A stretch of DNA of 64,000 nucleotides from Candidatus Woesearchaeota archaeon (GTDB lineage: Archaea > Nanobdellota > Nanobdellia > Woesearchaeales > JACQSR01). The notes under the pieces are model-generated. The model made no database searches and had not been told where the DNA came from. It was given only the letters and a program-made list of their open reading frames with translations. Shown here piece after piece: positions 1-64,000 of this stretch. The stretch spans positions 14,980-78,979 of the forward strand of contig JACQSR010000014.1 in assembly GCA_016211215.1 (NCBI GenBank), read 5' to 3'. Every line of letters starts with the position of its first letter. Within the stretch, counting starts at the first letter, position 1. The translations under genes were made by a program, and so were the position numbers.

Positions 1-147
1 GCGGGAGAGAATTGTGGCGGGGAATTTCTTGAATCAAGCGACAGCTTCAGCTGCTGCTCCGAGAGTTGTGTTGCAAGAGAGCAAAAATCTTTCTCGACAT
101 TTGACTTCGGGCAGGAAAACCAAGCTTTGGGAAGCGTTGGGAAATAA
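1..147 (+). CDS. 3' end of a Cys-rich hypothetical protein (partial)
   Basis: Frame 1 reads AGENCGGEFLESSDSFSCCSESC...VGK* to TAA at 145-147; frame choice uncertain. Confidence 0.4.
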   Translation, partial: AGENCGGEFLESSDSFSCCSESCVAREQKSFSTFDFGQENQALGSVGK

Positions 148-155
148 GGTGTCAC

Positions 156-356
156 ATGGCATTACGACAGATTCACTACTTGTGCTGTGACCCTGACAGT
201 GGAAATCCCAGATATTACGCGAAGTTCAAGCCCCCAAGGAGACCCATTGGCTGTTGGCTCAACCCCTTATTTTTCCTGGGAAGGGTTCAAGTCTGCGGCA
301 AGGAATTGGGTTGTACGCGGGGATTTGATTGCAAACATAAACCTTCCACAGGATAA
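156..356 (+). CDS. small hypothetical protein
   Basis: ATG preceded by AGGTG SD-like motif; an overlapping alternative ORF exists at 187..387. Confidence 0.3.
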   Translation: MALRQIHYLCCDPDSGNPRYYAKFKPPRRPIGCWLNPLFFLGRVQVCGKELGCTRGFDCKHKPSTG

Positions 357-451
357 GTATGATGAGCTTTCGAGATTGTGCAAATAAAATGGCAGCGCCC
401 AAACAAACCGCCTACTAAATCTTTATTAATACTTACGGGCAACTATCCCGC

Positions 452-2215
452 ATGGCAAGAATAGCAGTAATACACAAGGAAAGGTGCAACCCAATCGGCT
501 GCGGAAATTACCTTTGCATCAGGGTGTGCCCTATAAACCGCAAGGGGGATGAATGCATTTATGTTGACACAGACAAAAAGGCAGGAATTGCGGAAGACCT
601 TTGCATAGGATGCATGATTTGCGTCCACAAATGCCCTTTTGATGCCATATCAATCATCAACCTGCCGCAGGAGCTAAAGCAGCAGCCCATACACCAGTTT
701 GGAAGAAACGGATTTCACCTTTACAATCTGCCAATCCCCATTTTCGGAAAGGTTGTTGGAATTTTGGGAGTAAACGGAATTGGGAAATCAACTGCAGTAA
801 AAATTCTTGCAGGGGCATTAAAGCCAAACTTCGGGAGCTATGAGAACAAAGGCGGTGCAAATTATGACGAGCTTATACACTTCTTCAAGGGCTCAGAAGC
901 GCAGAATTTCTTTGAAAAGATGAAGAAAGGGGAAATTACGGTGAGCTACAAGCCCCAGCAGGTTGAGCTTATACCCAAGGCTTCGAAAGGCAAGGTAAGG
1001 GAACTTCTGAAGAAGGTTGACCAGAAAAACGGATTTGAAAGTGTTGTAAAGGAGCTTGGGCTGGAGCATGTTTTAGACACGGATATAACTAAGATTTCAG
1101 GAGGCGAACTGCAGCGCGTCGCAATTGCCGCAACGGTGCTGAAGAAGGCCAGCGTTTATTTCTTTGACGAGCCTTCCTCGTTTCTCGACATAAAGCAGAG
1201 GATAAAGGTAAGCACGTTCATAAGAAATCTTGCGGACGAAAACACAGCCGTTATGGTGGTTGAGCATGACCTTATAATTCTTGATTACATGACGGACCTA
1301 ATCCACATAATGTACGGAAAAGAGGAGTCTTATGGTATTGTTGGCGGCGTAAAGGCAACAAGAACCGGAATGAATGCCTATCTTGATGGCTACATCAGGG
1401 AAGAGAATGTAAGGTTCAGGGACCACGCAATAAAGTTCCAGGAGAAACCGCCAATAGTCAGGAGGGGCGCCGAAACGCTTACGTCATGGGAAGGCATCAA
1501 AAAAAGGCTGGGCAATTTCAGCTTAAGCGCGGAGAACGGAACCATATTCAATGGCGATGTAATAGGCATAATGGGTGAAAACGGGACCGGAAAGACTACA
1601 TTCGTGAAGATTCTGGCAGGGGTGGAAGAGGCTGACGCAGGAAGGGTTGAAACAAAAATAAGGGTAAGCTACAAGCCGCAGTACATTGAAGCAGACCCTG
1701 AGGAGATTGTATCTTCCGCTTTGGGCGAAGCGGTTGCCAATTACGAAGTCCAGCTTATCAGGCCCCTAAGCATAAAGCCGCTGCTTTTGAGAAAATTAGG
1801 AGAATTAAGCGGGGGCGAACTCCAGAGGGTTGCGATTGCAAAATGCCTGAGCCAGGACGCAGATTTATACCTGCTGGACGAGCCGTCAGCTTATCTGGAC
1901 GCTGAGCAGCGCCTCAATGTTTCAAGCGTCATTGGAAATTTCATGGAGCTTAAGGGGAAGAGCGCGGTGGTTGTTGACCACGACCTTCTGTTCCTGGATT
2001 ACATTTCAAAGAGGCTTATCGTGTTCGGAGGCGTTCCGGGAAAAGAGGGAAACTGCAATGGGCCGTACGGGATGGAGGACGGCATGAGCAATTTCCTAAA
2101 AAGCCTGGGCATAAGCCTCAGGAGGGATGCAGAGAGCAGGCGCCCAAGAATCAACAAGCCGGGAAGCGTGAAAGACAGGCAACAGAAAAACTCCGGGAAG
2201 CTGTATTACGGTTAA
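452..2215 (+). CDS. rli: ABCE1/RLI ribosome recycling ATPase
   Basis: N-terminal Fe-S Cys clusters (CNPIGC, CIGCMICVHKCP) and two ABC domains (GVNGIGKS, GENGTGKT, two SGGELQR signatures). Confidence 0.97.
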   Translation: MARIAVIHKERCNPIGCGNYLCIRVCPINRKGDECIYVDTDKKAGIAEDLCIGCMICVHKCPFDAISIINLPQELKQQPIHQFGRNGFHLYNLPIPIFGKVVGILGVNGIGKSTAVKILAGALKPNFGSYENKGGANYDELIHFFKGSEAQNFFEKMKKGEITVSYKPQQVELIPKASKGKVRELLKKVDQKNGFESVVKELGLEHVLDTDITKISGGELQRVAIAATVLKKASVYFFDEPSSFLDIKQRIKVSTFIRNLADENTAVMVVEHDLIILDYMTDLIHIMYGKEESYGIVGGVKATRTGMNAYLDGYIREENVRFRDHAIKFQEKPPIVRRGAETLTSWEGIKKRLGNFSLSAENGTIFNGDVIGIMGENGTGKTTFVKILAGVEEADAGRVETKIRVSYKPQYIEADPEEIVSSALGEAVANYEVQLIRPLSIKPLLLRKLGELSGGELQRVAIAKCLSQDADLYLLDEPSAYLDAEQRLNVSSVIGNFMELKGKSAVVVDHDLLFLDYISKRLIVFGGVPGKEGNCNGPYGMEDGMSNFLKSLGISLRRDAESRRPRINKPGSVKDRQQKNSGKLYYG

Positions 2216-2514
2216 ACCGGAATAATCTTGATGAATTTTTCTTTGGGCACAATCGCAACCTCCTTTTTGTCTTTGAGATTGTACTTCTCCACAAGCTCCT
2301 TAGGTATTCTCACACCCAGACTAGTACCCCATCGGGAGATTTTTGTGTTAAACCTTTTCATTTTCCTGTATTCCCTGGCGACCTCCTCCAACTGCCCCAT
2401 GTCGACTATTTCTTCATTGCATTTTTCGCATTTATAAAATCTGTATCTAACATCATCTGGTGTTTTTGCTGACATCTCTTTCATTCTTTTCCCGCAGCGA
2501 AAGCACTTTTTCAT
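2212..2514 (-). CDS. Zn-ribbon plus AbrB/MazE-type DNA-binding protein, putative antitoxin
   Basis: CFRC...CEKC, then RWGTSLGVRIPKEL (AbrB motif); overlaps the upstream DUF4258 gene. Confidence 0.75.
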   Translation of the reverse strand: MKKCFRCGKRMKEMSAKTPDDVRYRFYKCEKCNEEIVDMGQLEEVAREYRKMKRFNTKISRWGTSLGVRIPKELVEKYNLKDKKEVAIVPKEKFIKIIPV

Positions 2515-2798
2515 CTTCTTCCTTTCGTCTCAATTGTTAATATTCTCATCGAACATCCCACGAGCTGCCCGATGCACACAACAGTGAACCTCTTGTAATC
2601 CTTGGACAGCCTGAGGTAATTCTTCCCAAACCGCTCCCTCCTTCCCCCTTTCAGGGTTGCCTCAATCATGTCCGGAGTTACTCCCCGCCGTATTGCCCTT
2701 ACAAAGGCGTGCCTCATTATCTGGATTTCGTACCCAGAGGGGTCGTTAATATCCTTTAATATATCTATATATCTTAGAATATATTTAAACCTTTTCAT
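2511..2798 (-). CDS. DUF4258 family putative RelE-like toxin
   Basis: HAFVRAIRRGVTPDMIEATL...ILTIE pattern; true start may be downstream. Confidence 0.65.
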   Translation of the reverse strand: MKRFKYILRYIDILKDINDPSGYEIQIMRHAFVRAIRRGVTPDMIEATLKGGRRERFGKNYLRLSKDYKRFTVVCIGQLVGCSMRILTIETKGRR

Positions 2799-3328
2799 TT
2801 TCTTTTGCGCTTCGGCTCCTTGTCAAAAAACACATAATACACAATCACGCCTCCAAGGGCAAGGACTGCTGCTGCAATGGCAATATTTCTGCCGCCAAAG
2901 GCTATGCTTTCCATGGCAGGCAGTATTGAATCAGTGCCTTCAACAACCCTCAGGTTTACTTTTATGGAAACTCCCGGAGATATCAAAAGAGCTCCCTGAT
3001 TCTCGCTGTAAAAGCTGATTTCTATTCTCTCCTCGCTGTTTTGTATTGCAGCGTCCATCGGTATTCTCAGCAGGAACTGTATTTTTTCCTCTGAATCTTC
3101 TTTAATCTGCCCTTCGGAAGGAATGGTAAAATAATCCGGATGGTTCTTTACTTTAATTCTATAGGCTACATCATGTTTTGAAGGATTGAATATTGTGAAC
3201 TGCGCTTTGGTTTCAGAACCGCGCTCTGCAGTCAAATCCAGCGAAGATGGAGAAACTGCTATGCTCTGGGCTAAAGAAGGGGCCGCAAAAACAAATAAAA
3301 TAAAGAAAAAAAGAAAAATTTTCATCAA
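2795..3328 (-). CDS. secreted Ig-like (PapD/DUF916-like) protein with C-terminal membrane anchor
   Basis: Signal peptide, IAVSPSSLDL...FTIFNPS beta pattern, C-terminal TM helix and basic tail. Confidence 0.6.
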   Translation of the reverse strand: MMKIFLFFFILFVFAAPSLAQSIAVSPSSLDLTAERGSETKAQFTIFNPSKHDVAYRIKVKNHPDYFTIPSEGQIKEDSEEKIQFLLRIPMDAAIQNSEERIEISFYSENQGALLISPGVSIKVNLRVVEGTDSILPAMESIAFGGRNIAIAAAVLALGGVIVYYVFFDKEPKRKRK

Positions 3329-4614
3329 GACTGCACCGCAACCAGGCTTATAGTTCCAACGTAGTCGCCTGCCGGAGTTGACGAAGGGATTGTAACTCCG
3401 AACGAGAGCTCCTTCGTGGAAATGCTGCCGTGCACAAGCCCTATCGAGCTCCTAATGGGGCTTGTCGTCAATGTCTGGGGTGCAGCCAGCGATGGGCTAA
3501 ATGAATATTTTACATTTGCAACCGGTATCGATGCAGAGCCCGAGTTCAAGTCTGTTCCGGAGATTTCAGAATCTATAACCACATTGCCTATGTTTCTAAC
3601 CGTTACCTTGTCAGTGGTGCTGATGTTCTGGTCTCCGGGAATGCTGCATGACTGGCCTGAGCTTGAGGAGCAGATTAAAGACGATGCGTCTATCTCAAGT
3701 CCGATTAGGCTCAGGTATTCAAATGCAGCAGTTCTTGAACTGGAAGATTCAGAAGCCGCGGTAATTGTTATTGTATAGTTCCCTGGGTCTTCAAAAAAAT
3801 CTATTCCCACACTCCCTTCAAACTTTGCCGAGGTCGTGTTTATATCCATCGCCTTGGTAAGATTTACTGTCTCTGCACCAAGAATCGCCCTAACTGATGT
3901 TATGTCCGCAACCTGCCCGCTTGAGACAACCGCTGATAAAGGTATAAGCTTTTTGCCCTTAGGTTGTGGTGTAATCTGGATTCCTGATTTAGTTGCATCA
4001 TCATCAGGTATTATGTCAAAGCTGTCAATTGATGGCGATGCCTGGGTAACTGAAACAAGAAGCTGGATTGTGTTCCCCTCAATATATGAGGCGCTCTGAA
4101 GGTTGGGTGCTGCCGGGATGAAGTCCTGGGAGTTGTCTTGGGTATCCTGGGTGCGCTGCAGAGACTGCCCAGAAGAAGCACCAGGATGGGGTGAGCCCTC
4201 AAAAAGTCCAGCATCTATTCCGGCAGCAGACCCCCAACCGACTGCGTCTATGGCGGTACCATTTTCTATCAGCGCAATTCCGGAATCTGTGTTTGCCAGC
4301 GTGATTGCCTCCTCGTAGTCAGCATCAGGCCATGAGGGATTGTCTTTGCTTGAGGAAAAGCCCGCATCTGCAATAAGGAAATAGGATTCCGGCTGGATTA
4401 TTTTTCCTGACGGAATGGTTGCATCTGCCACTGAAGCCTCCGTTCGGATGATCCAGCCGGAGATGTCAACGGGCGCAGAACCGGGATTGTACAGCTCAAC
4501 TGCCTCCCCGCCGGATTCAGTGTTAACAGGGTCATAATAAACCTCGGATATCTGAACATTTGCCGCAACCGCAAGGCTTTGCATGACTAGCATTAAAGCC
4601 AATATTTTTTTCAT
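3325..4614 (-). CDS. secreted lamin-tail-domain surface protein with C-terminal pilin/WxL-like domain
   Basis: Signal peptide MKKILAL; ISEVYYDP...EAVELYNPG...DISGW (LTD); ends TIPSSTPAGDYVGTISLVAV; start set at ATG 4614 after GGAAGGTG. Confidence 0.7.
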   Translation of the reverse strand: MKKILALMLVMQSLAVAANVQISEVYYDPVNTESGGEAVELYNPGSAPVDISGWIIRTEASVADATIPSGKIIQPESYFLIADAGFSSSKDNPSWPDADYEEAITLANTDSGIALIENGTAIDAVGWGSAAGIDAGLFEGSPHPGASSGQSLQRTQDTQDNSQDFIPAAPNLQSASYIEGNTIQLLVSVTQASPSIDSFDIIPDDDATKSGIQITPQPKGKKLIPLSAVVSSGQVADITSVRAILGAETVNLTKAMDINTTSAKFEGSVGIDFFEDPGNYTITITAASESSSSRTAAFEYLSLIGLEIDASSLICSSSSGQSCSIPGDQNISTTDKVTVRNIGNVVIDSEISGTDLNSGSASIPVANVKYSFSPSLAAPQTLTTSPIRSSIGLVHGSISTKELSFGVTIPSSTPAGDYVGTISLVAVQS

Positions 4615-4683
4615 ATAAACACCTTCCGCCAAGAAAGAAAATGGATGAAGGGAGCATTAACACCTTAATAAACGTTGCGGTGA

Positions 4684-4702
4684 TTTTTCCGGAAGAAAAA
4701 CG
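4684..4702. repeat. 19-bp direct repeat, copy 1 (TTTTTCCGGAAGAAAAACG)
   Basis: Identical copy at 5284..5302; the pair brackets the DUF4258/DUF2283 genes. Confidence 0.9.
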
Positions 4703-4713
4703 GGATTTGAACT

Positions 4714-4923
4714 CTACACTGCCTCAAGAAGAACTTCCCGCTTGAGGACCTTGCTCGCACAAAGTATCTCGACACCCAACAGCTTGTTGTTTTTATCAAA
4801 GTCCAGGATTATGCTGTTGTTTAGCCGGACTGTCTTTTTCGATTCCCCCTTTTTTATAGGATACTCCAGATAAATGTATGCGGCATCAGTTTCCTTATCA
4901 TACTCTAATTTCATGGCGATCAT
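4714..4923 (-). CDS. DUF2283 family protein, putative antitoxin
   Basis: YDKETDAAYIYL...IILDFDKNNKLLGVEIL signature. Confidence 0.9.
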   Translation of the reverse strand: MIAMKLEYDKETDAAYIYLEYPIKKGESKKTVRLNNSIILDFDKNNKLLGVEILCASKVLKREVLLEAV

Positions 4924-5239
4924 ATTACTGTAATCACCTTTATATAATTTTCCGTCTCGGCAAACACAATTGTAATGTGCCTGTTGTCAAAAACTGCGGA
5001 CTAAAGTCCACAGCGTGCAGTTTTTGAGCATGCTCAGAAATCGCCTTCTTACTCCGAACTGAAGTAGGGAGATTGCGAATGGCGATTTCTGACATTTCAA
5101 CAACACCCTCCGCCTCTTTTCTGCCTTCAAAAGATTTCTTCACGCAGGCAGGTTGCATAAGAACCTGTTCGACATGAAGGTATGTTACCCCTCTCTGGCC
5201 CATCCGTTTTAGCGCGTGGCTTGAATAAATTATGTTCAT
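4920..5239 (-). pseudogene. DUF4258 toxin gene interrupted by a 110-bp structured insertion
   Basis: N-terminus YSSHALKRMGQRGV; deleting 4985..5094 restores ...GVVENRHITIVFAETENYIKVITVI* overlapping the DUF2283 start. Confidence 0.8.
4985..5094. mobile_element. structured repeat family A, copy 1 (TGTCA...TGAGCATGCTCA...TGACA)
   Basis: Two hairpin arms around a 12-bp palindrome; second copy at 12770..12923. Confidence 0.8.
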
Positions 5240-5283
5240 AGGGGGCCAAAGGAAAAAGAAGTTATTAATAAAACCATACCCCT

Positions 5284-5302
5284 TTTTTCCGGAAGAAAAA
5301 CG
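5284..5302. repeat. 19-bp direct repeat, copy 2
   Basis: Identical to 4684..4702. Confidence 0.9.
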
Positions 5303-5326
5303 TAGTTCAAAAAGTCTTTGGCAGGG

Positions 5327-6892
5327 TTATCCCACAAACACCGGCACATACCCAAGCGTAAATGTTATTTTGCCATTCTCTGAACCAACAGTCTGGGATG
5401 CCCCATGAGTCTGGCCCCTTTCAGTTGGAATTTCCGTAACTGCCGCGGTTTTCCTTTTCCAGGGCAATGACACGGCAGCTGAAGGCAGATTTGCATCCAA
5501 TCCATAAAACTTCCCGTCGTCGTACCACGCAACAATTATTTCACTGCCGCTTATGTTGAATTCGTATGCATATACATTTTCAGGCGTTGAAAGCCTCCTG
5601 GCATCATTGAATCCCTGAAGCCGGGATGCCATCTTTGCGGCATAAAATCCCGGGCGCCTTTCTTTCGGAGTTCTCTTAGCAGTAAGCTGGTCGCCGCCGC
5701 TGTAGGAGGTGTCAATCAATCCGAAATTAGACGATGTTCCCGCACCGAAGGGAATGGGCCAGTCTTCCAGATTGCCGATGTTGATGCCCAAATAGCCCTC
5801 TGCCGCTGCTGTGGCATATTTTCTTGTGAGCCCTATTGCAACCTGCTTTTCCAGCCACCTTAATGATTCATCGTGGCTGGGGTCGCTTTTCTTTCTGATT
5901 GCATCTATTATCCTTGAGGCCTCGCATCTTGTTTCTGAAGTTACAGGGTAGAATTCCTTTGCCGCAAATATCCCCGGCTTGCATGACTCAAGGCCGTAAG
6001 CAAGCAAAGGCGACATTGGAAACGCGTCTCCGGCGTAGATTTCCCTTGAAGTGCCGCGCCTGGACATTTCATTCCTGAGCCAGCGCGCTGTTGCGGGAAG
6101 CTCTGAATAATCTGAAAGGCTGTGGATATCAATAATGTCAAAGTAATTGTATGCATCAAGCAGGACTGGAACGTCCGTTATGTCCTTCCTTTTTCCGCCA
6201 GGGGGGTTTGCGAGTCTTCTTTGGATTTCCCCATCGTCCGGATTTCCCTGGAAGATATCCCACATAAGCAATGCGTTCAGCATGACCTTTGCATTAGGAT
6301 TTGCCTCCTTGATTTTTGGGTAGGCAAGCTTCAGGACTTCAACGTAATCCGAGCCTGTTCCCGGAAAGAATGCGGTGAATTCGCGCTCAACGCCCCATTG
6401 GCTTATTGGGTAAATCAGGCCGGGCATATCATTTATTCCGTCGCTGTCATAGCGCTCAACTGCCGCACGCACAAAATTTTGATAATCATCCTCAAATTCG
6501 GGCTTTGGCCTTGTATCTTTTTTGCCCCGTGATGCCCAGTCTGACTGAGCTGTAATAAGAAGCTGGATGCCGGGAAATCCTGCCGACTGGTATTCTTTTA
6601 TGGTTGAATCAACGATTGACCAGTCATACGCGGAATTCTGAGAAGGCTGAATCCTGTCCCAATGCACCAATATTGGGCTTGGCTTCATTGTTTGCAGGCC
6701 GGTCTCTGCGTATGTTGATGCGAGGTATGGAACGCCGTATTCGAGCCCGAAGGAGAATTTTCCTGATATTGGAGATGGCTGAACCGGAACAGGTGTTGGA
6801 GGAGGCGGGGTAACCGGCACAGGCTGTTTTTTTGCGCATTGGATTAGCAGGAAGGCAATTACGACCAGAATGAAGATGTGCCTGAATTTCAT
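5327..6892 (-). CDS. putative lipoprotein, glycoside hydrolase-like TIM barrel (clan GH-A-like)
   Basis: Signal ending LIQC, Pro-rich linker, YDWS..D, VERYDSDGINDMPGL, FDIIDIHS. Confidence 0.65.
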   Translation of the reverse strand: MKFRHIFILVVIAFLLIQCAKKQPVPVTPPPPTPVPVQPSPISGKFSFGLEYGVPYLASTYAETGLQTMKPSPILVHWDRIQPSQNSAYDWSIVDSTIKEYQSAGFPGIQLLITAQSDWASRGKKDTRPKPEFEDDYQNFVRAAVERYDSDGINDMPGLIYPISQWGVEREFTAFFPGTGSDYVEVLKLAYPKIKEANPNAKVMLNALLMWDIFQGNPDDGEIQRRLANPPGGKRKDITDVPVLLDAYNYFDIIDIHSLSDYSELPATARWLRNEMSRRGTSREIYAGDAFPMSPLLAYGLESCKPGIFAAKEFYPVTSETRCEASRIIDAIRKKSDPSHDESLRWLEKQVAIGLTRKYATAAAEGYLGINIGNLEDWPIPFGAGTSSNFGLIDTSYSGGDQLTAKRTPKERRPGFYAAKMASRLQGFNDARRLSTPENVYAYEFNISGSEIIVAWYDDGKFYGLDANLPSAAVSLPWKRKTAAVTEIPTERGQTHGASQTVGSENGKITFTLGYVPVFVG

Positions 6893-6925
6893 AGAGGCAT
6901 GAATTAAGGAATTGTATTTAAAGTT

Positions 6926-7489
6926 TTATACCCTGCCCTTGCTTTCCCCCAATTTGACGCCGGATGCTATGATGTGGGAAACCCTTATTGGCTCCGGAAT
7001 GAGGGAATGGGTGCAGCATATCTTCAGGAGTTCTTTTGCCCTTGAGAATGTGATGCCAACATGCTGTATGTAGATTCTGCCAGCTTTTTTTACCTCGCCG
7101 GCCTCCTCTATGAATCTAATCTTGTCTTCCATGCCTATTTTCCTAAGCGTCTTGATTATGTTATCCTTATCCGGCATCCTCCTTACCACGACAATCACCG
7201 GAAGACTGGTTTTTTTGTGAAGCTCGTTGATGTCTATGACATTGAATCCGCCAAAGCCTATTCCGTCGAGGAATATGCACTGCAGCTGGGGCTTCCACTT
7301 TGACCTTTCAACCATGGCGCTGATTTTCTCCGTGGAATTATTGCCGTCAACGCGCACCTTTGTCGACACAATGCCGTCAAGTGATGAGCCGCCCCTGAAT
7401 ATAGTCCCTATTACCAATGTATCGCCTTTCACGCGCTTGTCAAACGGCGAGTCATCAATTCCTATGACACGAACTTCCTTCTTGTACAT
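6926..7489 (-). other. DUF99/UPF0215 endonuclease V-like protein
   Basis: RVIGIDDSPF...DGIGFGGFNVID...IPEPIRVSHIIA. Confidence 0.9.
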
Positions 7490-7565
7490 AAGCTGCAGGG
7501 TATTTGAAGAAGTTTTTAAGGTTTAGTATGGAATGATTTAAATATTCCAATCAGTCTCCGTTCTC

Positions 7566-8153
7566 ATGGCTGGAAAAATAGACTACCTTGCCGGAATAGA
7601 ATCAAGTCCTCCGGTTGGATACCAAAAAAAGCTTGTTTATGAGTATCAAAGCTGCCCTCTTTCTGAGACCTTTTCTCATGAGCAGATAGAAAGGAGAATA
7701 GCTTTCTATGAAGAATTAAACAAAAAGAGGGAAGGAATTCCAAAGGAAAAACGATTAGTTGAAAGAGTATTTGCCCTATATGGGTGGGAAGACACAACAA
7801 CAGTCAGGGTATATATGAGGGAAACTGTCTCGAGGATGGCATCACAACTATTCTCATCAGAATTCTCCATTTCCGTTGACAATGTTAACAGAAAGGGGCC
7901 AGACGGGCAAACTGATAAAGACATTGGACATGTGGTTGTCAGTGTCAGGGCAACAAATCCCGAGATTGAAGCGCTTTTGGACTACATCAAACCCGGTTCT
8001 TCATATTATGTGTACGATGGAGAAAAATCAAAATATGTTAAAGGGAACACCTCAGCATCCGAATTTATTGTGACAAAAACAGATGATTCCCAGCAACCCA
8101 GAAAGTTCTGGAGAAGGAATCAGTCTTTTATATCGAGAATAGAGGAGTTGTAA
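7566..8153 (+). CDS. hypothetical protein
   Basis: 195-aa ORF with TATA-like TTTAAATA upstream; no recognised motif. Confidence 0.55.
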   Translation: MAGKIDYLAGIESSPPVGYQKKLVYEYQSCPLSETFSHEQIERRIAFYEELNKKREGIPKEKRLVERVFALYGWEDTTTVRVYMRETVSRMASQLFSSEFSISVDNVNRKGPDGQTDKDIGHVVVSVRATNPEIEALLDYIKPGSSYYVYDGEKSKYVKGNTSASEFIVTKTDDSQQPRKFWRRNQSFISRIEEL

Positions 8154-8186
8154 GGATGGAATTTGAGAAACCTCGTTATTATATGG

Positions 8187-8216
8187 CCTCCCCCAACCCT
8201 AAAGGGCGGGGATTTA
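8187..8216. mobile_element. IS200/IS605-type terminal hairpin remnant
   Basis: Reverse complement AAATCCCCGCCCTTTAGGGTTGGGGGAGG resembles tnpB-element end palindromes; no transposase nearby. Confidence 0.5.
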
Positions 8217-8242
8217 AACTCTTATGACATTAAAATAGGAGC

Positions 8243-9355
8243 TTACTTTTGGGAAGTTAACCTCGCAATCTTATCCACTAAATTAGATGCCGTTCCATAC
8301 ATCAAATCTGGATTTACTTTTGGTGTAACAACCATTCTTATCCCATTAATTTCGTAATCTCTTCCTTTAATATGAACTTTTCCAACACTAAAACCTTCGT
8401 TCAATATTTGTGTATGAACGTGTTCAACTTCTTCCTGAGAACCTAAGGCAACTGGAACTATTGACATCTCCGGAAAATGAATAAGAGAAACCCCCTTTCT
8501 TCGCAAATCATCTCCAGCCCGTTTTGAAATCTCAACACATTGATCTGCTATTTCCCGCAGTCCATAAACGTCTCCGCAATCTTTAACTGTTTGACCCCAC
8601 GCCGCAACCGGGCCTGCTGACAAGGTTGTGTGTAAGGTGTGTGGCGAAGGAACATAATAATCAACATTGGGTGTTGGTGCCTCCTCTCTGCCAACCAATA
8701 GCAAGGCAACACCGGGTTTGCCTACAAATTTGTATGGGTCAATAGTTATTGAATCGGCATCAGGAATTTCCACCATAACGTGTCTTGATAGTTTTCCAAT
8801 ATAACCACCATACGCAGCATCAACATGAAGCCATGCTCCTTCGCTTCTCAATTGTTTTACCAGTTCACTTTCGGCCAATCTTTCAACATGGCCTAATTGG
8901 GTAGTTCCGTATGTTGAAACAACTGCTGCAATATCCCTTCCATGTTCAGCAATTGCTCTCGATAATTGCCCATCACTAACTTGATAATCATTTGTATCAA
9001 CATCCAAGACAATCGGCTCTAATCTTAGTGAATCTGCCGCTCTTGCAATTGAGATGTGAGATAAATTACTGCATAGAATTTTATTTCTTCCAGTTGCATC
9101 CCTTGCCAATTCTAAAGCACGATAGTTTGCCAGACTCGCAGATGGCTCAAGAAGACCTTTCATATTTGGGGTTCCCAGCAATTCCTTATGAAAATCAATG
9201 AAATAACCAGCAAGTCTTTGTGCCCCATCATTTGAGCCATCAGCTAAATTAATATTATCCCAACTAGCTCCCGCTTTCCTTCCATTATACGTACAAGAAC
9301 CTACTATCTGAGAAAAATCAAGAGGTTCTCTTCTAGCCCTAAACAATCCTAACAT
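8243..9355 (-). CDS. group II PLP-dependent decarboxylase (MfnA/tyrosine decarboxylase-like)
   Basis: WLHVDAAYGG and ADSITIDPYK motifs, GTTQLG; AT-richer than flanks. Confidence 0.8.
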   Translation of the reverse strand: MLGLFRARREPLDFSQIVGSCTYNGRKAGASWDNINLADGSNDGAQRLAGYFIDFHKELLGTPNMKGLLEPSASLANYRALELARDATGRNKILCSNLSHISIARAADSLRLEPIVLDVDTNDYQVSDGQLSRAIAEHGRDIAAVVSTYGTTQLGHVERLAESELVKQLRSEGAWLHVDAAYGGYIGKLSRHVMVEIPDADSITIDPYKFVGKPGVALLLVGREEAPTPNVDYYVPSPHTLHTTLSAGPVAAWGQTVKDCGDVYGLREIADQCVEISKRAGDDLRRKGVSLIHFPEMSIVPVALGSQEEVEHVHTQILNEGFSVGKVHIKGRDYEINGIRMVVTPKVNPDLMYGTASNLVDKIARLTSQK

Positions 9356-9463
9356 ATTGAGTGAAGTATTACTAACTACTTATAAATATTTTGTTTATTA
9401 ACCACTATAAAGATACAACAAAATAAGATTGAAGCCACTGAAAATGATGGATACGACACACAC

Positions 9464-10369
9464 TTACTCCCTGAATTCAACATCATCAACTATGCCGTCA
9501 GAATCCTTGTCGAACCCCTCAACTACTTTTGCCATAATCTTATGGTTGAATTTATTGCCCTGCCTGATTTCCCTGAAATTCTTCAGGAATGCTATTATTG
9601 CAGCCTTTGTGCCGGAATGCCTTTTGCCTGCCACAACAAGAATCTGCTTATCGGGATTGAAAGGTGACTTTGCCTTCACGATAAATCCAATTTCGTCAGA
9701 CTGGTAGGTTTTTCCAGAGACCTTTGAGACCACAGCCGAATCTTCAAACATAACGGGAAGCTTCCTGTTGGCTTTTTCCGATATGGTATTTACCCTCGGG
9801 CCGCCGATGATTATGAGGTTGTTGTCATTGAGGTCCTTCTCGTGCACTTCAGTGTCCAGCTTCACATTAAATTTCGGGACATAGTTCAGGAAAGTCCCGA
9901 GAAACAATGCAAGGTCCATGCCGTAATAGCCGTCTCTTGAGCGCGCCTTTTCAGGGCCGTGGGGGTCGGGGGAGCCCACTACAATCAATGCATTCAGAAT
10001 GCCGTTGTCAATAAAAGGGTAGAAAAAATCCGATTCGTTTGCGAATTTCTGTGTTGCTTCCAATTCCCTGAATTTCACAAAAAAAGAGGGTGAAGCCAAA
10101 GCGTAAATGTTTGCCAGAGAACCCTGATGGGGTTCCTTCCTAAGTATCTTTATTATACCCGCCTTCTCAAGGTTGCGGATATGGTAGTAGACTTTCTGCT
10201 CGTGGACTTTAAGATGCCTTGCAATGTCCTTGGGGTATGAAGGGGTTTTTGAGAGAAAGCTAATTATTTTCTGGGAAAGCTCCGAGCCCAAATGGGACAT
10301 CTCCGATGGCTTCAGCTCTGAAGAGGGAAGCGACATCATGGATGTTCCGTGCCTGTCTGTTATAAACAT
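9464..10369 (-). CDS. winged-HTH (ArsR-like) transcription regulator with C-terminal alpha/beta domain
   Basis: SYPKDIARHLKVHEQKVYYHIRNLEKAG HTH; NLIIIGGPRVN. Confidence 0.8.
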   Translation of the reverse strand: MFITDRHGTSMMSLPSSELKPSEMSHLGSELSQKIISFLSKTPSYPKDIARHLKVHEQKVYYHIRNLEKAGIIKILRKEPHQGSLANIYALASPSFFVKFRELEATQKFANESDFFYPFIDNGILNALIVVGSPDPHGPEKARSRDGYYGMDLALFLGTFLNYVPKFNVKLDTEVHEKDLNDNNLIIIGGPRVNTISEKANRKLPVMFEDSAVVSKVSGKTYQSDEIGFIVKAKSPFNPDKQILVVAGKRHSGTKAAIIAFLKNFREIRQGNKFNHKIMAKVVEGFDKDSDGIVDDVEFRE

Positions 10370-10494
10370 TTTTTTAGGCCCTTTTAAACCGCGGCATTTG
10401 AAATCCCGGTGGGGCTAAGGTTTATAAAACTTTTTATAATAGCTGTACTAACTTTTTAGTAAACCTTATAAAGCGGCCTTTACTGCAGCAGTCC

Positions 10495-12315
10495 ATGTGC
10501 GGCATAATAGGCTACATCGGCCCAAGGGAAGCGGCGAATGTAGGAATAGGCTGCCTGAGGAGGCTTGAGTACAGGGGTTACGACAGCTGCGGGGGAGCCG
10601 TGATACACGACGGCAGGATGGAAATCAGGAAAGGCGCAGGAAAGATAGACGAGATAAACAGGGAACTGAAGCTGGACTCCATGAAGGGGAATATAGGGAT
10701 ATTCCACACGCGCTGGGCAACCCACGGCAATGTCAGCAGGGAAAACGCCCATCCGCACTGCGATGACAATGAAAAATTCAGCATAGTCCACAACGGGATA
10801 ATAGAGAACTACTCTTATCTGAAGGAGCAGCTGGCAAAAAAGGGCCATGCCTTTTCCTCTGAAACCGACACTGAAGTCATAGTGCATTTGATTGCGGATT
10901 ACTACAACGGAAACCTAAAGGATGCGGTGCTGAGGGCGCTGAACGATTTGGAGGGCTCTTATGCAATATGCGTCATATCGTCATACGAGCCGGACGTGAT
11001 TATTGCGGCAAAGAACGAAAGCCAGCTTGTCATAGGGCTGGGAAACGGGGAGAATTTTATAGCCTCAGACATTCCAGCGATACTCTCTGAAACAAAAGAT
11101 TTTATCATAATGGAGAACAGGGAAGTTGCGGTTGTGTCAAGGGATTATGCGGAATTCTGCAATCTTGAGGGAACTGTCATCCAAAAAAAGATTCAGAGAA
11201 CGGAGCTGGACGCTGCCAGCGCTGAAAAGGGGCTGTATGAGCATTTCATGCTAAAAGAGATTCACGAGCAGCCGAGGGCAGTTGAAGACGCCATATCAAA
11301 CCGGATAAGTGAAGGCAGGGTTATACTTGAGGGTGAATTTCCATTATCTGCAAATGATATTAAAAGGATTATTGTAGTTGCATGCGGCACAAGCTGGCAT
11401 GCGGGACTAGTTGGAGAGTTCATGCTCGAGGAGATTGCCAGAATACCAACGGAGGTGGAATATGCCTCTGAATTCAGATACAGGAACCCGGTAATTGAAG
11501 ATGGAACACTGGTGATTGCAATTTCCCAGAGCGGTGAAACTGCAGATACATTGGCGGCATTGAGGGAGGCAAGAAAAAAAGGGGCCAAAATACTAGGGAT
11601 TGTCAATTCTATTGGGAGCTCCATTGCAAGGGAAGCTGATTACGTGCTTTACACGCATGCGGGGCCCGAGATTGGGGTAGCGTCAACAAAGGCATTCACA
11701 TCCCAGCTTGCGGTGCTTTACCTGCTGACCGTTTACATAGGAGATAAGAAAGGTCTTTTGCCGCAGCAACAGGTGCAGAACAGAATCAGGGACATACGAA
11801 AATTGCCGTTGCAGATGCAGAAGGTGCTTGGCAAGAGTGAAGCAATAAGGAAAATTGCCGAGAAATATTCGGGGAAGAACAATGCACTCTACCTTGGGAG
11901 GGGCATTAACTACCCAATTGCACTGGAAGGGGCGCTGAAATTAAAGGAAGTTTCCTACATACACGCTGAAGGGTATCCCGCCGCAGAGATGAAGCACGGC
12001 CCAATCGCATTGATTGATGAGCATATGCCTGTTTTTTTTATTGCAACAAAGGATGAGCGGACATACAGCAAGATTATGGGGAATATTGAGGAGGTAAAAG
12101 CAAGAAACGGGGAAGTGATTGCAATTGCATCGGAAGATGATGAAGATATCGGAAAAAAGGCCCATATCGTGATTAACATACCGAGAAGTTCTTACATTTT
12201 AACGCCGCTGCTTGCAGTTATTCCGCTGCAGCTTCTTGCATACCATACTGCGACACTTCGCGGCTGTGATGTCGACAAGCCCAGGAATCTTGCAAAAGCG
12301 GTGGTGGTGGAATGA
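10495..12315 (+). CDS. glmS: glutamine--fructose-6-phosphate transaminase
   Basis: MCGIIG N-terminus, HTRWATHG, SQSGETADT, C-terminal PRNLAKAVVVE. Confidence 0.98.
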   Translation: MCGIIGYIGPREAANVGIGCLRRLEYRGYDSCGGAVIHDGRMEIRKGAGKIDEINRELKLDSMKGNIGIFHTRWATHGNVSRENAHPHCDDNEKFSIVHNGIIENYSYLKEQLAKKGHAFSSETDTEVIVHLIADYYNGNLKDAVLRALNDLEGSYAICVISSYEPDVIIAAKNESQLVIGLGNGENFIASDIPAILSETKDFIIMENREVAVVSRDYAEFCNLEGTVIQKKIQRTELDAASAEKGLYEHFMLKEIHEQPRAVEDAISNRISEGRVILEGEFPLSANDIKRIIVVACGTSWHAGLVGEFMLEEIARIPTEVEYASEFRYRNPVIEDGTLVIAISQSGETADTLAALREARKKGAKILGIVNSIGSSIAREADYVLYTHAGPEIGVASTKAFTSQLAVLYLLTVYIGDKKGLLPQQQVQNRIRDIRKLPLQMQKVLGKSEAIRKIAEKYSGKNNALYLGRGINYPIALEGALKLKEVSYIHAEGYPAAEMKHGPIALIDEHMPVFFIATKDERTYSKIMGNIEEVKARNGEVIAIASEDDEDIGKKAHIVINIPRSSYILTPLLAVIPLQLLAYHTATLRGCDVDKPRNLAKAVVVE

Positions 12316-12809
12316 TCAGGATTGCGAACATCAAAGATGCCGGGGGGATTGGAAATGTTTTGAAGGAAAGCTATAATATTGAGAGTGCTGAAGAAGGAAA
12401 AGAGGCTTTTTTTGAGGAGATGAAGAAAGGCATTATTTACATTGCTGCAGAAGAAAAGGGAAAGGTAATCGGGATTACAACACTGAAATTCCATGGGCTT
12501 CCAAAGCACGGATTGTGCGAGCTTGACAGGATTGCCGTTCTGCCGGAATACCGCGGAAAAGGTGTTGCCGAGAGTTTGTTTAATGCCCTTATTGGCGAGG
12601 CAAAGAAATGGTTTGAGAAGAGAAATGGAAAATTAAGAAAATTGTTTATTCTGACGCACGCTGAAAATGCACGGGCACAGAAATTCTACGAGAAGATGGG
12701 ATTAAAGCACGAAGCAACGCTAAAAGACCATTACTACAATGGAAAGGACGAGTTTGTGTATTCCCGGTTTGTCAAGAACCACCGGTCAGAGACCGGTGGA
12801 ATGAAGTGA
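12312..12809 (+). CDS. GNAT N-acetyltransferase, C-terminus altered by a family A insertion
   Basis: IAVLPEYRGKGVA, NARAQKFYEKMG. Confidence 0.9.
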   Translation: MIRIANIKDAGGIGNVLKESYNIESAEEGKEAFFEEMKKGIIYIAAEEKGKVIGITTLKFHGLPKHGLCELDRIAVLPEYRGKGVAESLFNALIGEAKKWFEKRNGKLRKLFILTHAENARAQKFYEKMGLKHEATLKDHYYNGKDEFVYSRFVKNHRSETGGMK

Positions 12810-12923
12810 AAGTTCTATCCTACTTGCAAGACCAGTGGTTCTTGAGCATGCTCAGAAATTTTCCTATTGTCTGTTAACATTGGCTTACGCCACCAGTTGT
12901 AAACTGGTGGAAAATTTCTGACA
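12770..12923. mobile_element. structured repeat family A, copy 2 (154 bp)
   Basis: TGTCAAGAACCAC...GTGGTTCTTGAGCATGCTCAGAAATTTTCC...GGAAAATTTCTGACA. Confidence 0.8.
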
Positions 12924-12946
12924 TTTTAGGAACGGAGAAATATCCC

Positions 12947-13522
12947 TTACTTGCATGCGCCGTCTTTGCAGGAGCAGGAAACTTCCCTTTCAACAACCTC
13001 TGAACCTGAGCAGAAGTACTCTATAAGGGTTTTTGGGTCCCTGCACTTCTCAATCTCTGCAAACTCGCCAGCGGCATTTCCCCCGATGAGTATTGACCTT
13101 ACCGGCAGGTTTACCCCGTTATCTGATTCAGAGCATGATGGGTTGCATGCCCCTGCATTGCATCCATTGGCGCATCCAACAAGCTTCTGCAATATCGCTT
13201 CCTTGCCGTCCTTCTCGCCGCAATAGTACTCGAGAACCTTGCTGAGGTGGCAGGAATCTTTTACTGAAATACCGCCAAGTGATGTTTCTCCCTGAATGAA
13301 GATGTTTGTTGCGTCTGAATCGGCGCACTGACGCTCCATTACAACAGCGCCGGTAACTGCCTGATTCGGTGCAGGGACTGGGGCCCCGTTCTGCTTCTCT
13401 ATGGTTACATTGCTTCCGAAAGAAAGAATTGCTATCAACCCTACGACAAGCAGGACTGCGGCGATGGCAGCAACGTTAGTGATTTTCCTGTTGCGCTCCC
13501 TGATTTTCTTTTCCGGGTCCAT
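12947..13522 (-). CDS. membrane-anchored Cys-rich repeat protein
   Basis: N-terminal TM; two CxDSD...D/KC...LxEYxC...C..GAC modules. Confidence 0.75.
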   Translation of the reverse strand: MDPEKKIRERNRKITNVAAIAAVLLVVGLIAILSFGSNVTIEKQNGAPVPAPNQAVTGAVVMERQCADSDATNIFIQGETSLGGISVKDSCHLSKVLEYYCGEKDGKEAILQKLVGCANGCNAGACNPSCSESDNGVNLPVRSILIGGNAAGEFAEIEKCRDPKTLIEYFCSGSEVVEREVSCSCKDGACK

Positions 13523-13567
13523 GGCTTTTTGACATCACATATAGTATATAAAGTTTTCGAGGATTTC

Positions 13568-13729
13568 GGCTCTGTAGAAAGTCTCACTCCGTTCGGGATT
13601 AGCAGCTTCAAATTCCCTGATGCAGTAAGTGATGGCCGACATTTCCCATAAGGAATGCCCTTTGTCAGCTTGATTTTGAGGGCTATTGGAATTTGACTTA
13701 TGCTGCTAACCTACATTTTCTACAGAGCC
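13568..13729. mobile_element. MITE-like structured repeat family B, copy 1
   Basis: TIR GGCTCTGTAGAAA/TTTCTACAGAGCC; inner TTAGCAGC/GCTGCTAA; flanks gaGGATTTC/ccGGATTTC. Confidence 0.8.
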
Positions 13730-13736
13730 CCGGATT

Positions 13737-14525
13737 TCAGAAGAACTGGGCCTCAATCAGGCCTCCAATCAGCACCAAGAACAGGCCTATTGCCAGAAGC
13801 ATCAGTGCGTCAGTGACTATGTGCATGAATTTTCTTGAGAACAATTTTTCCCTGAGAACTGCCTTGGATACAACTCCGCCTACAATTGCAGCGAACAGGT
13901 AGGCTGTCCCCTCTATTACCATGTGGGGGAAGTATGAGAAGTAGGCATGGAACCCTGCGGAAGAGCCTGAGACTATAATCTCACGAGCAGTAAACCCAAA
14001 CGCAATGCCCCAAACAGAGGCATTCCAGACCAGGAACAGCACTGCACCTGCCCCGTAAATGAATGAAAGCAGGAATGCAACAAGGAAAACTATTGAGTTG
14101 TTGATTACAAGGTCGTTAAAGGCGCTGACAGATATGGCTGCCCCAACTATATTTGCCGCCCTAAACTGGGGGAAGAACATGTCACCGATGATTGAAGTGG
14201 GAAATATCAGCCCGATTAGAAGGAAAACCAAGAGGGAGCCGAAGAAAAGGAAAAAGTAAACCTTGATAATGTCATAGTGGTCTTTAAACAGCATCCTCAG
14301 CGAAAACTTCCTTTCCCGTATTTCTATGTTTTCCTCGAGCTGGAGCAGCATACCCAGCGATGGAATTAGGAGAATTGAGATGAATGCTAGGCTCATCAGG
14401 CCGATGTCATTCGGGAATATAAGCCGTGCGCTTGCGATTCCTATAATAGTGTAGATTACTGCGATGTAAAACGCGTGGAATTTTGACTCCACCCATGCAA
14501 CCTTGAAAAACTGCTCGAGAACCAT
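13737..14525 (-). CDS. SpoIIM/DUF95-like membrane protein
   Basis: Multi-TM; INNSIV, WNASVWG, PHMVIEGTAY. Confidence 0.8.
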   Translation of the reverse strand: MVLEQFFKVAWVESKFHAFYIAVIYTIIGIASARLIFPNDIGLMSLAFISILLIPSLGMLLQLEENIEIRERKFSLRMLFKDHYDIIKVYFFLFFGSLLVFLLIGLIFPTSIIGDMFFPQFRAANIVGAAISVSAFNDLVINNSIVFLVAFLLSFIYGAGAVLFLVWNASVWGIAFGFTAREIIVSGSSAGFHAYFSYFPHMVIEGTAYLFAAIVGGVVSKAVLREKLFSRKFMHIVTDALMLLAIGLFLVLIGGLIEAQFF

Positions 14526-15244
14526 TAAACCTTCCTCGCGAAAATGATGAATCCTGAATGGCCTATCTGCTGTGACATGGGGCGGACTTTTCTGTCTTCA
14601 ACTTCCCACTCGCGCTCAAGGATTTCAATGGCCTTAAGGTAAACAAATGCAGGATTTTGCCTTAATGCAGATACAAAGTCCATCACCTGCGGAACTGTGG
14701 GTGAGTAAGAGACAAGAAAACCTCCGGTTTTCAGTGATTTTCCCGCAGGCTCAATGGCTTTCCACGGCTCCGGCAGATCCAATGTGGCTAAATCAATATT
14801 TTTTTCATCAATGCCGAGATATATGTCTTTGTTTTTCAGCTTAAGATTCCTTAATCCGATGGATTCCTTGTTCGAGAGGGCAATCTTGTAAAAATCCCCC
14901 CTTATTTCGTAGGAGGTTACTTCCTTTGCGATGTTGGCAAGCATGAAAGCCAATGCGCCTGAGCCGGTTCCGGCATCAACAACCTTCCAGGACTTGCCGA
15001 TTCCGGTTTCCGCAATTATGATGCCGACATCCTTCCGGGGGATTATTTGGGGAGCGCGGCTTATCTTTCCGAGCAGGTCTATGAAGGATGGCTTTATTAC
15101 TGCCATTTGGGTGCCGGTATTTGTAGACGCAATGCCCCCTTTCTTCATGTCTGCCGATTTTATGAACCCGTACTTTGTATGGTAATCCCTGCTGTCATCC
15201 CTTACGAAGAACTTCTCGCCGTCTTTTTTCAGGAGGATTTTCAT
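14525..15244 (-). CDS. trmI: tRNA (adenine-57/58-N1)-methyltransferase
   Basis: APQIIPRKD, VVDAGTGSGAL, LDLPEPW, IGHSGF. Confidence 0.92.
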   Translation of the reverse strand: MKILLKKDGEKFFVRDDSRDYHTKYGFIKSADMKKGGIASTNTGTQMAVIKPSFIDLLGKISRAPQIIPRKDVGIIIAETGIGKSWKVVDAGTGSGALAFMLANIAKEVTSYEIRGDFYKIALSNKESIGLRNLKLKNKDIYLGIDEKNIDLATLDLPEPWKAIEPAGKSLKTGGFLVSYSPTVPQVMDFVSALRQNPAFVYLKAIEILEREWEVEDRKVRPMSQQIGHSGFIIFARKV

Positions 15245-16488
15245 GATGCCACATGATGTTTTTTTCTCAATACAAGGTACTTGAACATGACCGGCGACAA
15301 TAAAGTGGTAAAAAGTGTCATGAATACTATCGCCGAGAATATTTCCCCCGAGATTATTCCGTGGGAGCGCGCCATTTCAGCAAACACAAGCTCAACTGAG
15401 CCACGGGAATTGAGCGCCCACCCTATTATGAACCCTTCCCCGGTGCTGCCATTTCCAATAATACTTCCAAGTGTCGAGCCGATAAGCTGGCCGCCAAATG
15501 CCGCAACGGTCAGCGCGACTACAAGCAAGGGACTTTCAAGGAAAGATGACAGCTCGACATTAAGGCCGACCCATATGAAAAAGAAAGGCACGAGAAGCCC
15601 GAATGCTGTTGTTTTTATGGCATTTATGGTAATCTGGTGCTCACTCATCTTCAGCTTGAGCTCATTGAACTTTCTTGTGCTCATCCCAAAAAGGGATTTC
15701 TTGCCCTCTTTGTACTCCAGCCTGCCATGGCGCTCCATTGACTTGCTCATGACGAATCCCGCAATCAGCGCACCGATGAGGAACCCGAACCCGAGGTAAT
15801 CTGCCAATACAGAGAAAACCAGTGCAAGGATGACGGACAGCATGAACATGTTTATCTCAAGATTGTTTTTTTCACCGATAACAAGGGCCTTTGGTATGAT
15901 GTACCTGTAAAAAATCAGGATAACCAATGCAAACAGCAGAAGGAACGGCACAAGAAGTAATGGGGATGAGCCGCCTTCCGTCAACGCAACAATAACCGCA
16001 ATCATCAGGATTTCTATGATGTTGTCCACCAGGCCGGCAGAAACAACTATGGTGCCAATCCTTGACTTAAGCATTCCGACTTCCTCAAGTATGTTAACTG
16101 CCATTGCCTCTGCAGTAACTGATATTGAGGCTCCAAGTATGCCTGAAACAAGGTTCGAGAAGCCGAAGAGCTTTCCAACAGCAAACCCCAGGGTGAATGA
16201 AGAGAGGACGTTAAGGATAGTTATCATCACCGAAATCTTTCCGCTTTTGAGCATGTCCCTTAGATTGAGCTCAAAGCCTACGTAGAACATGAGAAACACC
16301 AGGCCGATGTCGGAGAAAGAGGACATCACCAGGGAATTTCCCAAAACTATTTCTCTCAACGGGCTTATCTTGATTGCAATGCCGACTATGATTGGTGCGA
16401 GAACCCGCGGCAGTTTCAGCTTGGAGAACAATTCGGAAAGGACCCAGGAAAGAGACAGGGCGAGCAGTATGATGTAGAGCACATTCAT
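15241..16488 (-). CDS. cation:proton antiporter (CPA2/Kef type)
   Basis: IGLVFLMFYVGFE, LVPFFFIWVG, SRGSVEL; about 12 TM segments. Confidence 0.9.
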   Translation of the reverse strand: MNVLYIILLALSLSWVLSELFSKLKLPRVLAPIIVGIAIKISPLREIVLGNSLVMSSFSDIGLVFLMFYVGFELNLRDMLKSGKISVMITILNVLSSFTLGFAVGKLFGFSNLVSGILGASISVTAEAMAVNILEEVGMLKSRIGTIVVSAGLVDNIIEILMIAVIVALTEGGSSPLLLVPFLLLFALVILIFYRYIIPKALVIGEKNNLEINMFMLSVILALVFSVLADYLGFGFLIGALIAGFVMSKSMERHGRLEYKEGKKSLFGMSTRKFNELKLKMSEHQITINAIKTTAFGLLVPFFFIWVGLNVELSSFLESPLLVVALTVAAFGGQLIGSTLGSIIGNGSTGEGFIIGWALNSRGSVELVFAEMARSHGIISGEIFSAIVFMTLFTTLLSPVMFKYLVLRKKHHVAS

Positions 16489-16535
16489 TTTTATCCCGGC
16501 TTTAATCCCAGGATAACTGTATAAAAAGGTTTGGG

Positions 16536-16556
16536 AATAATGGGCCTGGGAAGATT
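16536..16556 (-). repeat. 21-bp duplication of the tRNA-Arg 3' end (att-like)
   Basis: AATAATGGGCCTGGGAAGATT is identical to 16625..16645. Confidence 0.9.
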
Positions 16557-16562
16557 ACACGC

Positions 16563-16618
16563 AAGGGTTACACCCTACGCACACCCGTACTCAAGTGAGA
16601 CATAAAGTCTCACGGACT
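16563..16618 (+). repeat. tRNA-associated structured repeat family C, copy 1
   Basis: 41/56 ungapped identity to 43364..43419, with compensatory changes in the hairpin. Confidence 0.8.
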
Positions 16619-16629
16619 TAGGAAAATAA

Positions 16630-16733
16630 TGGGCCTGGGAAGATTTGAACTCCCGATCTTCTGCTGTCTGATATCAGGGTTAGCTCCCTGATGTTAGAAG
16701 GCAGACGCCCTATCCAGGCTAGGCTACAGGCCC
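16630..16733 (-). tRNA. tRNA-Arg(TCT) with 29-nt intron at 37/38 (16666..16694)
   Basis: GGGCCTG acceptor stem, TCTGC/GCAGA anticodon stem, TTCAAAT T-loop; intron hairpin ATCAGGG/CCCTGAT with relaxed BHB. Confidence 0.92.
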
Positions 16734-16760
16734 ACATAGAAGAAAGTTGCAAAAGTGTAT

Positions 16761-16901
16761 TTAAATGTTAGTGAAGCCCTGCTGAGATGAAGAGTGCTGC
16801 GTGCAGTTTTTCTTGCCTTCCCAGTATACCCAGCATTCCCCATCGAAGCGCTCCCAGTTAAGGCAGCCGCTGCAGCATTCAGGCGCCTGATTTTTTGTCA
16901 T
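16761..16901 (-). CDS. small Cys/Trp-rich protein (46 aa), putative metal-binding
   Basis: MTKNQAPECCSGCLNWERFDGECWVYWEGKKNCTQH...; TTTTATA box ~25 nt upstream; below the ORF-track cutoff. Confidence 0.65.
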   Translation of the reverse strand: MTKNQAPECCSGCLNWERFDGECWVYWEGKKNCTQHSSSQQGFTNI

Positions 16902-16935
16902 GGTTATAGTGTGTTATGCAGGGGGTATAAAAATT

Positions 16936-18030
16936 TTATGGTAGCCAGCTCTTCTGGTCAGCAAGCTTTTTGGGAAGATAATCCGATATGACAAAATTAA
17001 GCCCGTGCTTCGCCAATGCCTGCTGCTCCGCCCTTACCTTCATCTTTGCCATCTGCTCCAAGGCTTTCTGCCACGGCTTGTAATGCCTGATGAAAGGGTC
17101 GTTTTTGATTAAGTCCTTTATTTTTTTAATGTCAACCTCTTTTAACGGGTGGGTTGGAAGCTGGTAATCAACAATATCCTGGGGAGTAATGCCTATAAAC
17201 TGAGCCTGGGGCACGCAGAAATACTCGTTAATGTGCGCTGCATTTCCCGAACCGGCTTTTAGTGTCCTATAAATGGACCCGAAGCCGTAAGGATCGCCAT
17301 CAGTAAAAACATAAACTGGAATCTTTTTCGTGTCAGCAAGCCTTCTTATGAATCTCCTGCACGCCCTTGTGGGAACTCCGCCCATGGATATCAATATGCA
17401 GTTTGCCTTCTTCCAGTAATTGTGCTTCACAAGCCTCTGGAACATACCTGCAGTCTCAATTGCAAGAATGAATTTTGCATCTGTTTCAAACTTCAGATGT
17501 TCAACTGAAATCGGGATTGAATACGCCCCGGAGCCGAATTTGGTGCAGTCTATCCTAAGCTCCTTTTCTGTATCGCGGTCTTTGTCTATTACAATAAGCT
17601 TTCCCGCTATTTCACCGCCTTTTTCCTCGGGAATGAAACCAATCTGCTCTCGGTTGACCATCATCATTGCCTCTATGTCGTCCATAACTGCGTCTGAATC
17701 CGGCTGTTCGGAGAATCTTGCAGGGCCCCAGTTTTTTGAGATGTAGTAAGCCTCCCTTTTTGAGGCAATGTCATCAGTTTCAACAAGATTTTTTGAGAGG
17801 GACATCATCTTGAGAGTTTGCGCAAATGTCTTGACTGTTCCAGCTGTAAGGGTGCGCTCCTTGGTCTTGCCGAGAAGCTCGAAGTATCCTTCCTTTTCAT
17901 CGTACTTGACGTTGTTCAGGGCACGAAGTGGCATCCTAAGCTCAGGCTGCTTTTTCTTCAGGATTGAGTTGTAGACATTGCCCGCTATGTTCTTTATTTC
18001 ACCGAGCACATCATTCGCTTTCTTCGTCAT
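16936..18030 (-). CDS. top6A: DNA topoisomerase VI subunit A
   Basis: SKREAYY catalytic Tyr region, [23 protein letters not shown]. Confidence 0.97.
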
Positions 18031-19648
18031 TTTCCCCCTTCCCTATTTTTGCAAACTCCTCGTCGTATTCTATGTTCTCCATCTCAACTGACTCGATCTG
18101 GCCGCGCGTCTTTTCCAGAATTTCAGCAAGAAGGCTCTCGACATTCTTCCTTTCGGAGTCTTTTACCTTGAGAAGCTCCTGGAGAGCCTCGCCTATGTAT
18201 GGGATGTAAGTCTCTATGTAGCCGCGCTTTTTGGATTCGTACTGGACCTTTTTCTTTTTTCGTATGTAAATTCCAAGCTGCCTTCCAACTTCCTGCAATG
18301 CAAGCTTGACCTCCTTCAGGATTTCAGGATAATGGGCAATTGCCTCCTTGCTTTCCGAAGTAAATGGAACCCATACGGAGCAGATATGCACGACAATGGA
18401 GCATGGGCCAACGGGAAGTGAACTCTGGCTTTGGCTTAAGCTGTAATTTCTCCAGTCTGTTTGAGTGCCGGCGCGCGTGATTGCGCATGCACCCTGCTGA
18501 TACAACAATGGAACACGGTTTGCAAAGCGAAGGAGCCTAATGGGCGCATCTGCCTCCTGCTGGCCGCCGTATGCTATTCCTGCCTCGATTATGAAAGGAT
18601 TCCCGCGGTAAACTGACGGAGGCCTTGTCACTGTTGCATAGAATTCCGCATTCACTTCTTTCTTGAGGCCTTTTTCAAGCAGCTCGGAGCCGATTGGAGA
18701 AATGCAGTCAGTTGGAGGGGCAATGATTTTAGTTTTTGCAATGCCCTGTATGAATCTTTCGGCCATCTCCCTTGTTATTTCCTTTGGCTTTGTTTCGGGC
18801 GGAATTGCCGAGTTCTGGCAGATTTCCTTTGCCGTGTTATTGCCCACCCTTGAAAACTCGTTCATCAAAAAGCTCTGAAGCGTCCTTGCTTCCGTGAACT
18901 TGAGCATGTCCATGAGAACGCCGAGCTCGACGCCATAAGGATGCGGCTTTATTTCCTCGGCTTTCTTCGGAAGGACTTCGGTTGCCCTTGGAAAAATAAT
19001 CTGCTCCGCTTTGGGGTTGGTGTATATAAGCGTAACATGGGGATTTACAATTGCGGTCTGCTTAAGATACTGGTCTATTGATTGCGGGCCCAAAGAGTAG
19101 GAGCCCTCCAGCTCAAGCTCAATCTTTGTGCCCTGGTCCTTGTTCCATTCAACAACCTCTTCCTTGATGATGTCAGGCCGGTTGTTCTGGATATCTATCT
19201 TCAGTTCATAGTAATTTGCAGGATGCTTTGGGCTGATTCTGGAGATTATTTTTGCCGGCTTTCCGGTTGTAAGCTGGGAGTATAAAACGGATGCAGAAAT
19301 TCCTATGCCCTGCTGTCCTCTTGATTGGCTGAGTTTAAAGAATTTTGAGCCGTATAACAATCTTGCAAAGATGTGCGGAATCTGCTTTTTCACAATTCCG
19401 GGGCCGTTGTCTTCTATGATAACACGGAAGCGGTCATTTCCCATGTCTATGACTTCAACGCTGACTTCCGGAAGTATCATTGCCTCCTCGCAGGCGTCCA
19501 GAGAATTATCTACAGCTTCCTTGATGGTGGTCATCAGGGCCTTTTTCTTGTTGTCAAAACCGAGAAGGTGCCTGTTCCTTGAGAAGAATTCCGCAACACC
19601 AATCTCTTTTTGCTTTTTTGCCAGCTCAACTGCAATTGGCTCAGTCAT
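18011..19648 (-). CDS. top6B: DNA topoisomerase VI subunit B
   Basis: [27 protein letters not shown] (GHKL ATPase). Confidence 0.97.
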
Positions 19649-20187
19649 AATTTTGAAAACTCCGCTGCCTTAAAGTCTCTCCTCTTCTTTTCAAGCCATT
19701 TATAAACGTTTGCATGCATCGAACCGTTGATTAGAGACTCTATTGCGCGCCTTGCGATTAATGTGTTCTCGGAAAGGCCAATGATGCCGATTGTTTTTCC
19801 GTAGACTGTAATATGGCATTCTGTCAATTCCTCAATTATGGTTCTTGCCTTGCCTTCCTTGCCAATAATACGGCCCTTTATCCTCAAAAGAGAGTTCTTG
19901 CCCTTGACAAAGTCATTCAGGGAAATTGCCTCATAGGCGTAGTCCGGCTTCAGGAGAAGCAATGCTATTTCAGGGTTAAAGCCGCGGCCTACTGCCCTGA
20001 CGACTTCGCGGGATATGAAAAGCCCGAGGGCATCCTCGCCCTTTATGAAAACGTCGCCTTCGTTGGAATCCACTTCGAGACGGGTCCTGGTTGAATCTTC
20101 AATCTCACGCTTAACTTCGCCCTTTTTGCCTATAAGCACAGCAATCCTGTCTCTTGGTATCCTCATCTCGTAAAGAAATTCTGCCAT
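19645..20187 (-). CDS. KH-domain RNA-processing protein (Dim2/PNO1)
   Basis: LIGKKG and [10 protein letters not shown] motifs; lies between rio1 and top6B. Confidence 0.92.
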
Positions 20188-20238
20188 AAAGCCAAGAATT
20201 AGGCGGCGTTTTATAATATTTTGTTTTTTGGAAAAATA

Positions 20239-20937
20239 TTATTTGGTTTTTATCCTTTTCATCACCATTTCTTCAGATGCCTCTACCCCTATCTTTCTGA
20301 AATAGCTGCACACATTCCTGACATCGCGCTTAAGGTATTCCTCCGCATTTGGATTCTCTGCCGGAGTGCACTGCGACCAGTCAATAATGTATGGCACATC
20401 ATTATCGTTAAGAATGTTGAAGTGGGACAAATCCGCATGCACAAGATTGTTTTTGTACATCTTTTTCATCATTGAGATTATTTCATCGAAGAACTTTTCC
20501 GGGTTTTTTGGGGGCATGTCCTTGAGCTTTGGCGCAGGGTCTCCGATAAGCTCCATGACAAGTATGTTGAACTTTATTGCGATTGGTTTTGGTACATTTA
20601 CGCCGATTTCCCTTGCCTTAAGGAGATTCCTGAACTCGCGCTGGGCCCACGCAAAGATTATCTCGCGGCGCCTTTTTTTCAGGTAATGATACCTAGGGTC
20701 GTATTTTATATAATCATACATCCTGTTGAAGTCGCATGTCTGCAGGCGGTAGATTTTCACGATAACCTTTTCATCCCCCTTTTTTGCAATGAATATGTTG
20801 GCTTCCTTGCCTAAAGTAAGCTGGCCCTGAATTCCGTCAAAATGCCCTTCCGAGATTAGCTTGAAGATGTTCCTGTCCGTGAAGCGGTCAAACACGTTGT
20901 GGTATGTCTTGAACTCCTCCCTGAATTTTTTTGGCAT
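20239..20937 (-). CDS. rio1: RIO1 family serine kinase
   Basis: GKEANIF, VKIYR, LVHADLSHFNIL, IIDWSQ. Confidence 0.95.
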   Translation of the reverse strand: MPKKFREEFKTYHNVFDRFTDRNIFKLISEGHFDGIQGQLTLGKEANIFIAKKGDEKVIVKIYRLQTCDFNRMYDYIKYDPRYHYLKKRRREIIFAWAQREFRNLLKAREIGVNVPKPIAIKFNILVMELIGDPAPKLKDMPPKNPEKFFDEIISMMKKMYKNNLVHADLSHFNILNDNDVPYIIDWSQCTPAENPNAEEYLKRDVRNVCSYFRKIGVEASEEMVMKRIKTK

Positions 20938-21056
20938 GGGTGAATCATCTGCAGGGAGTATAAAAGGGTTGACATGGTCATGTTTGGGGTTTGTGATTAC
21001 TATCTGATAGTTACAATTTGCAAAGTTTTAAAAAAGGTCCTTTGTTACCTTTGCGC

Positions 21057-21992
21057 ATGGCTTACTTAAATACCTCCGACCTTGGAGCTTTTGTGCGGCA
21101 GGAATTGGATGTCAACAGGGGCAGTTATATAATAAGCCGAGAGGGCGTTCAACCTATCACCCTGAAAACAGGCGATTCTCAGAGAATCGGTATTGAAGAT
21201 AAGCTTGTTACTCTAACTGCAACTGACTCAGGATTATTTCTTAAAATTGACAAGGGCGCAAATGTAATCGTAATGCCGTCCAACAGTGTAAGGCTGGCCG
21301 AACCGAGCGGTGAGGTGAAGGAGGAAGGGAGCAAGAGTTATATCCCGGTGTACGACATCAAAGACCTAGTTGTTCCCTCCAAAAATAACGGCAGGTATGC
21401 AACACTTGTTTTTGAGGGAGATGGTGAACTCGGAATATCTAACTTAGCGAAGGAACCTAAAGAAAAAATTTCAGTTAGGTACAACAAACCGGGCGATGCC
21501 GCAGGAAAAGGAATAAAGCAATTTCTTTATAGCACCTTAAGCAATTTGAGGGGTATGTTTTATCCTATCTGTCAAAACCCAAATGAGTTGGTTGTTAAAT
21601 TAGAATATGGAAAAAAGACCATCCCGCTCTCCGGTAATGACAGATACTTTATTGGCAAGAGGAATAAAAAAATAGATATGCCTCTTGCTGCCAGCAAATA
21701 TATGGGGCTTGACGGCAAACTTATGGAAAAGCAAAGTGTGTTGCTGAGGATTAAGGATGGAAAAGCCTCCCTTGAATTTACCACACCAGAAGAATATCGC
21801 GGAGAGGCATCGTTGAAGCCAGAAGGGAGAAATATTGAATACAGCCTTGATTCCCGCGTAGAGCTTGACCCGAACATATCTGGCACCTGGGAGCTCAGGC
21901 TGGACAGGGATAAAAAGGGCGACAGGGCGAATGTGGTAAAGTTCAGGTTTAAGGGAAGATACTTGCCGCCAATGCCGCCGATTACTGGCTGA
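21057..21992 (+). CDS. hypothetical beta-rich protein
   Basis: Long ORF; start moved to ATG 21057 after the TTTTAAAA box. Confidence 0.6.
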   Translation: MAYLNTSDLGAFVRQELDVNRGSYIISREGVQPITLKTGDSQRIGIEDKLVTLTATDSGLFLKIDKGANVIVMPSNSVRLAEPSGEVKEEGSKSYIPVYDIKDLVVPSKNNGRYATLVFEGDGELGISNLAKEPKEKISVRYNKPGDAAGKGIKQFLYSTLSNLRGMFYPICQNPNELVVKLEYGKKTIPLSGNDRYFIGKRNKKIDMPLAASKYMGLDGKLMEKQSVLLRIKDGKASLEFTTPEEYRGEASLKPEGRNIEYSLDSRVELDPNISGTWELRLDRDKKGDRANVVKFRFKGRYLPPMPPITG

Positions 21993-22007
21993 AAAATAAG
22001 ATTAATA

Positions 22008-23222
22008 ATGAAAAGTCCCTATAATGCCTATAACAAAATCAAAAAAACAGGAAGGAAAATACTATTAAGTTCCATAATTTCATCCCTTTTCTTAGGCGCG
22101 CTTGGAGTTGGGGGAGAGATTTACTTCAGGCATCTTGCAAAAAAAGAAAGGCCGTGGGAAACTTTGCGGCACCAGGTTCTAAGCGAGGGTTCCCATGTTG
22201 CAAGAAGCTACATTCCCGGATTAAGCTACGTTTTTTCTACAAAGGGGCTTTCTGAATTAAACAGCTGGAGATACCACGACGATGAGTTTGAGGTTCCCAA
22301 GCCCAAAAATACAACGCGTATAACAATCATAGGGGACAGCATGACTGCAGGGCCCGGCGTCAAAGCAGATGAGGCATACCCCAATGTTCTGGAGAAAATC
22401 CTCAGCGAGCATTCAGATAAAAAAATTGACGTCGTAAATTTGGGCGTTGTGGGCTACAGTACTTTGCCGTCGTACGCAACAATGAAGCACACTGCAATCC
22501 CCCTTCTGGAGCCGGATATGATAATTTACGCCTTTTACGTAAACGACCTTTCAGATACAGACCTGAATTTCATGAGGCATGCGGAGAATTTCGTAGGAAA
22601 AGACGGGGATTTTATGAAAGATTCCCAAAAATATCAAATGCGCTGCCTAGAAAAGGATACTTTTTTGGACAACAAAACGGATTTGGGCATTTTAGGCGAG
22701 CTGGCATTTTTTCTGGAGAATAATTCCTCATTTTATTCTGAGTTGAAATACCGGGCAGGCATTTTGCGCTACGAACAAATACTCCCTGCCGTAAATAGCA
22801 TCACCAAATCTATTGACTCTGAATCAAAAAGGAAAAAGTTTTGGAAAATGCTAAGGGGCATGCCTTATTTTTATCCCCATGCGCCAATTTGCAGGGATTA
22901 CGCAACAACCTACAAGGCAATGGAAGGCATGGCAGAACTCGCCAATGAAAAGGGCATAGGCTTTATGGTACTGGATGTTTCCGGGATAGGGAACATGAGC
23001 CATATGTTAAGCAAGGATTTCATGGAATATTTCTCCTCCCATAACCCACCTGTAAAGGTGTATTCGCCGAGGGATGATGTAAATCAAAGGGCTGAAAAAA
23101 GAGGTCTTAATCCTAACGAGCTTTGCTTTGAAGGCGACCCCCATTTAAGCCCCTTGGGGCATGAATTGATAGCAGAATCCGTTGGAAACTACCTTGTACA
23201 GAACGGCCTTCTTGGACATTAA
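22008..23222 (+). CDS. membrane-anchored SGNH/GDSL hydrolase
   Basis: IGDSMT, NLGVVGYST, YVNDL, DPHLSPLGH. Confidence 0.88.
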   Translation: MKSPYNAYNKIKKTGRKILLSSIISSLFLGALGVGGEIYFRHLAKKERPWETLRHQVLSEGSHVARSYIPGLSYVFSTKGLSELNSWRYHDDEFEVPKPKNTTRITIIGDSMTAGPGVKADEAYPNVLEKILSEHSDKKIDVVNLGVVGYSTLPSYATMKHTAIPLLEPDMIIYAFYVNDLSDTDLNFMRHAENFVGKDGDFMKDSQKYQMRCLEKDTFLDNKTDLGILGELAFFLENNSSFYSELKYRAGILRYEQILPAVNSITKSIDSESKRKKFWKMLRGMPYFYPHAPICRDYATTYKAMEGMAELANEKGIGFMVLDVSGIGNMSHMLSKDFMEYFSSHNPPVKVYSPRDDVNQRAEKRGLNPNELCFEGDPHLSPLGHELIAESVGNYLVQNGLLGH

Positions 23223-23276
23223 CCACTCTAAAATGAGTACACATCGAAAAGTTTATATATAAGTTAGGACTATAGA

Positions 23277-23333
23277 ATGGTAACGAAAAAGGGTGGGGGT
23301 GGAAAGCTCTTCTGGAGCTTTAAAGGTCATTAA
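23277..23333 (+). CDS. putative 18-aa leaderless micropeptide MVTKKGGGGKLFWSFKGH
   Basis: AAAAGTTTATATATAAG BRE/TATA about 15-25 nt upstream; strong hairpin downstream. Confidence 0.3.
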   Translation: MVTKKGGGGKLFWSFKGH

Positions 23334-23362
23334 AGGTTCACGATTATATAAACACCTCTTTT

Positions 23363-23402
23363 CCCCGTGAATAGTTCCTCACGGAGCTATTTGCGGGGTT
23401 TC
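23363..23402 (+). terminator. strong hairpin with T-tail
   Basis: CCCCGTGAATAGTTCC-tcac-GGAGCTATTTGCGGGG followed by TTTT. Confidence 0.5.
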
Positions 23403-23511
23403 ATGCTTCTAGAAGGCTTATTTGGTCTTATTTCTGGCTTAAGTGTTATAATCTCAATTTGGAAATATATAAATATAACTTGTTCTTATCTATACGTATA
23501 GGTGCGCATAA

Positions 23512-23724
23512 ATGCTTACAAAAGAGGATTTACTAATCACAAAGCATGCACAGGATAAAATGAACATTGAGGGAATCTCGGTAACACAAATAATAGAGGC
23601 GTTGGAAAGGGGCTCGAAGTTCGAGCAGACGGAGGGGTTGTTAAGCGTTTACAGATATTTTTCAGTTGCATACAGGAGAATAGACACAAAATACATAATA
23701 AAAACCGTGTTTGTAAACAGGTGA
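23512..23724 (+). CDS. DUF4258 family putative toxin
   Basis: ITKHAQDKMNIEGIS...YIIKTVF. Confidence 0.75.
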   Translation: MLTKEDLLITKHAQDKMNIEGISVTQIIEALERGSKFEQTEGLLSVYRYFSVAYRRIDTKYIIKTVFVNR

Positions 23725-24059
23725 TAGGAATGAAATGCGTATCATGCGGTGAATCGGAAATGGTCAAAAAGAAAGTCGAATACAACCAGTTTGGAATTCA
23801 TTTTGGGGATTATGATGCAATTGTATGCCCAAAATGCAATGAGACGATTTTTGAAGGACAGGTGAGTGAACAGATAGAAAAAAAGGCAAAGGAGCTGGGG
23901 ATTTGGGGATTGTCGAGAAAGACAAAGATTGGAACTTCCGGTTCTTCCCTCGACGTGAAAATTCCAAAGCAAATTGCAGAATTCCTGCACCTAAAAAAGG
24001 GCCAGGAGGTCATTATTGAGCCTGCAGGGAAGAATAAGATTGAGGTTTCGGTAGTGTGA
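23721..24059 (+). CDS. YgiT/MqsA-type Zn finger plus AbrB domain, putative antitoxin
   Basis: CVSC...CPKC; GTSGSSLDVKIPKQIAEFLHLKKG. Confidence 0.8.
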   Translation: MIGMKCVSCGESEMVKKKVEYNQFGIHFGDYDAIVCPKCNETIFEGQVSEQIEKKAKELGIWGLSRKTKIGTSGSSLDVKIPKQIAEFLHLKKGQEVIIEPAGKNKIEVSVV

Positions 24060-24064
24060 AATGT

Positions 24065-24553
24065 CTACTTTGGCATCTTAGGGGGTTTAGGAACCCTTCC
24101 CTGAAGCCCGCGTTCGATTTCTTTTAGACCCTTCCAGTATTCGTCTGCTGATTTGCGCATCTCCCTAACTTCTTTCTCATAGGCAGTTAATGCGTCAAGG
24201 CCATGCTGCCCAAAAGACATAGCAAGTAGTTGCCTCACTTTGTCGGCATCTGTTTCATTGTAACCTGAAGGTATTAAGGGATTCTCGTATAAAACATTCC
24301 CATTTGCATCTGAAATTTTTCTAACCGCCACACCTTCTCCAACAAAGAGTATACCTTCTCCTTCCTTTGACTCGGGGAAATTAATATGAAATACAACGTA
24401 AGGTGACGACACAAAACTAAATATTCCTGTTTTGGCGTAATCTTGCCCATTCCGGCAATACTCAACCTGAACTACTTGGTCTACATGAGTAAACAAGCGC
24501 TCCATCTCACCAACCATTCTGTCTACCAAACTTGGCCCTTGCGAAATTCCCAT
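24065..24553 (-). CDS. hypothetical protein
   Basis: 162-aa ORF, no recognised motif. Confidence 0.55.
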   Translation of the reverse strand: MGISQGPSLVDRMVGEMERLFTHVDQVVQVEYCRNGQDYAKTGIFSFVSSPYVVFHINFPESKEGEGILFVGEGVAVRKISDANGNVLYENPLIPSGYNETDADKVRQLLAMSFGQHGLDALTAYEKEVREMRKSADEYWKGLKEIERGLQGRVPKPPKMPK

Positions 24554-24668
24554 TATTTAAGCGAGAAGCATTGGAGTATTAATACATCTGTATGCAAGAG
24601 TATATATTCTCTATATAGAAAATAAACAAACCCAAAGATTTTTAAATCAATGGAGATTATAGGGTTAT

Positions 24669-24930
24669 AGTTGGCGAAAGCCAGCTGCCCGTCACGAGAG
24701 TACTCAACGGAGCTTACGCTAAATGCAAGCCATGAACTTGAGGGTTAGTGATGCGGGCATCATTATCATCGAGAAAGAGGAAATTGGGGCAGGTTAGCTA
24801 TCATGTGTCATCCGGTTTTTGCGTTCAAAGATACATAATTGATGGTAACTTGTTCTTAGAGCAGAGGAGTACATCATGATCATGTGTTCACCCATTCATT
24901 GGATGACGTGGTAGAGAGTACTCCTTCTAA
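24669..24930 (+). ncRNA. candidate structured RNA / long 5' leader of dnaG
   Basis: TTTTTAAA box at 24639-24646, then a GAAA-tetraloop hairpin and three long stems with G-U pairs. Confidence 0.5.
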
Positions 24931-24953
24931 AAAACAAACGGGGGTTGAACAAA

Positions 24954-26222
24954 ATGGGAAAGATAAGTCCAGTATCTTCCAAGTACATCATACACTCATC
25001 AATCGACATTGAGGGAGTTGTTGACAGGCCAGATGTTATAGGGGCAATTTTCGGGCAGACCGAAGGGCTTCTTGGAGCTGAGCTTGAGCTTAGGGAATTG
25101 CAGAGAAGCGGAAGGATTGGAAGGATAGAGGTAAATGTTGACACTAAAACCGGAAAGACCAAAGGCACCATTATCGTGCCGTCATCACTGGACAAGGCAG
25201 AGACTTCCATTGTTGGTGCGGCGCTTGAAATCATCCAAAGAATAGGCCCATGCAACGCAAAGATAGCGGTGCAGAAAATAGAGGATGTAAGAATAAGCAA
25301 GAGGGCGTTTGTGATTGAGCGTGCAAAGGAGCTTCTGAAGACCATGATGGAAGACACCATGCCAGATTCGCAGGAGCTTGCGGACGAAGTTGCATATTCT
25401 GTAAGAGTTATGGAGATTACAGAGTACGGGAACGAAAGGCTTCCGGCAGGGCCTGCAATAGATGAAAGCGTTGAGGTTATTGTTGTGGAGGGCAGGGCAG
25501 ACGTGCTTAACCTGCTGAAGCATGGATTCAAGAATGCAATTGCGGTAAACGGCACTTCAGTACCCCAAGATATAATTGACCTAACCAAGAGAAAAGTGGT
25601 AACTGCATTTGTTGATGGCGACAGGGGCGGAAACCTAATCCTAAAGGAGCTGTTCAATGTGGCTGACCTGGATTATGTAACAAGGGCCCCTGCAGGAAAA
25701 GAGGTTGAAGAGATAACCAAAAAGGAGATTCACAAGGCCATCAGAAGCAGGATTTCTGCAGAGCAGGCCAAGCTTGAGATTGGAAAGGACATTGACAGGA
25801 TTGATGACAGCCCTAGAAGGCAGCTCTTCCAGCAGCAGAAAAGGCCATTGATGCCGGCAAGACCGCCAATGATGGCACAAAGGCCACCGGTTCCTGTTGC
25901 AGCACCGAGAAGGATGCAGGCAAATCCGCAGGAAGCAAAGGCGTTCAAGGCTATGCTTGAGAACCTTATCGGTACAAGGGGCGCGCAGCTTTTGGACGAA
26001 AAGCTGAATGTTATGGGCAAGGTTCCACTGAGCGAGCTTGGCAGCACAATTGCAAGCCTGGGCAAAGGAGTGTATGCGGTTGTACTTGACGGCACGATTG
26101 AGAGGGAGCTTGTGGGAACGTGCGAAAAAACAAACGTGCAGTACCTTGTGGGGATGGACAGCAGGGTGGCAAGCAGCGAGACAAGGATTAACATACTGAC
26201 CGCAAGCAATTTGCAGCAGTAA
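24954..26222 (+). CDS. dnaG: archaeal DnaG (primase-like, exosome-associated)
   Basis: DVIGAIFGQTEGLLG, VVEGRADVLNL, DGDRGG TOPRIM. Confidence 0.96.
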   Translation: MGKISPVSSKYIIHSSIDIEGVVDRPDVIGAIFGQTEGLLGAELELRELQRSGRIGRIEVNVDTKTGKTKGTIIVPSSLDKAETSIVGAALEIIQRIGPCNAKIAVQKIEDVRISKRAFVIERAKELLKTMMEDTMPDSQELADEVAYSVRVMEITEYGNERLPAGPAIDESVEVIVVEGRADVLNLLKHGFKNAIAVNGTSVPQDIIDLTKRKVVTAFVDGDRGGNLILKELFNVADLDYVTRAPAGKEVEEITKKEIHKAIRSRISAEQAKLEIGKDIDRIDDSPRRQLFQQQKRPLMPARPPMMAQRPPVPVAAPRRMQANPQEAKAFKAMLENLIGTRGAQLLDEKLNVMGKVPLSELGSTIASLGKGVYAVVLDGTIERELVGTCEKTNVQYLVGMDSRVASSETRINILTASNLQQ

Positions 26223-26237
26223 AACTTTAATAGGGGG

Positions 26238-26699
26238 ATGCAAATCCCCTTTTCTATGTTTTTTGTCCATATCATTCTTCCGTTGATTTTGGGAAAACTC
26301 CTGGGAAGCTACTGGTTTCTGATTGCAGGTTCGCTTATTGTGGATATAGACCACCTGGTTTTGCTGATTAAGAACAGGCACTACAACCTAAGGGAATGCA
26401 TTGATGTACTGAAGCATGAGGAAAAATATGGCGAACGCCTAAGAAGCCCTTACCTGCATTCATTTTTGGGTATGATTGCCACAAGCCTGGCCGTTGGACT
26501 GCTGTTCTCATTGACCGGGGCAATTTACTATGCGATAGGCTATCTGGCGCACCTGATTATTGACTTATTCGACAAGGACGTAATGTACATACTATTCCCC
26601 TCAAAAATAAAATTCAACGGAACTCTGCCGGTGCCGTCGCATGTGGAATTTGCGCTTACGGTTTTCTTTACTGCGTTTATGGTTATACTGTTTTTTTAG
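26238..26699 (+). CDS. membrane metal-dependent hydrolase (YbcI/DUF457-like)
   Basis: H...VDIDH...LHS...GYLAHLIID. Confidence 0.8.
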   Translation: MQIPFSMFFVHIILPLILGKLLGSYWFLIAGSLIVDIDHLVLLIKNRHYNLRECIDVLKHEEKYGERLRSPYLHSFLGMIATSLAVGLLFSLTGAIYYAIGYLAHLIIDLFDKDVMYILFPSKIKFNGTLPVPSHVEFALTVFFTAFMVILFF

Positions 26700-26707
26700 G
26701 GGCATTA

Positions 26708-26869
26708 AGCTTAGTAGAAAACTCCGCTACGCTACGGGTTAGCAGCTTCGAGATTATTCTGTCTTTAGTGATAATTGACATTTCCCGTAGGGAGCGTCCC
26801 CTTTGTCAATGATTATGTAATCGCAAAGAATCTCGACTTTAGGCTGCTAACCTGCTTTTCTACTAAGCT
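26708..26869. mobile_element. MITE-like structured repeat family B, copy 2
   Basis: TIR AGCTTAGTAGAAAA/TTTTCTACTAAGCT; same inner motifs; supplies the stop codon of the adjacent gene. Confidence 0.8.
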
Positions 26870-27819
26870 GCACATTCATTCAGCAGGCATACCTTGTCCC
26901 TGATTGCAGATGCAGTCTGCAATCCTGAGAATTTCATGCGGTTGTTGACCACAAAAGCAGGTGATGATGTTATGTCGAGCTCCCGCGCAATCCCGGAATC
27001 AGGCGGAGCCCGGATGGTGTTTATCCTTAAATTTCCCGAGAACATTTTTTTAACTTCGTTAATGACCTTCTCCACGGCACCAAAAGAAGTGTCTTCCGGA
27101 TATACAAAAACTTCAAGGGTGTTTTTTGTTTCAGAGCGCCTGAAATAGTAGGGCGAGCCTGTTGCAGTGGATTTCATTATGAATGAATCATCCTGCTCAT
27201 CCAATGCGCGCCTGAAATCCCCAAAGTTAGCTGACTTGGTGATATTTCTGTCAAAAATGTATGCGGGCAGTGATTTCAGGCTTGGAGACAATGAAATTCC
27301 CTCCGGGGATGAAATATCCACCTCATTGAACTTTGCCCCGGGAAACAGCTTGACGATGACGCCTTTCATGCGGTCAGTGCTGCAATAACTGCAATTTTTG
27401 TCGTTTACAACCAGCACTTCAACATCATTTATAGGTAAATTGGACGGCTGCCCGTCTTGGGTCTTGCCGTAGCTGAACAGAAAAAATATCGCGAGAATGA
27501 CAAGCGCGCCTATTATAACCCATTTCCAGACCCCATGTTCTTCAGGCTCTTCCGGCAAATCCTCGGCGGCGGTTATGGTGACAGAATCAATCTCTGGCTT
27601 CTCTTCAGGGATTTCCTCAACAACCTCTTCTTCGCCATTTACCTCGGCAATATCCTCCGGCTTTTGCTCAGGCACTTCGCTCGCCTCAGACATCTCGGAC
27701 CTGCGCTCCTCAATCTCCTGGAGCTTTGCCTCATATTCCTCCTCGGAGATTATTCCCGCCTCGAGGCTTTCGTTGAGGAATTTTATCTCTCTTTCTAAGT
27801 TCAAGGCGTCATTTTCCAT
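26863..27819 (-). CDS. membrane protein with SHOCT-like N-terminus and thioredoxin-like domains
   Basis: LEAGIISEEEYE, acidic linker, TM, CSYC, SPAFVVNN. Confidence 0.7.
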   Translation of the reverse strand: MENDALNLEREIKFLNESLEAGIISEEEYEAKLQEIEERRSEMSEASEVPEQKPEDIAEVNGEEEVVEEIPEEKPEIDSVTITAAEDLPEEPEEHGVWKWVIIGALVILAIFFLFSYGKTQDGQPSNLPINDVEVLVVNDKNCSYCSTDRMKGVIVKLFPGAKFNEVDISSPEGISLSPSLKSLPAYIFDRNITKSANFGDFRRALDEQDDSFIMKSTATGSPYYFRRSETKNTLEVFVYPEDTSFGAVEKVINEVKKMFSGNLRINTIRAPPDSGIARELDITSSPAFVVNNRMKFSGLQTASAIRDKVCLLNECAA

Positions 27820-27822
27820 GGT

Positions 27823-29103
27823 TTAGCTCTCTGCAAGAATCTTGTCAAGGACAGCCTTAAATTCTGCCTGCTCATCCCCTGAAACATACGCGTTCCCTAT
27901 CCTGAAGTACTTGCACGCAAAATCGTAGAAAGGAACAACTGACTGGGGATTCTTCTGGGTAAATGGCTCAAGCTCCTGGGGCTGTATGCCTGTTTCCTTT
28001 TCAGCAGTCATTAAATCGTCGCCAGTGTTCAGCTGGAGTATCTGGACATAAAATGCGTCCTTTGGAAGGGCATCCCTGAATTCAGAAACCCCCTTGTCGC
28101 ACTGCTGGCATGAAGTTGTGGTGTATACCCTAAGCACAGGCTTGCCGTCCTTCAGGCAGGTCTCCTTTCCATACTGCCTAAATGGACTCTTGACCGGAAT
28201 TCCGTTTGTCTCGTTCCATTTCAGTATTTCAGAAGATGCCTTAAGCTGCTGGGCGAAAATCTTCAGTGCAGCCTCGCCTTCCTGCATCCTAAGTGATTTT
28301 TCGATAATAGGGCTTGCTTCCGGCAGGGATATCTTATCGGGCTGCCTTAGTATGATATGATAACCGAACCTTGTCTTTACGGGCCCTGAAATCTGGTCCT
28401 CCTCCAGGGAAAATGCCGCAGCGGAAAATTCCGGAACCATTGTCGCATTGTCAAAGAATCCCAAACTGCCACCTTTGGCCGCAGTTCCCCTGTCCTTAGA
28501 GTATGCTTTAGCAAGAGACCCAAAGGTTTCCCCTTTGTTGTACATCCCAATGAGGTTTTCTGCTTCCTCAATTGTTGCAACAAGTATGTGGGATGCCCTT
28601 ATCTGGCCGGGCTGCGCACTGAACTGCTCCGAATTATCCGCATAGTACCGTTTGATATCTGAATCAGATACTGCAATCTGCTTCCCAAAAGTTTCATTGA
28701 CATATCTTGCCAACTTGATTTGGTGCTCAAGGGAATTTCTAAGCTGCTTGATGGATGTTTTCCTGTCAATAAGGGCTTTTTCAAACTGCGCCTGGGTCAT
28801 GTTGTTCAGTTCCCTTAACTGCATGATTATGGAATCTACCTCGCCTTTTGAGGCGAAGAAGCCGTTCTTTTCTGCTTCCTGGATGAGCAGCTCTTCCATT
28901 ATCAGCTCGTCGAGTATTGCGTCTTTTGCCACAACGCCCTTGTATGAATCAGGGAGGGCAGCATATTCCCTTTCAAGAGTGTCCTCAGTTATTGGAACTC
29001 CGTTAACTATGGCGGCTGCCTTTGGCTGCTCGGGTGCATTGTAAAGGTTTGCACATCCAAGCAGAAACAACGATACGACCATAAGTAGCATAATTTTTCT
29101 CAT
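27823..29103 (-). CDS. PrsA/SurA-like parvulin PPIase lipoprotein with C-terminal thioredoxin-like domain
   Basis: LLGC lipobox, IRASHILV, GGSLG, VKTRFGYHII, CQQC. Confidence 0.88.
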   Translation of the reverse strand: MRKIMLLMVVSLFLLGCANLYNAPEQPKAAAIVNGVPITEDTLEREYAALPDSYKGVVAKDAILDELIMEELLIQEAEKNGFFASKGEVDSIIMQLRELNNMTQAQFEKALIDRKTSIKQLRNSLEHQIKLARYVNETFGKQIAVSDSDIKRYYADNSEQFSAQPGQIRASHILVATIEEAENLIGMYNKGETFGSLAKAYSKDRGTAAKGGSLGFFDNATMVPEFSAAAFSLEEDQISGPVKTRFGYHIILRQPDKISLPEASPIIEKSLRMQEGEAALKIFAQQLKASSEILKWNETNGIPVKSPFRQYGKETCLKDGKPVLRVYTTTSCQQCDKGVSEFRDALPKDAFYVQILQLNTGDDLMTAEKETGIQPQELEPFTQKNPQSVVPFYDFACKYFRIGNAYVSGDEQAEFKAVLDKILAES

Positions 29104-29172
29104 TTGCTTCACCTTACATCACTGCAATGCCCTAAGAACGACGTCTGGTTCATAAATATTTCGCTATTATAA

Positions 29173-29259
29173 CAGAAGACACAAATATTTATACAAAATT
29201 GTTGTGTCTTCTGAACATAGTAACTGACATCTTGTATAGAAATTTGTGTCAGTTACTAT
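29173..29259. repeat. two tandem inverted repeats in a divergent promoter region
   Basis: CAGAAGACACAA/TTGTGTCTTCTG and ATAGTAACTGACA/TGTCAGTTACTAT. Confidence 0.75.
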
Positions 29260-29342
29260 AGGTCATTACCTCCGGGTGTCAAAAACCATCTACTAAAGTA
29301 CATGTCAAAAGCTATTTAAATACCTCTTAGTGGGGTGGTTTC

Positions 29343-30656
29343 ATGGCCTATGATATCATAATAGGGAGAACCCAGGCAGATGCAAACAGGCTGGGAAAAA
29401 GGGGAACCATACTTCTCGGAAGGCAGTACGTGCAGATGGGCCAGACATCATCGCTTTCAAACGACATAATGATGGACGTTACAAGGAGCCATGTTGTTTT
29501 TGTCTGCGGAAAGCGGGGAAGCGGAAAATCTTATACTTTGGGCGTAATTGCGGAAGGGATGGCGAATCTCGAGCCGGATGTGAGCAAGAACCTTGCAGTA
29601 ATAATCCTTGACACTATGGGGATATTCTGGACGATGAGATATGCAAACCTTGCCGAGGCTGACCTTCTGAAGGAATGGGGCATGGAGGGAAAAAGCCTGC
29701 AGGTTGCAATTTTCACGCCAGAGGGAAGCTTCAAGAGCTACAAAGACCGCGGCATTCCAACTGATTTTCCATTCTCGATAAAATCGAATGAGCTAAGCGC
29801 GGTTGACTGGTGCAGGACTTTGGGAGTAAACATCAATGACCCAATAGGCGTTCTGATAGACAGGGCAGTTGAATTCCTTGTTGACAAGGGCGGTGATTTC
29901 GGAATAGATGATATAATAGGGTTTGCGGAGAAAGATGAATTCTCGGAAAAGCACGAGAAAAACGCGGTGATAAACAAGCTTGCAGCTGCAAAGAAGTGGG
30001 GATTGTTCAGCGACAAGGGAACCTCTATACAGAGCCTCGTTAAAGGGGGGCAGGTAACTGTGCTGGACTTGAGCTGCTATGCAATGACGCCCGGTGCAGA
30101 AGGATTAAGGGCGCTTGCCATTGGGCTTATCTCGCAGAAGCTTTTTGTGTCGAGGATGGTTGCAAGAAAGGCGGAGGAAATTGCATCCATTGAAAAAAAT
30201 GTGCATTACGTCGAGGAGGAACTTCCATCTTCGGTTGAGGAGCCTTTGGTGTGGCTGCTTATAGACGAGGCCCACGAATTTCTTCCGAACAGGGGGGAGA
30301 CTGCAGCTTCCAATGCGCTGATAACAATACTGAGAGAGGGAAGGCAGCCCGGAATTTCCCTCGTGCTTGCGTCACAGCAGCCGGGCAAGATACATTCGGA
30401 CGTCATGACGCAGGCCGATATTGTGATTTCGCACAGGATAACCGCAAAGATGGATGTTGATGCGTTGGGAACTTTGATGCAGAGCTATATGAGGGAAGGT
30501 CTTGACAAGCAGATTAACATACTGCCGAAGGTAAGGGGGGCTGCGGTGATATTCGACGACACCAATGAGAGAATGCATTCTATGCGTATAAGGCCAAGGC
30601 TGACATGGCACGGCGGGGAAGCACCTGACGCCATGGGGAATAAAGTTGAGCTGTAG
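29343..30656 (+). CDS. HerA/DUF87-like P-loop ATPase
   Basis: GKRGSGKS, LIDEAHEF, REGRQPG, ASQQP. Confidence 0.88.
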   Translation: MAYDIIIGRTQADANRLGKRGTILLGRQYVQMGQTSSLSNDIMMDVTRSHVVFVCGKRGSGKSYTLGVIAEGMANLEPDVSKNLAVIILDTMGIFWTMRYANLAEADLLKEWGMEGKSLQVAIFTPEGSFKSYKDRGIPTDFPFSIKSNELSAVDWCRTLGVNINDPIGVLIDRAVEFLVDKGGDFGIDDIIGFAEKDEFSEKHEKNAVINKLAAAKKWGLFSDKGTSIQSLVKGGQVTVLDLSCYAMTPGAEGLRALAIGLISQKLFVSRMVARKAEEIASIEKNVHYVEEELPSSVEEPLVWLLIDEAHEFLPNRGETAASNALITILREGRQPGISLVLASQQPGKIHSDVMTQADIVISHRITAKMDVDALGTLMQSYMREGLDKQINILPKVRGAAVIFDDTNERMHSMRIRPRLTWHGGEAPDAMGNKVEL

Positions 30657-30820
30657 GGCTCTGTCCTGAATCTCGCTTACGCTCGCCTTTAGCAGCTTCT
30701 CGCTTGATATCCTACTCGCCATTGCTGACATTCTCCGAAGGAGCCAACCCTCTTGTCAGCTATGTGCAGAAAGAAAAGAAGCTCGACTTTAGGCTGCTAA
30801 AGGACTTTCAGGACAGAGCC
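30657..30820. mobile_element. MITE-like structured repeat family B, copy 3
   Basis: TIR GGCTCTGTCCTGAA/TTCAGGACAGAGCC; 9-bp flanks GAGCTGTAG/GAGTTGTAG. Confidence 0.82.
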
Positions 30821-30865
30821 GAGTTGTAGGAAAAGAATTTAAACATAGTTCCATTACCCTGTTGC

Positions 30866-31156
30866 ATGCCTTTCAGCAAGAGTTTTCCGCGGGCAGTTAA
30901 GGGTAGCATGTACCCGAAATGGGAAGATGTAGCTCTAACCGAAGAAGAGGAAAGAGAGGTTGAAAAGCTCTGCAGGGTGGAAAACATAAGGCTGATGAAG
31001 GAGTGCATCGAGGATGCAAAGCACATCATTGACGCGATGGAGCTGAAAAGGTTCCAGACAAACCTGGTTGAAGTCGGAATTGCGCTTTTTGAAAAGAGGG
31101 CTTCGCATTCAGTTTACTGGAAAGAAAACAGGGCGAAGGATAAATTTTCCAAGTGA
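30866..31156 (+). CDS. hypothetical protein
   Basis: 96-aa ORF, ATG about 25 nt after TTTAAA box. Confidence 0.7.
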   Translation: MPFSKSFPRAVKGSMYPKWEDVALTEEEEREVEKLCRVENIRLMKECIEDAKHIIDAMELKRFQTNLVEVGIALFEKRASHSVYWKENRAKDKFSK

Positions 31157-31357
31157 CTATTTCTTAATAAAGCCCGTAGGAGCATATGTCATGGAAATCA
31201 TTGATGCTATTACCATAACCACGAATGTAACCGTGAATGCCATGCCCCACGGCAACGGAAGTCTGCCGGAATTGGTAAGTATTATGGAAATCACCGCCCC
31301 AAGAAGCCCTGCGAGCATAAACGTACCCGACAACGGCACGATATTCTTCAGTTCCAT
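31157..31357 (-). CDS. small two-TM membrane protein
   Basis: PLSGTFMLAG...WGMAF...ASMISMTYAP; TATA upstream. Confidence 0.7.
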   Translation of the reverse strand: MELKNIVPLSGTFMLAGLLGAVISIILTNSGRLPLPWGMAFTVTFVVMVIASMISMTYAPTGFIKK

Positions 31358-31455
31358 ATCGGATTTTCAGGCATAGAAGTATTTAAAGATTGCTGATTTC
31401 GGTGGCTAAGGACAAAAGACCTGAAAAAGCGCCTATAGTCTCAACTGAACCCTCC

Positions 31456-31686
31456 TTATTTTTTCTCTTTTTTAATAAGGTGGATAATTACTAGAAGAAA
31501 AGCGGCATAAAATGCAAACAGCATGAACATTCCGACGTTTATGAATATAGCATAAATGCTTGAAAGCCAAGCATATTTTTCCTGGAGAGCCGAGTAATCC
31601 GCTATTGTAATGACAGCCGCGATAAATGAGAATGCGACAACAAAAATCATCAAGGTTCTTGCCCAAAGAAGATACTTCGACGCCAT
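31456..31686 (-). CDS. small two-TM membrane protein
   Basis: Two hydrophobic segments and basic tail. Confidence 0.6.
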   Translation of the reverse strand: MASKYLLWARTLMIFVVAFSFIAAVITIADYSALQEKYAWLSSIYAIFINVGMFMLFAFYAAFLLVIIHLIKKEKK

Positions 31687-31727
31687 TAAGTGATTTTCCT
31701 TACTGGACTTTAAAAAACTTTTGTTTC

Positions 31728-32807
31728 CTAACCCAACACAATCTGCTCCGCAACCTTCCTCTTCTTTTCTACACTTTCCTGGTGCTTTGAAAGAGTTTCA
31801 GTCAGGAAATCCCTGCAGATTGCCTTCAATTCTCCTGTAAGCATCCTTCCTGATTTGTAGTCATTGTAAACTGATTTTACAAGCGCGTCATCAGGATGGT
31901 GGAACTTCAATATCTCAAAGGTTTTGTCTACATCTGGATTTCCGCCGAGCTTTCTGTGCTCCTCAAGAGTATCCCTGCCGCCTGAAAATGCCCTGTTGAC
32001 CTTTCTTTTTATGTCATCTGCGGAATCGTCAAGGAAAATAGCAGTATCGGGCTCCGAAGATGACATTTTCTTGCCCTGCTGAAGCCCTGACTGGTGCCTG
32101 AAGTAAATGAACGACGGCGTTTCAATGCTGTAAGGAAGCCTTTTTGCAACATCCCTCGTAATCTTCGCATGCGGGTCCTGCTCCAGCCCGATTCCGGTGA
32201 CAGAAGGCATCTTTCCCCCATACTCCTTGAGCTGCGGATGCAATATGTCTGCAATCTGAAGCAACACTGCAGAAATTTTTCCCAAATCAGTATGCCCGTA
32301 AATTGCCCTGTAAGTGCTTTCAGTTATTTTTTTTGAGATTTCAAATGCAAATTCATAGTACCTTGGCTCCTTGTTTGACTGCAGATAAATATCCTCCTTT
32401 TCCAGGCCAAATGCAAGCAGATGCGCCAGGTTGCCAGCCGCAATTTTCTTTGCGTCTGCCATGGTTTCTATCCTGGGTCTTGATACGTAAGCGTCTATGT
32501 CGGAGACTGCAAAATAATTTTTGGCTCCCTTTGACTTGAAAAACAGGAAAAGGTCTATGTCCACCTTGTGGCCCAGATGAAGCCTTCCGGAAGTTGCAAT
32601 TCCGGTCATGTTGATGAATGGCTTCTTTGCCTCCATGCGCTGAAGAATCTTACCAAAATCACGGTGCGCGACAACAATTCCACGCCTGAATAAATGGTGG
32701 CCGAGCTTCTTGCGCCACGCATCCGGAATCTTTTCCATTCCAAACTCCGAGAAGATGTGCTCGTAATCCTCGATTTCAACAGAAGACCAGGGGTCTATAT
32801 GCGCCAT
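31728..32807 (-). CDS. trpS: tryptophanyl-tRNA synthetase (archaeal type)
   Basis: IDPW N-terminus, HLGH, QIADILHPQ, GLEQDPH, KMSSS, AFSGGR. Confidence 0.93.
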   Translation of the reverse strand: MAHIDPWSSVEIEDYEHIFSEFGMEKIPDAWRKKLGHHLFRRGIVVAHRDFGKILQRMEAKKPFINMTGIATSGRLHLGHKVDIDLFLFFKSKGAKNYFAVSDIDAYVSRPRIETMADAKKIAAGNLAHLLAFGLEKEDIYLQSNKEPRYYEFAFEISKKITESTYRAIYGHTDLGKISAVLLQIADILHPQLKEYGGKMPSVTGIGLEQDPHAKITRDVAKRLPYSIETPSFIYFRHQSGLQQGKKMSSSEPDTAIFLDDSADDIKRKVNRAFSGGRDTLEEHRKLGGNPDVDKTFEILKFHHPDDALVKSVYNDYKSGRMLTGELKAICRDFLTETLSKHQESVEKKRKVAEQIVLG

Positions 32808-32835
32808 AATGCGGTTTTCCAAACAGGCTTTTTAT

Positions 32836-33477
32836 TTATTTACATTCCTTGAGCAGTGAAACTGCCTTTTTAGGGTTTCCTGAATCAAATATGAATGAAC
32901 CGGATACGATAACATTGGCTCCGGACTTTACTGCAAGCCTTGCGGTTTCATCGTTAATGCCGCCGTCAATTTCTATGTCCAGTTTTGGCTTAAGCTTCCT
33001 CAATTCCGCAACTTTTTCCAGGACTTCCGGCATGAATTTCTGCCTCGGCCAGCCCGGCTCAACAGACATTACCAAAACCATGCCAACCATGTCGAGGTAT
33101 GGCAGAATTGCCGACAATGGTGTTTTTGGCTTTAGGGAGATTGCAGGAGATGCGCCTTTTTTCCTGATGTAGGCAAGGGTTTTCCTCACGTCAGTGCAGG
33201 CCTCAACATGAACGGTTATGCTTTTTGCCCCTGCGCCAATGTAATCATCAATTAATTGCATGGGCTCCTCGACCATGAGGTGGACGTCTTTTGGAAGCCT
33301 TGTCTTAACCATCCTGGTTTCCTTTGGACCTATGGTGGTTGGAGGCACAAATTTTCCGTCCATTATATCAAAATGGATGTAATCTGCGCAGTCCTCTATA
33401 GACTTTACCCCGGCTTCGACTTTCTCCACTCCGTCCCTGAACAGGGTAAGAATTGAGACAGATACCTTTGTTTTCAT
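32836..33477 (-). CDS. rpe: ribulose-phosphate 3-epimerase
   Basis: HFDIMDGKFVP, DVHLMV, MSVEPG, IDGGIN. Confidence 0.95.
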   Translation of the reverse strand: MKTKVSVSILTLFRDGVEKVEAGVKSIEDCADYIHFDIMDGKFVPPTTIGPKETRMVKTRLPKDVHLMVEEPMQLIDDYIGAGAKSITVHVEACTDVRKTLAYIRKKGASPAISLKPKTPLSAILPYLDMVGMVLVMSVEPGWPRQKFMPEVLEKVAELRKLKPKLDIEIDGGINDETARLAVKSGANVIVSGSFIFDSGNPKKAVSLLKECK

Positions 33478-33492
33478 GGCGGGGGTTTGTAA

Positions 33493-34089
33493 TTGTATCT
33501 ATTTAAAGATTGGTATAGATACTCCACTACAACATTTTTTATAAAGCAAATACAATTTCCTAACCAAATGGAAGAGTATTACGCAAAAACATTGGCGGAT
33601 TGCCTTGTGGGGCATGAACTTGGAAGACATTTCAACAGATTTTACGGGGATTTTTTCGGGGCTTTAAGCACCACAAACATCCCCTTTTGCCCTTCAGGGA
33701 TTAATGTGGGGGTGGGCATGAAAACGGGTCCTATCGAGCATTGTGACTCAGAATATTCTATCTCCATCGGAAGGATTTTTACAATATCGCAGAGGGGAAA
33801 CGGATCAAATCGCCGGTATGAGGTATTTCATGATATCTTCTCCATTCTTGGGGTTTATTCATCGGACAATATGGTAAACCTTGCCCAAAGCGATAGGGAT
33901 ATCTCAGCGATAATGCAGAAAAGCCATGTCCCTTATTACCTCCTTTGCCAGTTTAGGGAGTTTGACGCTACGAATTCAAAGGCAGCAAAAACGCCGCTGG
34001 TTATAATTGCAAATACTCTGCCAGAAGACGCCGAAAAGCTGAGGAAATGGGAGAAATCGCATAGGATAAGAGATATCCTAAGTAGCTGA
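33493..34089 (+). CDS. hypothetical protein
   Basis: ORF; true start probably ATG ~33568. Confidence 0.5.
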   Translation: MYLFKDWYRYSTTTFFIKQIQFPNQMEEYYAKTLADCLVGHELGRHFNRFYGDFFGALSTTNIPFCPSGINVGVGMKTGPIEHCDSEYSISIGRIFTISQRGNGSNRRYEVFHDIFSILGVYSSDNMVNLAQSDRDISAIMQKSHVPYYLLCQFREFDATNSKAAKTPLVIIANTLPEDAEKLRKWEKSHRIRDILSS

Positions 34090-34863
34090 CTTCATCTTCC
34101 TTACGTAAGAAGAAATCCTGCTGAGAATTCTTTTCTTGCTGCCAAGATTCTTTTCGATTATTTTCACAATTGCACTCCCGACTATTACTCCGCTAGCGCC
34201 CCCTGAGAGGATTGCCTTGACGTGCTCCGGCTTTGAGATTCCGAATCCAACTGCCAATGGGAGTTTTGTTTTTGGCTTTACAAATTTAAGCAGCCTGTAT
34301 ACAGCGGGGTTTATTCTGTGCCTTGCGCCAGTAACGCCCAGCAATGAAACAACGTAGATGAATCCCCTGGCGTGCCTGAGGATTTTTTTCAGCCTGTTTG
34401 CAGTTGTGGTGGGGGAAACTATAAAGATGGGGGATATTTTTGCCTTCCTTGCAGCCTTTACAGCGTCTCCTGCCTCCTCAATCGGTAGGTCTGCAACAAG
34501 AATGCCGTCAACTCCTGCATTTTTCGCATCACGGTAAAATTTCTCAATTCCGCGCTGATAAATTAGATTGTAGTATATCAGAAGCCCTATTGGAATTTCA
34601 TTGCTGTATTTTCTTATTCGCTTAATGACTCCAAAGATTTCATCGAGATTGGTGCGCCTTTTCAGCACCCTGTCATCTGCCTTTTGGATTGTTGTACCAT
34701 CTGCAATAGGGTCAGTGAAGGCGATACCCAACTCCAATGCATCAGCCCCGGAATCTATCATAGTCCTGATTATCTGTTCCGATGTTTTTAAGTCCGGGTC
34801 TCCGACTACCGTAAACGGGATAAACGCCTTTTTCTTTGAAAATGCTTTTTTGTAGCGGTCCAT
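34078..34863 (-). CDS. trpA: tryptophan synthase alpha chain
   Basis: ELGIAFTDPIADG, GVTGAR, VGFGIS. Confidence 0.97.
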   Translation of the reverse strand: MDRYKKAFSKKKAFIPFTVVGDPDLKTSEQIIRTMIDSGADALELGIAFTDPIADGTTIQKADDRVLKRRTNLDEIFGVIKRIRKYSNEIPIGLLIYYNLIYQRGIEKFYRDAKNAGVDGILVADLPIEEAGDAVKAARKAKISPIFIVSPTTTANRLKKILRHARGFIYVVSLLGVTGARHRINPAVYRLLKFVKPKTKLPLAVGFGISKPEHVKAILSGGASGVIVGSAIVKIIEKNLGSKKRILSRISSYVRKMKSAT

Positions 34864-34864
34864 T

Positions 34865-36043
34865 TCAACCCTTAATCCCCAGTGCATTGCACGCATGGTC
34901 CATGTCCTTGTCGCCCCTGCCGGAAAGATTTATTACCATTATGTCGCTCTTCTTCATCTTCTTTCCAAGCTTTATAGCGTAGGCAATTGCATGGGCAGAC
35001 TCCAGTGCAGGGATAATTCCCTCAACTTCCGAAAGCAGCCTGAATGCCGCCAGTGCTTCTTTGTCGGTTATGGTGGTGTACTCCGCGCGCCTGATGTCAC
35101 GCAAATGGGGATGCTCCGGACCTATACCGGGGTAATCAAGGCCTGCGGATATTGAATAGGTATCCTGAATCTGGCCTTCCTTGTTCTGTAGTACGTAAGA
35201 CAATGAACCCTGAAACACGCCCTCGCGACCTTTTGTCAGTGAAGCACCGTGATATGGTGTGTTTATCCCTTTTCCGCCCGGCTCAACACCGATTAACCTA
35301 ACTGATGCATCATTCCTGAAAGCATCAAAGATTCCCATCGCATTTGAGCCTCCGCCCACACATGCAACAACCGCATCCGGAAGCCTTCCTTCAGCCCTTA
35401 GGATTTGCCTTCTTGCTTCCTTTCCGATTATTTTCTGGAAATGCTTTACTATAGTCGGGTATGGATGAGGGCCTGCAACAGTCCCGAACACATAATAGGT
35501 TGTTTCTATGTTTGTAATCCAGTCCCGCAGAGCATCATTTATTGCCTCCTTCAAGGTTCCTGTTCCCGTCGATACGGGATTTATCTTTGCCCCGCATACA
35601 AGCATTCTAAGGACATTCATGTGCTGTCTTCTTATGTCCTCGACGCCCATGTAAATTTCAGTTGGAATCCCAAAATAAGCGCCAACCAATGCTGTTGCAA
35701 ATCCGTGCTGACCGGCGCCTGTTTCAGCTATTAATCTTTTTTTGCCCATGTACTTTGCCAACAAACCCTGCCCAAGGCCGTTGTTGGTTTTGTGCGCCCC
35801 CCCGTGGAGCAAATCCTCCCTTTTGAGATAAACCCTGCAGCCGCACACTGCCGAGAATTTTTTTGCGAAATAAAGCGGTGTTGGACGGCCGGCATAATCC
35901 TTCAGCAGTTCATTCAGCTCCCTGTTGAATTTTTTATCGTTCCTGTATTTATTGAAAGCTGCCTCCAGCTCTTCCAAAGCGGGCATCAGTGTTTCGGGAA
36001 CAAACATCCCGCCATACTTTCCAAACTTCCCTTTCGATTTCAT
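34865..36043 (-). CDS. trpB: tryptophan synthase beta chain (TrpB1 type)
   Basis: [32 protein letters not shown]. Confidence 0.98.
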
Positions 36044-37425
36044 TTTGCGCTTGCGATAAACTTTTTTATTTTGCCGTGGTCCTTGATTCTTGGCTTCAGC
36101 CGAACGCCTGAATTTACATCAACTCCGAATGGCTTTACCATTTTTATAGCTTTTGCTACATTATCCGGGTTTAAGCCGCCGGCCAGAAAGACGGGGCATT
36201 TGCATTTCTTCACGATTTCACGGCTGACAGACCAGTCGTGCGTTTTTCCCGAGCCGCCGTGCTTTGAATCAAGCAGGATAATATCGCAGTAAGGCTCGTA
36301 CCCCAGGGCCTTTTTAATTGCGCCCTTTCCGGTTACCGAGATTGACTTCATGAGAATTATGTTCGGAAATTCCTTACGGAGATTTTTCAGGCCGGGAATG
36401 CTAATTTCCCCGTGGAGCTGGACAACATCCGGCGAGAGTTTAGAGCATATGCCTCTTATTTCGCCAAGGTTTTTTGTGCGCGTTACTGCAACGATTTTTC
36501 CTTTCGCATTTATTTTCGAGGTTATTCTTCCGGCTTCCCTTATTGAGAGATTATCCGGGGCATCGCTGACATTTATTATGAACCCCAGAAGGTCTGCACC
36601 AGATTTCAGGGCCGCACCTGCGTCCCTAATGCCCGAGTTGCCGCAAATTTTTACCTTTACGGACTTTGAAGTTAACTCTTTCAGTTTCGTTCTGATGCTG
36701 TCCGAGCGCATTATTGATGTTCCAATCAATACTGCCCGCACATTCTTTGGCAGCAGTGCAATGTCTATCGGGGACTCAATGCCGGATTCCGCCACCAAAA
36801 TTCTGCCTTTTGGAATTTTTTCTGCAAGCCTTGAGACTGTACGCTTGTCAGTTTCCAGGGTGTCGAGATTCCTGTTGTTTACCCCCATTATCTTTGCTTT
36901 CGACTTCAGGGCCCTGATTAACGCTTCCGGCTCATGCGCCTCCACTATTGCATCCATTCCGAGTCTTTCCGCAATGTCCAAAAACCTGTTTATTTTTTTC
37001 AGCGAAAGAATTTCTGCAATAAGGAGTATTGCATCGGCGCCATAGAACCTGGATTCATACACCTGGTATTCATCAATTATGAAATCCTTCCTGAGAACCG
37101 GCTTTTTTGATGCATTTTTTACTTTTTGGATTAGAGTTATATCGCCTCCAAAGTATTTTTTTTCCGTCAGGACTGAAATAGCCTGAATGTCTGCCCTGCC
37201 GTATTCCTCTGCGACTGCAACCGGGCTGAAGAAATGCCTGATTTTTCCCTCGGACGGAGAGGCTGATTTTATCTCTGCGATTATTGAGGGCTTTTTGGAG
37301 ATTATTGCCTTCATGAAAGAGTGGTTTGCCTTTCTTATTTTAGGGGTTAGGCTAGCCAAAGGCGCTTTTCTCTTGGATGCCTCCAATTCACGCTGCTTTA
37401 TCCTTACAATTTCATTCAAGAACAT
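36040..37425 (-). CDS. trpCF: bifunctional indole-3-glycerol-phosphate synthase / PRA isomerase
   Basis: [24 protein letters not shown], then [27 protein letters not shown]. Confidence 0.95.
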
Positions 37426-37429
37426 CGTG

Positions 37430-38437
37430 CTACGGCTTCCATTCCCTGAGTTTTGTCAGCACTTCAAGGGCCTTTCCGGAATCTATTGACTGCGATGCCT
37501 TCTTTACAGCGTCCTTCCAGCTGTCTGCCTTTCCTCCGGCTATAATTGCAGCTGCCGAATTCAGAATGACAACGTCGCGCTTCGGGCCTTTTTCTTTTCC
37601 CCTGAGTATGGACAATGTGATTGCAGCGTTTTCCTTTGGAGAGCCCCCCTTTATTTCAGTGAGCGAAGCAAGCTTGAACCCAAAGTCAACGGGATTTAAT
37701 TCGTAGGTCAGCACATGCCCGTCTTTGTATTCAGCAATTTTTGATTTCGCTTCAATTGTAATCTCGTCAATGCCGTTGCCGTGGACAACAAATGCGCGCT
37801 TAAGCCCAAGCTTGCCGAGGACTTCCGCCAATGGGGCAGTAAGCTTCTCGTCAAAGACTCCAACGACCTGGGCGGTTGCATTTGCAGGGTTTGTCAGGGG
37901 GCCAAGAATGTTGAAAACAGTTCTTATGCCCAGCTCCTTTCTTACCGGCATTGCATTTTTCATTGCCTCGTGGAACAACGGCGCAAACATAAAGCCAACT
38001 CCGACTTCATCGATGCATTTTTCAACATCTTTGGGCAACAGGTTTATGTTGACGCCCAGTTCGGCAAGCACGTCTGCAGAGCCGCATTTTGAGGAGACTG
38101 AGCGGTTGCCGTGCTTTGCAACGTGGATGCCGGCGCCAGCGACCACGAAAGCCGATGTTGTTGAGATGTTGAATGTGTCTGCCTTGTCGCCGCCGGTTCC
38201 GCAGGTGTCCACAAGAACCTTTGCCTTCGGGTGTATCCTTGAGGCCTTTTTTCTCATGACGGAAGCGCATGCGGTTATTTCGTCGACAGTCTCTCCTTTT
38301 ATTCGCAGAGCGACAAGAAATGCAGATATCAATGCGGGAGTTGCGAGGCCGGACATTATCTCATTCATTGAGTCTTCGGCTTCCCTGTAAGAAAGATTTT
38401 TTCCCTCGACAAGCTTCTGTATGGATTCCTGAATCAT
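37430..38437 (-). CDS. trpD: anthranilate phosphoribosyltransferase
   Basis: DTCGTGGD, FNIST, KHGNRSVSSKCGSAD. Confidence 0.98.
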   Translation of the reverse strand: MIQESIQKLVEGKNLSYREAEDSMNEIMSGLATPALISAFLVALRIKGETVDEITACASVMRKKASRIHPKAKVLVDTCGTGGDKADTFNISTTSAFVVAGAGIHVAKHGNRSVSSKCGSADVLAELGVNINLLPKDVEKCIDEVGVGFMFAPLFHEAMKNAMPVRKELGIRTVFNILGPLTNPANATAQVVGVFDEKLTAPLAEVLGKLGLKRAFVVHGNGIDEITIEAKSKIAEYKDGHVLTYELNPVDFGFKLASLTEIKGGSPKENAAITLSILRGKEKGPKRDVVILNSAAAIIAGGKADSWKDAVKKASQSIDSGKALEVLTKLREWKP

Positions 38438-39006
38438 CTTTTTCTCATCATGTTCTCTATGATTTTCCCCCCTAAAGGCGTGAGAACTGACTCAGGATGG
38501 AACTGCACGCCTTCCAGCGGGAATTCCTTGTGGCGCACCGCCATTACGACATTTGATTCTGAACGGGCTGAAATCTCAAGACAATAGGGAACTTCGACTC
38601 CTGCAAGGCTATGATAGCGCCCGGCCTTGAAATTATTGGGTATGCCCGCAAAGATTGTTTTTCCGTCGTGGTGTATAACAGAAGGTTTCCCGTGGACTAT
38701 CTCGTGCGCCCTTGCAACCTTGCCGCCCATTGCTTCTATTATGCACTGATGGCCGAGGCATATCCCCATGATTGGGATTTGCTGATAGTATGCTTTTATC
38801 AATGGGATGCATATTCCTGCATTTGCTGGATTCGATGGACCTGGCGAAAGCACTATTAATCTTGGCTTGAACTGCTTTATGACCTGCTCCATAGTCTTCA
38901 TATCAGTGTTGTTCCTGTAAACAAGGACTTCGCATCCGCGCTTTTCGAATTCATCCACTAAATTATAGGTGAACGAATCAAAGTTGTCGATGAGGAGTAT
39001 GTTCAT
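38434..39006 (-). CDS. trpG: anthranilate synthase component II
   Basis: IDNFDSFTYNL, SPGP, GICLGHQ, QFHPES. Confidence 0.97.
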   Translation of the reverse strand: MNILLIDNFDSFTYNLVDEFEKRGCEVLVYRNNTDMKTMEQVIKQFKPRLIVLSPGPSNPANAGICIPLIKAYYQQIPIMGICLGHQCIIEAMGGKVARAHEIVHGKPSVIHHDGKTIFAGIPNNFKAGRYHSLAGVEVPYCLEISARSESNVVMAVRHKEFPLEGVQFHPESVLTPLGGKIIENMMRKR

Positions 39007-39025
39007 TGGAAATCACCCAAAATTT

Positions 39026-40609
39026 TCACTTGAAGCCTCCTGAAAGCTCTATTGCCTTCATGCACGCTTGAGCCTTCCTTTCGGTTTCCTGGAACTCGCT
39101 TTCCGGAATGCTGTCAAACACTATTCCTGCGCCGGCCCTTATGTATGCCTTTTTGTTTTTCAGGCGCATGGAGCGTATTATGATTGCAGAATCAAACTCT
39201 CCCTGGGGGGTTAAGTAGCCAACTGCGCCGCCGTAAAATCCGCGCTTGTTTTTTTCCGCAAGCCTTATCAGCTTTGTTGCCATCACTTTAGGGCAGCCTG
39301 TCAAAGTGCCCATGTTCATGGAAGCGAGGTATGCGTGCAGCGCGTCAAGGTTTTCTTTCATTTCCCCCCTTACATTTGAGACCAAATGCTGGACGTGGGA
39401 ATACTTTTCCACAAAGAATGGTTTGTCAACGTACCTTGTGCCGGGCTTGGAAACCCTTGCCACGTCGTTTCTTGCCAAATCAACAAGCATGGTGTGCTCC
39501 GCAAGCTCCTTCTGGTCTGTTTTCAGCTCAATTTCGTACCTCGAATCAAGGTCTTCGTCAATCTTGTCCTTGTTAAGGCCTCTTGGTTTTGTACCCGCAA
39601 TAGGCCGTATCTGAACTAAATTGCCCGATACCTTGATGGACATTTCCGGTGATGCTCCCAAGAGAACGCCTTCGCCACCGTTTATGTAAAACATGTAGGG
39701 CGATGGGTTTAACCGCCTTAAGTTTTTGTAAATATCCAGGGGCTCTGCGTTGTAATTTGTGATTATGGTTCTTGATGGAACAACCTGCACAACATCGCCG
39801 TTGATAATGTGCTCCTTCATCTTAAGGACAATCCTCTTGAATTCTTCCTCTGACGTGTCTGTTTCAATAATCTGCTTTACCGGCTTGAATTTCGGAACTT
39901 TTGGCGGCTGGGATTCGATTGCCTTTTTGTAATACTGCAGCGTTTTTTGCAGCCTCTGGTGCGTTGCGCTCCTGGATTCGTGGGTTATCACCGCGTTGAT
40001 TACAATGTATGTCTTGCCTTCCATGTGGTTTGTGACAAAGAGGTTGTCGAGATAGTAAAACTCGTAATCCGGGTCGTTCAACGGGTTGTTTGTGTTTTTT
40101 GGCAGGTCCTCAAACTGGTCTATGAAATCAAATGAAAATGCACCGAAAAGGCCGCATGTCGGGAACTTTGATTCCGGAGCCTTGAACGCATTGCTGATGG
40201 TGCGCAATATGTCTATGTGGGTTTTCAGCTTAAGGCGCTGGTCTTCGCTCACCATCTTTCTTTTAGGGGTTAGCCTTCCGGTTATTGCCCCCTTCTTGAA
40301 CACCGCTGAATCGCAGAACTTGAAGTCCTTCTTTATCAGGTGCAGCATCTGGAGTCCCTGCTGGTTTAATGCCCTAATCTGGAACTGCTCTCCCCTGCCC
40401 GTTATATGAAGAGATGGATTTGCCGAGCCTATGCTTTTTTCGCCATAGCGCTCAACGTAGTCTGCAGACTCGAATAACAGCGAGTTTTTCCTTCTCCCAT
40501 AGTCCGAAAGCTTGGAAAACAGCCCTACAGCATCCGTATTTGGGACTTCCTCAACTATTGGAATTACGCTTCCCGGCTTCGCTTTTTTTAGCGTTTCAAT
40601 GTCTATCAT
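39026..40609 (-). CDS. trpE: anthranilate synthase component I
   Basis: LFES, NPSPYM, EHTMLVDLARND, AGAGIV; start set at ATG 40609. Confidence 0.96.
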   Translation of the reverse strand: MIDIETLKKAKPGSVIPIVEEVPNTDAVGLFSKLSDYGRRKNSLLFESADYVERYGEKSIGSANPSLHITGRGEQFQIRALNQQGLQMLHLIKKDFKFCDSAVFKKGAITGRLTPKRKMVSEDQRLKLKTHIDILRTISNAFKAPESKFPTCGLFGAFSFDFIDQFEDLPKNTNNPLNDPDYEFYYLDNLFVTNHMEGKTYIVINAVITHESRSATHQRLQKTLQYYKKAIESQPPKVPKFKPVKQIIETDTSEEEFKRIVLKMKEHIINGDVVQVVPSRTIITNYNAEPLDIYKNLRRLNPSPYMFYINGGEGVLLGASPEMSIKVSGNLVQIRPIAGTKPRGLNKDKIDEDLDSRYEIELKTDQKELAEHTMLVDLARNDVARVSKPGTRYVDKPFFVEKYSHVQHLVSNVRGEMKENLDALHAYLASMNMGTLTGCPKVMATKLIRLAEKNKRGFYGGAVGYLTPQGEFDSAIIIRSMRLKNKKAYIRAGAGIVFDSIPESEFQETERKAQACMKAIELSGGFK

Positions 40610-40922
40610 TTTTCTGAAATGCAATTATCGTGAAATTTATTAAGGTTTGGTAAAAAATTGCTGAAATTAGATGAAAATCGGGAGATAAGGTTAAATATGC
40701 CTTTTTCCAAGGTTCTAAGACCATTTAATCGTTTTCTAACTGTCCATAACACAAAGAAGTTTTATCCAGAGCCAAAAGTAGTAAATCTGCTTCCCTTACA
40801 TGAAAAGAGATAGAATAAGCGGAGTTTATAAAGTTCTACTGGAAAGGTGGGATTTTTAATTAACTACTCTGGAATAGTTAATTACCGAAAAGATTATAAA
40901 CCCTTACGCTTTAAATGGGGTA

Positions 40923-41885
40923 ATGGTAAAGAAAACCCTGCAAAACATAGATTCAATATTAAGCCGTATTAATACTCATCCGGAATTCTCCATTTTGCTA
41001 CGGGCTGAGATTATAAAACAAATGTGGGATGAAGCTACAAGGCATTCGATAGGTATCGAAACCCAGGCCGAATCCGATGGAACCAATAAAACCAAAAGGA
41101 AAAATGGCAACGGCGAAGCGTATCAAAACTTGACTGAAGCTATAAAACACTTATCAACATATGGTATATCCACATCAGTTCTTTCTTCACTTGGCCATAA
41201 AATAGAACCGGAAGGTCAGCCAGAAAATACATTCAGGCAGGTCGAAGTGCAATTCGGTGGGTTTGCTCCCCCATCTCCAAGGGTTTTGATGCAGGACGTT
41301 GATAACCTGGTTCGCAGGCTTGAAACATTCCAACATCCGGTTGAACGTGCAATAGAAGCCCACCTTGATATGGTTAGAATTCACCCATATACAGATGGAA
41401 ACGGGCGAGCAGCTAGGTTACTGCAGAATTTCTGCCTTCAGCAAAGCGGTTATCCGCCTGCGATAATACCCTCAACAGACAGGGATATTTACATAAGTCT
41501 TATAGCGGGTGCACTTTCTGACAGATACACATTAAAAAGCTCGTACGATAAGCCAAGCGAGAAAGAAGATTTATTCAGGATGTTCATTGCAGCAAAAGTT
41601 CTTGCATCCACTGAAAGGCTGGAAAACGAGCTAAAATCAAAGAGAAGGTATTCCATAATGTTAAGTGGGGTTGATGGGAAAGGACTTGCAATAACTCTTT
41701 GTGACAACCTTAGAGGTTATGGGAAAAAAGACCCACACAGGGGTATCACTTCCGGTATTGAAAAGATGAGGGGGGGTTACGTTATAAACGTTACTGGGAA
41801 TGTTAGCTCAGATGAGTTAGATAGTATTATGGGGCCTTTGTCAAAAAGGTACCACATAAAGTACAAACTGAAGACGTTGGTTTAA
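40923..41885 (+). CDS. Fic-domain protein
   Basis: HPYTDGNGRAAR Fic motif. Confidence 0.9.
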   Translation: MVKKTLQNIDSILSRINTHPEFSILLRAEIIKQMWDEATRHSIGIETQAESDGTNKTKRKNGNGEAYQNLTEAIKHLSTYGISTSVLSSLGHKIEPEGQPENTFRQVEVQFGGFAPPSPRVLMQDVDNLVRRLETFQHPVERAIEAHLDMVRIHPYTDGNGRAARLLQNFCLQQSGYPPAIIPSTDRDIYISLIAGALSDRYTLKSSYDKPSEKEDLFRMFIAAKVLASTERLENELKSKRRYSIMLSGVDGKGLAITLCDNLRGYGKKDPHRGITSGIEKMRGGYVINVTGNVSSDELDSIMGPLSKRYHIKYKLKTLV

Positions 41886-42097
41886 TCTTGTAGCAACATT
41901 GAAGGGGAAATAATCGATAAAGAGAAGTGCATTAAAATATGCAGGGTTACAAGTATCAAAGGGATAATACATTCTGAGTTGGGAGGGCTTCTTGAGGGGA
42001 ATGAAAAGAATGATTGCCTAAAGAAAGGAGTCAGTTACTCAGGGGGCTAAGTCTGGACTAGAAAGCAATAAAAAGCAGGTTAGATTCCCCTGCACTC

Positions 42098-43054
42098 ATG
42101 CAAACACAAGAACTCATAAATCTCATTATGTGGGATAATTCTGAATGTAAAATCAGGTCAGATGCAAAGGATTTTGATGGAGCATTTTTAATACATGGTG
42201 TGGCAGTTTTTTTATCAAGAAGGGGTGTTGCGGAAGGGATAAACCCTGATTACCTTGCCTTTTCCCTTGCAAATAGGGCTTATTCGGAGCGACAGCTTGG
42301 AAGATACGATGTTTCATTGGATACCCTTGAAGAAGCGCTTTTATGTGTGGAGAAAAGTACAACAAGTTTTGGGCGTGGCCGTGTTCTTGAGGAAATGGCT
42401 CTTGTGCACAGGTACCGTGGAGTCGATAAGGAAAAAGACCTGGAAATTGCTTTGCCACTCGCAGAAAAGGCTATTGAGGCTTACGAAAAGGGACTTTCTG
42501 CCCGTGCGGATGGGGAGATTGTTGATAGGAAGGAGATTTATGACAGGTTCTGCCGGGTTACCGGTATTGCAGGCATGATATATGCAGAATTAGGAAGATT
42601 AAAAAGTGGAGAAGAAAAACAAGTTCTACTTAAAAAAGGCGCTGAATATGCGTTTAAAGAGGTATGGCTAAGAAAGATTGGGGGCATAGATAAAGGCGAG
42701 GCATACAGCAACGCATGCCACTCGGCAGGAGCTGCTCTCACCGAGTCCGTAGGGCAAGATACAGTCGATGAATATCACAAAGCTAAGGACTGCCTGTTAG
42801 AAGCGGGGGTAGATGCCTCAGAAGCAACAAAAGCTGTATTGAAATTACGCCTTGCATGGCTTGAGTATAAGCATGCAGATCCTTCACATGAAAGCGAAAT
42901 GAGAAATCTTTTTGACACGTTCATGTCAGACCCTATTGTTGGAACAAAAGGGTTTAAAGGTGTAAGAGATGCTCTTCGTGTCCAGGTGGAGACTCTCTCA
43001 AAACAGTTTGGCGAGCCTTACCTATCCCAAGCCGAAAAGTTCTATAGTTCATGA
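42098..43054 (+). CDS. helical TPR-like hypothetical protein
   Basis: Repeated A/L-rich helices (LANRAYSERQLGRYD..., AEKAIEAYE). Confidence 0.6.
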   Translation: MQTQELINLIMWDNSECKIRSDAKDFDGAFLIHGVAVFLSRRGVAEGINPDYLAFSLANRAYSERQLGRYDVSLDTLEEALLCVEKSTTSFGRGRVLEEMALVHRYRGVDKEKDLEIALPLAEKAIEAYEKGLSARADGEIVDRKEIYDRFCRVTGIAGMIYAELGRLKSGEEKQVLLKKGAEYAFKEVWLRKIGGIDKGEAYSNACHSAGAALTESVGQDTVDEYHKAKDCLLEAGVDASEATKAVLKLRLAWLEYKHADPSHESEMRNLFDTFMSDPIVGTKGFKGVRDALRVQVETLSKQFGEPYLSQAEKFYSS

Positions 43055-43128
43055 GACAGATGAACTTCTTTCGGGGCATCCTGGTTTGCAAGTTTTTATA
43101 AAGCTGATATTTTTCTACCCTTCTTCGT

Positions 43129-43358
43129 GGGGCCATGGTGTAACTTGGCCAACATTGGGTCTTCGGGGGACTCAGCTCGGGGTTCAAATGTAAGGGCTGC
43201 GCCGTGAGAGACTGCACCTGATGGAAACAACGAGTTTCCAGCACATCCACAACTATGCGGATGCTTCACACGCTGGCAGTCAAGTGGGATTTTCAATCCC
43301 ACGGACTTTGCTGAAGTGAAGAAAAATGCAACCCTTAATGAAAGTCCCCGTGGCCCCA
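43129..43358 (+). tRNA. tRNA-Pro(CGG) with 156-nt intron at 59/60 (43189..43344)
   Basis: GGGGCCA/TGGCCCC acceptor, GGGTC-TTCGGGG-GACTC anticodon arm; BHB with TTCA/TGAA helix and AA|T and AG|T bulges restores TTCAAAT. Confidence 0.9.
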
Positions 43359-43363
43359 TATCT

Positions 43364-43419
43364 AAGGGTTGCACCCGATAGACCCCCGCAGTTAAGTGGG
43401 ACTTGCAGTCCCACGAACT
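43364..43419 (+). repeat. tRNA-associated structured repeat family C, copy 2
   Basis: AAGGGTTGCACCC...AAGTGGGAC-ttgca-GTCCCACGAACT. Confidence 0.8.
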
Positions 43420-43436
43420 GCACGATTTAAGAAATT

Positions 43437-43889
43437 CTACTTGAATATTTCCTGAATAACTTTTTCAGCAACGCTTCTCTTTTTCGGAAATGACGCAATG
43501 CTGATTCTAATGTGGAAGCAGTTGCCTGAATCCGTAACCTGAAAGATGTTTTCATCAATTAATTTGTCCTTTTCGAGGCGAATGAAGAAATCCATATCCT
43601 CATCAAGCCTCGAATGGAGCTGGCGGATTAGAAGCTGTTTTTGGTCCGCGGAAAGCTTTTCCCTGAGATTGTCAATAAATGGATTTGTATGCCTCTCTTT
43701 TGTCAGCACAACTTTGTAAATCAGGATTGCGCTTTCGTCTGCCGCAGTAGCCTTCGTGGATTCTATCGGGATTTTTTCCTGCTCAAGGTCAAACGGAAAC
43801 AGCTCTTTCAGCCTTGAAAGAACCATCTCCTCCCCTGCTTTTGCAAATACTGTCACCTGGATGGTGTGCGCGAGTTTCACGAACTGCAC
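43437..43889 (-). CDS. archaeal RNA-binding protein (COG1325, exosome-associated type)
   Basis: FFIRLEKD...TDSGNCFHIRISIASFP. Confidence 0.75.
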   Translation of the reverse strand: MQFVKLAHTIQVTVFAKAGEEMVLSRLKELFPFDLEQEKIPIESTKATAADESAILIYKVVLTKERHTNPFIDNLREKLSADQKQLLIRQLHSRLDEDMDFFIRLEKDKLIDENIFQVTDSGNCFHIRISIASFPKKRSVAEKVIQEIFK

Positions 43890-43964
43890 TAATTACCAGG
43901 GATATTTAAATCATTGGGAAACAAAAAAGTAAAGATATAAATACATACCTATAGGGGGGGAGAC

Positions 43965-44849
43965 ATGAAACACACCATTGCGCCGAGCCTCATGCTGATA
44001 GGGCTTTTCGTGGTTTCCCAGGCTGCGGGGCTTGCAATAATAAGCGCGGATGCGAAAATTAACATGCTGCCTTCCGGCGAGATTGAGGTTTTCCACGGCA
44101 ATACTGCGCTTGGGGAAAGGCCGCAAATCCAGGGTGGCACAACAACTGCATACATCCTCGGGGCATTGATATTTGGAACTGTGCTGCTTCTCGTGATTAT
44201 AAGATTCGGAAAAATCAGGCTTTGGAAAATATGGTACTTCACTGCAGTATGGGCAACAATAACTGTCTCCATCGGAGTTTTCCTGCACCCCATTGCTTCC
44301 GGCGCAATTGCGCTTTTGCTTGCAATCGCAAAGATATTCAGGCCAGGCCTGATAACACACAACACAACGGAAGTGCTGATGTATTCGGGCATTGCACTGC
44401 TCTTTGTGCCGCTGCTGAACATAAAATGGATGATTGTCGTTTTACTGATAATTTCTGCCTATGACGCCTATGCGGTGTGGAAGAGCAAGCACATGATAAA
44501 AATGGCAAAGTTCACTATGGATTCAAAGGTCTTTGCCGGTCTCGCAATTCCCTACAAAGGCGAGAAGATTGTGGGAAAGGGCTTAAGCAAAGGGCAGGGC
44601 CGAACTGCAATACTTGGGGGCGGCGATGTTGCGTTTCCGCTCATGTTTTCAGGGGTTGTGATGGAAGGGCTAATGTCGGGCGGAATTTCAGGGGCTTTTG
44701 CATATTACGAATCACTTATCATCGTGGGATTTGCAACAATAGCGCTGAGTTTCCTGCTGATTAAGGGAAAGAAAGGAAGATTCTATCCCGCAATGCCGTT
44801 CCTTACTGCAGCGTGCCTCCTTGGGTACGGGGTAATATTACTTCTCTGA
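43965..44849 (+). CDS. presenilin/signal peptide peptidase family GxGD intramembrane protease
   Basis: YD (SAYDAYAV), LGGGD, PAMP motifs. Confidence 0.92.
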   Translation: MKHTIAPSLMLIGLFVVSQAAGLAIISADAKINMLPSGEIEVFHGNTALGERPQIQGGTTTAYILGALIFGTVLLLVIIRFGKIRLWKIWYFTAVWATITVSIGVFLHPIASGAIALLLAIAKIFRPGLITHNTTEVLMYSGIALLFVPLLNIKWMIVVLLIISAYDAYAVWKSKHMIKMAKFTMDSKVFAGLAIPYKGEKIVGKGLSKGQGRTAILGGGDVAFPLMFSGVVMEGLMSGGISGAFAYYESLIIVGFATIALSFLLIKGKKGRFYPAMPFLTAACLLGYGVILLL

Positions 44850-45752
44850 ACCAAAAATCTCATTGAGGGTTTTATTCTCTTCAATCGCCTGTACAATGTC
44901 CACATCCTTCGCCGGGGTCAGTTCAGTAACTTCTGCATTCTTTGGCGGAGAAAAAACATTCAATGTCATCTGCCCCTGGGAAACTGAATAATTCACAGGA
45001 TTGACAACCATCCCGTCCTTTGCGGCTATCACCTGTACGCCGGTTTCATTTTGGAGCTCTCTAGCAGCAATGATAGGGTCGTACTCCATCATGGAAATCC
45101 CAAAGTGGGTGATTATGCACAGCCTGGGCTTCACTTCGGAGATAATTTTCAATGCGTCATTGACAGAAAGATTCTTGCCGTCGCCCTTCACTGAAACCAC
45201 ATTCAAAATCAGCACATTCGAATTTCTGTAAAATTCTATCAGCCTTCTTGAATACATTGCGTCAGAGCTGTATGACAGCGTGAATTCGGTTGTGTAAAAC
45301 TTGAATCCCACTGTTGAAGGGTCTGAATGGTCGCACGGCAGCATTTGAATCTCAACGTCGTTTATGCCTATGCGCTGATGAGGCCTAAGCACTATAAAGC
45401 GCTCAAGGCATTTCTTGTAAAACTCCTGAAGCACTGGCTGCTGACTTGAGCTTCCGTTGATTACCGTGTCAGATGCCAATAGAACGCCTTTCTTGTCAAA
45501 CCCGCGGTAAGTCATTGCATCTATAACTGCATTTAGGTCATTTGAATGGTTCATGTGGGAATGCGAGACAAGAATTGCAGTGTTTGCCCTGAGATTTACC
45601 CCATATTCATGCGCCTTTGCCAATGCACCGGGTCCCGGGTCGATGTGGAACTGGTTTTCTCCAACCTGCAGAACAATGCCTCCCGAAGAGCGCAGCTGCC
45701 TGCCTAACACATAAGTGTCCCCTGCAGTTCCGAGAAATGTTATTGATGAAAT
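44838..45752 (-). CDS. metallo-beta-lactamase fold hydrolase
   Basis: IDPGPG, SHSHMNHSND, ITHFG; frame extends to (I)SSITFLGTAG with ATT at 45752. Confidence 0.85.
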   Translation of the reverse strand: MSSITFLGTAGDTYVLGRQLRSSGGIVLQVGENQFHIDPGPGALAKAHEYGVNLRANTAILVSHSHMNHSNDLNAVIDAMTYRGFDKKGVLLASDTVINGSSSQQPVLQEFYKKCLERFIVLRPHQRIGINDVEIQMLPCDHSDPSTVGFKFYTTEFTLSYSSDAMYSRRLIEFYRNSNVLILNVVSVKGDGKNLSVNDALKIISEVKPRLCIITHFGISMMEYDPIIAARELQNETGVQVIAAKDGMVVNPVNYSVSQGQMTLNVFSPPKNAEVTELTPAKDVDIVQAIEENKTLNEIFGSEK

Positions 45753-45887
45753 TTTGGCCCCCGAGAGGCGAGTATTCTGCGAAGTTAATAAATTTTTTGA
45801 TTTGGGTTGCCCATACCCTCACTTGTAAACTGATGTAAAGCGTGTATTAAAGCAACCTTTATAAGGCATTATTTACTCTACCATACC

Positions 45888-46154
45888 GCAGGCTAGGTTG
45901 GGAAGATAGCACTCTCCTGTCACTCCAGACGTGCTTAGGGAGGACTGAATGCCGGAATGAGGGTGCATCAGATTGCATTGGTCTTGGCCTGGACGAAGAC
46001 GCTTTGTCCTGCTGGGCTGATGCTTCTGGGAAACGTGTCAGGTCAGGAATGAAGCAGCACTAACCTTTTGCATTGGTGTCTTCAGGGTTGCAGAGCCGAG
46101 GAAAGGACAAGGCAAACCATTGCAGTTTGGTGTATTCGACTTCCGGATGCCTGC
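45888..46154 (+). ncRNA. archaeal SRP RNA (7S)
   Basis: Helix 8 GTGTCAGGTCAGGAATGAAGCAGCAC; terminal GCAGGC/GCCTGC pairing; TTTATAA promoter. Confidence 0.88.
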
Positions 46155-46158
46155 ACTT

Positions 46159-47061
46159 TTATTTCGCATAACTCAGCCAGCTCCCGTATTTCTTGTTCCT
46201 TCCCTGAACAACATCTAGAAATGCAGTTTTGAGCTTTCTTGTAATTGGGCCTATGCTGCCATTGCCTATCACTGTTTCATCAATCTGCTTTATTCCGGTT
46301 ACCTCTGCGGCAGTTCCTGTATAGAAGCATTCGTCCGCTGATTTTGCATCTTTTACCGAGATTACTTTTTCTTCAGAATCGTGGCCTAAATCCCTTGCAA
46401 TCTTTATTATTGAATCCCTTGTAATGCCCGGCAGGATGTTTCCAAGCGGAGGGGTATATAATTTTCCTTTTTTAATCATGAAGAAATTTTCTCCGGGGCC
46501 TTCTGCAATGTTGCCTGTATAATCAAGAAGCAAACATTCCTGGTATCCGGATTCCTTTGCCTCAAGGCTTGCAAGTATGGAATTGACATAATGGCCGGAG
46601 ACCTTTGCGTCAGAGATTAGTGATTTGGGGTGTATTCTCATGTACTTTGAAACCTTTACCTTAACTGCCTCCTCGCCCAAATAAGAGCCCCAGGGCCAGA
46701 CTGCGATTGCAACATCAACAGGAGCCCCTTCAGGGTTCAGTCCCATTTTTCCATAGCCGAAGAACGCAATTGGCCTTATGTATCCTGCGCCGATTTTGTT
46801 TTTCCTTATCGTCTCCAAAGTTGCTTCCTCAAGCTGCTGCTGGGTGAATGGAATTTTCATGTTAAAGACTTTTGCAGACTTAAGCAGCCTTGCAGTGTGC
46901 TCCTTCAGCCTGAAAACCGCAGGGCCTTTATCGGTCTTGTAGAACCTTATCCCCTCGAAGACAGCAGAGCCGTAATGCAACGCGTGGACCAAAACGTGGA
47001 TTTTTGCATCCTCCCATTTTACAAGCTTTCCGTTGAACCAAATATAGTCTGTCTTGTCCAT
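46159..47061 (-). CDS. ilvE: branched-chain amino acid aminotransferase
   Basis: LHYGSAVFEGIR, AEGPGENFF, ILPGITR, TGTAAE. Confidence 0.97.
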   Translation of the reverse strand: MDKTDYIWFNGKLVKWEDAKIHVLVHALHYGSAVFEGIRFYKTDKGPAVFRLKEHTARLLKSAKVFNMKIPFTQQQLEEATLETIRKNKIGAGYIRPIAFFGYGKMGLNPEGAPVDVAIAVWPWGSYLGEEAVKVKVSKYMRIHPKSLISDAKVSGHYVNSILASLEAKESGYQECLLLDYTGNIAEGPGENFFMIKKGKLYTPPLGNILPGITRDSIIKIARDLGHDSEEKVISVKDAKSADECFYTGTAAEVTGIKQIDETVIGNGSIGPITRKLKTAFLDVVQGRNKKYGSWLSYAK

Positions 47062-47107
47062 TCGGCAAAGAATTTGATTTATGTTTATAAATGTTGTTTA
47101 ATCTTGA

Positions 47108-47971
47108 TTATGCAAGGAAATACACAATCAGGGGTATTGCAAAAAGAGAAATCAGGGTGGACAGGAAAACCGTGGAGGCTACATAATCCGGGTCTGCCCG
47201 GAATTTCTGAGCCAGCAGCAAGGACATAAGCGCGGATGGCATTGCAGACTGGAGGATTATGGTGGATTTTGTAACGCCCGAAATTCCCAGAAGATAAACG
47301 AACAATAAAGAAACGGCAAGGCCTCCAAGGATTCTTGCAATTGATGAAATAAGCCCTATCCTGAATGTGGTAATCTTAACTTCAGTCAGCTTATACCCGA
47401 GTATTATTAGGGCAAGCGGAATGGTAGCCTTTCCGACAATGTCCATGGTTGAAAAAAGGACATCCGGAATCCTGATGTTGAAATATACAAGGATTACGGA
47501 GAGCAGGATTGCATAAAGCTGGGGCATTTTTGCAACTTCCTTAAAGGAGTCCCTGCTGCTGACTATGTATATTCCAACCGTGTATATCAGCACCGATGTC
47601 ACCATGTTATACACCAATGCCTCTGCAAGGCCGACACTGCCGAACGCAAAAAGCGCAACCGGCAATCCCATATGCCCGGTATTCCCGAAGATTAAAGACA
47701 GCTTAACGCCCCGGGAATTGAATCCTGAAATCCTGTAGAATATTGACACCAAAACCCATATTGAGAGCATGACAAAGCATGCGCCGGCGATGATTACCAC
47801 AATGTTTGACAGCTGTGTTGCACTGCCAACAAGAGATGTGACAATCAGCGGCGGAATGGTGACATAAAGAAGAAAATCAACAAACGGATTGATGTCAACC
47901 CTCTTTATCTTCCCAAGGAAAAAACCTAGCCCGATTATCAGGATTAGCGGAAGTATGACATCAATAACCAT
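47108..47971 (-). CDS. AEC (auxin efflux carrier) family transporter
   Basis: FGNTGHMGLPV, ATIPLALIILG, SAMPSA. Confidence 0.9.
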   Translation of the reverse strand: MVIDVILPLILIIGLGFFLGKIKRVDINPFVDFLLYVTIPPLIVTSLVGSATQLSNIVVIIAGACFVMLSIWVLVSIFYRISGFNSRGVKLSLIFGNTGHMGLPVALFAFGSVGLAEALVYNMVTSVLIYTVGIYIVSSRDSFKEVAKMPQLYAILLSVILVYFNIRIPDVLFSTMDIVGKATIPLALIILGYKLTEVKITTFRIGLISSIARILGGLAVSLLFVYLLGISGVTKSTIILQSAMPSALMSLLLAQKFRADPDYVASTVFLSTLISLFAIPLIVYFLA

Positions 47972-47972
47972 G

Positions 47973-49652
47973 TTAGCTCAAATCAGTAACTGCTCCTTTG
48001 TCAGCTGACGAGACGTTTTTTGCATATTTGTAAAGCACCCCTCTTTTGTATTTCAGCCCGGGAGCTTTCCATGACTTCAGGCGCTTTTTTATCCCGTCTT
48101 CGGGGATGTTGAGCCGCAGCGACTGCCTGTCTGCGTCGATGGTTATGGAATCGCCTTCCCTGATGATTGCGATTGGGCCTCCCACCTGGGCTTCCGGGCA
48201 AACGTGGCCAACAACCAATCCGTGAGTGCCTCCTGAAAACCTGCCATCCGTGATTAATCCCACTTTGTCGCCAAGGCCTTTTCCGACGATTGCTGATGTC
48301 GGGGCAAGCATCTCGCGCATTCCAGGACCGCCTTTCGGGCCTTCATACCGTATTACAATAACATCTCCGCTTTTGATTCTGCCCTTCAATATCGATTCCA
48401 AAGCAGCCTCTTCTGAATCGAACACCTTTGCAGGGCCGGTTATTGAAGTTGAATTTAATCCTGAGACCTTTGCAACTGCGCCGTTAGGGGCAAGATTGCC
48501 GCGCAAAATTACTATTGGTCCTGTTGGCCTGAGAGGATGCCTTAAATCACGAATTATTTCCTGATGCGCCTTCAGTGGAGGCACATTCCGCAGGTTTTCA
48601 GCCAATGTTTTTCCCGTCACAGTAATGCAGTCACCGTGCAACAGCCCTGCATCGAGAAGCATCTTCATAACGCCGGTTATTCCGCCAACCTTGTACAAGT
48701 CATACATCACATATTTTCCGGACGGCTTAAGGTCTGCAAGATGGGGGACTTTTTTTGAAATCCTGTCGAAGTCATCAAGGGTCACACTAACCCCGACGGT
48801 GTGCCCCATTGCAATTAAGTGCAACACGGCATTTGTTGAGCCTCCAAGCGCCATCACCAGGGAGATTGCGTTCTCAAACGCTTTTTTGGTCATGATATCT
48901 TTTGGGGTGATGCCTTTTTCCATAAGATTCATCACGGCCTTCGCTGCATTGTAGCATTCCTCTTTCTTTTTCTGGTCTTCAGCAGGAGTTGATGCTCCAC
49001 CCGGCAGCGACATTCCCAAAGCTTCTATGGCAGAGGCCATCGTGTTTGCGGTGTACATTCCGCCACAGCTTCCGGCGCCCGGGCATGCACGGCACTCTAT
49101 CTCATGGAGGTCTTCCTTCGAAATCTTCTTTGCGCTGTACTGCCCCACAGCCTCGAAGATGCTTACTATGTCTATATCCTTTCCATGGTATTTTCCCGGC
49201 AGTATAGTGCCGCCATAAACAAAGACAGAGGGGATGTTAAGCCTCGACATGGCCATAACGCACCCGGGCATGTTCTTGTCGCAGCCGCCGATTGCGATTA
49301 AGCCGTCAAACCTCTCAGCCTGTGAAACAGTTTCAACTGAATCCGCAATTATTTCCCTTGAACTCAATGAGAATTTCATTCCTTCCGTGCCCATGGAAAT
49401 TCCGTCGCTTACAGTAATTGTCCCAAAAGTAAGCCCTGCACCGCCATTTTCCCTTATGCCGCGCCTTGCCTCTATTGCGAGCTTGTCTATGTGCATGTTG
49501 CACGGCGTAACATCAGACCATGTGGAAGCAACGCCAATAATCGGCTTGCTGAAATCTTCGTCTTTAAATCCAACGGCGCGAAGCATGCCGCGGTTTGGGG
49601 CTCTTGAGTCTCCCTCTGTCAGAACCGATGATTTAGTTTTGAGCGTTTTCAT
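47973..49652 (-). CDS. ilvD: dihydroxy-acid dehydratase
   Basis: [30 protein letters not shown]. Confidence 0.98.
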
Positions 49653-50245
49653 TCAAATCCGCCTGTGTAAGGCAATTTGCCGTGGATGTTTTTTGCCAGA
49701 TTTTTATTGCTTAGCATTTCCCCCAGCACATCCCATGTTCCCTGCGTAAGGCTCTTTTTATCCCTTGCTGTAACCCCAATTGAAAAATCCCCATATTCAA
49801 CCCTGTCGTTTTCTATGTCAATCCTTATTTCCGCATCTGGGTTTTCCCTGATGAATTCCATGAGATTTTTTATGTCTTCCTGTTTTGCAGCCACGATGGG
49901 AATTCCGTTTGCGATGCAGTTTCCGGCGAATATTTCAGCGAAGCTTTCACCGATTATTGCTTTTATTCCGAAACCTATCAACGCAGCTGGTGCATGCTCC
50001 CTGCTGGAGCCGCATCCGAAGTTTTTGTTGACAACCAGAATTGATGCCCCCCGGTATTTTTTGTCATTGAATGGGTGCCTGAGCGGTTTTCCCTTCCCGT
50101 CAAAGCGGGCATCCTGGAATGCATACTGGCCAAGTTTGCTGAAGTCCAGCACTTTCATGTACCTTGCGGGAATAATCCTGTCAGTATCTATATCATCTCC
50201 TTCCACAAATATACCGCGGCCCTTGACTTCGGTGATTTTGGTCAT
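49649..50245 (-). CDS. leuD: 3-isopropylmalate dehydratase small subunit
   Basis: [26 protein letters not shown]. Confidence 0.96.
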
Positions 50246-50345
50246 GATGCCATTAAGGGTTATTAGGGGGTTTTATAAATATTGTTGGCAAATGGAGAAT
50301 AATAGCAGATCGCATTAATAATTGGACATTTGTGCGCTCTGCTAG

Positions 50346-50394
50346 TATAGTAAAGTGCAATAATAAAGTTCCAATATTTATGCACTTTACTATA
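50346..50394. repeat. 14-bp-arm inverted repeat upstream of the TA operon
   Basis: TATAGTAAAGTGCA...TGCACTTTACTATA. Confidence 0.75.
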
Positions 50395-50461
50395 ACATTG
50401 GAAAACAGCAATATTTATATACTAGTTATAACTACTATATAAGGTACGAGAGGTGATAAGT

Positions 50462-50692
50462 ATGCCAACAACAGTTCAACTGAAAGACCAAACACTTGAA
50501 AGATTAAAATACTTTAAAGAAGCATCTAAAGAGAGCTACGATGAGATTATTAACAAAATTCTTGATGATGTTGAAGAAGGCGAGCTGAGTGATGAAACTA
50601 TTGAGGACTTGAAAAAGGGTATTCGTGAAATAAGGGGGGGGAAAGGCGAAAGTATTGAAGATGTTGCAAAAGAGCTGGGTATTAAGTTATGA
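50462..50692 (+). CDS. RHH-like antitoxin
   Basis: TTVQLKDQTLERLK...ESYDEII...IEDVAKELG; overlaps relE. Confidence 0.8.
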   Translation: MPTTVQLKDQTLERLKYFKEASKESYDEIINKILDDVEEGELSDETIEDLKKGIREIRGGKGESIEDVAKELGIKL

Positions 50693-50940
50693 GATTTGTA
50701 ATCCAGCCTTCAGCAAAGAAGGAGTTAAAGAAGCTTGACAGGCAAATAATCGAGGTAATCCTGAAAAAGTTCTATTCGATACAAAATAATCCTTTGCCTA
50801 ACTTAATCAGACTGAAAAACAGCCCTTTCTGGAAATTGAGGATTGGGGATTACAGGGCAATTGTTGTTATAAACACGAAGGACCAGATAGTTAATGTCAT
50901 AAAGATTGGCCACAGAAAAAATATCTATAAGAGATTGTGA
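50689..50940 (+). CDS. RelE/ParE family toxin
   Basis: AKKELKKLD, KLRIGDYR, IGHRKNIY. Confidence 0.92.
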   Translation: MRFVIQPSAKKELKKLDRQIIEVILKKFYSIQNNPLPNLIRLKNSPFWKLRIGDYRAIVVINTKDQIVNVIKIGHRKNIYKRL

Positions 50941-51008
50941 TTCCCATATAATGGGTACTTTTTGGTACAGATGTAACAAACATATGGTTGCGTTTGTAAC
51001 TAACCTTC

Positions 51009-52376
51009 CTAAAGGTAATCCCTCACATCCGCAACCTTTCCCTCGCACGCCGCGATTGCCACCATGGCAGGGCTCATTAACAGGGTTCTTCCAGTCGGGC
51101 TTCCCTGACGGCCCTTGAAATTCCTGTTTGATGTTGACGCGCAAACTTCATCTCCAATTAATTTGTCAGGGTTCATTGCAAGGCACATACTGCATCCGGC
51201 ATTGCGCCATTGGAATCCTGATTTTTTGAAAATTTCATCAAGGCCTTCCGATTCTGCCTGCATCCTGACCTGCTCAGAGCCGGGAACAACCAATGCACGG
51301 ACTCCATTGTGAACCTTCCTTCCATTGACAATTTTAGCGGCTTCCCTCAAGTCTGAAATCCTTGAATTTGTGCAGGAGCCTATGAATGCAACGTTGATTT
51401 TTTTTCCTTTTATTTGTTCTCCCTTCCTGAATTTCATGTACTGCAACGCCTCTTCATCCGCATCATCCGGTATTTTTTCATTTACAGATATGCTCTGGCC
51501 CGGGTTTATTCCATAAGTAACTATAGGCTCTATTTTGCTTCCGTCCAACTTAATTTCATCATCATATCCTGCGTTCCTGTCAGATTTTACCGAATCCCAG
51601 AATTTTACTGCTTTGCTGAAGTTTTTCGGGGCAAACTCCCTGCCTTTCAGGTAGTCGTATGTTGTTTCGTCAGGGTTCACATATCCCATTCTTGCTCCGC
51701 CTTCAATTGACATATTGCAGACGGTCATTCTCTCTTCCATTGAGAAATTGTCCAAGACATTTCCGGCGTATTCGTATGCATACCCTATTCCGCCCTTGAC
51801 GCCTAAATTATTGATTATTTTCAGTATGACATCCTTTGCGTAAACGCCTTTTTGCAGTTTTCCGCTTACATTAATCCTTCTGAGCTTCGGCTTTGACGCT
51901 GCAAGGCATCCCGTTGCAAGTATGTCGCGTATCTGCGAAGTTCCGACGCCCATCGCTATTGCTCCAAACGCCCCGTGAGTTGATGTGTGGCTGTCTCCGC
52001 ATGCTATTGTCATGCCGGGCTGTGTTAAACCCAATTCGGGGCCTATTATGTGGACAATTCCGTGCTTTTTGCTGCCCAACCCGTAAAACCGGATTTTGCT
52101 GCTTTTTGTGTTTTCCTCCAGCGCCTTCAGCATTTCCTCCGCAAGCCTGTCCCTGAACGGCCTTGACAGAATGTCGGTCGGAATTATGTGGTCGGCAGTT
52201 GCAGCGCAGTTTTCAGGGAACATCACCTTAAGATTTTTCTCCCTCAGCACGGAGAATGCCTGCGGGCTCGTTACCTCATGTATCAGGTGCAATCCTATGA
52301 AAATCTGGTCTAACCCGGACTTTAAAGTTGCGACCTTGTGCATTTTCCAGACTTTGTCTAACAGACTTTCTCCCAT
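51009..52376 (-). CDS. leuC: 3-isopropylmalate dehydratase large subunit
   Basis: [39 protein letters not shown]; start set at MGESLL. Confidence 0.97.
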
Positions 52377-52415
52377 GAATTTTGATAACATTGGGCTATT
52401 TTTAAAGGTAAGGAT

Positions 52416-53300
52416 TTAGATTAGCAAAAGTTGGCGCTGCTCTTTAGCCGCCTTCAAGCCCTTTCTGCCAGCAGGAATCAGGGTAAATCCTCCCCTGATA
52501 ATATTGTCTCCCAACATCATCTGCCTAATATGATCGTGCAGACCCTGCTGGATTTGTCTGTAAATCTCTGCTTTCCTTGAGCTGTCCCCTTCCTCTGGAG
52601 GATTAAATCTCAAGAAATCCCACAAATAGCCCTGAACCAGCGGCCTCTCATCCGGAATTCCTTTTGAGGATGGAACCTTACTGAAACGGCATACTTCTAT
52701 GCTCCGAGAACTAGGATTATAATACAAGATAAAGGAACCTTGAAAGGGTATAACAGTTTCCCATTCCGCCCGCGTCAGTATCTTGTATTTTTCCCTCTCG
52801 TAATCCCCTAATTCTTGATATAGCTTTTGGGCCCTCCCGAAGGCTTGTCTTGTTGTTGCTGCATTAAATATCCCTTTTATTTCCTCAATTTCTTCCGCTG
52901 TCACACTTTTATCGCCAATCATGTATGCGACTATATCCTCTACCGTTTCCTTTATTGTTCCGAGCAGACGCGCCTGCCTCAAGAAGGGCCCCTCATACCT
53001 TTTCTTTGCACGGTCGTAGTCTATCGCCCTGGGAAAAATAAATCCAACTCTATTGCCGGGACTGGCTCTGTCAATCCTTGACTGCAGATAACTTTGTAAA
53101 CCGGTATTTTCAATCGTTGAAACGTCTGTAATCACATCAAGCGAGAAGTGGGTTTTCTTTAAGCCAGAGCGGATTCCGTTCCCTTCAAATATATGGGAGT
53201 AATCAGTTTGAGAATCACCCATATTAGCGAGCATTAGATTATTTTTTACATATGCAATCATTGAATGCACTACTTGCTCATTGGTTAACATCTCTGCCAT
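52416..53300 (-). CDS. hypothetical protein
   Basis: 294-aa ORF, no recognised motif. Confidence 0.55.
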   Translation of the reverse strand: MAEMLTNEQVVHSMIAYVKNNLMLANMGDSQTDYSHIFEGNGIRSGLKKTHFSLDVITDVSTIENTGLQSYLQSRIDRASPGNRVGFIFPRAIDYDRAKKRYEGPFLRQARLLGTIKETVEDIVAYMIGDKSVTAEEIEEIKGIFNAATTRQAFGRAQKLYQELGDYEREKYKILTRAEWETVIPFQGSFILYYNPSSRSIEVCRFSKVPSSKGIPDERPLVQGYLWDFLRFNPPEEGDSSRKAEIYRQIQQGLHDHIRQMMLGDNIIRGGFTLIPAGRKGLKAAKEQRQLLLI

Positions 53301-53412
53301 ACTCTTAACGAATCTATACCAGTATAAGAAAGTTTACATCCCCCCATTATTGCCTAAAATGTATCCCTATTTCTTTGGCAACTTTTTTATATACCTGCCG
53401 GCTTAATAGGCT

Positions 53413-53898
53413 ATGGACTTCATTGCGCACGGATTTTGGAGTTATATTATCTTTCACAGGACAAAGAAGGCGTTATATGCAGTGTTTTTCGGACTGCTTC
53501 CCGACATTGTTTCATGGGGTCCTTATTTCTTCTACAGGCTTTTCACCGGAGCTTCCTTCGGTAAGCCGGATATTTCCCAAATACCAAGCTGGACATACAC
53601 TCTTTACGGTATTGGGCACAGCCTGATTGTGTGGCTTGCAATAATTGGAATTGTTTATTTAATCCTGAGAAGGGTTCCGGTTTATCTCTATGCAGCACCG
53701 CTGGAGGTTCTGATGGACATACCGACTCACTCGCAGGAATTTCTTCCAACACCATTTCTCTGGCCGGTTTCTGACTGGGCATTTCCCGGAATAAGCTGGG
53801 GACAGTGGTGGTTTATGGTTTTGAATTATAGTTTGATAGCTATATTCATGGTTTATATTTTGAACGAGAAGAGAACAGAAAAGATTAAGAATAAGTAA
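53413..53898 (+). CDS. membrane protein, metal-dependent hydrolase-like
   Basis: AHG, LPD, GHSL, MDIPTH, PFLWP. Confidence 0.75.
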   Translation: MDFIAHGFWSYIIFHRTKKALYAVFFGLLPDIVSWGPYFFYRLFTGASFGKPDISQIPSWTYTLYGIGHSLIVWLAIIGIVYLILRRVPVYLYAAPLEVLMDIPTHSQEFLPTPFLWPVSDWAFPGISWGQWWFMVLNYSLIAIFMVYILNEKRTEKIKNK

Positions 53899-53912
53899 GA
53901 TTCCCTTAGAGC

Positions 53913-54014
53913 ATGGATATGAAAAAATTGCTAAAAGAAGGCTACATTGAAATGGCGGAAGAATCCCTGAGAATATGCAAAGAATGGGAAGCTGTTGATG
54001 AGGAATGGGGATAG
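53913..54014 (+). CDS. 33-aa orphan resembling the MazE/NdoAI antitoxin C-terminus
   Basis: MDMKKLLKEGYIEMAEESLRICKEWEAVDEEWG. Confidence 0.5.
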   Translation: MDMKKLLKEGYIEMAEESLRICKEWEAVDEEWG

Positions 54015-54108
54015 CCCAAAAGATAAAGCCCCGATTTGTAGTCGCTTCTCCAATGAAACTTTTTCTGCATTGCAAAACCTTATAAAGTTGTCCTTACTGC
54101 TAAGTAGT

Positions 54109-55152
54109 ATGAAAAGTGCAAAGGTTTTTGCTCCTGCAACCATCGCAAATATCGGCCCCGGTTTTGATATTTTTGGGGTTGCTTTGGACGAGCCAGGCGA
54201 TATTGTTCTTGCAGTCGAATCAGAAGCAAATATAGGGGTGAAACTTGTTGACATAATCAACAACCCCGGACTGCCTTACGGCCCTGAAAATGTTGTTGAA
54301 GCAGTTGGCGCAAAAGTCCTTGAGGCTTCCGGAGAAAGCAAGGGCATTGAGCTTATTCTTCAGAAAAACATGAAAATTGGAACGGGCATGGGAAGCAGCG
54401 CTTCAAGTGCTGTTGCTGCCGCGCTTGCGGTAAATTCTGTTCTTGACAAGCCCTTCAGGAGAAATGACCCGGTAATAATAGATGCTGTTGTCTATGGAGA
54501 AGCAGTTGCAACCAAAAGCCAAAGAGGGCATCCCGACAATGTTTTGCCGTCTCTGCTTGGCGGATTTGTATTCATATACGACTCAAATAATTTTGCTCAT
54601 CGAAGGTACGAAATCAAAGACTCTCCTTACCTTGTTGTTGTAGCCCCTGACTTAAGGGTTGATACCGGAGATGCAAGAAGAGCCTTGAAGGATGCACCAT
54701 ACGATATTTCTAAGTTAGTTTCCCTAAGCCAAAGATTTGTGATTTGGGGCAGATTGGACGAATCTTTTATGCCTACTGAAAAAGCAGTAAAATCTGGCGG
54801 TTCTGTCTCGGTGGTTGAAGAATACCTAAATGGTGCATTGATGGTTGCTGAAGGACTTCAGGAAGGTGATTTTGAAAAAGTGGGTAAAGGAATGATGATG
54901 GATGGCATAGTAACTCCTGTAAGGGAAAAATTTATTCCGGGATATGACAGAGCAAAATCTGAAGCCCTGAATGCAGGCGCTTATGGATTTACAATCTCAG
55001 GCTCAGGACCTTCTGTTGCCATGGTTGTGCGAGATGATGCACTTTCCGCCTGTAAGGTACAGGGCGCAGTAATCAATGCATTTAAGGCAGAAGGCATCAG
55101 TGCTGTTGGTTACATTTCCAAAGTAAACAATAACGGCGCAAGGTTACTTTAA
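54109..55152 (+). CDS. thrB: homoserine kinase (GHMP family)
   Basis: APATIANIGPGFD, GMGSSASS, HPDNV, ISGSGPS; start at ATG 54109 after TTATAA. Confidence 0.92.
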   Translation: MKSAKVFAPATIANIGPGFDIFGVALDEPGDIVLAVESEANIGVKLVDIINNPGLPYGPENVVEAVGAKVLEASGESKGIELILQKNMKIGTGMGSSASSAVAAALAVNSVLDKPFRRNDPVIIDAVVYGEAVATKSQRGHPDNVLPSLLGGFVFIYDSNNFAHRRYEIKDSPYLVVVAPDLRVDTGDARRALKDAPYDISKLVSLSQRFVIWGRLDESFMPTEKAVKSGGSVSVVEEYLNGALMVAEGLQEGDFEKVGKGMMMDGIVTPVREKFIPGYDRAKSEALNAGAYGFTISGSGPSVAMVVRDDALSACKVQGAVINAFKAEGISAVGYISKVNNNGARLL

Positions 55153-55154
55153 GT

Positions 55155-56129
55155 TTATCTCTTCTTAAACAACTCCCGTATTTCCTTCCCAACAACTTCT
55201 ATCGGGTGCTTTGCCTCTTCTTCGCGCAATCTTTTCAGGTTTGGAAGTCCTTTTTTGTTTTCGGCAATCCATTCTTCCGCGAACTTTCCGTTTTCAACGT
55301 TCTTCAGGATTTCCTTCATGTTTTTCCTTACTTCGTCAGTTATTATCATCTTGCCCCTGGTACGGCCACCATACTCAGCGGTGTTGGAAACAACGTCCCA
55401 CATCCTTGTCAAGCCGCCTTCGTGCACAAGGTCAACAATCAGCTTCATTTCATGCAGACACTCAAAATATGCCATTTCAGGTGGATAGCCCTTTTCCACA
55501 AGAGTTTCAAAGCCTGCCTTAATCAGTTCCGCAAGGCCTCCGCACAGAACTGCCTGCTCCCCGAAGAGGTCTTCAAATGTTTCATCCTCAAATGTGCAGT
55601 CAATGACTCCTGCACGGGTAAATCCGCACGCTGATGCCATAGCAAGCGCAGTCTGCCTTGCGTTTCCCGAAGCATCCTGTGCAACTGCAATCAGCGCTGG
55701 CACCCCATACCCTTCCACAAACCTTTTTCTCTCTTCGGTTCCCGGCGCCTTGGGAGCAACCATTATTGCGTCAACGCCGGCGGGAGGAACAATTCTCCTG
55801 AACACGAAATTAAACCCGTGGCTCCATGACAGGGTCTTTCCGGGAGCAACGTGCTGTTTAATCTCCTTCTCATAAACATCCTTTTGGTTCTCGTCGGGAA
55901 TCAGTATGTGGATTATGTCTGCCTTTTCTGCAGCTTCCGAAACGGGCATTACCTTTACGCCATCGTTTTTCGCCTGCTCAAAAGACTTTCCCTGCCTGCA
56001 CCCAACGATTACACTGACGCCAGAATCTTTCATGCACAACGCCTGAGCACGGCCCTGGGCGCCATACCCCATTACAGCAATAGTCCTGCCCTTCAGCACA
56101 TCAAGATTTCCTTTTTTTATTATGTTCAT
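55155..56129 (-). CDS. ilvC: ketol-acid reductoisomerase
   Basis: GYGAQG, HGFN, MVAPKAPG, DLFGEQAVLCGG. Confidence 0.97.
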   Translation of the reverse strand: MNIIKKGNLDVLKGRTIAVMGYGAQGRAQALCMKDSGVSVIVGCRQGKSFEQAKNDGVKVMPVSEAAEKADIIHILIPDENQKDVYEKEIKQHVAPGKTLSWSHGFNFVFRRIVPPAGVDAIMVAPKAPGTEERKRFVEGYGVPALIAVAQDASGNARQTALAMASACGFTRAGVIDCTFEDETFEDLFGEQAVLCGGLAELIKAGFETLVEKGYPPEMAYFECLHEMKLIVDLVHEGGLTRMWDVVSNTAEYGGRTRGKMIITDEVRKNMKEILKNVENGKFAEEWIAENKKGLPNLKRLREEEAKHPIEVVGKEIRELFKKR

Positions 56130-56140
56130 GTTGTACCACC

Positions 56141-57283
56141 CTATTTATTTTGATGCAATTCTTCGCATTTCTTCGCAATCGCAGTTCCCATATCGGAGCA
56201 TTTGCTTGAGCCGCCCATGTCCTTGGTCTTAACTTTTCCATCTCTGATAACTTCCTGGACTGCGTTTAGCATCAGGTCTGCAGACTTCTGCATTTTCAGC
56301 TCCGAAAGCATTAGAGAGCCAGCCCATATTGTTGCAAGGGGATTTGCAACATTTAATCCCCTGTACTTTGGAGCAGAGCCGTGAATGGGCTCGAACATTG
56401 AGATTCCATCCGGATTAATGTTGCCTCCGGGAGCCAGCCCAAGACCACCCTGAATCATTGCCCCCAGGTCAGTTATAATGTCCCCGAACATGTTTGGCGC
56501 AACAACCATCTGGAACCACTCTGGATTTTTCACAAACCACATTGTGATTGCATCAACATAATTAAAGTCATATTCTATGCCGGGATACTTTTTCGCAACC
56601 TCGTCAACGGTTTCGCGCCAGAAGGAATAAACGCTGTCCAGTACATTTGCCTTGTCAACTGCGGTAACCTTTGTCTTTTTGTTTTTCCTTGCGCGCTCGA
56701 ATGCATATTCAATCACGCGCCTGGAGCCTTTTTTTGACAAAACCCCGATTTGATACGCTATTTCGGAGCCCTGCGTGTCAATGTCGAGGCCGAATTTAAC
56801 GCTGTACAGAGACCTTATGACTTCCAGCTCCTGCTTTGAGTTTCCAATCTTTGCCCTGTTTCCGATTCCAACGTAAAAATCCTCGGTGTTTTCCCTTACA
56901 ACTTCAAAGTTTATGTCCTTCGGCGTTTTGTTCTTTAACGGGCATTCAACACCATCCAATAATTTAATTGGCCTAAGGTTGACATACTGGTCAAAATAAA
57001 ACCTTGTTTTCAGCAGAATTCCTTTCTCAAGAATTCCGGGCTTAACGCGAGGGTCTCCAAGCGCTCCAAGATAAATGGCTTTGCAGGTCTTTTTGATTTC
57101 CTTTAGCGTGTCTTCAGTTATAAGCTCCCCGGTTTTGAGGTATCTGTCCGCGCCATTGTCATACCTAACCCATTCCACTTCAAAATTATGGAGCTCGGAA
57201 ACCTTGTTGATTACCTTTACGCCCTGCTCAATTATCTCAGGCCCAATGCCGTCGCCCGGCATCAGCGCAATTCTGTATTTCAT
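56141..57283 (-). CDS. leuB: 3-isopropylmalate dehydrogenase (beta-decarboxylating dehydrogenase family)
   Basis: [36 protein letters not shown]; leu/ilv context. Confidence 0.85.
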
Positions 57284-57369
57284 CTGGTCACGGAATTTAT
57301 AATGTTATATAAAGGTTATTGTGCTTGCCAATACAAAAGTTTAAGAATATTTGATGGGAATTTAGCGTC

Positions 57370-58329
57370 ATGAAAAGGATTATGTGCCTGATTCTGGTGC
57401 TTCTTGTGCTTGCAGGCTGCGCGAAGGAGCAGAAATCGAACCTTCGGCTGCCCTCTGAGAGTTTCGTGAGGCAGAACATAATGCCTTCCCCTCCTTTCGA
57501 AAACCTGCCGCAGGCAAAAGAGAGCGATTACGACATAAATGATATTCTTTTTGACGACATAATTCCCGGGATTGGCGCCGGAGACAAATTTGGCGAAGGC
57601 GCATGGAACAACAGGGTGCTTATTTCTGAATCCACGAATTCAAAGGTATGGAGCAAGAGGGCAAAGATTATAGCGGAGCAGGCGTCATATCCCGAGGCTT
57701 TTGTTGATAATGAAGGCAGGCTCAGGGTTTATTTTTCAGACTCCAAAAACAAGGGGACAAGCGTTGCAATATGGCACAACAGCAAGTGGATTTACAAGCA
57801 CGTCGGAATAGAGGAGGGTGTAAGCGACACCAGCATTACAGCTTCTGGCGACGGCAATTACAGGATGTACTACCAGATTGGAAACAGCATATTCAGCGCA
57901 AAATCAAGGAACGGGGTTTACTTTGAGAGGGAAACAGGGGTTAGATTGAGCGGAAACGACATAGGGGGATTTGATGTTTTTAAAATTCCGTCCGGATGGG
58001 AAATTATTGTTTCAGAAGGAGGCGAATTCTTCGCCTCAGATTCGCAGGACGGCCTTGCATTCGGAAACCTGGAAGACATTAGTATACATGGATTTGGAGG
58101 GGATGTATTAAGCGAAGGCGACAGCTACCGGCTGTTTTACGAGGACGATTACGCAAAGCAGCCTGCAGTATTCTCTGCCTCCTCAAAAGACGGGATTTCG
58201 TGGAGCAGGGATTCGGGAGTGAGGCTTATTGGGGGCTCGAAGCTCGACAAGAAGGGAGTATTCGGGCCGTCAGTTGCCAAGCTGGATGAAAAATCCTACA
58301 GGATGGCATATTATTCCAGGATAAATTAG
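57370..58329 (+). CDS. lipoprotein with beta-propeller glycosyl hydrolase-like repeats
   Basis: LAGC lipobox; repeated YRMYY/YRLFY...SAxSxDG.xW/F motifs. Confidence 0.65.
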   Translation: MKRIMCLILVLLVLAGCAKEQKSNLRLPSESFVRQNIMPSPPFENLPQAKESDYDINDILFDDIIPGIGAGDKFGEGAWNNRVLISESTNSKVWSKRAKIIAEQASYPEAFVDNEGRLRVYFSDSKNKGTSVAIWHNSKWIYKHVGIEEGVSDTSITASGDGNYRMYYQIGNSIFSAKSRNGVYFERETGVRLSGNDIGGFDVFKIPSGWEIIVSEGGEFFASDSQDGLAFGNLEDISIHGFGGDVLSEGDSYRLFYEDDYAKQPAVFSASSKDGISWSRDSGVRLIGGSKLDKKGVFGPSVAKLDEKSYRMAYYSRIN

Positions 58330-58817
58330 CTTTTTTTCGGGGATTCCCTTGAGATTCCCGTAACGCCTGTCCTGCTTACGTCCAGAATTCCGAAAGGAGA
58401 CATAAGCTCGAGAAAGGTGTCTATCTTCTGGGGTTCGCCCATTATCTCCAAAGTTATGGTCTTTGGCGTTATGTCCACTATCTTGTTCTTGTAGACATTT
58501 GCATATTTTATTATGTCTTCCTTCCTTTTTCTTCCGTTAATACTTATTTTTGCAAGGCACAACTCCCTTATCACGGAATCATCGGGCTTAAGCTCAAATA
58601 CGCTGATAACGTCTATGAGCTTGCCCACCTGCTTTTCCACCTGCTCCATTGTTTTATCGTCGCCAATTGCAGTGATGATTATCTTTGAAGCCCCCCGGGA
58701 ATTGGTTTTTCCAACTGTAATTGTATCTATGTTATAGCCGCGCCTTGCAAACAAGCCGGCAACGCGCGTCATCACGCCTGGCGCGTCATTTACAAGTATG
58801 CAGATTGTGTGCCTCAT
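58326..58817 (-). CDS. ilvN: acetolactate synthase small subunit
   Basis: PGVMTRVAGLFARRGYNID, RELCL, SRTG; start at ATG 58817. Confidence 0.95.
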   Translation of the reverse strand: MRHTICILVNDAPGVMTRVAGLFARRGYNIDTITVGKTNSRGASKIIITAIGDDKTMEQVEKQVGKLIDVISVFELKPDDSVIRELCLAKISINGRKRKEDIIKYANVYKNKIVDITPKTITLEIMGEPQKIDTFLELMSPFGILDVSRTGVTGISRESPKKS

Positions 58818-60616
58818 TTTAAACCCCGGGCGGACCTTGACTTCAGGATGTCCTGCCACGTCTGCTTGAATATGACATTTCCGCCGATGATTTCCTTCAG
58901 CGAACCGCCGGCAGGCAGCATGGGCCATATGTTCTTTTCCTTTTCTACCATCACGTCAATCACCGTGGTCTCGCCGCTTTTGTAGGCTGTCCTAAACGCC
59001 TCTGCAAGCTCGGATTTTCTGGTGACAGTTATTCCCGGCAGCCTGTATGCTTCAGCCATTTTCTCAAAGCTTGGGTTGTCCGTAAAGTGCACGGTCGAGT
59101 ATCTTTTGTTGTTGAAAGTTTCAAGCCACTGGCGCACCATGCCCAAATATTGGTTGTTCATGATTACCGGAATTACCTTGATGTTTTCTTCCTTGCACAC
59201 CGCAAGCTCCTGGGAAGTCATCTGGAAGCTTCCGTCACCGTCAATGTCTATAACCTCTACTGAAGGCCTGCCGACCTTTGCGCCTATCGCAGCAGGAAAT
59301 CCAAAGCCCATGGTGCCTGCACCGCCGGAGGAAATCCATGTTCTCGGCAAAGTCCTTGACATGTAAAGCTGGGCAAACATCTGGTGCTGCCCAACTCCCG
59401 TTGCTACAATATCTTTTGGCTTTATCATCCTCGAGATTGTCTGGATGGAAAATATCTGGGTAAGCCCTTCCGTCTTTATGTCCCTTTCATGGTGGCTTTC
59501 AACTATTGCCTTGACATCTTTTATCCTCCTGTTCCATTCGGAATGCTTATGATGCCTCTTCGCTCCGGCATTTCTGACTGCTTTCACGAGCTGAACAAGG
59601 CACTGCTTTGCATCGCCCGTTATGGCAACTTCCGCTTCAACGTTTTTTCCTATCTCTGCAGGGTCTATGTCTATATGGATTATCTTTTTTCCTTCCTGGA
59701 ATGACTTTGTGTCTCCGGTAATCCTGTCGGAGAACCTGCATCCAACCGCTATAAGCAAATCAGAGTTGATTACTGCGTAGTTTGCGTGCTCCTCGCCGTG
59801 CATGCCCAAAACTCCCAAACTCAATGGGTGTGTTTCTGGAAAAGCGCCTTTGCCCATCAGGGTTGTTGCAATGGGGCAGTTTACGGTTTCAGCGAGCTGC
59901 CTTACCTGATGCGAGGCATTTGAGATTATTACTCCGCCGCCGGAAATTATCAGCGGCCGCTCGGCTTCCATAATGAGCTCGGCTGCGTCCAGAACCTGCT
60001 GCCTGCCGGGCTGAGGGACTGGGTGAAGTGAGTATGCAAACTTTCTTGCAGAGTTTTTGGAGGCCGTTTTTGTCTGAATATCTTTTGGAACGTCAATGTA
60101 AACGGGACCGGGCCTGCCTTCCGTCGAGATTTTGTATGCCCTTGTCAGGGTTTCCGCTATGTCATCAACATGGCGAATCTGGAAATTGTGCTTTGTGATG
60201 GGCATTGTTACGCCTATCATGTCAGTTTCCTGAAATGCGTCGTTCCCTATAAGAAACGTTGGAACCTGGCCGGAGATTGCAATTATGGGTGTTGAATCCA
60301 TGTAAGCATCCGCAATGCCAGTAACCAGGTTGCATGCCCCGGGACCTGAAGTTGAAATGCAAATTCCGGGCTTGCCGGTAACCCTTGCATATCCCTCTGC
60401 AGCATGGACTGCGCCCTGCTCGTGGCGCATCAGTATGTTCCTTATCCTTCCCTTGTAGTCAAAGACAGCGTCGTAGAATGGTATTATTGCGCCACCGGTG
60501 ATTCCAAATAGCGTGTTGACGCCAAGCTTCACAAGCGTTTCCGTCATGACATATTTGCCAATAGCCCTGTCCTTGGAAGTTATTTTTCTTGACTGCTGCA
60601 TTACCGGAGTTACCAT
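58814..60616 (-). CDS. ilvB: acetolactate synthase large subunit
   Basis: RHEQGAVH, TSGPG, GVGQHQM, GDGSFQM...NNQYLGMVRQW. Confidence 0.97.
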   Translation of the reverse strand: MVTPVMQQSRKITSKDRAIGKYVMTETLVKLGVNTLFGITGGAIIPFYDAVFDYKGRIRNILMRHEQGAVHAAEGYARVTGKPGICISTSGPGACNLVTGIADAYMDSTPIIAISGQVPTFLIGNDAFQETDMIGVTMPITKHNFQIRHVDDIAETLTRAYKISTEGRPGPVYIDVPKDIQTKTASKNSARKFAYSLHPVPQPGRQQVLDAAELIMEAERPLIISGGGVIISNASHQVRQLAETVNCPIATTLMGKGAFPETHPLSLGVLGMHGEEHANYAVINSDLLIAVGCRFSDRITGDTKSFQEGKKIIHIDIDPAEIGKNVEAEVAITGDAKQCLVQLVKAVRNAGAKRHHKHSEWNRRIKDVKAIVESHHERDIKTEGLTQIFSIQTISRMIKPKDIVATGVGQHQMFAQLYMSRTLPRTWISSGGAGTMGFGFPAAIGAKVGRPSVEVIDIDGDGSFQMTSQELAVCKEENIKVIPVIMNNQYLGMVRQWLETFNNKRYSTVHFTDNPSFEKMAEAYRLPGITVTRKSELAEAFRTAYKSGETTVIDVMVEKEKNIWPMLPAGGSLKEIIGGNVIFKQTWQDILKSRSARGLK

Positions 60617-60617
60617 T

Positions 60618-62174
60618 TTAATCTCCAACGTCCTCCGGCTTTATACTCTTTTTGGGTTTGTGCATCAGGGCATAGTTCACTCCCTTAATAAGCGCCTCAA
60701 CGGATGCCTTTACGATGTCTTCATTGACGGAGCCTGCCTTGAACTTCTCGCAGTTTTTGTTCTCGACTGTTATTGCAACGTCCGCAAGCGCGTCAGTTCC
60801 GCCGGTGATTGCCTTGAGATTGTAAGAGGTTAATTTCAATGAGGGATCCACCAGCTGCTTTATTGCCTTTGAGGCAGCATCAACAGGCCCAACTCCGGTT
60901 GCAGAACCCACCTTCTCCTTTCCGTCGACTTCAAGCTTTACCGTTGCTGTAGGGGTTACATTAGAGCCTGTCATGATTGCAAATTCCCTGAGCTTAACCT
61001 TCTGCTCCTGGCCTGACAATGCCTGGGTTGCATCATTGGCAATTGCGATTATGTCTGCCCGCTCAACTTCCTTCTGCTTGTCCGCCAAGTCTTTTATCCT
61101 CGAGGTTATTGCTGAAACCTGGACTTTTGAGAATTCATAGCCCATCTCCTTAAGGACATTTTCCACCGCGTGCTTTCCGGAATGCTTTCCTATGACTATG
61201 CCTTCCCCTTCCCACCCCACATCCGATGCGCGCATAATCTCATAGGTTTCACGCGCGCTTATCACGCCGTGCTGGTGGATTCCTGCCTCGTGGGCAAATG
61301 CGTTTTTTCCCACAATTGCCTTGTTGCGCTGGACTGAAATTCCAGTTAAGCTTGATACAAGCTTTGATGCGGCGAAAATCTCACCGATGTTTATGGACGT
61401 GAAAGCACCATTAAAGTAATTGGAGCGCACCCTGAGGTTCATGACGCATTCCTCAAGCGAAGCGTTTCCCGCGCGCTCACCCAATCCATTAATAGTGCAT
61501 TCTATCTGCGTGGCGCCTGCGTTGACTGCAGCCAATGAGTTTGCAACCGCATTTCCAAGGTCATTGTGGCAGTGGACCGAGATGGTTATCTTGCTGCTTT
61601 CGGGGACTTTCTTTCTCAGATACGTTATCCTTTGGGCAAACTCTTCAGGCTCTGCATATCCAACTGTATCGGGAATGTTTATGGTTGTTGCGCCTGCCTT
61701 TATTGCGGCGCTTACAACATCGCACATGTAGTTAATATCTGTCCGCGAAGCGTCTTCCGGGGAGAATTCCACGTCACGGGTGTATTTCTTTGCGCGCTTT
61801 ATGCCTTCAACGGCAATTTTGATTACCTCTTCCTTGGATATCCTCAGCTTCTTTTCCATGTGTATTTGGGAGGTTGCAATAAATACATGTATCCTCCTTT
61901 TCTTTGCAGGTTTTATTGCTTCCCAGGCGCGGTCTATATCGGCAGGCATGCACCTTGCCAAGGCGCAGATTACGGGGCCTTTCACCTTCTGGGCAATTAA
62001 TTTTACGGCATCAAAGTCGCCCTGCGATGCTATCGGGAATCCCGCCTCTATGACATCCACATTAAGCCTGGCAAGCTGCTTTGCAATGATTAGCTTTTCC
62101 CGTATGTTAAGCGATGCTCCCGGCGACTGCTCGCCGTCTCGCAATGTCGTGTCAAATATTTTTATTCTTCCCAT
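60618..62174 (-). CDS. leuA: 2-isopropylmalate synthase
   Basis: FDTTLRDGEQ, HCHNDLG, GERAGN, C-terminal regulatory domain GVGPVDA. Confidence 0.95.
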   Translation of the reverse strand: MGRIKIFDTTLRDGEQSPGASLNIREKLIIAKQLARLNVDVIEAGFPIASQGDFDAVKLIAQKVKGPVICALARCMPADIDRAWEAIKPAKKRRIHVFIATSQIHMEKKLRISKEEVIKIAVEGIKRAKKYTRDVEFSPEDASRTDINYMCDVVSAAIKAGATTINIPDTVGYAEPEEFAQRITYLRKKVPESSKITISVHCHNDLGNAVANSLAAVNAGATQIECTINGLGERAGNASLEECVMNLRVRSNYFNGAFTSINIGEIFAASKLVSSLTGISVQRNKAIVGKNAFAHEAGIHQHGVISARETYEIMRASDVGWEGEGIVIGKHSGKHAVENVLKEMGYEFSKVQVSAITSRIKDLADKQKEVERADIIAIANDATQALSGQEQKVKLREFAIMTGSNVTPTATVKLEVDGKEKVGSATGVGPVDAASKAIKQLVDPSLKLTSYNLKAITGGTDALADVAITVENKNCEKFKAGSVNEDIVKASVEALIKGVNYALMHKPKKSIKPEDVGD

Positions 62175-62178
62175 TTTG

Positions 62179-62264
62179 GTTCCTTTCCTGCGGCTGTAAA
62201 TCTAACGTTTGCAACGATGAACGCCTTGGTGTTTGGGCAAGGCTCACAACAGCAGCACAAGAAC
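62179..62264 (-). promoter_or_regulatory. putative translational attenuator hairpin sequestering the leuA RBS
   Basis: GUUCUUGUGCUGCUGUUGUGA (62264-62244) pairs at 18/21 positions with UUACAGCCGCAGGAAAGGAAC (62199-62179). Confidence 0.7.
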
Positions 62265-62309
62265 TGAGACTAGCAAAACTGCCAACACGGCTGAAGTGAT
62301 GTTAGTCAT
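62244..62309 (-). CDS. Leu/Val-rich leader peptide MTNITSAVLAVLLVSVLVLLL
   Basis: ATG about 24 nt after TTTAAAAA box; 13 of 21 codons Leu/Val/Ile; stop ~70 nt upstream of leuA. Confidence 0.75.
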   Translation of the reverse strand: MTNITSAVLAVLLVSVLVLLL

Positions 62310-62361
62310 TGCCGACTGCGGAGAGACACTTATTTTTAAAGATTGCGGTTTTTGTTATTTG

Positions 62362-62595
62362 CTACATCTTTTCCAGGGCCTTCTGCATTAAGGGAATTAT
62401 TGTCTCTGCCTCGTCCTTGAACATCCTGCCGAGCTTTGAGAATGTCCACTCTCCGTTCTGGTTGCGGTTTTCGCGCGAGATTTGGAGCTTCTTTTCGCCC
62501 TCGCTGTACTGGAAAACCCCGACCTTGATTCTTGTTGTCTCAAATTCCTTTGTTTCCGACCAGATTTCCTTGTCCAGATTTTTGTCAAATGCCAT
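62362..62595 (-). CDS. small PC4/YdbC-like ssDNA-binding protein
   Basis: RIKVGVFQYSEGEKKLQISRE...FSKLGRM. Confidence 0.6.
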   Translation of the reverse strand: MAFDKNLDKEIWSETKEFETTRIKVGVFQYSEGEKKLQISRENRNQNGEWTFSKLGRMFKDEAETIIPLMQKALEKM

Positions 62596-62811
62596 TTGAA
62601 AGTGTATTTACGGGCCGGTTTTAAGGTTTTCCATAATTTGGACAGCTGTTGATTAGTATCGTCCCACTTAGAATACGACAGCACCTTTTGGGTAGTTATA
62701 TTCTCTCGCTTATTTTATAGCACGGAAATGAATTTATATATGGGATGCCTACTAGACAGTGAAGGTAGAAATGCCTCATTCCCAAGTGAATACGAGGGAC
62801 TGAGCGATCTA

Positions 62812-64000
62812 TCACCTCTTTTTTCCCAGCAGGCGCGTTTGCCTGCTCGGGTTTTTAATGACCGCAACAAGGTATCCGGCTACCAGGCCGATGATTAATG
62901 CGATGGCTATTGAAAGCAAGGTTGTGTTGTTGGATTGCAATTCCTGAGCCATTGCGGGCGCTTTTCCGCGCTCCTGGAAGTAGAGGTCAAGGTTGCTTAA
63001 TTCAAGCGCATACTCGGAATACAAAAGGGCAGAGTACTTGTCCGTCTTTGCAAGATTGCTTGCATACTCATAGTAAGAATACCCAAGTATCGGGAATATG
63101 CCCTTTGAAGACTGCCTTGCAATGCTTGATTTTGCAAGGTTGATTTTCTTATAGACGTACTCGTCAAACTGGCCCTCGGTAACGCCAAGCATATTCAGGG
63201 GCACGTTGACTTCGGCCTTTGCCTTTGAAGCCTTGAACAGGCACAATGCATAATTGCCCCTATCAAGCTCCTTATTGGCGCCTGAAAAATCGCTGGACGC
63301 ATCAAAAGTCCTGTCAGGGAAAAATATCTGCAGGTATTGCGCGCGCTCCTCAACCTCAAGCAGCGCTTGCTGGCAGGAATCCCTTAGAATATTTTTATTC
63401 ATGTTGAACTCCTTTCCGCGGTGGTCAAAAAAGGTGTACCAGGAGAATGCAGAGTAGATGCGCTCATTGGCATACGCAAGATTGTAAAATTTATCACCAT
63501 TATCTGCCGACATGGACTTGTTCACGAAATCATCTGCTTCTTCCAGGCGCTCCTTGACGGCAATGTAACTTTCCAAATCAGTAATGGTCCTTATGTCCTT
63601 GCTTTCAATTTCTGAATCAAGCTTAAGTATATTGGTGACTATATGGGAATACATATTTTTCATTTCTTCAGGAGAGGATTCCTTTTCCTGAAGGATAAGG
63701 GTGAGGTATTTTACATTCGCGCCAAAGCAGAAAGACGCAGATGAATAGTAATCGCCATTTTGGTAGGCATCCATGCCCCTAGAGGTGAGGTTAAGCGCCT
63801 CTTCGCTGCTTTTTGCTGGAGTATCGTTCATGAGCTTGCTGCTTCTCCCGCACAGGTCATCGGCAAGGAACCTCATGGTTTCACGATAGGAATTGTCAAC
63901 CTCTATGCTGCTGTTATTTGCATCAATGTATTTGCCGGAAAGCTGGTAGAGGGCCGTGTTAACGTCAGATACTTCAACCACCTCCACGCCAAGTGATTTT
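62812..64000 (-). CDS. C-terminal part of a membrane-anchored Lon-like (S16) serine protease (partial)
   Basis: VVEVSDVNTAL end of protease domain, YYSSASFCF, PILGYSYYEYA, C-terminal TM; open to the window edge. Confidence 0.7.
   Translation of the reverse strand, partial: KSLGVEVVEVSDVNTALYQLSGKYIDANNSSIEVDNSYRETMRFLADDLCGRSSKLMNDTPAKSSEEALNLTSRGMDAYQNGDYYSSASFCFGANVKYLTLILQEKESSPEEMKNMYSHIVTNILKLDSEIESKDIRTITDLESYIAVKERLEEADDFVNKSMSADNGDKFYNLAYANERIYSAFSWYTFFDHRGKEFNMNKNILRDSCQQALLEVEERAQYLQIFFPDRTFDASSDFSGANKELDRGNYALCLFKASKAKAEVNVPLNMLGVTEGQFDEYVYKKINLAKSSIARQSSKGIFPILGYSYYEYASNLAKTDKYSALLYSEYALELSNLDLYFQERGKAPAMAQELQSNNTTLLSIAIALIIGLVAGYLVAVIKNPSRQTRLLGKKR

What the first reader, a model, noticed from the sequence alone, without database searches (positions are those of the whole stretch)
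43189..43419. tRNA-associated structured repeat (family C) that appears to have become a tRNA intron
Seen: a 56-nt unit just 3' of tRNA-Pro (43364..43419) matches a unit just 3' of tRNA-Arg (16563..16618) at 41/56 ungapped positions, with compensatory pairs (A-T/G-C and C-G/T-A) in the AAGTGRGAC-N5-GTCYCACGRACT hairpin. A third, split copy lies inside the tRNA-Pro intron (AAGGGCTGCGCC at 43192; GCAGTCAAGTGGGATTTTCAATCCCACGGACT at 43276..43307, with a third covarying pair). The intron ends TGCAACCCTTA, the exact reverse complement of TAAGGGTTGCA downstream. In both tRNA loci a TGYAACCCTT motif sits 9 nt before a T-stem 3' strand. Inference: a tiny T-loop-targeting mobile element, tolerated either by duplicating the tRNA 3' end (Arg) or by creating a BHB and being spliced out (Pro).
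Basis: partly seen in the sequence, partly recalled or inferred. Interest (0 to 1): 0.8.

Follow-up and report, generated by a model that had tools for sequence, protein, structure and literature searches.

The report
Mobile T-loop intron family in tRNAs
The repeat is one member of a family of related, structured introns sitting in the T-loop of many tRNA genes of a tiny groundwater archaeon, and stray copies beside gene ends may show how such introns spread.

Summary
In detail: 41 of 56 positions match, against a best chance match of 28 of 56 in the window.

Window 43189-43344 is a 156-nt intron at position 59/60 (T-loop) of tRNA-Pro(CGG). It belongs to a homologous family found in 8 tRNA genes of this 1.06-Mb Woesearchaeota-type (DPANN) genome. 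All 8 share four features:
- a canonical bulge-helix-bulge (BHB) splice motif, built from the universal T-loop UUCR and an intronic YGAA;
- a long P1 stem;
- a conserved hairpin, AAGUG-stem-CACGRACU, with covarying pairs;
- the same position in the tRNA.

Congeneric genomes carry different family members, mini-introns or no intron in the same tRNAs. One congener has an intronless tRNA-Pro(CGG) with no flanking copy.

The two "units 3' of tRNAs" are intron-derived fragments running from the 5' splice site to the hairpin. Ten such solo copies were examined in two genomes:
- 9 lie at 3' ends of genes (7 tRNA genes, SRP54 and one other protein-coding gene);
- 4 are flanked by 16-53-nt duplications of the target's own 3' end;
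- they occur in either orientation.

No integrase or HUH transposase goes with them. One reverse transcriptase (RT) gene is present.

Verdict: a mobile tRNA-intron family, a new variant of a known kind. How it moves is unproven.

The parts
43129..43188 (+). tRNA-Pro(CGG) exon 1 (positions 1-59). It ends with the T-stem 5' strand CGGGG and T-loop TTCAAA.
   Evidence: Sequence. ARAGORN calls tRNA-Pro(cgg) once 43189-43344 is removed. The orthologue in G001 is colinear and intronless.
43189..43344 (+). 156-nt BHB intron at position 59/60, a member of the family.
   Evidence: Covariance model R1 scores it at 103.5 bits, E 1e-25. Alignment A1 with 7 other introns. Pair counts on A1.
43191..43203 (+). 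P1 stem, 5' strand (TAAGGGCTGCGCC).
   Evidence: It pairs with 43326-43337. The P1 helix is 94.7% paired across 8 introns, with 2 pairs changed on both sides. It is present in the minimum-free-energy fold.
43219..43264 (+). Lineage-specific insert (TGATGGAAAC...GCGGATGC).
   Evidence: Absent from the orthologous G003 intron. The 83 nt that contain it are 98.8% identical in two other introns of this genome.
43276..43307 (+). Conserved P2/P3 hairpin GCAGUC-AAGUGGGAU-UUUCA-AUCCCACGGACU.
   Evidence: Motif hits. Covariation in 14 units. Conserved in 59/60 introns of other families of the order.
43326..43337 (+). P1 stem, 3' strand (ATGCAACCCTTA).
43339..43344 (+). Intron 3' end UGAAAG. UGAA pairs with T-loop UUCA (43183-43186) as the 4-bp central helix of the BHB. 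AG plus U60 form the 3-nt bulge that holds the 3' splice site.
   Evidence: The helix is paired in 8 of 8 introns, with one G-C replacement in tRNA-Gln. It is seen in the MFE or centroid folds of two short members. It is not in the MFE fold of this long member.
43345..43358 (+). tRNA-Pro(CGG) exon 2 (U60, T-stem 3' strand CCCCG, acceptor 3' strand TGGCCCC, discriminator A).
43362..43419 (+). Solo copy of the intron's 5' two-thirds (C-TAAGGGTTGCACCC ... hairpin ... ACGAACT), 3 nt after the tRNA.
   Evidence: Best hit of model R2, at 83.3 bits. Its first 40 nt are identical to the tRNA-Glu intron on contig C30. Absent from the G001 and G003 orthologous loci.
43420..43445 (+). Further 26 nt present here but not at the G001 empty site. 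It may be part of the same insertion.
   Evidence: My own by-eye comparison with G001. The boundary is approximate.
16630..16733 (-). tRNA-Arg(UCU), with an anticodon-loop intron and no T-loop intron.
   Evidence: Rfam tRNA match at 54.7 bits. ARAGORN in intron mode.
16536..16556 (.). Direct repeat copy 1 (AATAATGGGCCTGGGAAGATT). It is the reverse complement of tRNA-Arg positions 58-73 plus 5 nt of trailer, lies in the native downstream context, and is not part of the gene.
   Evidence: 21 of 21 identical to 16625-16645. Alignment score 42, against a maximum of 23 in 200 shuffles. Coordinates. Context compared with G003.
16562..16618 (+). Solo copy of the intron's 5' two-thirds, inverted relative to tRNA-Arg.
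   Evidence: Model R2 scores it at 66.8 bits, E 8e-17. Absent from the tRNA-Arg(UCU) loci of G001, G002 and G003.
16625..16645 (.). Direct repeat copy 2. It is the 3' end of the working tRNA-Arg gene plus 5 nt of trailer.

Best explanation
Window 43189-43344 is an archaeal BHB intron at position 59/60 of tRNA-Pro(CGG).

It is one of at least 8 homologous, structured T-loop introns in this Woesearchaeota-type genome. The other hosts are Pro UGG, Gln CUG, Ala GGC, Met CAU, Arg CCU, Glu UUC and Leu UAA.

Each intron carries its own portable splice signal. Its 3' end, YGAAAG, pairs with the near-universal T-loop UUCR to form the 4-bp central helix. The two 3-nt bulges (AA|N and AG|U) hold the splice sites. 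The T-stem and the intron's P1 stem are the outer helices. Because of this, the same intron can be spliced by the splicing endonuclease (EndA) and the exons joined by the ligase RtcB in any tRNA.

The family turns over quickly between tRNA genes and between congeneric species, through gain, loss and replacement.

The two flanking 'units' in the window are not independent elements. They are intron-derived fragments that run from the 5' splice site to the 3' base of the conserved hairpin. Such fragments have been inserted at the 3' ends of genes, in either orientation, sometimes with a 9-53-nt duplication of the target's own end.

Shown: the family, its structure, the BHB geometry, presence/absence among relatives, and the solos with their duplications.

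Inferred: that splicing actually occurs, and that movement goes through RNA. My reading is that excised intron RNA or a fragment of it is reverse-transcribed and captured at breaks or transcript ends, and that introns reach new T-loops by a related route. I put about 35% on that RNA route.
For: 1. Family. Model R1 finds 8 full-length introns and 3 partial copies in the genome.

2. Structure. Of the pair cells, 95.9% are paired. Eleven of 31 pairs have changes on both sides. None of 500 shuffles reaches these values, and slid controls give 30-48% paired.

3. tRNA restored. ARAGORN finds a tRNA ending at the expected base in 13 of 13 loci after in-silico removal of the 59/60 insert. These are the 8 family introns and 5 short ones.

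4. Splicing machinery. One EndA catalytic-domain gene and one RtcB gene are present.

5. Turnover among orthologous tRNAs:
- Pro CGG: intron plus solo here, intron only in G003, neither in G001.
- Gly GCC: identical exons by my reading, intron only in G003.
- Pro UGG: 150 nt here, 27 nt in G003, 94 nt in G001.
- Arg UCU: none in G000 and G001, 38 nt in G002, 29 nt in G003.

6. Sequence relations. Only the Pro CGG introns are orthologous-like (97-98% core identity). Met, Arg CCU and Glu orthologues are 69-72% alike, while their nearest neighbours sit in other tRNAs at up to 93%. An 83-nt stretch is 98.8-100% identical in three introns of different tRNAs.

7. Solos. Ten were examined.
- Seven lie 2-4 nt after, or in the Arg case inverted just after, a tRNA 3' end.
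- Two lie at the stop codon of a protein-coding gene. One of these is the SRP54 M domain.
- One lies between two promoter-like TATA motifs, read by eye.
- Four of the 10 have flanking repeats that score above all 200 shuffles: 21/21, 16/16, 16/16 and 45/53.
- The copy in native context is the outer one.
- Sense-oriented tRNA solos begin with the intron's second nucleotide, (C/G)TAAGGG.
- By my inspection, 7 of 10 end within about 10 nt after the hairpin.

8. Reverse transcriptase.
- An RT gene is present in G000, G001 and G003.
- Across the order sample, RVT_1 occurs in 6 of 11 genomes with the family and in 28 of 140 without it.
- Fisher p is 0.017, or 0.042 without G003. Kinship was not controlled.
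Against: - No RNA data. No RNA run holds the locus, so splicing, intron stability and fragment ends are all unobserved.
- The 4-bp BHB helix is not in the MFE fold of the window's own long intron.
- The RT resembles group II intron RTs (148 bits, below the 300-bit cut-off). It sits at a contig end. Nothing links it to the introns.
- G002, which has one family intron, shows no RT, though it is only 86% complete.
- Six of 10 solos have no significant flanking repeat, including the window's tRNA-Pro solo.
- No circularly permuted copy (3' end joined to 5' end) was found.
- No population variant was visible in contigs from four metagenome runs.
- Intron cores are more alike between species (up to 97%) than the flanking genes are (66-80%). 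This could reflect selection on a functional RNA rather than recent movement.
- Three isotype labels (Ala GGC, Arg CCU, Glu UUC) are my reading of the anticodon loops. ARAGORN placed the anticodon introns differently.
Confidence: 0.8

Rival explanations
1. A tiny autonomous-in-trans DNA element (a MITE-like hairpin element) targets tRNA T-loops. It is moved by a tyrosine recombinase or an HUH transposase. It survives either by duplicating the tRNA 3' end or by happening to form a BHB and being spliced out.
For: - Both orientations occur.
- Target duplications flank 4 of 10 solos.
- The hairpin has conserved flanks and a covarying stem, as in hairpin-recognising transposases.
- The duplications start inside the T-loop (positions 57-60) in 3 clear tRNA cases, with a fourth, decayed case.
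Against: - No Y1 transposase was found in G000 or G002.
- Only one Xer-like integrase was found per genome.
- The duplication length varies from 9 to 53 nt, and duplications are absent in 6 of 10 solos. To my knowledge, transposases give a fixed length.
- The solos' 5' end coincides with an RNA processing site.
- Intron forms are widespread in the order, whereas solos were seen only where the family is expanded.
Confidence: 0.12
2. There is no real mobility. These are ancient T-loop introns inherited vertically and homogenised by gene conversion between copies. The solos arose from local replication slippage or illegitimate recombination at highly structured tRNA 3' regions.
For: - The copies are mosaic: identical 83-nt blocks sit next to differing hairpins. 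That points to recombination among copies.
- Introns at 59/60 are widespread in the order.
- Five further short 59/60 introns exist in this genome.
Against: - Clean presence/absence occurs with identical exons (Gly GCC, Pro CGG).
- Solos occur at non-tRNA sites (SRP54 and another gene's stop codon).
- Solos occur in inverted orientation.
- Slippage does not explain why unrelated sites receive the same unit with the same ends.
Confidence: 0.13
3. The unit from the 5' splice site to the hairpin is a functional small RNA, for example a protein-binding hairpin. It is expressed by riding on tRNA transcripts, either as an intron or as a 3' trailer. Its conservation and its position next to tRNAs would then reflect selection for expression, not movement.
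For: - The hairpin flanks AAGUG / CACGRACU are nearly invariant across families of the order, although P1 sequences differ.
- Intron cores are more conserved than the neighbouring genes.
- Solos sit where a tRNA transcript could read through.
- A stable, functional tRNA-Trp intron RNA is known in Haloferax (passages of PMC3326292).
Against: - There is no match to any Rfam family.
- By my reading there is no C/D-box pair and no K-turn.
- Two solos are antisense to their host gene.
- Solos are not conserved at orthologous sites between congeners.
- This reading is compatible with mobility rather than an alternative to it.
Confidence: 0.15
4. The repeats of tRNA 3' ends are attL/attR scars of integrase-mediated integration of a virus or plasmid, later deleted. 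The intron-like unit would be a remnant of that element.
For: - Direct repeats of a tRNA 3' end are the classical signature of archaeal integrative elements (passages of PMC3293823).
- In this genome, 1.2-1.4-kb islands sit directly 3' of tRNA-Cys and tRNA-Gly.
Against: - Only 68 nt lie between the tRNA-Arg repeats, with no integrase.
- Each repeat is the target's own sequence and differs between sites. One target is SRP54.
- A strict-pattern scan of viral contigs gave 2 hits. One has no hairpin, and the other scores E 0.35 against the model.
Confidence: 0.04

Closest known systems
Archaeal BHB tRNA introns at non-canonical position 59/60, for example pre-tRNA-Cys and pre-tRNA-Pro of Ca. Micrarchaeum ARMAN-2 (passages of PMC3239211)
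   Same: The position (59/60, T-loop) is the same. The BHB splice motif is the same. The host is also a DPANN archaeon with many disrupted tRNA genes. EndA is the presumed enzyme.
   Different: The ARMAN-2 example that was tested is 13 nt long with a relaxed motif. The introns here are 91-156 nt long and share a conserved P1 stem and hairpin. They form one homologous family across 8 isoacceptors, with a strict two-bulge motif. The genome shows a single EndA catalytic-domain gene with a 199-aa frame, not the three-unit enzyme.
[quoted passage not shown] 2010; seen only as cited and summarised in PMC4090602, PMC4390854 and bioRxiv 10.64898/2026.10.13.758758)
   Same: Similar intron sequences occur at the same position in tRNAs of different isoacceptors. 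Recent gain is inferred. The mechanism is unknown.
   Different: This is a different phylum and a single position. The RNA structure is conserved across a whole order. In addition, extragenic intron fragments carry target duplications, which the passages I read do not describe for Thermoproteales. I did not read the original paper.
The Caldiarchaeum tRNA-Thr model: intron gain through integration of a recombinase-bearing element (PMC3293823, passages)
   Same: tRNA fragments appear as direct repeats beside a tRNA gene, and this is linked to intron gain or loss between close strains.
   Different: In that case a 1.8-kb element with a recombinase gene is flanked by a 5' tRNA fragment. Here 58-190-nt non-coding units are flanked by 3' fragments. 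No recombinase is present, and protein-coding genes are also targets.
SINE-like or processed-RNA retroposition (from my own knowledge, not from any call)
   Same: The units are non-coding with RNA-defined ends. Target duplications vary in length. Copies share a common 3' end. An RT is encoded elsewhere in the genome.
   Different: There is no poly-A or other 3' tail. No LINE-type RT or endonuclease is present, and the only RT resembles group II intron RTs. No such element is known in archaea. This is a resemblance in how it might work, not membership.

Membership tests
Archaeal BHB (EndA-spliced) tRNA intron | The insert interrupts a tRNA gene, and removing it restores a canonical tRNA. | tested here: met
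   ARAGORN finds tRNA-Pro(cgg) after 43189-43344 is removed. The same holds for 13 of 13 loci with 59/60 inserts. The intronless orthologue in G001 is colinear.
Archaeal BHB (EndA-spliced) tRNA intron | Two 3-nt bulges, separated by a 4-bp helix and flanked by helices, with the splice sites in the bulges. | tested here: met
   UUCR:YGAA is paired in 8 of 8 introns, with one compensatory G-C. The bulges are AA|N and AG|U. The T-stem and P1 flank the motif. The helix appears in the folds of 2 short members but not in the MFE fold of the window's long member.
Archaeal BHB (EndA-spliced) tRNA intron | A splicing endonuclease and an RNA ligase are encoded. | tested here: met
   PF01974 hit at 98 bits on G000:C20. 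PF01139 (RtcB) hit at 572 bits on G000:C33.
Archaeal BHB (EndA-spliced) tRNA intron | Excision is observed in RNA. | not testable with these tools
   No RNA run is listed as holding the locus.
Transposing tRNA-intron family (Thermoproteales type) | Related intron sequences occur at one position in tRNAs of different isoacceptors. | tested here: met
   Eight isoacceptors in G000 and 6 in G003. Nearest neighbours lie in other tRNAs.
Transposing tRNA-intron family (Thermoproteales type) | Presence/absence differs between close relatives. | tested here: met
   Pro CGG, Gly GCC, Arg UCU, Pro UGG and Val GAC differ among G000-G003.
Integrase-borne integrative element (attL/attR at a tRNA) | An integrase gene lies between the repeats, and the element carries its own copy of the attachment core. 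| tested here: not met
   Only 68 nt lie between the tRNA-Arg repeats. One Xer-like PF00589 gene was found per genome, located elsewhere. The repeats are target-specific, and one target is SRP54.
IS200/IS605-type or REP-type hairpin element (HUH Y1 transposase) | A Y1 transposase is present in the genome, and insertion makes no target duplication (the second point is from my own knowledge). | tested here: not met
   PF01797 gives 0 matches in G000 (84% complete) and in G002. Duplications flank 4 of 10 solos.
Retroposon (target-primed reverse transcription) | An RT is available, target duplications vary in length, and copies share a 3' end. | tested here: inconclusive
   An RT is present in 3 of 4 congeners, but it resembles group II intron RTs. 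Duplications of 9-53 nt occur in a minority of solos. The common 3' end at the hairpin is my own inspection. There is no tail, no endonuclease, and no link to the RT.
Box C/D small RNA housed in a tRNA intron | C box RUGAUGA and D box CUGA form a K-turn (from my own knowledge). | tested here: not met
   UGAUGG occurs only in the lineage-specific insert of 4 introns. A CUGA near the 3' end occurs in 2 of them. This is a by-eye reading.
Any Rfam family | A covariance-model match. | tested here: not met
   There is no match over 43100-43460 at E up to 5. The gathering-threshold scan of the whole window finds only tRNA-Arg and SRP RNA.

The most novel reading that the evidence does not exclude
Excised BHB-intron RNA behaves as a small retroposon in an archaeon.

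In this reading, the intron or its fragment from the 5' splice site to the hairpin is copied by the genome's only RT. The conserved hairpin would mark where copying starts. The cDNA is then captured at transcript or gene 3' ends, and by a related route in other T-loops.

That would make this the first system with physical footprints of how archaeal tRNA introns are gained.
Probability: 0.3. Interest if true: 0.85.

Novelty: new variant of a known kind. Interest (0 to 1): 0.66.

Why it matters
How archaeal tRNA introns arrive in new genes is an open question. [quoted passage not shown] It found no general route of arrival (bioRxiv 10.64898/2026.10.13.758758, abstract and passages).

This genus offers what those data sets lacked:
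- one sequence family at one position;
- close relatives that differ gene by gene;
- extragenic copies whose ends and flanking duplications constrain the mechanism.

The finding also explains why standard tRNA finders recover only 15-17 tRNAs in this genome. It provides a covariance model for finding the hidden ones. Finally, the portable design, in which the intron's YGAA pairs with the universal T-loop, explains why position 59/60 recurs as an intron site.

Tried and rejected
- ARAGORN with default settings finds no tRNA in the window. In intron mode it finds 17 in the genome and misses all T-loop-intron tRNAs.
- An Rfam scan at E up to 5 over 43100-43460 found nothing.
- A strict-pattern scan of viral contigs gave 2 hits. 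One has no hairpin. The other, on a phage-like 6.7-kb contig, scores E 0.35. I treat both as chance.
- The same pattern in species-representative genomes hit 11 stretches. Eight are contigs of one Nanoarchaeia assembly. One is a Woesearchaeota assembly. One is labelled Methanosarcinales but is identical to the G041 locus. Two are bacterial hits without a hairpin.
- The metagenome scan gave 3 hits. All have the same arrangement as the G003 Val, Lys and Cys solos, so it added nothing new.
- Sequencing runs: no RNA holder is listed.
- Contigs of 4 groundwater DNA runs confirm the junction from intron through exon 2 into the solo. A 134-nt contig covers 43258-43391 with 0 differences in 2 runs. 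The contigs show no alternative allele, but contigs cannot show rare variants.
- A search for circularly permuted copies (intron 3' end joined to 5' end) found only normal T-loop contexts and chance hits inside genes.
- I considered K-turn, C/D box, hammerhead and tRNA-like minihelix readings of the hairpin, by eye only. None fits, except that an 11-13-bp minihelix ending at ..ACU(U) could in principle be an RNase Z-like substrate. This was not tested.
- Two alternative base pairings at the hairpin foot (GUG:CAC versus AGU:ACU) could not be told apart, because those columns never vary.
- The supplementary tables of the cited papers were not seen. They may list DPANN intron positions that bear on the novelty claim.
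Full report
**1. The observation**

The two 56-nt units (43364-43419 and 16563-16618) match at 41 of 56 ungapped positions. Scanning that 56-mer over both strands of the window gives 35 of 56 at 43252, which is the intron copy. After that the best match is 28 of 56.

**2. What the host is**

The window lies on contig C3 of a 1.06-Mb, 35-contig genome with 45% G+C and 84% completeness. It carries an archaeal SRP RNA. Loci of congeneric genomes carry record titles 'Candidatus Nanoarchaeia archaeon' and 'Candidatus Woesearchaeota archaeon'. Groundwater metagenomes hold the window.

Standard tools find only 17 tRNAs (ARAGORN) or 15 tRNAs (Rfam). That already suggested many disrupted tRNA genes.

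**3. What the repeat is**

A motif search for the hairpin found 9 good copies in the genome. Reading their flanks showed that six lie inside inserts in the T-loops of tRNA genes. Each insert follows TTCRAA and precedes T plus the T-stem 3' strand. An nhmmer search added two more.

The eight inserts align over their whole length. A covariance model built from them (R1) finds exactly these eight at 77-111 bits, plus three partial copies.

After in-silico removal of the insert, ARAGORN finds a tRNA ending at the expected base in all 8 loci. It does the same in 5 further loci with short (13-34 nt) inserts at the same place. So at least 13 tRNA genes of this genome carry an insert at position 59/60.

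ARAGORN names Pro CGG, Pro UGG, Gln CUG, Met CAU and Leu UAA. For three genes that also have anticodon-loop introns, I read Ala GGC, Arg CCU and Glu UUC by eye, using the intron-poor G003 orthologues. ARAGORN placed those anticodon introns differently.

**4. Structure and splicing signal**

On the 8-sequence alignment, a structure of T-stem, 4-bp helix, P1 and P2/P3 gives these figures:
- 95.9% of cells are paired, against 86.7% in shuffles.
- 11 of 31 pairs have changes on both sides.
- 0 of 500 shuffles reach the observed values.
- Partners slid by 1-3 columns give 30-48% paired.

The 4-bp helix joins T-loop UUCR with the intron's YGAA. It is paired in 8 of 8 introns. tRNA-Gln has G-C where the others have A-U.

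On the 5' strand this helix is followed by three unpaired bases, AA|N. On the 3' strand it is followed by AG|U. The outer helices are the T-stem and P1. This is the strict two-bulge, four-base-pair BHB geometry. I recall that definition from the literature, and the same motif type is named in PMC3239211. Cutting after the second bulge base on each strand leaves UUCRAA plus U, a normal 7-nt T-loop.

Folding shows the whole arrangement in the MFE of tRNA-Gln and in the centroid of tRNA-Glu. For the window's long intron, the T-stem, P1 and the hairpin form but the 4-bp helix does not.

The genome encodes one EndA catalytic domain with a 199-aa frame, and RtcB.

Introns at 59/60 are known in the DPANN archaeon ARMAN-2. 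Single-subunit DPANN endonucleases have been linked to heavy tRNA gene disruption (PMC5829648, passages).

**5. The hairpin**

In 14 units the upper four pairs of the hairpin change on both sides (GC, CG, AU, UA). The flanks AAGUG and CACGRACU hardly vary.

The same hairpin sits in 59/60 introns of other families of the order, whose P1 sequences are different. It matches no Rfam family. Its role is unknown. Its conservation argues that it does something, whether in splicing, in movement or as an RNA in its own right.

**6. Distribution**

Model R1 hits 11 of 151 genomes sampled from the order. Outside the window's genus there are only 1-2 copies per genome. Within the genus, G000 and G003 have 11 matches each, G001 has 2 and G002 has 1.

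**7. Turnover among the four congeners**

| tRNA | G000 (window genome) | G001 | G002 | G003 |
|---|---|---|---|---|
| Pro CGG | intron with a ~46-nt insert, plus a flanking solo | no T-loop intron, no solo | not examined | same intron without the insert, no solo |
| Gly GCC | no intron | not examined | not examined | 135-nt family intron; exons identical to G000 by my reading |
| Pro UGG | 150 nt | 94 nt, another subtype | not examined | 27-nt mini-intron, little more than P1 |
| Arg UCU | none | none | 38 nt | 29 nt |
| Val GAC | 34-nt unrelated intron | not examined | not examined | none, plus a solo |

On the model-aligned core, only the Pro CGG introns of G000 and G003 look orthologous (97-98%). 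The Met, Arg CCU and Glu pairs are 69-72% alike. Nearest neighbours lie in other tRNAs: G003 Met with G000 Ala at 93%, and G001 Pro UGG with a genome of another family at 88%.

An 83-nt block is 98.8-100% identical in three G000 introns whose hairpins differ. Flanking genes of G000 and G003 are 66-80% identical.

Intron sequences therefore move or recombine between tRNA genes. They are also either exchanged between lineages or strongly conserved.

**8. The solo copies**

A second model covering the 5' two-thirds of the unit (R2) finds 3 solos in G000 and 7 in G003.

*tRNA-adjacent solos in the same orientation as the tRNA.* Six of the seven tRNA-adjacent solos are of this kind: Pro in G000, and Val, Lys, Cys, Phe and Ala in G003. 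Each begins 2-4 nt after the discriminator base, with the intron's second nucleotide followed by TAAGGG.

*The inverted tRNA-Arg solo in the window.* It lies between two perfect 21-nt copies of the tRNA's positions 58-73 plus 5 trailer bases, with 68 nt between them.

*G003 Val.* It reads tRNA, TTA, a complete unit, then a second copy of positions 60-73 plus TT (16 of 16).

*G003 Lys.* It has a 16 of 16 repeat. The two copies are followed by different discriminator bases, G and A.

*G003 SRP54.* A unit of a second intron subtype lies antisense at the last codons of the SRP54 gene, between 45 of 53 matching repeats that encode the protein's tail.

*The solo on G003 contig C30.* It follows another gene's stop codon, with a 9-nt repeat that is not significant on its own.

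In each significant case the outer repeat copy sits in the native downstream context. Four of the 10 solos have repeats above all 200 shuffles, and six do not. By my inspection, 7 of 10 solos end within about 10 nt after the hairpin.

The second subtype also starts like the 5' end of a T-loop intron, that of G003 tRNA-Ala. So the solos share two features: a 5' end at a splice site and a 3' end at the hairpin base.

**9. How it may move**

Several findings argue against the DNA-element explanations:
- No Y1 transposase was found in G000 or G002.
- Each genome has a single Xer-like tyrosine recombinase.
- The viral-contig scan gave only chance-like hits.
- The duplications are each target's own sequence and vary in length.

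These argue against an integrase or a classical transposase.

A 5' boundary that exists only at the RNA level, targets at gene 3' ends, and variable duplications together fit capture of a reverse-transcribed intron RNA.

The genome does encode an RT. It matches RVT_1 and scores best against the group II intron RT model, but below that model's cut-off. I recall its LGNLTSQ motif as typical of diversity-generating retroelement RTs.

Across the order sample, RT genes occur in 6 of 11 genomes with the family and in 28 of 140 without it. Fisher p is 0.017, or 0.042 without G003. Kinship was not corrected for, and I assume the two 151-genome samples are the same set.

This is suggestive only. Nothing ties the RT to the introns, six solos lack duplications, and no permuted copy of a circular intron was found. 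I rate the RNA route at about one in three.

**10. Comparison with what is known**

- Related introns spread over different tRNAs are known from Thermoproteales, with the mechanism unknown. I did not read the original 2010 paper.
- A recombinase-bearing element was proposed for one Caldiarchaeum tRNA.
- A 2026 Asgard census found no general arrival route.
- My literature searches listed no description of a structured 59/60 intron family in Woesearchaeota, nor of extragenic intron fragments with target duplications. Supplements were closed, so such a list may exist unseen.

**11. Verdict**

This is a mobile tRNA-intron family, a new variant of a known kind. It carries unusually informative footprints for an open question.

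Noticed in passing
G000:C25:31103-32470 and G000:C30:8395-9630: Islands of 1.2-1.4 kb lie directly 3' of tRNA-Cys and tRNA-Gly in this genome. The G003 orthologous sites have a solo unit or nothing. By eye the islands encode small toxin-antitoxin-like proteins (a PemK/MazF-like ORF, and a nucleotidyltransferase/HEPN-like pair). tRNA 3' flanks seem to be general insertion hot spots here.
   Followed up: partly
G000:C12:11575-11640; G003:C40:61625-61700; G003:C30:3350-3420: A second unit type: an 8-bp hairpin CAUUUCUC...GAGAAAUG, then AGCAAAGAGU, then the same conserved hairpin. There are three copies outside tRNA genes. Its 5' part resembles the start of the T-loop intron of G003 tRNA-Ala.
   Followed up: partly
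window 43219-43264; G000:C21 and G000:C25 introns: An insert of about 46 nt beginning UGAUGGAAAC, with its own small hairpins. It is nearly identical in three introns of different tRNAs and absent from the G003 orthologue. A related insert sits in the tRNA-Met intron. A different 53-nt insert is shared by the G003 tRNA-Gly intron and the solos beside tRNA-Phe and tRNA-Ala.
   Followed up: partly
G000:C23:15809-16702 (locus L048 3310-4203, minus strand): The genome's only RT gene, with a 297-aa frame, lies about 80 nt from a contig end. Any template or target repeats would lie off the contig.
   Followed up: partly
window 45886-46156: Archaeal SRP RNA (Rfam RF01857, 105 bits).
   Followed up: no
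window 40923-41885: A 320-aa ORF contains HPYTDGNGRAARL, which I recall as the Fic-domain motif. It was not searched.
   Followed up: no
G001:C5 and G003:C10 tRNA-Arg(UCU) loci; G000:C13 tRNA-Phe: Large inserts lie in the D-arm region of these tRNAs, about 95 nt in G001 tRNA-Arg. Several tRNAs carry two or three introns. Position 59/60 is only one of several intron sites in this genus.
   Followed up: no
G003:C49:11536-11660 (locus L029): Between the tRNA-Lys repeats, behind the solo, lie more intron-like scraps. One is a TTTTGAAAG|T junction, and another is a mini P1 hairpin TAAGGGTGCTAACCCTTA. Together they suggest repeated insertions at one site.
   Followed up: no

What the first reader, a model, noticed from the sequence alone, without database searches (positions are those of the whole stretch)
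43189..43419. tRNA-associated structured repeat (family C) that appears to have become a tRNA intron
Seen: a 56-nt unit just 3' of tRNA-Pro (43364..43419) matches a unit just 3' of tRNA-Arg (16563..16618) at 41/56 ungapped positions, with compensatory pairs (A-T/G-C and C-G/T-A) in the AAGTGRGAC-N5-GTCYCACGRACT hairpin. A third, split copy lies inside the tRNA-Pro intron (AAGGGCTGCGCC at 43192; GCAGTCAAGTGGGATTTTCAATCCCACGGACT at 43276..43307, with a third covarying pair). The intron ends TGCAACCCTTA, the exact reverse complement of TAAGGGTTGCA downstream. In both tRNA loci a TGYAACCCTT motif sits 9 nt before a T-stem 3' strand. Inference: a tiny T-loop-targeting mobile element, tolerated either by duplicating the tRNA 3' end (Arg) or by creating a BHB and being spliced out (Pro).
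Basis: partly seen in the sequence, partly recalled or inferred. Interest (0 to 1): 0.8.

Follow-up and report, generated by a model that had tools for sequence, protein, structure and literature searches.

The report
Mobile intron family in tRNA T-loops
A small hairpin-bearing sequence that sits as a spliceable intron in the T-loop of many tRNA genes of this tiny archaeon also lies just behind tRNA genes, sometimes beside a duplicated tRNA end, so it seems to catch archaeal tRNA introns while they move.

Summary
In detail: the units match at 41/56, against a background maximum of 28/56.

The 56-nt unit is the 5' two-thirds of a family of bulge-helix-bulge (BHB) introns at tRNA position 59/60. 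A covariance model finds 11 copies in this 1.06-Mb DPANN-like genome:
- 8 are 59/60 introns, in at least 6 isotypes
- 2 are the tRNA-adjacent copies of the finding
- 1 is a free hairpin

A congener (G003) has 14 copies. Five lie 2-5 nt after intact tRNAs. Two of these are followed by a 16-17-nt copy of that tRNA's own 3' part, as at tRNA-Arg here (21 nt).

Six insertions are present in one species and missing at the orthologous locus of the other. Intron similarity does not follow tRNA orthology in 3 of 4 pairs. The hairpin covaries at 11 of 12 pairs.

This is a mobile tRNA-intron family, a known kind, with ectopic copies flanked by target duplications, which I found in no paper searched. Some ectopic copies keep intron-only termini, so the introns are probably the source.

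No transposase, Cas1 or element-borne integrase was found, and the mechanism stays open.

The parts
43129..43188 (+). tRNA-Pro(CGG) exon 1 (acceptor 5' strand to T-loop A59)
   Evidence: Read. After in-silico removal of 43189-43344, ARAGORN calls tRNA-Pro(cgg), 76 nt.
43189..43344 (+). Family-C intron, long form, at position 59/60. From 5' to 3': start TG-TAAGGGCTGCGCC; a second nested 5' end GTGAGAGACTGCACC; a 45-nt module TGATGG...GGATG; the hairpin at 43281-43301; the closing arm TGCAACCCTTA; and the tail ATGAAAG, which pairs with T-loop TTCA.
   Evidence: R1 hit at 43191-43309, 68.5 bits. The fold closes the T-stem and the intron terminal helix, z = -4.85.
43345..43358 (+). tRNA-Pro(CGG) exon 2 (T60, T-stem 3' strand, acceptor 3' strand, discriminator A)
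43363..43421 (+). Ectopic short-form copy (5' core only), sense, 4 nt after the tRNA-Pro 3' end. It lacks the 3' closing arm and has no duplicated tRNA end.
   Evidence: R1 80.3 bits. 55 of 59 identical to the intron of the tRNA at G000 C30:10818-10925. Absent at the G003 orthologous locus. No second copy of the Pro 3' end nearby.
16630..16734 (-). tRNA-Arg(TCT) with a canonical anticodon-loop intron and an uninterrupted T-loop
   Evidence: Rfam tRNA at 16630-16733, 54.7 bits. ARAGORN Arg(tct) with intron.
16557..16624 (+). Ectopic family-C copy (5' core, the most diverged member), antisense to tRNA-Arg, between the two direct repeats
   Evidence: R1 hit at 16562-16620, 66.9 bits. 41 of 56 identical to 43364-43419.
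16625..16645 (-). Proximal direct repeat: the functional 3' part of tRNA-Arg (A58 to A73) plus trailer TTATT
16536..16556 (-). Distal direct repeat: a perfect 21-nt second copy of the tRNA-Arg 3' part plus trailer, contiguous with the conserved downstream flank
   Evidence: The flank ...CAAACCTTTTTATA is shared with G003.

Best explanation
Family C is a mobile family of archaeal BHB introns that live at position 59/60 of the tRNA T-loop.

Anatomy. A member has four parts:
- a 5' arm, TAAGGGYTGCRCC
- a covarying hairpin, YAAG-stem-loop-stem-CGRACT
- a 3' arm, TGCAAYCCCTTA, that pairs with the 5' arm
- a tail, YGAAAG, that pairs with the near-universal T-loop TTCR

How it splices. In any tRNA the T-stem, the TTCR:YGAA helix and the arm helix form helix / 3-nt bulge / 4 bp / 3-nt bulge / helix. 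The splicing endonuclease would then cut exactly at the element's ends. So any T-loop is a viable landing site.

How it spreads. The family copies itself between tRNA genes, and apparently between species.

The two copies of the finding. The copy after tRNA-Pro and the inverted one after tRNA-Arg are ectopic, probably silent, off-register products of the same insertion process. They landed 2-9 nt past the tRNA 3' end. In some cases the tRNA segment from the T-loop to just past the 3' end is duplicated (16-21 nt), which leaves the tRNA intact.

Shown: family membership, structure, the tRNA association, presence or absence at orthologous loci, turnover, and the duplications.

Inferred:
- that the process acts on DNA around the T-loop-to-3'-end segment
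- that the introns are the source of the ectopic copies
- that splicing happens in vivo

The enzyme is unknown. My split is about 0.85 that this is a mobile intron family with ectopic derivatives, and about 0.35 that insertion is a DNA-level cut-and-join rather than RNA-mediated. The confidence given for this explanation (0.6) is for the statement as a whole: mobile intron family, ectopic copies derived from introns by an off-register version of the same process.
For: 1. Copy census. R1 finds 11 copies in G000, 10 of them in or within 5 nt of tRNA genes. It finds 14 in G003, 2 in G001, 1 in G002 and 1 strong hit in G041.
2. Restored tRNAs. Removing the 59/60 insert restores a tRNA recognisable to ARAGORN in 13 of 13 cases, 8 of family C and 5 with unrelated short introns. 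The hosts include Pro(CGG), Pro(TGG), Gln(CTG), CAT and Leu(TAA).
3. Folds. They close the T-stem and the arm helix. The 4-bp TTCR:YGAA helix appears in the MFE or centroid of 2 of the 5 intron-bearing stretches folded; z = -2.6 to -6.7.
4. Clean insertion. tRNA-Gly(GCC) has identical exons in both species. G000 has no intron. G003 has a family-C intron exactly between A59 and T60, with no duplication.
5. Species-specific insertions. G003 only: post-Phe, post-Lys, post-Cys and the Gly intron. G000 only: post-Pro and post-Arg.
6. No tracking of orthology. Only 1 of 4 orthologous tRNA pairs has its ortholog's intron as best match (54/59). The others score 43/58, 40/59 and 35/58. Best matches are in other tRNAs, often in the other species, at 54-55 of 58-59.
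7. One subfamily, both states. The G003 subfamily with the roughly 54-nt module is the Gly intron and also the post-Phe and post-Ala copies. The G000 short form is two introns and the post-Pro copy, at 55/59 and 53/59.
8. Own-sequence duplications. Arg 21 of 21 nt; G003 Val 17 of 17; G003 Lys 16 of 16. The same architecture appears elsewhere in the order: G010 three times, G078 and G050.
9. Intron-only termini on ectopic copies. G003 post-Val carries AG-TAAGGG...CGAAAG; G003 post-Ala ends ...TTGAAAG; G078 L027 is a complete unit, antisense.
10. Hairpin. 11 of 12 pairs change on both sides; 0 of 500 shuffles reach the observed covariation; slid controls pair at 26-48% against 88.8%.
11. An EndA catalytic domain is encoded.
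Against: - No mobilising enzyme was found. There is no Cas1 in 5 genomes. There is one XerA-type recombinase per genome. There is no Y1 transposase in G000 at 84% completeness.
- Duplication lengths vary: 0, 16, 17 and 21 nt here, 22-25 nt and up to about 50 nt elsewhere. No fixed-stagger transposase explains that.
- Intron-embedded copies are sense in 25 of 26 cases, while copies next to tRNA 3' ends are 6 sense and 6 antisense. The intron bias could come from an RNA-level route as easily as from selection.
- No alternative allele of the Arg locus appears in contigs of 4 runs (contigs drop rare variants).
- Splicing was not observed.
- For the tRNA-Pro stretch itself the MFE does not draw the 4-bp helix. 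The BHB there rests on my manual pairing.
- Alignment A2 was fitted to the model's structure, which favours paired counts.
Confidence: 0.6

Rival explanations
1. RNA-mediated mobility. The excised intron RNA, linear or circular, is the intermediate. A reverse transcriptase copies pre-tRNA 3' ends and intron RNA by template switching. The cDNA then recombines at the tRNA gene. The product is either a clean 59/60 intron or tRNA + intron + a repeat running from the T-loop to the transcript end.
For: - The insertion boundaries equal the BHB splice sites with no duplication (Gly).
- Some ectopic copies carry exact intron termini.
- The repeats start in the T-loop and end in the trailer without CCA, which are landmarks of the transcript.
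- Intron copies are sense in 25 of 26 cases.
- A group-II-like RT is encoded in G000, G001, G003 and G041, that is 4 of the 5 genomes with full-length family-C copies. In G001, G003 and G041 an Rfam RT-16 RNA lies upstream.
Against: - Across 101 relatives, RT is found in 4 of the 15 genomes with R1 hits and in 19 of the 86 without.
- G010 is 99% complete and has three perfect repeat-flanked hairpin elements but no RT hit.
- No family-C copy lies at any RT locus.
- Repeat starts range from position 49 to 60, so there is no single stop site.
- Half of the ectopic copies are antisense.
- The three RT-bearing congeners are not independent.
Confidence: 0.22
2. Integrative-element model (Sugahara et al. 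2012, PMC3293823). Plasmid- or virus-like elements carry an attP that mimics a tRNA 3' part and already contains the intron. Site-specific recombination rebuilds the tRNA with the intron and displaces the original 3' part. The tiny repeat-flanked units are decayed or cargo-less remnants.
For: - G000 tRNA-Gln(CTG) carries a family-C intron. It is followed by 1.2 kb with two ORFs and then an intron-less copy, AGTTCGAATCTGCCCGGGGCTAT, contiguous with the host flank.
- G003 lacks the 1.2 kb and the distal copy.
- At SRP54, the displaced 3' end differs from the functional one (...KMSGM* against ...KMG*), as expected if the element supplies a replacement end.
- Repeat lengths vary, as att cores do.
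Against: - The repeats always match the local tRNA. One attP cannot serve Arg, Lys, Val, Phe, Cys, Ala and Pro.
- Elements of 59-190 nt carry no integrase.
- The only tyrosine recombinase is a XerA equivalog, conserved in all 5 genomes.
- The Gln islet has no hairpin module at its ends. Its co-location with an intron could be chance, since 8 tRNAs carry one.
- Metagenome and viral scans found no larger element bearing the unit.
Confidence: 0.13
3. A MITE-like DNA element with 11-bp terminal inverted repeats, moved by a HUH or tyrosine enzyme, targets T-loops and only secondarily became spliceable.
For: - Terminal inverted repeats TAAGGGTTGCA / TGCAACCCTTA.
- Both orientations occur outside genes.
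- Flanking duplications.
- A covarying hairpin, as in substrates of single-strand transposases.
Against: - The inverted repeats are also the BHB closing helix.
- The ends are asymmetric, 1-2 nt before TAAGGG against 7 nt after CCCTTA.
- There is no fixed duplication length and no fixed target tetranucleotide at the left junctions.
- No Y1 transposase was found in G000 and no Cas1 anywhere.
- The YGAAAG tail on ectopic copies points from intron to ectopic copy.
Confidence: 0.15
4. Not mobile. A vertically inherited, conserved pre-tRNA processing or regulatory structure, with the similarity kept by selection or by gene conversion among tRNA genes.
For: - Strong conservation of the hairpin structure.
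- Identical hairpin alleles in both species.
- The orthologous Pro(CGG) introns match at 54 of 59.
Against: - Six presence/absence differences at orthologous loci.
- Copy numbers of 11, 14, 2 and 1 within one genus.
- Antisense and truncated copies.
- Three of four ortholog pairs carry unrelated variants.
Confidence: 0.03

Closest known systems
Transposed tRNA intron families of Thermoproteales (Fujishima et al. 2010 Mol Biol Evol; Sugahara et al. 2008). I saw these only as cited in passages of the review PMC4090602 and of the preprint 10.64898/2026.10.13.758758 (section 2.5).
   Same: Near-identical BHB introns in tRNAs of different isotypes within one genome, including non-canonical positions. 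Mobility is inferred and the mechanism is stated to be unknown.
   Different: - The lineage differs: a roughly 1-Mb genome whose named relatives are labelled Candidatus Nanoarchaeia / Woesearchaeota.
- One dominant site, 59/60, with an element-borne tail that pairs with the universal T-loop.
- Ectopic non-intronic copies just 3' of tRNAs, in both orientations, some flanked by duplicated tRNA ends. I found these in none of the texts I searched or read.
tRNA gene disruption by an integrating element in Caldiarchaeum subterraneum (Sugahara et al. 2012, PMC3293823; abstract and Discussion read)
   Same: Direct repeats of a tRNA part flank an insertion, and an intron is gained at the rebuilt tRNA. 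The G000 tRNA-Gln locus (intron + 1.2 kb + intron-less distal fragment) looks like their model.
   Different: Their insert is 1.8 kb, encodes a recombinase and duplicates the tRNA 5' part. Here most inserts are 59-190 nt without genes. The repeats are each tRNA's own 3' part, and the inserted unit is itself the intron sequence.
Introner elements of eukaryotic algae: DNA transposons that create spliceosomal introns using their target duplication (recalled; no paper read here)
   Same: A non-autonomous repeat whose own ends provide what the host splicing machinery needs, so insertion into a gene is tolerated.
   Different: The splicing system differs (protein-only BHB endonuclease). The clean intron insertions carry no duplication. 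No transposase was identified.
16S/23S rRNA and protein-gene BHB introns of Archaea (recalled)
   Same: The same hairpin module lies inside an insert in a 16S rRNA gene of G081 (L017).
   Different: No homing endonuclease ORF. The units are about 100 nt.

Membership tests
Archaeal BHB tRNA intron at non-canonical position 59/60 | Interrupts a tRNA gene, and its removal restores a canonical tRNA | tested here: met
   13 of 13 in-silico spliced genes are called as tRNAs by ARAGORN, including Pro(cgg) of the window.
Archaeal BHB tRNA intron at non-canonical position 59/60 | Helix / 3-nt bulge / 4-bp helix / 3-nt bulge / helix at the exon-intron junctions | tested here: met
   Manual pairing: T-stem; bulge AGT; TTCA:TGAA; bulge AAT; TAAGGG:CCCTTA. 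The 4-bp helix appears in the MFE or centroid folds of L001 and L005, but not in the MFE of the Pro stretch. The predicted cut sites equal the Gly insertion boundaries.
Archaeal BHB tRNA intron at non-canonical position 59/60 | Splicing endonuclease encoded by the host | tested here: met
   One tRNA_int_endo match, 98.1 bits, in a 199-aa frame at G000 C20:55005-55265. Subunit type not determined.
Archaeal BHB tRNA intron at non-canonical position 59/60 | Removed from the transcript in vivo | not testable with these tools
   Only DNA contig runs are on hand.
Transposed (mobile) tRNA intron family | Closely similar introns in tRNAs of different isotypes in one genome | tested here: met
   8 introns in at least 6 isotypes. 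A 45-nt module is identical in 3 of them. Cores match at 51-55 of 59.
Transposed (mobile) tRNA intron family | Gain or loss between close relatives, and similarity that does not follow tRNA orthology | tested here: met
   The Gly(GCC) intron is present in G003 and absent in G000, with identical exons. 3 of 4 ortholog pairs carry unlike introns.
MITE / classical DNA transposon | Terminal inverted repeats | tested here: met
   An 11-bp perfect inverted repeat. It doubles as the BHB closing helix.
MITE / classical DNA transposon | Target-site duplication of fixed length | tested here: not met
   0 nt (Gly), 16 (Lys), 17 (Val), 21 (Arg), none at post-Pro.
MITE / classical DNA transposon | Cognate transposase in the genome | tested here: not met
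   No Y1_Tnp or Cas12f/TnpB-type hit in G000. DDE families were not scanned. The genome is 84% complete.
IS200/IS605-derived palindrome-associated element | Insertion 3' of one fixed tetra- or pentanucleotide, without duplication, with a TnpA present | tested here: not met
   The left junctions vary: AAAC, AAAG, AATG, TTAG, ATTC, TATC. No TnpA in G000.
Casposon-like (Cas1 integrase) element | Cas1-family integrase | tested here: not met
   0 of 5 genomes have a PF01867 match.
Integrative element with tRNA att site | Direct repeats of a tRNA part flank the insert | tested here: met
   Arg 21 nt, G003 Val 17 nt, G003 Lys 16 nt, and the G000 Gln islet.
Integrative element with tRNA att site | Element-encoded integrase, or at least a dedicated integrase in the genome | tested here: not met
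   The inserts have no ORF. The single Phage_integrase hit is a recomb_XerA_Arch equivalog, 229.7 bits against a cut-off of 220.
RT-mobilised retroelement (SINE-like) | A reverse transcriptase whose presence tracks the element | tested here: inconclusive
   RT is present in 4 of the 5 genomes with full-length copies. Across the search it is in 4 of 15 genomes with R1 hits and 19 of 86 without. Kin are not independent.

The most novel reading that the evidence does not exclude
The family is an archaeal counterpart of introner elements: a self-contained insertion unit whose own tail pairs with the universal T-loop. Any tRNA it enters becomes a substrate of the BHB endonuclease, cut exactly at the unit's ends. 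The repeat-flanked and inverted copies behind tRNA genes would be snapshots of its insertion chemistry, whether that runs through the excised intron or through DNA. That would make the arrival of archaeal tRNA introns directly observable. The same hairpin module may drive insertions into rRNA genes, tRNA 5' ends and the SRP54 3' end across the order.
Probability: 0.35. Interest if true: 0.9.

Novelty: new variant of a known kind. Interest (0 to 1): 0.72.

Why it matters
How archaeal tRNA introns arrive is an open question. [quoted passage not shown] Here two congeneric species hold recently active subfamilies. Each occurs both as a clean T-loop intron and as an ectopic copy with or without a target duplication. 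Empty orthologous sites are available for comparison.

That gives defined donor and product sequences, exact junctions and candidate intermediates for testing. It also explains why standard tRNA finders miss many tRNAs in such genomes. ARAGORN at default settings found none in this window.

Tried and rejected
- Rfam. Nothing at 43100-43450 even at E up to 5. At gathering scores the window holds only an SRP RNA and tRNA-Arg.
- Enzyme searches: Cas1, tyrosine recombinase, Y1 transposase, TnpB-type and RT. None tracks the family. R1 finds no copy at the RT, Y1 or TnpB loci with filters off; the best hit is 12.6 bits.
- RT stop at a modified T-loop base as the repeat boundary. Rejected, because repeat starts range from position 49 to 60.
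- attC-like reading of the hairpin. Rejected by eye: the order of the GTT and AAC motifs is reversed relative to the recalled attC layout.
- C/D-box reading of the 45-nt module. Dropped, because the D-box-like CTGA is missing in one of the three long-form introns.
- Viral contigs. 10 pattern hits, of which only two short contigs give a weak partial R1 match (23.7 bits). Their context is unrelated.
- Genome contigs pattern scan.
- Metagenome scan. 35 loci gave 9 R1 hits and no new diversity.
- Sequencing runs. No RNA holder is listed. Contigs of 4 runs show no alternative allele of the Arg locus.
- Earlier notes of the scan were not open.
- G001's intron-less tRNA-Gln turned out to be the TTG paralogue, so I do not use it as an empty site.
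- Paper supplements were not opened. The tables of the 2026 preprint and of Sugahara 2012 might hold comparable cases.
Full report
**Setting.** The window is G000:C3:14980-78979 of a 1.06-Mb assembly with 35 contigs, about 45% G+C and 84% completeness. It carries an archaeal SRP RNA. Named records that hold full-length copies of the family are labelled Candidatus Nanoarchaeia, and records with weaker partial matches are labelled Woesearchaeota. The lineage is therefore DPANN-like. ARAGORN at default settings finds no tRNA in the window. With canonical introns allowed it finds 25 in the genome. Many tRNAs are thus interrupted in unusual ways.

- The two 56-nt units match at 41 of 56 positions. 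The best unrelated 56-mer in the window reaches 28 (mean 13.8, sd 3.2).
- tRNA-Pro(CGG) spans 43129-43358 and is split by a 156-nt insert (43189-43344) between T-loop A59 and T60.
- tRNA-Arg(TCT) (16630-16734, minus strand) is intact in its T-loop.
- Behind tRNA-Arg lies the unit in antisense orientation (16557-16624), between two perfect 21-nt repeats (16536-16556 and 16625-16645). Each repeat is the tRNA from A58 to the discriminator plus TTATT.
- Contigs of three runs span 15800-17400 without a difference (one run may be the source sample).

**What the unit is.** A fuzzy search and then a covariance model (R1, built from 10 copies) find 11 copies in G000.
- Eight are inserts at 59/60 of tRNA genes: window 43189-43344; C16:11922-12029; C21 about 12950-13120; C25:6352-6509 and 5553-5714; C26:34906-35016; C30:10818-10925; C34:3347-3462.
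- All eight have the same plan: (N)N-TAAGGGYTGCRCC, a variable middle, the hairpin YAAG-stem-loop-stem-CGRACT, then TGCAAYCCCTTA and a YGAAAG tail directly before T60.
- The 5' and 3' arms pair, and the tail's YGAA pairs with T-loop TTCR. Together with the T-stem this gives helix / 3-nt bulge / 4 bp / 3-nt bulge / helix.
- Folding closes the T-stem and the arm helix in all five intron-bearing stretches folded. It draws the 4-bp helix in two of them. For the Pro stretch the 4-bp helix is my manual pairing.
- Five more tRNAs carry unrelated short inserts at the same site. Removing the insert yields an ARAGORN-recognisable tRNA in 13 of 13 cases. Some isotype calls there look wrong to me; for example, C25a has a G3:U70 pair and reads as Ala(GGC).
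- One EndA catalytic domain is encoded.
The 'split' copy is a full long-form member with a duplicated 5' end and a 45-nt module that is identical in three G000 introns.

**The hairpin is a selected structure.** On 49 model-aligned matches from G000, its congeners and other genomes of the order:
- 88.8% of cells pair
- 11 of 12 pairs change on both sides
- 0 of 500 shuffles reach the observed covariation
- sliding the partner drops pairing to 26-48%

The alignment was fitted to the model, which favours pairing. Discrete hairpin alleles such as GGCAT-CTACG-ATGCC and GGGAT-TTTCA-ATCCC recur in both species and combine with different 5' parts.

**Mobility.**
- R1 finds 14 copies in congener G003, 2 in G001, 1 in G002 and one strong hit in G041, which belongs to another family. 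Weaker hits, mostly partial and covering the hairpin, occur in 10 more of 101 genomes.
- G000 and G003 are about 65-83% identical in the syntenic flanks.
- tRNA-Gly(GCC) has identical exons in both. It is uninterrupted in G000 and carries a family-C intron exactly between A59 and T60 in G003, with no duplication.
- Copies behind tRNA-Phe, tRNA-Lys and tRNA-Cys in G003 are missing at the G000 orthologous loci.
- The copies behind tRNA-Pro and tRNA-Arg in G000 are missing in G003. For Arg they are also missing in G001 and G002.
- At Arg 59/60 itself, G002 and G003 carry different short introns, while G001 and G000 carry none.
- Of four orthologous tRNA pairs that both carry family-C introns, only Pro(CGG) has its ortholog as best match (54/59). 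The others score 43/58, 40/59 and 35/58. Their best matches (54-55 of 58-59) are copies in other tRNAs, often in the other species.

**The ectopic copies.** Besides six introns, G003 has five copies that begin 2-5 nt after the discriminator of an intact tRNA. Three of them share the junction N73-TT-AG-TAAGGG. In the other two it reads N73-TT-C-TAAGGG (post-Phe) and N73-T-CC-TAAGGG (post-Cys).
- Behind Val(GAC) a complete intron unit (AG-TAAGGG...CGAAAG) is followed by a perfect 17-nt second copy of T60 to A73 plus TTA. That copy is contiguous with the conserved host flank.
- Behind Lys(CTT) a unit is followed by a 16-nt copy starting at G57.
- Behind Phe there may be an eroded copy.
- Behind Cys, Ala and, in G000, Pro there is none.
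- The G003 subfamily marked by a roughly 54-nt module occurs as the Gly intron and as the post-Phe and post-Ala copies.
- The G000 short form occurs as two introns and as the post-Pro copy, at 55/59 and 53/59. The same recent activity therefore yields both states.
- Elsewhere in the order the hairpin module lies between repeats of tRNA 3' ends, antisense to the tRNA (G010 three times, G050, G078). In G078 it is a complete TG-TAAGGG...GTGAAAG unit.
- It also lies between repeats of tRNA 5' parts (G086, and a Methanosarcinales record) and between roughly 40-50-nt repeats of the SRP54 3' end (G003, G078). It also occurs inside a 16S rRNA insert (G081) and in introns at other tRNA positions.
- Intron-embedded copies are sense in 25 of 26 cases. 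Copies next to tRNA 3' ends are 6 sense and 6 antisense. These counts are mine.

**Direction.** The YGAAAG tail has an evident role only in the T-loop BHB, yet it is kept by ectopic copies (G003 post-Val and post-Ala, G078). I therefore read the ectopic copies as derived from introns. The two window copies are truncated after the hairpin and say nothing on this point.

**Mechanism.** I could not identify the enzyme.
- There is no Cas1 in five genomes.
- There is one tyrosine recombinase per genome. In G000 it is a XerA equivalog.
- Y1 transposase occurs in G001, G003 and G041 but not in G000. A TnpB-type hit occurs only in G002.
- A group-II-like RT is present in G000, G001, G003 and G041. In the last three an RT-16 RNA lies upstream. 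Across 101 relatives, however, RT is in 4 of 15 genomes with R1 hits and 19 of 86 without. G010 has perfect repeat-flanked elements and no RT.
- Repeat lengths of 0, 16, 17 and 21 nt, and longer elsewhere, speak against a fixed-stagger transposase.
- Repeats of each tRNA's own sequence speak against a single attP.
- The G000 tRNA-Gln(CTG) locus has a family-C intron, then a 1.2-kb segment with two ORFs (one a weak Pol-beta nucleotidyltransferase match below the cut-off), then an intron-less T-loop-to-3'-end fragment next to the host flank. It fits the model of Sugahara et al. 2012. G003 there has a different 23-nt intron and neither the segment nor the fragment. The co-location could be chance.
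- I commit to a process aimed at the T-loop-to-3'-end segment of tRNA genes. In register it gives a spliceable intron. Off register it gives a silent copy, with or without a duplicated tRNA end.
- I rank a DNA-level route slightly above an RNA/RT route and the attP route.

**Comparison and novelty.** Similar introns across isotypes are known from Thermoproteales, with the mechanism called unknown (review passage). A 2026 Asgard census found no general route of arrival. Four full-text searches (and the texts read) showed me no description of intron units lying ectopically behind tRNA genes with target duplications, nor of this hairpin module. Fujishima 2010 itself and all supplements were not seen. 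I file this as a new variant of a known kind.

Noticed in passing
G000 C16:10716-11914 (locus L008): A 1.2-kb segment behind tRNA-Gln(CTG) holds two ORFs. One is 193 aa with a weak Pol-beta nucleotidyltransferase match (E 1.4e-4, below the cut-off). The other is 168 aa with no family. The segment ends in an intron-less copy of the tRNA from the T-loop to the 3' end. It is absent in G003.
   Followed up: partly
G003 locus L061:462-596 and G078 locus L035: A hairpin-bearing element with a different 5' part (CATTTCTCTGCAGAGAAATGAGCAAAGAGT) sits 2 nt after the SRP54 stop codon. It is followed by a roughly 40-50-nt diverged second copy of the gene's 3' end. This occurs in two different families of the order. 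The SRP_SPB domain is confirmed for G003.
   Followed up: partly
G081 locus L017:1501-1530: The same hairpin module lies inside an insert in a 16S rRNA gene, between ...GGATTAGATAC and CCCGAGTAGTCC.
   Followed up: no
Locus L117:3803-3844 (record labelled Methanosarcinales) and G086 locus L015: The hairpin module lies between direct repeats of a tRNA 5' part, upstream of the complete tRNA. In L117 the repeat covers the leader plus positions 1 to about 35. So duplication of 5' ends also occurs, and outside DPANN.
   Followed up: no
G000 C23:16070-16678; loci L074-L077: A group-II-like reverse transcriptase (148 bits against a cut-off of 300 for the equivalog) sits at a contig end. In G001, G003 and G041 an Rfam RT-16 RNA lies just upstream of the RT. 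In G041 a Y1 transposase gene lies beside it.
   Followed up: partly
G000 C5:1811-1840, C9:21618-21661, C12:9699-9746, C30:8252-8282, C34:1856-1906: Five more tRNAs carry short unrelated inserts at the same 59/60 site. At least 13 tRNA genes of this genome are therefore interrupted in the T-loop.
   Followed up: partly
Window 43216-43260; G000 C21 and C25; G003 loci L046, L059, L044: Nested modules. A 45-nt piece (TGATGGAAAC...GGATG) is identical in three G000 introns and absent from the G003 Pro(CGG) intron. A different piece of about 54 nt sits in three G003 copies.
   Followed up: partly
G003 locus L044:522-899 against G000 C14:9468-9845; G003 locus L009 beyond 1498: Synteny between the two species breaks directly behind element-bearing tRNA genes. 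A segment that follows tRNA-Ala(TGC) in G000 follows another tRNA in G003.
   Followed up: no
G000 C12:11570-11670 (locus L007:307-340): A free-standing hairpin copy with the second type of 5' part lies in an intergenic region about 1.5 kb from the nearest tRNA. It is the one G000 copy not next to a tRNA.
   Followed up: no
Window 45886-46156: Archaeal SRP RNA, 105.1 bits, 2.5 kb downstream of tRNA-Pro.
   Followed up: no

What the first reader, a model, noticed from the sequence alone, without database searches (positions are those of the whole stretch)
62174..62340. Archaeal leader-peptide translational attenuator upstream of leuA-ilvB-ilvN
Seen: a TTTAAAAA box, then a leaderless 21-codon ORF (62309..62244) MTNITSAVLAVLLVSVLVLLL with 7 Leu, 5 Val and 1 Ile. 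Its last six codons plus stop (GUU CUU GUG CUG CUG UUG UGA) pair at 18/21 positions with UUACAGCCGCAGGAAAGGAAC, which holds the leuA SD and ends 4 nt before the AUG. Small hairpins (GCCUUG/CAAGGC, CGUU/AACG) fill the loop, and there is no U-tailed terminator. Established: leader-peptide attenuation controls leu/ilv genes in bacteria, including the terminator-less LEU element of Actinobacteria. Inference: a ribosome stalled on Val/Leu codons would melt the helix and expose the RBS, giving amino-acid sensing by translation in an archaeon. I know of no well-characterised archaeal example.
Basis: partly seen in the sequence, partly recalled or inferred. Interest (0 to 1): 0.9.

Follow-up and report, generated by a model that had tools for sequence, protein, structure and literature searches.

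The report
Archaeal Leu/Val leader-peptide attenuator
A tiny gene made almost wholly of leucine and valine codons sits in front of the leucine/valine synthesis genes of a small DPANN archaeon and its relatives, and most likely lets the ribosome itself sense shortage of these amino acids, a control device so far known from bacteria.

Summary
At 62309..62244 (-) a 21-codon ORF with 12 Leu/Val among its last 14 codons lies 23 nt behind a TATA-like box and 69 nt ahead of leuA-ilvB-ilvN. Its last codons can pair at 18/21 positions with the leuA ribosome-binding region.

The contig is archaeal (DPANN, Woesearchaeota-like).

The ORF is not chance:
- It is the only one of 9,458 short ORFs in this genome with such a tail.
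- 34 of 38 orthologous leuA loci in the order carry one.
- Its make-up follows the operon: Leu+Val before leuA-ilvBN, Leu alone before a second leuA class without ilvBN, and Ile before citramalate synthase (this genome included).
- A second DPANN phylum shows the same (26 of 30 loci).

A ribosome-read amino-acid sensor is therefore strongly supported. The proposed read-out is weaker. The anti-SD helix is confined to this genus (3 of 4), shows no compensatory change and is not found elsewhere. The universal part is a covarying hairpin that starts 0-3 nt after the stop codon, and its role is unresolved.

Seven literature searches found no archaeal precedent. No RNA data exist.

The parts
62333..62340 (-). 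TATA-like promoter box. 23 nt separate it from the leader ATG, so the leader mRNA should start at or within about 1 nt of the ATG (leaderless).
   Evidence: A box at the same spacing precedes the leader ORF in nearly all relatives printed. leuC in this window has the same box-to-ATG spacing. No TSS data.
62244..62309 (-). Leader ORF: 21 codons plus TGA.
   Evidence: Unique among 9,458 short ORFs of the genome. Present upstream of 34 of 38 orthologous leuA.
62247..62288 (-). Regulatory run: codons 8-21, 12 of 14 Leu or Val, running up to the stop codon.
   Evidence: In the genus alignment the changes are synonymous or Leu/Val/Ser swaps.
62268..62307 (-). Possible hairpin H1 inside the ORF: early codons pair with the start of the run. 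Weakly supported.
   Evidence: The same topology recurs in many relatives, but energies are not better than shuffles (mean z -0.89).
62223..62243 (-). Hairpin H2: 6-bp stem, 9-nt loop, first paired base directly after the stop codon. This is the universally conserved structure.
   Evidence: mean z -2.27, n=43; starts 0-3 nt after the stop in 41 of 43. Covariation.
62211..62222 (-). Stretch just 3' of H2: a degenerate counterpart of the motif CCAUUGUUUCU that follows H2 in many relatives.
62179..62199 (-). 3' strand of the long-range stem that pairs with 62264..62244 (last six codons plus stop). It overlaps the leuA ribosome-binding site.
62181..62189 (-). Purine-rich Shine-Dalgarno-like tract of leuA.
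60618..62174 (-). leuA, 2-isopropylmalate synthase (bacterial type).
   Evidence: NF002086 713.9 bits (cut-off 532); TIGR00973 674.3 (598.7).
58814..60628 (-). ilvB, acetolactate synthase large subunit. Its start overlaps the end of leuA.
   Evidence: TIGR00118 713.5 bits (cut-off 538.35).
58326..58928 (-). ilvN, acetolactate synthase small subunit. The true start is probably near 58817, since the family match begins at residue 38.
   Evidence: NF008864 189.6 bits (cut-off 119).

Best explanation
The short ORF is a leader peptide that senses Leu and Val supply through the speed of its own translation and sets expression of leuA-ilvB-ilvN.

Transcription starts at or next to the leader ATG. A ribosome reads 7 unremarkable codons and then a run of Leu/Val codons that reaches the stop codon.

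- When charged tRNA-Leu or tRNA-Val is short, the ribosome dwells on the last codons of the run. There it covers the 5' strand of the long stem (62264..62244) and the foot of hairpin H2, which begins right after the stop. The leuA ribosome-binding site (62199..62179) then stays open and the operon is expressed.
- When supply is good, the ribosome terminates and leaves. H2 and the enclosing stem fold and leuA initiation is blocked.

Shown by comparison: the ORF, its amino-acid specificity, H2 and its position.
Inferred: leaderless start, stalling, and the read-out.

My odds:
- Amino-acid-sensing leader: about 0.85.
- Read-out in this window by masking of the ribosome-binding site: about 0.45.
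- Read-out through H2 acting on transcription (termination or pausing just after it): about 0.35.
- Something else: about 0.2.

The confidence given for this entry (0.45) is for the whole statement, translational read-out included.
For: (1) Rarity. It is 1 of 9,458 short ORFs in the genome with 9 or more of the last 12 residues Leu/Val/Ile.

(2) Conservation in the order.
- Of 401 genomes searched, 52 hold a leuA homologue.
- Of the 38 with 57% identity or more, 34 have an upstream ATG ORF of 20-41 codons with 9 or more of 12 Leu/Val/Ile at the C-terminus, and 37 have 7 or more. Three of the 38 are unpublished genomes, and all three are positive.

(3) Specificity (last 12 residues).
- Leaders before leuA-ilvBN: Leu 0.58, Val 0.29 (n=36).
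- Leaders before a second leuA class (36-52% identity) with no ilvB within 5 kb (0 of 16): Leu 0.69, Val 0.01 (n=15).
- Leaders before citramalate synthase (TIGR00977 549.7 bits, cut-off 450): Ile 0.48 (n=30).
- 29 of the 33 citramalate synthase loci examined have 4 or more Ile in the last 10 residues. This genome's own copy is one of them.
- 28 of 30 class I loci have ilvB behind leuA. The two without it are the two without a Leu/Val leader.

(4) A second DPANN phylum: 26 of 30 leuA loci have such a leader.

(5) The nearest bacterial leuA (labelled Neomarinimicrobiota, 62-66% identity): 0 of 7 loci have one.

(6) Hairpin H2.
- It starts 0-3 nt after the stop in 41 of 43 loci, with mean z -2.27.
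- In 11 aligned sequences 93.6% of cells pair. The covariation score is 0.438 against 0.226 shuffled (0 of 500 shuffles reach it). Four pairs change on both sides, and slid controls reach at most 0.193.

(7) Long stem in this genus. Duplex energies are -23.2, -18.9, -23.2 and -13.2 kcal/mol, ranking 1, 2, 1 and 12 of 43 RBS windows. RNAalifold recovers the stem next to the SD.
Against: - No RNA evidence of any kind. The start site, co-transcription and stalling are all untested.
- The long stem has no two-sided compensatory change, and its z is only about -1.9.
- The long stem is not a feature of the order or of this genome's Ile leader.
- Modelled RBS accessibility hardly changes with a ribosome placed on the run (mean unpaired 0.54 free against 0.59 stalled, n=42).
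- With a run of 12 codons, most stalls would lie too far upstream to touch H2.
- Many relatives have 100-390 nt between leader and leuA, and a second TATA-like box about 33 nt before the leuA ATG. leuA may therefore also have its own promoter there.
- H2 is followed by T4+ in 14 of 26 loci of the second phylum (16% in control windows). That looks like a terminator rather than a translational device.
- Related genomes are not independent, so the counts overstate the number of events.
Confidence: 0.45

Rival explanations
1. Same sensor, transcriptional read-out with H2 as the OFF element. H2 plus the U-rich stretch behind it is a hairpin-dependent pause or terminator. A ribosome held on the last codons of the run keeps H2 from folding, so RNA polymerase reads on into leuA.
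For: - H2 directly at the stop is the only structure common to all lineages and gene classes, whatever the distance to the start codon (26-386 nt).
- The regulatory run always abuts the stop.
- T4+ lies within 15 nt after H2 in 14 of 26 loci of the second phylum, against 75 of 477 control windows.
- The motif CCAUUGUUUCU follows H2 in 12 of 30 cimA loci with 2 or fewer mismatches (0.15 expected).
Against: - In this window no T-run follows H2.
- There is no T enrichment in the window's order (7 of 34 against 15%; cimA 1 of 28).
- Archaeal RNA polymerase is held to terminate at oligo-T without a hairpin (recalled).
- If ribosome and polymerase run closely coupled, a fast ribosome would also cover H2, which gives the wrong sign unless release is faster than the pause.
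Confidence: 0.25
2. Same sensor, but H2 is the ON element, as segment 2:3 is in the bacterial trp attenuator. A ribosome stalled further up the run lets H2 fold. A ribosome that reaches the stop codon melts it, exposing the RNA behind it to termination (oligo-U or factor-dependent) or to a nuclease.
For: - H2 begins 0-3 nt after the stop, exactly where a terminating ribosome would mask it.
- Runs of 10-12 codons put most stalls out of reach of H2.
- The intra-ORF hairpin H1 could serve as a synchronising pause hairpin.
Against: - No alternative partner for the 3' arm of H2 was found downstream (mean z +0.23 for 41 leuA loci, +0.12 for 27 cimA loci).
- H1 is not better than shuffles.
- Where a T-run follows H2 it looks like an ordinary hairpin-plus-U terminator.
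Confidence: 0.12
3. Classical four-segment attenuator with mutually exclusive antiterminator and terminator hairpins followed by a U-run.
For: Leader peptide with cognate codons upstream of a biosynthetic operon.
Against: - No terminator with U-tail in the window.
- No 3:4 pairing beyond chance.
- No Rfam leader family matches, even at E up to 10.
Confidence: 0.03
4. The ORF encodes an independent small hydrophobic membrane peptide, or is a separate transcription unit ended by H2, with no role in amino-acid control. leuA would have its own promoter.
For: - The peptide looks like a transmembrane helix.
- A second TATA-like box precedes leuA in many relatives.
- H2 could be the end of a short transcript.
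Against: - A membrane helix would mix Leu, Ile, Val and Phe freely. Instead the tail is Ile-only before citramalate synthase (Leu 0.06, Val 0.04), Leu-only before leuA without ilvBN (Val 0.01) and Leu+Val before leuA-ilvBN.
- The link to these genes holds in two phyla.
- In many cimA loci only 26-50 nt separate the leader stop from the gene start, which leaves no room for a promoter.
Confidence: 0.05

Closest known systems
Bacterial leader-peptide transcription attenuators of leu, ilvBN, ilvGMEDA, trp and his operons (Enterobacteria; recalled, and as summarised in PMC4007540, passages read)
   Same: A short ORF rich in codons for the end product lies in front of the biosynthetic operon. The ribosome's position on it decides downstream expression. 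One leader per pathway, each with matching codons.
   Different: - The domain is Archaea.
- An archaeal TATA promoter with an apparently leaderless start.
- The run reaches the stop codon.
- A single conserved hairpin sits directly after the stop.
- No terminator/antiterminator pair was detected.
- No match to Rfam leader families.
LEU element upstream of actinobacterial leuA (Seliverstov et al. 2005, PMC1262725; abstract and passages read)
   Same: A leader ORF with a Leu run whose codons form the base stem with the leuA Shine-Dalgarno box. Inner hairpins lie inside the stem, and there is no obvious terminator. This is the topology seen in this window's genus.
   Different: - The LEU element is described as a pseudoknot. 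That paper reports that Leu-codon mutations did not change regulation, and it favours a protein factor.
- Here the base stem is genus-limited, and the leader is Leu+Val and class-specific.
- No sequence relation was tested beyond the Rfam scan.
Polycysteine leaderless short ORFs of mycobacteria (Canestrari et al., bioRxiv 10.1101/834739; abstract read)
   Same: A leaderless short ORF with a run of one amino acid's codons. [quoted passage not shown] Several loci are controlled by the same amino acid.
   Different: Bacterial, for cysteine, and experimentally shown. Here the case is archaeal, for Leu/Val, Leu and Ile, and inferred from sequence only.
Predicted leaderless leader peptides of Deinococcus deserti (de Groot et al. 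2014, PMC4007540; passages read)
   Same: Leader peptides translated from mRNAs whose 5' end is the start codon.
   Different: Bacterial, and predicted to act through terminators.

Membership tests
Ribosome-mediated (leader-peptide) attenuators | Short ORF upstream of, and on the same strand as, an amino-acid biosynthesis operon | tested here: met
Ribosome-mediated (leader-peptide) attenuators | ORF enriched in codons of the pathway's own end product(s) | tested here: met
   12 of the last 14 codons are Leu/Val. Leu+Val, Leu-only and Ile-only leaders each go with the matching gene class.
Ribosome-mediated (leader-peptide) attenuators | Conserved in relatives as a coding feature | tested here: met
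   34 of 38 class I loci. 26 of 30 loci in a second phylum. Synonymous and Leu/Val swaps in the genus alignment.
Ribosome-mediated (leader-peptide) attenuators | RNA structure whose folding depends on where the ribosome sits | tested here: inconclusive
   H2 starts 0-3 nt after the stop and covaries, so a ribosome at the end of the ORF must exclude it. What H2 does is not known.
Ribosome-mediated (leader-peptide) attenuators | Mutually exclusive terminator and antiterminator, with a terminator carrying a U-run (classical transcriptional form) | tested here: not met
   A T4+ run follows H2 only in the second phylum (14 of 26).
Ribosome-mediated (leader-peptide) attenuators | Expression responds to supply of the amino acid and to mutation of the leader | not testable with these tools
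   No RNA run holds the stretch. The organism is uncultured.
LEU element (Actinobacteria) | Base stem between the Leu-codon run and the leuA Shine-Dalgarno box | tested here: inconclusive
   Present in the window and in 3 of 4 genomes of the genus. No compensatory change. Absent order-wide.
LEU element (Actinobacteria) | Conserved pseudoknot | not tested
   Pseudoknots were not modelled.
Rfam leader families (Leu, Thr, His, Trp leaders and others) | Match to a curated covariance model | tested here: not met
   5 matches at E 0.5-9.4, all far below their gathering scores, none a leader family.
Leaderless short-ORF translational attenuators (mycobacterial type) | mRNA 5' end at the start codon of the short ORF | not testable with these tools
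   Only the promoter spacing speaks for it.

The most novel reading that the evidence does not exclude
DPANN archaea of at least two phyla run a small regulon of leaderless, amino-acid-specific leader peptides: Leu/Val, Leu, Ile and perhaps Trp. This would be the first ribosome-mediated attenuation system in Archaea. It would be built differently from the bacterial one. The regulatory codons abut the stop codon, and a single hairpin placed at the stop is the whole switch. That hairpin would act on the archaeal RNA polymerase as a hairpin-dependent pause or termination site gated by the ribosome. This implies functional transcription-translation coupling used for regulation in archaea.
Probability: 0.3. 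Interest if true: 0.92.

Novelty: new variant of a known kind. Interest (0 to 1): 0.85.

Why it matters
Attenuation by leader peptides is a textbook bacterial mechanism. I know of no archaeal case, and seven full-text searches found none.

This window gives about 120 natural examples in two DPANN phyla. They come with an internal control that sequence alone rarely offers: three or four leader types whose codon make-up matches the pathway they precede.

- It would show that archaea use the translating ribosome as a metabolite sensor.
- It offers a simple design (run, stop, one hairpin) that can be moved into Haloferax, Thermococcus or Methanococcus reporters.
- It makes one question directly testable: can archaeal transcription or translation initiation be gated by a leading ribosome?
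- It marks which DPANN lineages keep regulated branched-chain amino-acid synthesis, against the usual picture of these organisms as auxotrophs.

Tried and rejected
- Rfam at E up to 10: nothing relevant.
- Earlier findings of this scan: not open to the session.
- RNA data: no RNA holder listed. The 7 runs listed are all DNA, groundwater, from 2 studies.
- Order-wide anti-SD pairing: rejected.
- Classical 3:4 pairing of the H2 3' arm with downstream RNA: rejected.
- H1 as a significantly stable hairpin: not supported by energy (mean z -0.89 and -0.66). Its recurrence is only suggestive.
- RNAalifold on a mixed 16-sequence alignment gave no structure. Subfamily alignments were used instead.
- CCAUUGUUUCU as a general terminator:
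  - There are 14 exact hits in 5 genomes, against 7 for the backwards control.
  - Six of the 14 are leuA/cimA leaders.
  - The other 8 lie in other DNA without a leader.
- Complementarity of that motif to 16S rRNA: the 16S gene is cut by a contig end, so this was dropped.
- Other leaders in this genome: the second-best short ORF (Ile/Thr/Ser-rich, contig C33) is followed on its own strand by no plausible gene and looked to me like the reverse strand of a coding region; I did not check the opposite strand.
- Metagenome scan for genus-level relatives: best identity 66%, mostly bacterial. Loci L210-L289 were not analysed.
- Phylum-level search of the window's phylum: leuA found only in genomes of the same order (16 of 401).
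- Model archaea (control genomes) get no handles, so non-DPANN archaea were not examined.
- A computed table of TATA-to-ATG distances was dropped. Spacing is read by eye.

Rows dropped before counts:
- L031, L047 and L040 are duplicates of L115, L121 and L007.
- L112 and L176 are near-identical to L111 and L175.
- L117 has Ns in the spacer.
- L038, L132, L024 and the non-leader loci L171, L178, L023 were left out of the structure statistics, as each call states.
- 9 of the 42 cimA genomes were not fetched.
- L142, L144, L146, L149 and L150 fell out. They were re-fetched as longer loci and counted.
Full report
**What is in the window**

On the minus strand a TATA-like box lies at 62340..62333. 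After 23 nt comes an ATG ORF of 21 codons plus TGA (62309..62244).
- Residues 8-21 are 12 Leu/Val out of 14, and the run ends at the stop codon.
- A 6-bp hairpin with a 9-nt loop (H2, 62243..62223) follows directly.
- A second small hairpin comes next, then a purine-rich tract (62189..62181), then the leuA ATG at 62174.
The minimum-free-energy fold contains this stem and both inner hairpins.
- leuA, ilvB and ilvN pass curated NCBIfam cut-offs. leuB and ilvC lie further down the same strand, behind an unassigned ORF on the other strand.
- The contig carries topoisomerase VI A and B and an ABCE1-type protein.
- The closest named records are labelled Candidatus Woesearchaeota or Nanoarchaeota archaeon. 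The host is therefore a DPANN archaeon with a genome of about 1.1 Mb (84% complete).

**Is it more than chance?**

The fold as a whole is not special (z -0.74). The ORF is.
- Among 9,458 ATG ORFs of 12-50 codons on both strands of the genome, it is the only one with 9 or more Leu/Val/Ile among its last 12 residues.
- A scan for TATA-preceded short ORFs ranks it first.
- The runner-up (contig C33) has no plausible gene behind it on its own strand and I read it as probably antisense to a coding region; the opposite strand was not examined.

**Relatives in the order**

leuA homologues at E 1e-90 or better occur in 52 of 401 genomes of the order. I read the upstream DNA of all of them.
- Class I (57% identity or more, 38 genomes): 34 have an upstream ATG ORF of 20-41 codons with 9 or more of the last 12 residues Leu/Val/Ile, and 37 have 7 or more. 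Three of the 38 are unpublished genomes (G209, G134, G211), all positive. Without them the counts are 31 and 34 of 35.
- Class II (36-52% identity, 17 genomes): 15 have a leader. One of the two without has only 265 nt of upstream sequence.
- Nearly every leader has a TATA-like box at the spacing seen in the window, and a hairpin that begins at the stop codon.
- The nearest bacterial leuA genes (62-66% identity, labelled Neomarinimicrobiota) have no such ORF in 0 of 7 loci.

**Amino-acid specificity**

This is the strongest evidence.
- Class I leuA is followed by ilvB in 28 of 30 loci long enough to tell. The two exceptions are the two loci without a Leu/Val leader.
- Class II leuA has no ilvB within about 5 kb in 0 of 16 loci.
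- The genome's second synthase (contig C4, outside the window) is a citramalate synthase, the entry to the pyruvate route to isoleucine (TIGR00977 549.7 bits, cut-off 450). It has its own 20-codon leader ending in Ala-Ile-Ile-Ile-stop, with TATA-like box and post-stop hairpin.
- In the order, 42 of 401 genomes have this enzyme. I read 33 of the 42 loci. 29 have a leader with 4 or more Ile in the last 10 residues. Three of them are from the unpublished genomes; without these the count is 26 of 30.

Composition of the last 12 residues:

| Class | n | Leu | Val | Ile | Ala |
|---|---|---|---|---|---|
| I (leuA-ilvBN) | 36 | 0.58 | 0.29 | 0.04 | |
| II (leuA without ilvBN) | 15 | 0.69 | 0.01 | | 0.08 |
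| Citramalate synthase | 30 | 0.06 | 0.04 | 0.48 | |

- A membrane peptide would not sort its hydrophobic residues by the pathway of the gene behind it.
- Codon use in the runs differs from the adjacent genes. CTA is 0.21 against 0.10, CTG 0.21 against 0.09, GTT 0.52 against 0.33, ATT 0.54 against 0.30, and ATA 0.27 against 0.56. CTA is the rarest Leu codon of this genome (0.053).

**A second phylum**

I centred a search on the genome of the record labelled Candidatus Iainarchaeum. 36 of 151 genomes of its phylum have a leuA homologue. 26 of the 30 loci fetched have the same kind of leader and post-stop hairpin. Leu+Val tails again go with full-length leuA, and Leu-only tails with a shorter homologue.

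**Structures**

H2 is the common element.
- In a 42-nt window after the stop the mean z against dinucleotide shuffles is -2.27 (n=43). 26 loci are below -2 and 35 below -1. The first paired base is 0-3 nt after the stop in 41 of 43.
- In one subfamily of 11 sequences, 93.6% of cells pair. Four of 10 pairs change on both sides. The covariation score is 0.438 against 0.226 in shuffles (0 of 500 reach it) and at most 0.193 when partners are slid.

- It is outstanding in the genus (rank 1, 2, 1 and 12 of 43), and RNAalifold finds it.
- Across that whole predicted consensus structure, H1 and H2 included, 0 of 27 pairs has a two-sided change.
- Across the order, cognate tail:RBS duplexes are no better than non-cognate ones or shuffles.
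- Modelled RBS accessibility barely moves with a ribosome on the run.
- This genome's own Ile leader shows none of it (z +0.25).

Other structural results:
- A hairpin inside the ORF (H1: early codons paired with the start of the run) recurs with what look like matched changes. It is not better than shuffles in energy.
- The 3' arm of H2 has no alternative partner downstream, so the bacterial four-segment scheme does not apply.

**What follows H2**
- In many citramalate synthase leaders and some leuA leaders the sequence CCAUUGUUUCU follows H2 at once. 12 of 30 cimA loci match with 2 or fewer mismatches (0.15 expected), and 4 of 43 leuA loci with 1 or fewer (0.01 expected).
- It is not a general terminator, and I have no explanation for it.
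- T-runs after H2 are enriched only in the second phylum (14 of 26 against 16% of control windows). They are not enriched in the window's order and are absent from the window.

**How it most likely works**

The sensor is well supported. A ribosome slowed on the run reports the supply of exactly the amino acids the operon makes. The run abuts the stop and H2 abuts the stop on the other side, so a ribosome on the last codons, or on the stop codon, must exclude H2.

In this window and genus, H2 is nested in a stem that masks the leuA ribosome-binding site. Relief of translational masking is therefore the best-supported read-out here (about 0.45).

The shared core across lineages argues that H2 itself is the switch and acts at a distance from the start codon. 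That points to transcription, with H2 either as terminator or pause hairpin, or as a protective structure. The sign of its effect cannot be settled from sequence.

**Known relatives and novelty**

The closest systems are:
- the enterobacterial leader-peptide attenuators;
- the actinobacterial LEU element (PMC1262725, passages read; same base-stem topology);
- the mycobacterial leaderless polycysteine ORFs (bioRxiv 10.1101/834739, abstract read; same logic, shown by experiment);
- the predicted leaderless leaders of Deinococcus (PMC4007540, passages read).

Seven full-text searches and passages of eight papers gave no archaeal leader-peptide attenuator. Papers outside the library and supplements were not seen.

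I rate it a new variant of a known kind: the principle is bacterial textbook, while the domain and the one-hairpin-at-the-stop design are new.

**Limits**
- There is no expression data.
- All genomes are metagenome bins.
- Relatives share ancestry, so counts are not independent events.
- Non-DPANN archaea were not examined.

Noticed in passing
G000 contig C4, about 17430..17490 (-), outside the window (locus L019/L152): A 20-codon leader ending Ala-Ile-Ile-Ile-stop, with TATA-like box and post-stop hairpin, lies 62 nt upstream of citramalate synthase. Ile-run leaders occur in 29 of 33 orthologous loci examined.
   Followed up: yes
window 40766..40801 (-), upstream of trpE (40609..39026): In 7 of 10 relatives an 8-15-codon ORF with the conserved core Ser-Asp-Cys-x-Trp lies about 200 nt upstream of trpE, behind a TATA-like box. 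In the window the matching place reads ATG-TAA, followed in frame by two TGG codons. This may be a decayed or remodelled Trp leader.
   Followed up: partly
relatives, directly 3' of the post-stop hairpin (e.g. L129, L154, L155, L158, L159, L172); window 62211..62222 is a degenerate version: A conserved CCAUUGUUUCU motif is shared by leuA and cimA leaders. It is not a general terminator, and no pairing partner was found. Stem plus CCA resembles a minihelix end.
   Followed up: partly
relatives L121, L123, L124, L128, L129, L131, L133, L138, L140, L151: about 33 nt upstream of the leuA ATG: A second TATA-like box sits at leaderless spacing in front of leuA, together with a Shine-Dalgarno site. 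leuA may be read both from its own promoter and from leader read-through.
   Followed up: no
window 60618..62174: leuA is of the bacterial type (TIGR00973). Its nearest non-archaeal relatives are labelled Neomarinimicrobiota (62-66% identity), which suggests old transfer between domains. Those bacterial loci lack the leader.
   Followed up: partly
window 57370..58329 (+): A 319-aa ORF with no Pfam or NCBIfam match lies on the opposite strand, between ilvN and leuB, inside the branched-chain amino-acid gene cluster.
   Followed up: no
window 52392..52430 (-): leuC (52391..51009) has a TATA-like box at the same spacing from its ATG as the leader ORF has, but no leader peptide. Within this cluster only leuA-ilvBN is leader-controlled.
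   Followed up: partly
L010/L205 (G029): Here a Leu-only leader lies 386 nt upstream of leuA, with another ORF of about 95 codons in between. A leader that controls more than the next gene would fit a transcriptional read-out.
   Followed up: no
second phylum, loci L317-L331: Shorter leuA homologues (about 400 aa, matching residues 3-375 of the query and so lacking the C-terminal domain) carry Leu-only leaders.
   Followed up: no
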